Source: Cyanophora paradoxa CCMP329
Lineage: Eukaryota > Plantae > Glaucophyta
Direction: 5' to 3'
DNA length: 19,342 nucleotides
NCBI GenBank assembly: GCA_004431415.1
Contig: QPMI01000528.1
Location: 1 to 19,342 of the forward strand
The number at the start of each line of letters is the position of its first letter. The first letter of the stretch is position 1. Positions 1-19,342 of the stretch are shown here, piece by piece. The notes under the pieces were generated by a model that worked only from the letters and a program-made list of their open reading frames with translations, was not told the origin of the DNA and made no database searches. Position numbers and translations under genes: made by a program.

Positions 1-3000
1 GGCTGTTCCCGTATACAAATCCGTTGGAATTGTGTATTCAATCCATATATTGTTATTGAATGTATCAGCTATTTGATCACCACTTCATTTTATAAGCATA
101 TCCACCGTAGTTATAGTACGGCTCCCATGCCCACCCTGTTCCAAAACCCCAATTTCCTGTTATGAGTGTGGGGTGTGTCCGGAAACCGTAGCATCGAATT
201 CTACACATCGGGGCATAGTTTTGTCGCCAAACTTATAATTTGTAGTAGCATTAATTGACCCTCCATTAATAATTGTTCCACTGAGAGTGGGTGCGCTCAC
301 AGTATTATTTACCCAAAGGTTTCCATTGTTATAAGACTTTAAAATGGCCGCATCTGCTGAGTTTCTAAATTCATTGACACACCTTCACTATTCCCATAAC
401 CCCGTATGTATGTGGTATTACCATTTCCAAACCAAAACCTCGGAATGTTATCTGTTGATTTGTGCCAATCCACAGAATTCACTGTCAATAAACTACCTAA
501 TGAATAAGATGCTTCTGCCTTTGTTGCGTAAGTTGCTGCAAAATCCGGTTTACTAAACACATTATCCCAACTTATCAAACCAACATCATTATCGGTTGCT
601 CTCTGACGACTCCAACCAAAAACCCCTGTGAGATGAATGCGACCTTTTCGACCTTGAACATATATCTTTGTGTAGAACTCGCAATTGACAGATATGAAGA
701 GTATACCTGATTGGGTTCCATCATGAGCTGATGCTTGAATACCTTGATAGACATTCACACGTCGAAGGAAATGCTGGTTGTTATTGGCTGTTTGGCCGTA
801 AATGTCAAAGTATCTGCAATTGCCCCAACACATAGTCTGAATGTAGAAGGTTTTCATTCCTGTTGGAACAGCCCATCGCATCCAATACCCACTACAATCT
901 TCATCATTTTGTGGTGTAGTGTAGCATCCTGCTTGTCCTGTTCTCGGTGACCAACCAGTTGTCCAATTACCACTATTGTCAGAAGAAATAGCAGCCAATT
1001 GGTCAAAATCGTATCCTTTTGGTATTGCTGTCCCAACTATTTGAAGATTAGACGCATTCAAAGTCCCATCAATTGTTCCTCCTGTCTTTGGAAGATAGCT
1101 ACCCAGCCACCCTTGAACTACATTAGAGGATGTGAGATTTTGAGTACTGCTTGTAATGTCTACTGCTGCTATCCAGCTTTGAACTACATTACTACTGGGC
1201 AAAGGCTCAATTAGAGTTTGAACAGTTGACATATCGGCCTTGGGAGCCAACCAGCCTTGAACTACATTTGAAGCCGTTAAAGGGGCTATTAAAATATTAA
1301 CTGTTGCTGTATCTGCTTTTGGAGCCAACCAGTCTTGAATTACATTCGAAGTTGGGATATTTGGCAAGGACACATTACTGCTCACTGTGAGATTATCAAC
1401 TACTACATTTGAGGATATTTGGATATGCTCTTTTATATTGTATTGAGGGGTTAGTTGAGGCACACCAAGACCTGCTACCCCGTACTTTTGAGATAGATAG
1501 TATCGCACACAAGCCAATTCATCGGCAGACAATGCTCTATTATACACTACTATTTCCGCAAGGTCACAATCCATTCGTCCGGTTCCAAGCCAATTCATTA
1601 TTCGTGTGGGGTCATCGGTTCCAAGATAGTTACCATTGAAGGTTGCACGATTGACACCATTCATAGCAACAGTTGTGGTGGACGGCGATACCACCCAATC
1701 AAAAATACTCCACACGTCTTTATAAGAAGAGTCAAGAGTTGTTAATTGCCAAGTTCCAACACCATTAATTCTTACGTTAACTCCAATTGAGAAACACTAT
1801 ATGAACCGTAATTAATATTGTGGTTATAGTTGTTTGAGTAAATACTCCAATGGTGGAGCCAAGAAGTACCTGTTGGTCTGCGAACGGAAATAATGTGAGT
1901 CCATTGCTGAAAAACGTGATAGGTGTAGAAGGATTTATCATAAATTCAGCCGTTCCTTGTTTGAGAACCTTATAGGAATTCAGCAGGTCGGTAGAGTGAA
2001 TCTTGGCTAAAGTGTAACCAGTTGCTGGTCCTATGAGGGTTCAAGAGCATTTGGTAGCCCTGCCGCGAAGTTAACCATCTGCGAAACCACTGCTCAGTAG
2101 CTTCAGTAGTAGGGTACAATGAAAGATACAATTTGGAATCGATAGGGGTTCAACCAGTTGGCAACGAGATTTGAGTTGGAATTTGAGTAATATGTGTGAT
2201 TACCTTGATCGATTGGTTGTTCATTATTATGGATTTGCTATTAACATTTCCATTTACTGTAAGATTTGTCGAGATTGTTCCCCAGTCAATGGAAGACACC
2301 ACCAACCAAATTATTCACAGTTGTTGTTTCCGCCTTTGAAGCCAACCAGCCTTGGACAACATTGGAAGCTGTAAGAGGGGCTATTTGAGTGTTACAGTTG
2401 TGGTGTTTGCTTTGCCAGACAACCAGCCTTGTACCACATTAGATGATGTCAGTGAGCTATTTGGGTGTTGACTGTGATTGTATCTGCCTTTGGAGCAATC
2501 CACCCCTGAACTACATTTGATGATGTGAGTGGAGCAATTAAAGTATTCACAGTAGCTGTATCAGCCTTTGAGCTAGCCATCCCTCAACTACATTTGAGGC
2601 TGTCAGTGGAGCTATCATTGTTTCAACAGTAGCTGTGTCAGCCTTTGGAGCAAGCCATCCCTGAACTGTGTTTGATGATGTAAGAGGGGCAATAAGACCT
2701 TCAACAGTACTTAAATCAGTCTTGGGAGCAATCCATCCCTGAACTACATTTGAGGCTGTCAGTGGAGCTATCATTGTTTCAACAGTAGCTGTATCAGCCT
2801 TCGGAACAAGCCACCCTGAACTGTGTTTGATGATGTAAGAGGGGCAATAAGACCTTCAACAGTACTTAAATCAGCCTTGGGAGCAAGCCATCCCTGAACT
2901 ACATTTGAGGCTGTCAGTGGAGCTATCATTGTTTCAACAGTAGCTGTATCAGCCTTCGGAACAAGCCACCCCTGAACTGTGTTTGATGATGTAAGAGGGG

Positions 3001-6000
3001 CAATAAGACCTTCACAGTACTTAAATCACCTTGGAGCAATCCATCCCTGAACTACATTCGAGGCTGTCAATGGAGCTATCATTGTTTCAACAGTAGCTGT
3101 ATCAGCCTTCGGAACAAGCCACCCCTGAACTGTGTTTGATGATGTAAGAGGGGCAATAAGACCTTCAACAGTACTTAAATCAGCCTTGGGAGCAAGCCAT
3201 CCCTGAACTACATTTGAGGCTGTCAGTGGAGCTATCATTGTTTCAACAGTAGCTGTATCAGCCTTCGGAACAAGCCACCCTGAACTGTGTTTGATGATGT
3301 AAGAGGGCAATAAGACCTTCAACAGTACTTAAATCAGCCTTGGGAGCAATCCATCCCTGAACTACATTCGAGGCTGTCAATGGAGCTATCATTGTTTCAA
3401 CAGTAGCTGTATCAGCTTCGGAACAAGCCACCCCTGAACTGTGTTTGATGATGTAAGAGGGCAATAAGACTTCACAGTACTTAAATCAGCCTTGGGAGAA
3501 GCCATCCCTGAACTACATTTGAGGCTGTCAGTGGAGCTATCATTGTTTCAACAGTAGCTGTATCAGCCTTCGGAACAAGCCACCCTGAACTGTGTTTGAT
3601 GATGTAAGAGGGGCAATAAGACCTTCACAGTACTTAAATCAGCCTTGGGAGCAATCCATCCCTGAACTACATTCGAGGCTGTCAATGGAGCTATCATTGT
3701 TTCAACAGTAGTGTATCAGCCTTCGGACAAGCCACCCCTGAACTGTGTTTGATGATGTAAGAGGGGCATAAGACCTTCACAGTACTTAAATCAGCCTTGG
3801 AGCAAGCCATCCTGAACTATGTTTGATGATGTGAGAGGGGCAATTAGACCTTCAACACTATTAAATCGGCTGGGAGCCAGCCAGTCCATTACTATATTGC
3901 TTGTGGGAATATTGGGAAGCGAAACATTTGAGTTCACAGTGAGATTTTCAATGACAACGTTGGATGAAGGAAGGTAAAGGTACTCTCTCACAAGGTGGCT
4001 GAGTGACGAGAAATCCATACTTCTGCTGGATGTGATACCTGACTGTCTGCTTCTCTTCTGCTGATAATGCCCTTTTGAAACAATTGTTTCTGCATGGTGT
4101 CCCCAATAGGGTGGGGTGACGTACTAAGGTTCCCTGGGAGGAAGGTAGTCGCCTTCAAAACTCCCACATCTGTCCCATGAATGCTATAACCAAATTAGTG
4201 CTGGAACAGTAACATCATAGTATCCATGCCTGTAATCCTGTGGAGACTGTTAAAATTGCAGTACCAGAGCCACGTGTATTTCCATTGAAAAGATTTTCAT
4301 GTAATCCAATATCATCATTTGGCTCTCTGAATCATATGCCAGAATCCCAATCTTGTAGCTTGTTGGAGTAATGGGGTCTGCGTCTTTGATTCCCCAAAAT
4401 CCAAAGTGGAACGTGGGTCTCGCTACAACAAACACTGTCAATCCTGCTGAAAATTCAACAGTGGTCAATGGAGTGGTGTAGGAGATGTTAGTGCCACTAA
4501 CATAAGCTTCCCCAAGAATATCCACGGTTGTATTAATGGATAAATCAGGTGACGATAGACGCTCAGTGTGGAAGAAACTTGATTGTATATGTTTGTGCTG
4601 TTGTTGCCAAGTTGGTGGAGGCTTCCATTTCCAGAAACAATTCGGGATCTGGGATGGAATATCTGTTTCTCCTGTTACTTGGTAATATTCCTCGTAGGTT
4701 GGCGAAATTATTTGATCCAATGTCTTCTCAGTCTTTGCCCTACTGTTGGAACTGATACACTTGCTGCTTGAATGGATCCTGTCACTCTCAATCGCGATGC
4801 ATTAATACAAGTTTACTATTGTCTTTAGGAAGTGTTTGAATATTCACAGGAAATCCGTAGAAGAGCTGAAGGTACCACCTTAAATTCTGTAGGTCTGTCT
4901 GGTTCAAAGCTTTGCATAGAAAGCATTTGACTGAAAGAAAAGTAAGATGAATCACCAGTCCCCACATCTATGTATTCCACTTGATTACTTGGTAGCTTGA
5001 ATTTGCTGTAACAGTGAAAGTTCCCCTTGTGACACCATTAACACCAACAGAGACTGTTGTAGAAGTGATGGTGATATCATATAGAGTATATTTGGTCCAT
5101 TCCTCTAATGTTATTCGTACTTTACTGATGAGTCTGAGCTGATGCTGGCATAGGTACCATCATTCTTAGTGACATATAGGTATAGCTCGGTGTAGGGGAG
5201 ATACTATACAGTCTGCTGACTGTCCATGTTTCATTATTGTCAAGAGAAGTGAATCGAAGGATGCCTTCATGTGTTCACTTGGAATGGCGCCAGAGCTGTT
5301 GCCACAAATACATGGTAACTCTTGTGTGAAATCTATGGTCGCATATGAACCAGTAACGGGACGTACCATATACTGATGCGGCCAACCACATTTGGCTCAA
5401 ATCCATATGCAGGTTTGCTGTTGATTTCGTTCACAGTTGCTAAATATTTGAAAGACGATGAAATTCCAATAAGGTAATAATGAAATTGTTATAACCACCA
5501 CATAGTTCCTTTCGCAAAGTTGTCCATAAGCCAAATGGTGGCATTATTGGTTTTTGTCCTTGTTTCCTTACTGGCATTAAAGTAAAGAAGGCATTCGCTA
5601 ATGCTCAGTGGGTCAAACACATTGAAGTCAATGGGTTCTGTCATAAGATATGTGGAACCATCATTAGTTTCTCTGTAATATTAAGGTTTCCGCTTATAGT
5701 TCCTCCTGTCAATGGCAGGTAGCCTGCCAGCCAACCCTTTGTGACATTGGAAGTGGTAAATCTGCCAGCCAGCCTTTTACACATTCGAGTCAGCAGATGC
5801 ATTGGTCAGCCCTCTAATAACATTTGATGTCCAAGGCTCCGTGGCTACGGCTTCCTTTCTCAAATAAATACTTGAGGCTCCAATTGTATTGGCAACCAAA
5901 GGAACATCGAACTCTGCTGCTTCAGAGGATATATAGGCAGCTGTTTTTCCGGCATACACATTCTGCATATAATCTGTTGGGTGAATAAACACATTCGAGC

Positions 6001-6251
6001 AGAATTGGAATGCAAAGCCACCCTCTGCGTTGAGTTCAAGGTTCGAAAGACTGTACCATCCAGAGCATCTATGTAGCCTGTCCTTGATCATGTCATATAA
6101 ATGCCAAACTCATGATAAGCATCATTCCAGAGATTTGAGTGACCTCTATATGGGGAACATACTTGAGCAGCAAGCTGGTTATTGTGGGATGGAATAGCAG
6201 GATCCTCTACTAAATATGTGTCAATGGCAATCGAGTTGTAATGGAGGTCAT
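1..6251 (-). CDS. Giant modular fibre/adhesin-like virion protein (about 2,000+ aa, frameshifted, 3' end outside the window); could be more than one gene
   Basis: ATG at 6251 after AT-rich TTATAAA. Three LamG/ConA-like domain ends: SQMLFYAKALNQTDLQNLRWYLQLFYG (~4850-4945), AETIVFKRALSAEEKQTVRYHIQQKYG (~4015-4110), LAEIVVYNRALSADELACVRYYLSQKYG (~1480-1570). Three fibre motifs of type (Y/C)LP(L/K)TGGTI (~5700-5725, ~2280-2300, ~1075-1100). 26-aa stalk repeats. Motif WHKSTDNIPRFWFGNGNTTYIRG near 400-470. Confidence 0.72.
1100..1410 (-). repeat. Short degenerate second block of the same 26-aa repeat (about 3-4 units) with its leader segment
   Basis: ORF 339..1715 contains SSNVVVDNLTVSSNVSLPNIPTSNVIQDWLAPKADTATVNILIAPLTASNVVQGWLAPKADMSTV. 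The leader matches SSNVVIENLTVNSNVSLPNIPTSNIVMDWLAP at ~3870-3965. Confidence 0.93.
2330..3875 (-). repeat. Coding tandem repeat of about 20 x 78 nt (26 aa) with alternating A and B units
   Basis: A = PKADTATVETMIAPLTASNVVQGW(L/I)A, 8 near-identical copies. B = PKADLSTVEGLIAPLTSSNTVQGWL(V/A), 8 near-identical copies. Degenerate units occur at both edges. Confidence 0.97.
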
Positions 6252-9200
6252 TTTATAATTAAGCTTCTATAAATTATTTGGAATTGTTTCATCCTTACTT
6301 GCTCTACCTTCCTTCTTGCAATCTCTTTCATGAACTGTGCATCCCTGATGGTGCCTTGTTTTTGGGTCCTCTGCCATTTCGTATAATTGAGCCTGTGGTA
6401 CCTCAGCCCAGTAGCTTGACAGCAACAGCCCAGCTGCTGTTTCAGTGACAGTTGCCGAGGTTGTTGCAAATGCTGACCTGCAGCAATCACGAATCTCAAA
6501 ATATATAGACCGCATACAAAGCTCCAGCCCCACCAGCTAGCGAGCCTATAACGATACCAACTATGCGACCTATATCTGGACCCCCGGTTGGTTGGTCAGT
6601 CGTTTTAGGTGTTTCTTTTGAGGGTGGATTATCTGGATTGGTTGGGGTGTCTGTTGGATCGGGTTCATCTTTTGGGTTGGTTGGGTCAGTGGGTCCACTG
6701 TGCCACCTTCAGCAGTGAATGGCTGGGTGTAACGTTTTAAAGACAATAGGTGCATCTGCTGCCCCTCTGGTTGCGCTTCCTGATATTGTGCATACTTGGA
6801 CTGCAGGTAATTGAAAAGGGCTGTAGACACGGTGGATGGGCAATCCATGGCATACCCAAACATTGCAAGTGGTGTCATATGTGCTGTTGTTCACCAAGCT
6901 GGCAGTGGGGTTGCTGAAAAGCTCTGCAGGAGACCATTTCGAGACAGCAGTCTTGTTCCTTCATTTGCGAATCCACCCTCGTAGAATTTATTGGCGGATA
7001 ATGTGTTCTGTACATAAATATTGCAGCTGCTCCACATTCCCAGGGGCAGAGTTGTATTGGGTGTGTACCTATCTCGCAATGTAAATGTCAGTGTCCATTC
7101 AAAGTCTGTTTGGATATACCTATTTTGATTTTTGGTTGCTAATGTTCTGTGGATCCATTGAACGTGAAAGAATTAAAGAAGCTGTCAAATGTGTTGTTTT
7201 TGTAATCGTAATAATCATCAGGCCATCTGTGGAGGACTGGAGGGTGAAAAGTCCTTCCAGTTCACATTCATAAATTGATTGGCATCAATGTCACCCTTGG
7301 GTACGACATGTTAAACTCTCTGATTGGTAAGGTACAAACGCAGCCCATTTCTTGTCATAAAGGTAGCCATACTTCACTGGATTCTCTGATTTGTAGTGGT
7401 AAGGAACTTTTACGGTAATTGTCTGTTCTCTCTGAGCAAAAGTACTGCCTACCACAAGGTTCTGGGTGCGGAGATTATCAGGATTAAGGTCAAATAATTG
7501 CTGGTGTTGGTGATATTTGTGGTGAACACTGTGTTTCCACCGGATTGCCCAAAGACTGCCCCATTGATTGTTTTGACAAAGAGAGCATCTGTGTCAACTG
7601 GATAAGTGATCCGAAGGCGATCCTCTGGAGTGTATTGAGCTACATTGCCCACTGCTGTCCAGCGATTGTGTAAGGAGGGGTGCCTTGATTGAAATACAAA
7701 CCTGCAGGGTACAAATTTATGTCTTGGTGAGTGTGGTTGTGCCACCGATGTGAATCCTGTATTTGTCACATTAGTCACACTAAAAGGGGATGTGGTTGTT
7801 GTAGCAGGAATAGGTTATTCCATTCACAATTGTTGCTTTGAAGTATGTATTTGTATCTTGTAAAGTACTGTGGGGGCTGATAGGAATGGGGTGGCAAAAG
7901 TAATATTATACACATGGGGAGGGGTGCCATTCACTCTGTATTGATTGTTCATATTATAGCTCTGTAGATCAGCATAACCAAATTGCTTCGATCCTGTTTG
8001 GGATAAATTGCTTGACCTTTCAGATTGTGGTATGAGATGCTTGGAGTTGTATCCGCCAAAAAACTGTTTACAGAGCTGATAGTGGATAGGTTAGTTTTGG
8101 TCATAAGATTTTGTTTGTGTTCACATTGCTGGAGTACACACTCTGCCAGTTGCTGGATGCTGATCCTAGAGTGCGGCTCTGATCTTGGGGAAGATACTGC
8201 TGCCGGATATTGCTATTTATTTTGATGTAGGGTTCTCCGTATATTGGAACATTATGTACAGCAGTTACATTAAATTTGAATGTGGCAGAATTTGTACTTT
8301 AGTGATTGGGGTTACCATTTCAGGCATGGGCATGTTGAAGTCACATCAATCCTGTCATTGTAACATTGTTATGTATGCCTGATCGTTGATAACAGTGTTT
8401 GTTTGATCAAGTAATCTGTCAAATCGAATATCGTGGCAGTTGGAAGCTCGGCTGGATCCGTAATACCAATTCAGCCCATGTAAAGGAATAGGTTGGAGGG
8501 GGAAGGTAAGCTACCATGTAGATACGAGGATTTGAGTGGTGGCAGTTTCAGTCTTCGTAAAACTCTTGTGTTCGTATGGTTTGGGTTCCAATCTTCCCAT
8601 CGAAAGTAATTGTAGCTTTTGAATCTGCATTGTTGATGAGAGTCAGGCTATTAAAATTTGCTTTGTTGCATTACTTCCATCCACCTGAGATTGGAAAGAC
8701 CAATTCTATACTTATTATCGGTTGCTGGGTAATGTTCTCTTTGCAAAATGCTTGCAATGTGATCGCAAGAACTCCATCTGCAGCGAATAAAGTATTGATC
8801 TCGGATGCAGGGCTGCAATCTCGGTGCTGTGGGCAGTGAGGTGGTGTCCTGGCTCGTATCTTTCGTATTTTTGGCTAGCTTGAAGTTCAAAAACTCTTTC
8901 ACAATATCCTCTCCCAGCAGATTGTTTATGTTCTCCTTGTGATATGCAAATGCCCAGTTCGAAGCGCTTGCTTTTCTGTGTTGAATACTGGATCTCCTCT
9001 GCCATCGATATGGTGGTTTTATCCAGGGCGATCGATCGAACCACTGGAGCATTTGAGCCAATCGCTCCCACCAATTCTCCATCCTGGTAAATCTCCAGCA
9101 TGGGCTTTGTTGAATCTGCAGTGAAGGTCCCTCTGCAATTGGTGGAACATAGCTGCCATCCTTGATTACGAATCTATTTACTGAAATATTAGAAGTCAAA

Positions 9201-9714
9201 GGTTGCTTGTCGATAATGTTCCTGCCTTGATTGTGTTCACTTCCAGGTTGCTCGTAAAAAATTGCTCGTGAAAGATCGTGGGCTATTTCAACCTTTGTCT
9301 TTCGATTTGATACACCAGCAATTAGGGTGCTATTATCGAAATTCGAAGGGCTGCATTCTGGTGACCCGTTTCATCCTGGACAAAGAATTCAATCGACCCT
9401 ATCGAAGGACTTGGGTATGTTCCTTCGATTGTATTTAACTGTTTTGGGTATCTGGCGAGTTGCTTGGATGCTTGCAACCTATTCCGCTCGTTATCATCGA
9501 GCAGAAAATCGATTCCAATTTATTATCTCCTGGCTCAACATTTACCAGCTGCAATGCGGCCGGTCTGCTGGGTGTTCCACTAATGGATCCTCGATCCCAT
9601 TGAATTCAATTCTCAACGACCCTCTGATCTCTGGGTTTACCAGATCAATCGGCTCTTTCTCAGGGACTGAACTTTAGCCTGCGGAATATCCGGTCGTGGA
9701 TTCAAAAACGACAT
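6248..9714 (-). CDS. Large fibre-like protein (about 1,150 aa, frameshifted) with a C-terminal P/T/D stalk, transmembrane-like helix and short tail
   Basis: ATG at 9714 (MSFLNPRPDIPQ). Two fibre-type motifs: HYPATDNKYRIGLSNLRWMEV (~8670-8735) and YLPQDQSRTLGSASSNWQRVY (~8135-8200). LamG-like end ALFNYLQSKYA (~6790-6825). Stalk DPTDPTNPKDEPDPTDTPTNPDNPP followed by IVGIVIGSLAGGAGALYAVYIFLRFVIAAG (~6478-6564). The stop is either TGA at 6248 (ATGA overlap with the next gene) or TAG at 6267. Continuity across the gene depends on indel correction. Confidence 0.6.
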
Positions 9715-9735
9715 ATCTAATAATATTATGTTTAT

Positions 9736-10139
9736 TTATTGTAAGGAGTTTGTAGGGAACCTTTGCATTACTTGCATGTCCCACTTTTGAACGTTTAATT
9801 TTTCTTTGAGAATGGCATCAATATCGTGAGCTATTCCCATTGTTTTCAGCTGGGCGTCCTTTCCACAGGTAAATATGTCCAGAGCAGCAGACCCGATCAC
9901 TGTATGAGTGAGCAGTCACATGCGATTCATCCAGCAAAAAGCCAATCGCAATCCGGGGGCTGACCGATCCATCGAACACACAGGATTTCTTGTGGACTAT
10001 ACGAATCCCATTCGTCTTAATGGCAAGATCCAATGCAAGGGTGACCCATTCCGCAAACTCCTCTGGGGTCTCCTTGACTGGGTCGGTGATATAATCCAGA
10101 AAACGTGGTAGCTTGATATTTTAAGCAATTCAGATCCAT
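9736..10139 (-). CDS. speD: S-adenosylmethionine decarboxylase proenzyme (short pyruvoyl-dependent SpeD/SpeH type, about 135 aa), frameshifted
   Basis: Joined frames read MDLNCLKYQATHVFLDYITDPVKETPEEFAEWVTLALDLAIKTNGIRIVHKKSCVFDGSVSP..AIGFLLDESHVTAHSYSDRG..ALDIFTCGKDAQLKTMGIAHDIDAILKEKLNVQKWDMQVMQRFPTNSLQ*. This has the N-terminal HxxxD, the E/SH self-cleavage site (9920-9928, intact in ORF 9818..10033) and the DxFTCG motif characteristic of AdoMetDC. Confidence 0.88.
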
Positions 10140-10170
10140 TATTATAATGACAGGGAAATTTTTGTAATGT

Positions 10171-11641
10171 ATGGTAAATGAAAGCATCCTGGCATTGAGT
10201 GGTGGGGGTTCTCGAGGAATTATTGAGGCTGCATACTGGCCCAGATTGAAGCTCAAACAGGAAAACGAATCAGCAGCTGTTCGATGTTTTTTGCGGGAAC
10301 ATCCACAGGTGGATTATTGCGCTTCTATTAAATATCAAGCCCCTGATGGCAGTCCGAAATACACTGCCACCGATATTCTGGCTCTCTATAAGTCGAAGCT
10401 TCGCAGATATTTGCAAACCCGAGAGTTCTCTCGTCAATTGTGCAGAGACCCCAAATATGAAGCCACCAATCTGGAGGCTGTTGCCCTGGAACTTTGCGGA
10501 TCCGCAACAATGGCTGATTTATACAAACCGACTGTGGTGACTGCATTTGATACAGTTCTGATGTCTCCGGTATTTATTACCAGCAACGATGAGGAGATCA
10601 ATGGAATGCTGGTTCGAGATGCTGCAAGGGCTACTTCGGCTGCCCCAACCTATTTCGAACCCAAACAGGTCACAGTCGCTGGGAGAACATACTGTTTAAT
10701 CGATGGCTGCATGAGCGGAAATAATTCTCCCGGTGTCTGTGGCTACACATTTGCAAGGAAACTGTATGGGAATTCGTGTGAGGAGGAATTCATAGTTGTC
10801 TCTGTGACTGCTGGTCACATTCAGGACTTGGACAAAGCCTCTGCCGGTTATTCCTATGATACTATGAAGACCTGGGGGGTTGTTCAGTGGATCCTAGGTG
10901 CAAGTGGATCTCCCATTTGAGCATGCTGCTGGAATCGAGCGATCTGAATGCCACGAAAAGCTGCTGGAATTACTACCCAGAAACGATGATCAGAACTACG
11001 ATCGCTATTATAAGCTGAGTGTTCCTCTGCCCCAAAACAAGATGGTCCTCGATAATATTACCACGAGCCACCTCAATTCCTTGAAAACGAAGCTCTCAGC
11101 TTTGTTTCGGCCCAGCAAACTTATTTCAATGCTATGTATTCCATTCTGACCATGAACATGACAGAAGGGGATGTTCCCATTCAGAATCTCAGTGGCTGTA
11201 CCGATCTGGCAGCCCCTCCAGAGTCCAATTGGGTTCCTTTGGAGAACAGTGCTTTTTCCGCTGATTTTGGAACTGCTTCGAATGCTCGTGGTCAATGCTA
11301 CAGGCTGGGTAGGATTCCCAAATCCCCCACAGGGACAAGATCAGGAGGGAATTTCCTTCGAATCGATTTCCCTCGTTTATTCATGCTTTCCTCTATAAAA
11401 ATGAAACCTGCTGCCAATGGCAACTATATTAAAACGTTTGAGATCGATTATCAAGCCACTCCTGGTGTATCATCTTTATCTCCCTACACTGAAGGTGGCT
11501 CAACGAGAGTGTTTACAAATACTGCTGGTGAAAACGAGCATGTTTCTCGCAATCCCAAGGCCATTCGAACCCTGCTTGTTTGGCCCTCACCACAGAGGGA
11601 GCCTCTGCATGCAGAATTGATTCGAGGGCTATTACGCTTAA
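10171..11641 (+). CDS. Patatin-like phospholipase fused to a C-terminal F5/8 type C (discoidin) domain, frameshifted
   Basis: ILALSGGGSRG oxyanion motif. FDVFAGTSTGG nucleophile elbow in the alternate frame (~10280-10313). ARATSAAPTYFEP. Catalytic Asp in LIDGC. After a 1-bp fix near 11085 the frame runs without a stop into ORF 11134 (FLRIDFP, NYIKTFEIDY, RVFTN, ..ACRIDFEGYYA*), a discoidin-like pattern. The true start may be ATG 10178 (MKSILALSGGG). Confidence 0.88.
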
Positions 11642-12477
11642 TCAATGAGCAGCTCCAGCTGGAATGAGTAAGAGAGTCCATTTAGATCCGCAATGTCCCC
11701 TCTCCATTTTCTGAGCGAGATTGTGAGCTTATCTAGGTCCAAAGGGTTGTGACATTCACGAAGGGAACACTCGAGCTAGGCTCACTGTAAAACGAATATT
11801 TACCAAAATCGGAATTCATTTGGATCCTTAGTAAATAGGAATCATCCGCAGGATTTTGCCTGCTAGTTGCTGCATTGAATTTCATAAATGTCTAAGCTCC
11901 TCTACATCTAAGTAAATGTAAGCCAGTGCATTAAAGTCGATCATTTTGGGGCAAACCAGTTGGTATCGGTCTTCAATTCCTGGTACATTATTGGTCTTGC
12001 TTCGGTTGTGCTTTGGTAGATAGTATCTGGTTCAATGCCAATACAGTCACAGAGTTCCGATCTGAGCTTTGAATTGTGAATTGATTGCTGGGCGATGTGA
12101 ATACAAGACGACTCATCCCTACATCTAAGAGAACTTTATATGCCTCAATTCCAAGCGGTTGAAAGTGCCCCACTAATCCCAGAATAGAATCTGTTCCCAA
12201 CGAAATATCTAGTGGAATCCTTCTCCTTCAGAATTAAGAGTATAATAATCGTTGATACTTGGGACAGGATCCAGAAAATGAAAGGCTGGAATGCTCAGGG
12301 GTTGATCGCTGCCAAGGGCAGTGATTGTGAGTTTCTGGTCCGGTGGAACAACATAGCAGCTGTTGGGATTTCCGCTGAGAGGATTCGGAATTTCCTTATA
12401 TTGCTGATGCGATTTTTGAGATGCAGAACCCCATCTTCGAGATCCCTGCTGTCGCAATTTATCGTGATTCTTTTCAT
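11638..12477 (-). CDS. Minor capsid (penton-like, single jelly-roll) protein, paralogue 2, frameshifted
   Basis: N-terminus MKRITINCDSRD..LKNRISNIRKFRILSAEIP; middle IDFNALAYIYLDVEEL; C-terminus LDKLTISLRKWRGDIADLNGLSYSFQLELLID*. These match the DSR..., YxYLxIxEL and LxxLxIxLxxxxGxxxDxNGxxxSFxLE motifs of PLV/NCLDV minor capsid proteins. Confidence 0.8.
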
Positions 12478-12493
12478 ACTTTATAATAGTAAG
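12478..12493. promoter_or_regulatory. 16-bp AT-rich spacer between divergent penton genes (candidate bidirectional promoter core)
   Basis: CAT-ACTTTATAATAGTAAG-ATG. Confidence 0.5.
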
Positions 12494-13400
12494 ATGAAAG
12501 AATATCTAAGCTTCTCTAGCGATGAGCGAGACCCCGATTACACAGAACCGAACAGCTATGTAATTACCTTACCCAGGCGTTACGATAATGTAAAATCGGT
12601 TCGGCTCGTTCAGGCAACAGTTCCCAATGTCATTTCAATGTGTCCAAAGATATGATAAAACTGGAGCAGATGTGAATCGAATGGACATCTATTTTTCGGT
12701 CACATCCGCTGATTCAGGCTTTATTACCATAACATTCCCAAAGCCCACTACACAAAAGATTCTGTGGCGGAGAAGATAACAGAACTACTCGAGGCCGCTC
12801 GGTCTCAAGTTTTGGAGGCATCTATATAAATGCCGGTACAATCATACTGTAAAATGCTATGAATTTTTCAGTAATGCTAATTTCTGGTTCCGATTCACAC
12901 TTGCTTCAGCTGATTCTCTCAAGCAATCCCGATTCAGGTCCACTGTAAATCGAAAACTCCAGTTCTTTGGTTTTAATCGATCATTGCCTATTCCGGTGAA
13001 CTGTTTACTCCTCCTGCCTCGGATACATTCTTAGTCTCTGGTGGCATCACACTGAATAGACGCATTCGAGGCTTCACAGTGGAGATGAAACACCAGAAAT
13101 CCATGCTCTGGCTCTACATCGATGAATTTGCTCCATTTATCCGGTCAGTTAATAAATATGTGGATGGCTACTTCATGAGAATCCCGATCCCTCAAGAGCT
13201 TGAGCATGGATCAATTTACCATTTCGATACATCAGTTACTGTCCCCTTGTCCGAGAATTTAGAGAATTAAGTCGTTTGATCGCTTGACAATCAAACTTAT
13301 TGATCACGATGGGAAGCTTCTCGATTTTGGAGCCTGGCAGCATTATTTCACCTTCGAAATCGAAACCTACGATGCCCCTCCGCAAATGAATTTCTATTGA
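12494..13400 (+). CDS. Minor capsid (penton-like) protein, paralogue 1, frameshifted
   Basis: MKEYLSFSSDERDPDYTEPNSYVITLPRRYDNVKSVRLVQATVPN; IPKAHYTKDSVAEKITELL; LWLYIDEF..YFMRIP; C-terminus DRLTIKLIDHDGKLLDFGAWQHYFTFEIETYDAPPQMNFY* (TGA 13398-13400). Lies directly upstream of the MCP. Confidence 0.85.
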
Positions 13401-13453
13401 TTCGCTAAATTATTTTCTACTGCGAAAGTAGAGACTAACCCGCTCACTTCACC

Positions 13454-14770
13454 ATGGAAACAAATTCGCAATTCCAGCGCCAACCTCAAGTCTATGCTTA
13501 CAACCGATGATTACAAGGATTTCTTCTAAACAAATCCTTGTCATCGGTACCTCTTCAGGAACCAAGCCCCTTCGAGTCCAGGTTGCTCCAGATACCGAGC
13601 CTTCCAATGCCCTTGGCAACCGAGTCGTTTTCAAGATCCCTCGCTACCATTTCCTCAATGCATAGCCCTTCAACTCGATCTGAACCCAATGGTGTTCGGT
13701 GAAAGCAACCTTTCAGGAGGCAATGCTGCTGCCTCTACTGGTTACCTCCGTGTAATCGGTTCGCTCATCAAGCGCATGGAGATTTCCCATGGTGCTTTCC
13801 GCTATGTTGTCCCAGAGGATTTCGTCACCCAATATTTCCTTCTCACAACCGAGACTGGTGATTTAGACAGACGCCTTCGTTATGTTGGTGGAGTAGTAGG
13901 AACTAACTATCATGGCAATACAAACGGTGGAACCTATGAGATCGATCTGCCTTCACCCTTTGAGAAGGCTATGTTCCCACTTTGCGCTATGAACTCTGAG
14001 ATAGTTGTTGAAATGAGTTCAGAATGTAACTGATGGTATTATTGAAGACACAGATGGCAAACAGACATTGCAATTGCTGGAAGCTCTCTCAAAGTCCTCA
14101 AGCCCAGACTTGTCTGCAAGGTTGTCAATGCTGATGAAGCGGTTGTATCTGAAACAATTGCCAGAGTCAAATCCACTGGCATTGCCATCCCCTATAATGA
14201 GATTGGCTTCCTTCACACTGATTTCACCCCTACTGCCTCTGGCGCTCGTGTCAACCTTTCTCAGCTTACAGGCGCTGGTTTTAATCCACACTCTTGCATT
14301 CTCAGTTCGACACTCGCTAAAGTGCGAACTAATAATGGATCTGCATCAGTCCTTCGTCCAACTGCGCTTCGTACCAATGCTGTCAATTTCTATGTTGAGC
14401 TGAACAACAATCGCCTCTACTCCAACACTGAACTACCTCTTTTGGTCGCTTCATCGGAACTCCAAGATAAATATGGCGCTGCTCTCTCTGCTGATGACTT
14501 GGCTTTTCCTGCTCTTTCAGGTATCTCTTCGGTGCTGGCAATGGCAAAGCTGCCCTCCTTAACCAGGAGCAAACAGGCTATGTTGATGCCACAGGAACAT
14601 CAGCCTTTGATATTGTGTTTGGATTCAATGCAATTACTGCCGCAGGTGATCCTGGTAACACCGAATGGTACGCAGGCGGAAGCTATCAAAAAATGTACCT
14701 CCAATGCATGGCTCTCGCTCACAATATCCTCATTGTTGGAGCCGATGGTATTCGTCGCGTCAGTGCTTAA
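13454..14770 (+). CDS. Double jelly-roll major capsid protein (about 440 aa), frameshifted
   Basis: RVQVAPDTEPSNALGNRVVFKIPRYHFLN; LIKRMEISHG; YEIDLPSPFEKAMFPLCAMNSEIVVEM; FYVELNNNRLYS; C-terminus YLQCMALAHNILIVGADGIRRVSA* (TAA 14768-14770). These resemble the FxIPR, LPxxF..PLxA..EI and YNxLxI motifs of DJR MCPs. It sits between the penton and the ATPase. Confidence 0.85.
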
Positions 14771-14820
14771 ACTGATGACCAGAGTCAGTCTTATTTTTCT
14801 CTCGTTTTTATAGTGAAAAC

Positions 14821-15662
14821 ATGTCCGAACTAGAAGAGTTTGATGCCTTCTCCATGATAGAACCCCCTTTCAGGGCAATCTTCATTGGGCGCTCCAACAC
14901 TGGTAAATCAGAAGCTTGTCTGTACTGGATTAAACAGCTTCACGATGCAAAAAAGATCGATGCCGTAATTGTGGTGACTGGTACAAAGTTCAATAATTTC
15001 TGGAATCCAGTCACCCCAATGGTACTCGATGGCTGGATCCCGTTTTCATACGCAAGCTGCTGGATGCAAGGCAGCAAAAGATTGCTGCAGGCGGAAAAGT
15101 GAATGAGTTATTAATTGTTTTGGATGATTTGATCGACAATGAGCATGTGGATCTCCATAAAGATAAAATGATTGCATCCCTGTACACGAGGGTCGCCATT
15201 CCCATATAAGCATCATGGTTATTACCAAAAAATGCGAAAGCTTTCCAGTACAATTCGAGTGAACACTGAGTACACTTGCATTCTCAATGCCAGCAATCGC
15301 TTGGAGCTGCTCGCAATCGAGGAAGAATATAACACAGGTCCAAAGATGATTTCTTCAAGCTTTTCAAGGAGTATGTGCATTCTTATCAGTACCTTGTGGT
15401 TTCTTCCGCTGGGTATGATACATCCATGTATGTAGATAAAGCAACACTGGTGAGGGACTTCAATTCCCGAGGTTCCACAAGGGGGTGCAATTGTATGAGG
15501 AAAAGAAACGCAAGGCAAAAGAGGGTGAAGCCCAAAAAGAACCAACTTGCAAGGATTCAAAAACAATTTGCAAAACTTTGTCGAAATTTGAACAAGAGCT
15601 TGAAGTATTCCGATCTTTCCCAAATTTCGCCAAAACAAAAAGAAAATGTTGCTAAAAGTTAA
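14821..15662 (+). CDS. A32-like (FtsK-HerA superfamily) genome packaging ATPase, frameshifted; C-terminal end uncertain
   Basis: Walker A GRSNTGKS (14887-14910), Walker B LLIVLDD (~15108-15128), LYTRGRH arginine motif (~15180-15199), ISIMVITQ and IRVNTEY motifs, all in canonical order after 1-bp corrections. Confidence 0.93.
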
Positions 15663-15674
15663 ACGAAGGTAAAG

Positions 15675-16358
15675 ATGGTTTATCGCAAGAAGCCCAAACC
15701 CGTTCAAGCTTTTGCCTCTGGCAATCCCAATCAAGCCCAGCAAGAATCCGGTCTCACCTCTGGTGGTGGCAATGAGATGCCCGAGTACCTTATCGATACC
15801 AACCCAGATGTTGTAGCCAAGGAAGAGGCCATTATTGCTGACGCAGTTTCCAACAAAGGAAACACAGACAGTGGTAAACGACAGGTGGAAGATATGACCG
15901 AAGCCAAATCCCAGATTGCCGGTGGAACCCCTGATGCAAACACAGACAAGGTCATCAAAGCCCAGGTCACTGCCACCCAGCAGAAAACCAAAGATGTCCC
16001 CCAGGTTGCTGAATCGGAACTCAAGAAACGAGGTCCCTATCAAAAACACACAGTACCTTCGGAGGTTGTTATGAATTTTGAGGAAAAAGTACGAAACCTT
16101 GAAATGAAAGTAGCAAACTACGAAAAGTGGGTTCAAAACTACGAGGAGCGAAAATCTATGAAAAATTTGGTTAAAAAGGAAATTTCGAAACTCGGATTGA
16201 AATCAAAGGTCGATGTTGAAGAAATTAAAAAGGAGGATAAGACAGATACACAGGCTGCAACTCGCCAGCAAAATGTTGCCCCGCAGTACACCCACATCGT
16301 TCCGACAGCCCCACCCAATTATGCATCGATGCTTGGTGGAAAGCGAATTGTTCGCTAA
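15675..16358 (+). CDS. Hypothetical protein (227 aa), hydrophilic with a coiled-coil-like segment; possibly a core or scaffold protein
   Basis: Intact ORF with the same codon style as the MCP. Heptad-like FEEKVRNLEMKVANYEKWVQNYEERKSMKNLV. No recognised family. Confidence 0.7.
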   Translation: MVYRKKPKPVQAFASGNPNQAQQESGLTSGGGNEMPEYLIDTNPDVVAKEEAIIADAVSNKGNTDSGKRQVEDMTEAKSQIAGGTPDANTDKVIKAQVTATQQKTKDVPQVAESELKKRGPYQKHTVPSEVVMNFEEKVRNLEMKVANYEKWVQNYEERKSMKNLVKKEISKLGLKSKVDVEEIKKEDKTDTQAATRQQNVAPQYTHIVPTAPPNYASMLGGKRIVR

Positions 16359-16534
16359 TGCCTGTGAATGTCAGCAAGGCATAATTTAACCGGTCCGTAT
16401 TTCGATCGAGTTTTAATGTGGACACCTTTGCAGAATGGGCAGGTTGGCTCTGTGAAAAGTATGATGAGATCCACCAGCTCGTATGGGAACAAACGAGCCA
16501 GCAGCAGTCTCATTTACTCTACATGACTAAATAA
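16358..16534 (+). CDS. Small hypothetical protein (about 58 aa), frameshifted near its start
   Basis: TAATG stop/start overlap with the upstream gene. Open frame NRSVFRSSFNVDTFAEWAGWLCEKYDEIHQLVWEQTSQQQSHLLYMTK*. Confidence 0.4.
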
Positions 16535-16547
16535 TTATATGCATACG

Positions 16548-17087
16548 TTAGCAAATGGATTGCATCTCTGAATAATAGAGATGTTTACGTTTCATCTGCG
16601 GGGTCACTGCCAGCAGGGCTGCTGTGATGTTGAAGTGAGTGTTGGTGTGAACAGCGAACCGAATTCTCGCAGGACTCTCTGGAGCCTGTTGAGGCGGAGG
16701 TCGATTGAAGGAGATCTGGAGCAGGTCCGTCTCAGTTTGAAGGGGATCCGCTTGGTCAATTCCTTTGGAACAACAAACGAACCTGGTCTTTCACGATGAT
16801 TGATTTTACTAAATTCACAACTGGCGAGAACTTGTAGATTACCAGGCAATCAGCAAAGCAAAATACGTGAACCACCCTAAGCCCCTCCTCCCTAATTCCC
16901 ATCCCTCTTTAGGTAGTTTCCAGGTAGTGAAAGTGTTATTCCTCGCTGATGCCTTTTCATTGGAGTAGAGTTTAAAGAATATGCCTTTTTGCGGTGCATT
17001 TAGCTGGTAGTACTGAAATAAATCTAGATCCTCTATAGGGACCTTGTAGTAGCGCTCTAAAGCAGTCTTGATTGCCGGTCGATCCAT
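16548..17087 (-). CDS. Hypothetical protein, probably frameshifted
   Basis: ORF 16839..17090 (MDRPAIKTALERYYKVPIEDLDLFQYYQLN..) and downstream frames fill the gap between convergent and divergent neighbours. No family recognised. Confidence 0.35.
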
Positions 17088-17090
17088 CAC

Positions 17091-17157
17091 AAAAATGACT
17101 TAAGATAATCCGCTACTTAAATTAGAGAAAATAATTTTCTAAGCCCTTAAGTAGAGA
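17091..17157 (+). promoter_or_regulatory. Upstream motif pair AAAAATGACTTAAG and TTTTCT-N8-AAGTAG before the AT-hook gene
   Basis: The same 14-mer recurs at 17650-17663. TTTTCT-N7/8-AAGTA recurs before the pPolB-like and MCP genes. Confidence 0.55.
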
Positions 17158-17550
17158 ATGTCGGATTCAGAGAAAGCCCCAGCGACCGCTGAAGTTAAGC
17201 CAAGAAGCGCTACCAATTGACCCCGAGCAGAAAGAAGCGAGAAACCAGAATACCGCGAGCGGTACCACAGTGATCCCGAGATTCAGAGCCAAAGAGCTGG
17301 CGGATCGCAGAGCAAGATACGAGAGATCAAGGATAAATACCTCGAGAAAATGGCGGTCCAGAAACAGCAAAAATACGAAATCGATGCGGAGTTCAGAGAG
17401 AAAAAGAAGGCCCAAATCGCTGGCATACTACCACAGAAAGCATGCAGAGAAGTTGGCCGCTATGCAGCGGGAGTAGCTCCTGAGAAAGCAGAGCCAGCAA
17501 TCCCTTCGAAAACCGGAAGACCCCGCAAGTACAACAAGGAATCGCAATGA
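17158..17550 (+). CDS. Small basic helical DNA-binding protein with a C-terminal AT-hook (about 130 aa), frameshifted
   Basis: Joined frames: MSDSEKAP..RNQKYRERYHSDPEFRAKE..KYEIDAEFREKKKAQSLAYYHRKH..KTGRPRKYNKESQ*. Contains two Y-x-x-D-[PA]-EFR-x-K repeats and GRPRK (17515-17529). Confidence 0.7.
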
Positions 17551-17592
17551 ATCGTGAGAGACAGACCGATATGTATATTTTTTATGTACAGG

Positions 17593-17742
17593 ACCGATTA
17601 ATCGGTTTTGTATCGTGGGGAGAAAATTTGATTTGTCCCGTGGGGACCAAAAAATGACTTAAGGAAAAGCCACATAGGTTAATTAACGAAAGGGGGAATT
17701 TACCCTATCTGGCAAAAATATTTTCTTGGCATAAAGTAAACA
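17593..17742 (+). promoter_or_regulatory. Intergenic regulatory region before the pPolB-like gene
   Basis: Perfect palindrome ACCGATTAATCGGT (17593-17606), AAAATTTGATTT (~17623-17634), hairpin GTCCC-GTG-GGGAC (17635-17647), AAAAATGACTTAAG (17650-17663), TTTTCT-N7-AAGTAA (17721-17739). Confidence 0.5.
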
Positions 17743-19342
17743 ATGCTCGCGCAAGTTACAAGAGAAGAAAAACCTTGAAAGCGAAAGCGGTCGAATTGAT
17801 TAACCTCGGTATCCAGCGGAGCTGCTCACCAAGAGAACCGCTGATGCATTATTGCGCAAATTCTCAGGAACTTCCAAGGTTCCCGAAACCATGCTCGAGC
17901 TGTACCTCAAAACATTCAGTCAATTTTCGATACAGAGCGACCTGCAAGGATATACCCTGCAATCGCTGCTGGGGGTTCGCCAGGCTGCATTTGATCGAGA
18001 GGTCGGTCGCATTGGGGCCAATTGAGGCTGAACCTCCGAGACCCCGAGAGAACAGCAGCTGAATCAATTTTCCGGCAGATTGCCCAGTTTCCCGACGATG
18101 CTGTTTCCGGGTCACTTTCAAGCTCTGGCCGAAATTAATGCTGAACCCACTGGTCGTGCGAGGATCAGCCACTCCGCTTTGAAGGTCGCATGTACCGACC
18201 CCTAAAAAGGGCTTCGATCACAATTCCGTAAGGATGCTGCGACAATTGCCCGTGATGTTTCGTTACAAGGTTCGTGCTGAACCAGAGACACTATATGGTC
18301 GCTGATTTCCTGTATGTTGTTGAGACCGTATTTAGGCTGATCGACTTGCAAGCGAAATTCAGCATTGGTACGATTATTTTGCGGAAATTCACGAAATCGT
18401 TCTGGTGGAGGCTCAGGCTGAGGAGGAAGCCAGGAAGCCGTTCAAGAAGAATTTCTCGATGAGGAACTCGAAGAATCGATGCGATTGTACCGCAGCTGTG
18501 AGCCAGTACATTAATTACGATCTCAATCCCGAGGCGAAATCGATCGAGGAATTAATCATCAAGCCTGCTTCCGGAAAATCGAATGCCTGTGTCTACGATT
18601 ATGCTGATCTCATTGTACTCTCGTTCAATGGAAGCTTGTCACAGAAACAGGAAGTACAAGGACATTGAGATGACCTACGAGGTCTGTATCGATTTTTCCA
18701 CGGAAAGGAATATACTGAGGGAGCCTCTATGTCCCTCACTCTGAGGCAGCTCCGAAAATTCGCGGATCGTTGCAGGCTGGGATTCCGTGTTTATTCGGAG
18801 GATAACAAGCTCAAGTACAGATACCCACAGGGAGAGATGCCCGTTAATAAGGATCTGCATCCGCAATGCATGAATTTCATGGTACACAATAACCACGTTT
18901 ACTGCTACAACGATAACATCAAAGCCCTCGAGAAGAATTTCAAGAAAATGGACCTGGAAACCGAAAACCCAACCGAAGCTTCGCTGAACTCATCCTATCA
19001 AATCACAGAGACCAAACAATACGATATGTTCGCCCACACACCTGCTGATCTGCTCAAGATTGCGACCATGGGATTGAAAGCTGATAAGGAGAAAGCTACA
19101 GTCCGAATCGTTTACACTGGGTCCATGGATGAGCTTCTGTTCACTTTCTTGGATCGCCTTCAATACGAACCAAAGCTCGGAATGAAAGGGGACAGATCAA
19201 AACCCTGATCTTCAAAGCGAGTGGAATATTCTTTTCCGTATTTAATCCCTCGGTTTCTGATCACATGGTACAGTGTGAGTTCGAGACTGAGGCTTACTAC
19301 AAAAAGGTCCAATCCATTCGTCAAGAATTCAAGGAAGCCCTG
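17743..19342 (+). CDS. Probable N-terminal part of a protein-primed DNA polymerase B or replication protein (terminal-protein and vOTU-like region), frameshifted, continuing beyond the window
   Basis: Long coding stretch from ATG 17743 to the window end. NACVYDY (~18582-18602) and FMVHNNHVYCYND..IKAL (~18875-18930) resemble the Cys and His motifs found upstream of the polymerase domains in PLV/polinton pPolBs. Exonuclease and polymerase motifs are not in the window. Confidence 0.55.

Follow-up and report, generated by a model that had tools for sequence, protein, structure and literature searches.

The locus and its surroundings

The window, by which we mean the whole 19,342-nt stretch of Cyanophora paradoxa DNA analysed here, carries on its minus strand a small gene for a predicted SpeD-fold pyruvoyl decarboxylase, placed head to head with a patatin-like phospholipase gene; likely capsid and packaging ATPase genes are found in the same window (Table 1). 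The motifs by which a sequence-only reading had recognized the gene (LLDESHVTAHSYSDR, HVFLD and DIFTCG) are present as claimed, across three frames, with HVF/LD at about 10110-10096, LLDESHVTAHSYSDR at 9937-9893 and LDIFTCG at 9882-9862. In the raw frame, the letters between the R and DIFTCG are partly out of frame, and the gene stops at 9734-9732, not at 9738-9736.

Table 1. Features of the decarboxylase gene and of the genes around it (window coordinates).
Feature	Position	Strand	Remarks
SpeD-fold pyruvoyl decarboxylase gene, predicted SpeDA (arginine) type	9732..10139	-	138 codons, X at assembly errors
Glu-Ser pair, predicted self-cleavage site	9923..9928	-	from sequence, residue roles in the available text of PMC10407285, and structure alignment
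His 79	9908..9910	-	5 residues past Ser 74; equivalent to T. maritima H68
Ser 82	9899..9901	-	at the Pro position of HTWPE-type AdoMetDCs; no substitution in run contigs
Cys 94 of FTCG	9865..9867	-	20 residues past Ser 74; equivalent to T. maritima C83
A/T spacer between the head-to-head ATGs of the decarboxylase and patatin genes	10140..10146	.	7 bp
Patatin-like phospholipase gene, divergent neighbour	10147..11149	+	fragmented, end approximate
Likely double jelly-roll major capsid protein gene	13432..14800	+	fragmented, limits approximate
Likely packaging ATPase gene, label inferred	14779..15435	+	fragmented; Walker A GRSNTGKS, Walker B-like LIVLDD

The gene is real in the organism and only looks broken. 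In sequencing runs X1, X2 and X20, single contigs cross the whole gene with 0 other letters; in X1 and X2 such a contig aligns to 9500-10400 with 23 gap letters and, again, 0 other letters. Relative to the window, all four runs compared over 9725-10160 (4/4) have nine letters more inside the gene, located where the frame jumps (near 10105, 9950, 9888 and 9750). Inserting X at these sites yields 138 open codons down to the stop, with the motifs and an intact catalytic triad in one frame, while X placed at random left the frame open 69 times in 5000 trials. Because short-read contigs run through the gene with no substitution and with extra letters at the jumps, the frame breaks stem from errors in an assembly that was not polished and are not the marks of a true pseudogene, which is ruled out by the open frame once the run-supported letters are restored; a chimeric segment is likewise ruled out, because single contigs from these runs match across the gene with 0 other letters.

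Of the 24 listed runs, 20 contain window positions 8500-14800 at 0.65-0.66 of its words; all bear a single organism label and stem from 17 named studies (2012-2024). The main variant of the gene has 0 substitutions in runs dated 2012 and 2024. Diverged versions also occur, namely a variant copy in X6 over 9892-10022 with 10 differences in 131 bases and a second version in X20 over 9906-9949 with 6 differences in 44 bases. Of the eight listed differences of the X6 variant, seven are silent, where a share of 0.235 would be expected (P=0.00025, or P=0.0024 if the two unlisted of the 10 differences are replacements, the test resting on one 131-bp variant with transition bias ignored), and this silent-site bias places the gene copies under selection. 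From its constant presence across runs and from the variants, we infer that the element is endogenous and multi-copy; because diverged versions coexist within the same runs, several element families or a host paralogue may be involved. In two of four runs (X4 and X12), an 85-base contig at 9931-9986 follows the gene for 59 letters and exits just before the cleavage codons, at a depth of 97-129 against 314-417 for the main contig. Where this contig departs from the gene, its letters have no counterpart in the rest of the window (the best alignment has 9 mismatches in 26), and it may represent a paralogue or a copy that has been interrupted. Such possibly interrupted copies would agree with the reading that the gene is decayed, or an inactive passenger, within an endogenous element that is silent; this is nevertheless most improbable in view of the open frame, the intact triad, the start signal, the silent-site bias and the main variant unchanged in 2012 and 2024.

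That start signal appears to be TATA-like and common to the decarboxylase and patatin genes, in the spacer between them; TATA-like A/T runs also stand directly before the ATGs at 6251 (-), 11401 (+), 12830 (+) and 88 (-). The lipase neighbour of the sequence-only reading is borne out by matches to PF01734 (Patatin, E=6.7e-11) and phrog_25573 (E=1.3e-20); its fibre label found no family match. A long low-complexity gene on the minus strand at 1400-3800, which may be fibre-like, contains many ~19-residue ASNVVQGWLAPKADTATV-like units, with a weak Laminin_G_3 match (E=0.005) at 342-1796. In the Atlas, the capsid piece is similar to clusters of double jelly-roll capsids, with feature scores of 0.97 to a Capsid_N cluster and 0.96 to a Preplasmiviricota cluster, at a recognition of 1787, under the 2300 mark; it had no match in Pfam, PHROG or NCBIfam and no relatives in the viral contigs or in the word-index search of longer proteins. 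The ATPase had no family-profile match, phage tblastn with an ATPase piece gave nothing useful, and no profile match to a minor capsid protein or a polymerase was found in the window. The region at 17658-19342, for which pPolB is a possible reading, had no informative family match. Terminal inverted repeats were absent from the 25 longest of the 119 repeat pairs in the window and no integration junctions were seen in it; the ends of the element probably lie outside. The element is likely a Polinton-like virus (PLV), so that the setting proposed earlier holds as PLV-like and is not proven, the capsid and ATPase genes having no profile match.

Family and predicted substrate of the enzyme

The protein is, by its sequence, a predicted class 1b SpeD-fold enzyme of the pyruvoyl type. 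The profile search suggested by the sequence-only reading came out divided: the raw C-terminal piece matches PF02675 at E=0.0017 and 19.1 bits, under the 25-bit cut-off, a score obtained on that raw piece, whereas all 11 scanned relatives (out of 17) pass. Raw pieces match, only weakly, TIGR03330 at E=0.071 and 0.00088 and phrog_3125 at E=0.0006. With the unjoined 70-residue middle piece, phmmer returned 18 matches among 1.84 billion proteins (best E=4.9e-15), 17 of which have in common the motif set G.H...D, SPPGF, LDESH..AH.Y and D.FTCG; P0003 was set aside as a spurious repeat protein. A profile of the 17 relatives matches the AdoMetDC structures 2III, 1VR7 and 1TLU (E=7e-14 to 3e-11), presumably Aquifex and Thermotoga entries. 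Through this alignment, the predicted pyruvoyl residue Ser 74 is equivalent to T. maritima S63, and in the X read-through the spacing of Ser74/His79/Cys94 equals that of S63/H68/C83, the conserved triad described in the available text of PMC10407285. Elsewhere, a PDB sequence search with raw pieces gave nothing significant (best E=0.38), the word-index protein search gave no match to the middle piece, the raw decarboxylase piece had no near relatives among the viral contigs and no usable match in the Atlas, and phage tblastn with the C-terminal piece gave nothing useful.

Within this fold, the protein is probably a self-cleaving pyruvoyl arginine decarboxylase (SpeDA), which would boost the supply of agmatine and putrescine. 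The sequence-only reading had named it an SpeD/SpeH AdoMetDC; the pyruvoyl class 1b fold stands, SAM as the substrate probably does not, and its caveat that some homologues use arginine or ornithine fits the SpeDA placement. The AdoMetDC label is probably wrong because the diagnostic proline is missing and both profile and tree favour the SpeDA side. According to the available text of PMC10407285, from whose description the window's Ser 82 was equated with that position, every true AdoMetDC has kept this proline, whereas SpeDA has lost it. It is present in 24 of 30 Thermoplasmatota loci (4 of the 30 being SpeDC-like) and in 7 of 8 phage references, and in 0 of 80 Poseidoniales-type genome loci. 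An exception to the rule is phiYS40 (L175, YP_874018.1), a validated AdoMetDC by the accessible account in PMC9992855, which lacks the Pro.

Against subfamily profiles built from 72 speB-X-speY, 33 HTWPE-type and 4 SpeDC-like proteins, the read-through scored 89.4, 38.8 and 8.7 bits, respectively, and the unjoined middle piece alone 49.1, 9.2 and -1.0 bits; the held-out phiYS40 AdoMetDC, as a control, scored 34.8 bits for speB-X-speY versus 69.6 for HTWPE. The raw C-terminal piece alone leans slightly towards HTWPE (13.2 versus 9.6 bits). Among 24 diagnostic columns, 14 are of the Poseidoniales type, 2 of the HTWPE type (one of them a gap) and 8 of neither, and the protein does not carry the TS..GHF signature of SpeDC-like loci; the positions of the SpeDC Gln/Thr/Phe/Tyr signature were taken from the text of PMC10407285 as available. 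The phylogeny that the sequence-only reading had called for places the window protein on the Poseidoniales side of a 100/100 split from the HTWPE group, in a 42-row tree; the long branches L175, L176, L177, L178, L088 and L089 were left out of it, as were numerous near-copies and the SpeDC-like rows. A placement within the HTWPE group was rejected (p-AU 0.0003), and one at the very base of the SpeDA side was not (p-AU 0.138). In an 81-row tree (quick version), the SpeDC-like rows form a separate group with support 100; the partial L085 is in neither tree. The link of these trees to SpeDA runs through taxon, gene order and the description in the available text of PMC10407285, as the assayed SpeDA proteins, DAC51064, AIF02979, XP_005856029 and KAG5182568 among them, are not among the rows.

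The window protein belongs to a subclade (96/87) that also holds a Chromulina protein as well as PQ-loop fusions; its nearest rows are only 43-45% identical to it and its branch is long (1.87). The gene likely entered the virus from a source of protist type. In P0006 and P0116 of this subclade, a PQ-loop membrane domain (Pfam) is fused to a SpeDA-type domain, and P0085 and P0174 are related. PQ-loop proteins include cationic amino-acid transporters, which would fit arginine.

The 17-relative profile found 486 loci in GTDB genomes, of which 80 were kept, with titles of Poseidoniales, Thermoplasmatota or an unnamed euryarchaeote. Nearly all of these (79/80) adjoin a deoxyhypusine-synthase-family gene, and 72 have both an agmatinase-family and a deoxyhypusine-synthase-family gene within 1.5 kb. 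In 80 metagenome loci, a deoxyhypusine-synthase-family neighbour was found at 76 and an agmatinase-family gene as well at 21, and the Pro at none. Poseidoniales-type draft genomes hold one PF02675 gene each (5/5) and a spermidine synthase in 0/5. As far as the available text of PMC10407285 goes, the SpeDA clade comprises Poseidoniales, Gimesia, Solirubrobacter, Nannochloropsis and Tribonema enzymes, all arginine-only and including some from two stramenopiles; two archaeal arginine-only proteins with the gene order speB-X-speY were assayed, the assayed members of the matching archaeal group fail to complement speD, and the matching enzymes work slowly, with a kcat/Km of 20-180 per M per s. The speY genes adjoining SpeDA act on agmatine, in the accessible part of PMC13625781.

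A true AdoMetDC, which would make decarboxylated SAM for a host spermidine synthase or serve as a SAM drain, is unlikely. The family matches bear that name, the accessible text of PMC9992855 reports two eukaryotic giant viruses with validated class 1b AdoMetDCs and phiYS40 acts on SAM without the Pro, but this reading has to meet the 39 versus 89 bits, the rejected HTWPE nesting, the failure of the archaeal proteins in the speD assay and the scores of four relatives against TIGR03330 (43.6-68.4 bits), all of them (4/4) below the 75.65 equivalog cut-off. The available texts of PMC9992855 and PMC10407285 describe repeated switches of substrate in the SpeD fold, with one true AdoMetDC inside an ODC clade. 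A shift to a different basic substrate once the virus had captured the gene, be it ornithine, lysine or arginine together with ornithine, is quite unlikely here: the low score to the SpeDC-like profile (of 4 sequences only) and the missing signature speak against it, while the long branch, the SpeDC-like virophage homologues described below and phage homologues with ornithine or dual activity (PMC9992855, in part) would suit it.

Proposed role and known systems

In the mechanism that we propose for an arginine decarboxylase, the 138-residue protein would cleave itself at Glu73-Ser74, giving a beta chain, an alpha chain and a pyruvoyl group, and the resulting enzyme would convert arginine to agmatine and would not produce decarboxylated SAM. 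During viral replication, host enzymes would turn agmatine into putrescine and then into spermidine or homospermidine, and these polyamines would aid translation via eIF5A hypusination and neutralise DNA during packaging. A cofactor-free enzyme of ~400 bp would suit a small genome, and a cofactor-free viral enzyme would bypass control over the host ornithine decarboxylase. Polyamine roles in virus replication and eIF5A hypusination are covered in the accessible text of PMC9992855. The step past agmatine would depend on the host, because the window, fragmented and perhaps only a part of the element, yielded no gene of the agmatinase family. Other polyamine partner genes were also absent from all 135 stop-to-stop frames of at least 60 aa (135/135), a weak negative as every window gene is fragmented; the absence of a spermidine synthase from the window, noted earlier, is confirmed within the same frames. 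Of the three roles that the sequence-only reading had offered, a polyamine boost remains in the version that runs via agmatine. SAM draining and aminopropyl supply fall because both need AdoMetDC activity, and they were rejected with the window protein on the SpeDA side. The meaning of the gene would then move from methyl-donor interference to polyamine supply.

The chemistry of SpeDA is also compatible with another purpose, whereby arginine depletion or agmatine build-up would hinder a co-infecting giant virus or host defence instead of feeding polyamine synthesis. We consider this rather unlikely; it draws on the lack of a downstream gene in the window and on the recurrence of the family in virophages, which are parasites of giant viruses, whereas the matching enzymes are slow and giant-virus contig L001 has the same subfamily, which suggests a replication benefit.

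Among known systems, the SpeDA clade shares with the window gene the SpeD fold, the Ser-His-Cys triad, the loss of the proline and the Poseidoniales speB-X-speY clade, in so far as the available text of PMC10407285 describes it; the window gene differs in being viral, in standing alone without speB or speY, in an identity of ~45% at best and in an activity that is predicted. Virus-borne class 1b pyruvoyl decarboxylases with a part in polyamine supply are described in the accessible text of PMC9992855, with true AdoMetDCs in S-PM2, phiYS40, P2559S and HaV01, an ADC in pelagiphage HTVC201P and ODCs in freshwater phages, but the examples it gives from eukaryotic viruses belong to giant viruses and are true AdoMetDCs, and PLVs are absent from that text. 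The arginine decarboxylase of Chlorovirus PBCV-1 resembles the predicted window enzyme in converting arginine to agmatine in a eukaryotic virus, and differs, again by the available part of PMC9992855, in being PLP-dependent, of unrelated fold, and an enzyme of a complete homospermidine pathway that a giant virus encodes. The present gene would add the smallest DNA viruses of protists to the phages and giant viruses that take part in polyamine metabolism with genes of their own. Proteins of 120-140 residues suit the existing E. coli assay, and the organism has been sequenced in at least 17 studies.

Prior record and spread among small viruses

The presence of the family in PLVs is already on record, and the novelty claimed for it by the sequence-only reading was overstated. 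Tables S1, S6 and S7 of PMC7805220 list PC_0120, 'S-adenosylmethionine decarboxylase', with 22 proteins in virophages and GKS2-group PLVs (VC_23 7/19, VC_32 2/7 and VC_80 2/5; virophage clusters 2/111, 1/7 and 5/68); the two GKS2 PLV clusters account for 7/19 and 2/7 genomes, beside three virophage clusters and one other, and the main text does not use the AdoMetDC term. PC_0120 is like the window gene in Pfam family and in class of small viruses, and unlike it in being tabulated only, with a conflicting HHpred label and no substrate call, the one sequence shown being SpeDC-like. Full-text searches turned up no paper joining PLVs with AdoMetDC or SAM decarboxylase, only unrelated matter on Polinton and polyamine, and no substrate call. 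The gene in PLVs goes unmentioned in the available texts of PMC11633385, PMC12803844 and PMC10120064 (its supplement included), and in those of bioRxiv 10.1101/2025.06.17.660233 and 10.64898/2026.05.28.728513, whose supplements may list it. What is new is that a substrate is proposed, that a copy which looks endogenous is under selection, that SpeDA-type genes are carried by 4 of the 80 contigs of a second, PLV-like clade, and that virophages have ornithine-type, SpeDC-like versions. PLV and virophage genes named SAM decarboxylase likely act on arginine or ornithine, which would correct the standing label.

The SpeDA-type subfamily was found in nine viral contigs. Four of them (L083, L086, L087 and L090; IMG/VR, 4-20 kb) belong to a second PLV-like clade, in which the SpeDA-type gene lies just upstream of an ATPase (Pox_A32, E=2.5e-14) and a capsid gene whose model matches double jelly-roll capsids (65-sequence fold, pLDDT 75; single-sequence pLDDT 32). 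On L087 the intact SpeDA-type gene occupies 3869-4243. A search for this clade found 111 loci and kept 80, of which 51 include at least 4 kb upstream of the capsid gene; SpeDA-type genes were present in 4/80, and the search for HTWPE-type genes in PLVs covered the same 80 loci. The window capsid pieces showed no similarity to the second-clade capsid. In the 42-row tree, the second-clade decarboxylase groups with a giant-virus copy (96/81), and a single origin of the window and second-clade genes was not rejected (p-AU 0.054); independent capture by the two is favoured by the best tree.

Ten virophage-like contigs (L296-L305, several of them near-copies) match the SpeDC-like motif, with Sputnik capsid domains on L298, L300 and L302, and the search that found them was seeded from a published virophage protein and is hence biased. 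Their eight complete proteins score 82-91 bits for SpeDC-like against 32-38 for HTWPE and 18-23 for SpeDA; on L298 the intact gene lies on the minus strand at 9859-10221. A scan of the viral contigs with the SpeDC-like alignment gave four loci, which were read as phage and set aside.

Tentatively, and judging it slightly more apt to fail than to hold, we suggest that small double jelly-roll eukaryotic viruses may have captured SpeD-fold decarboxylases at least twice, probably three times, and always for diamine supply: two PLV lineages unrelated to each other would have taken the arginine type and virophages the ornithine type, all of these genes being annotated as SAM decarboxylase. If true, putrescine supply would be a recurring bottleneck that even viruses of 20-30 kb spend a gene on lifting, and the present element would exemplify a pyruvoyl arginine decarboxylase of a eukaryotic virus in a copy that is endogenous and under selection.

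SpeDA-type genes also occur on two giant-virus-like contigs (L001 and L085) and on a phage-like contig (L082), where the gene groups with a Poseidoniales-type sequence. On second-clade contig L090, a SET-domain gene lies at 645-1010 (E=3.3e-8).
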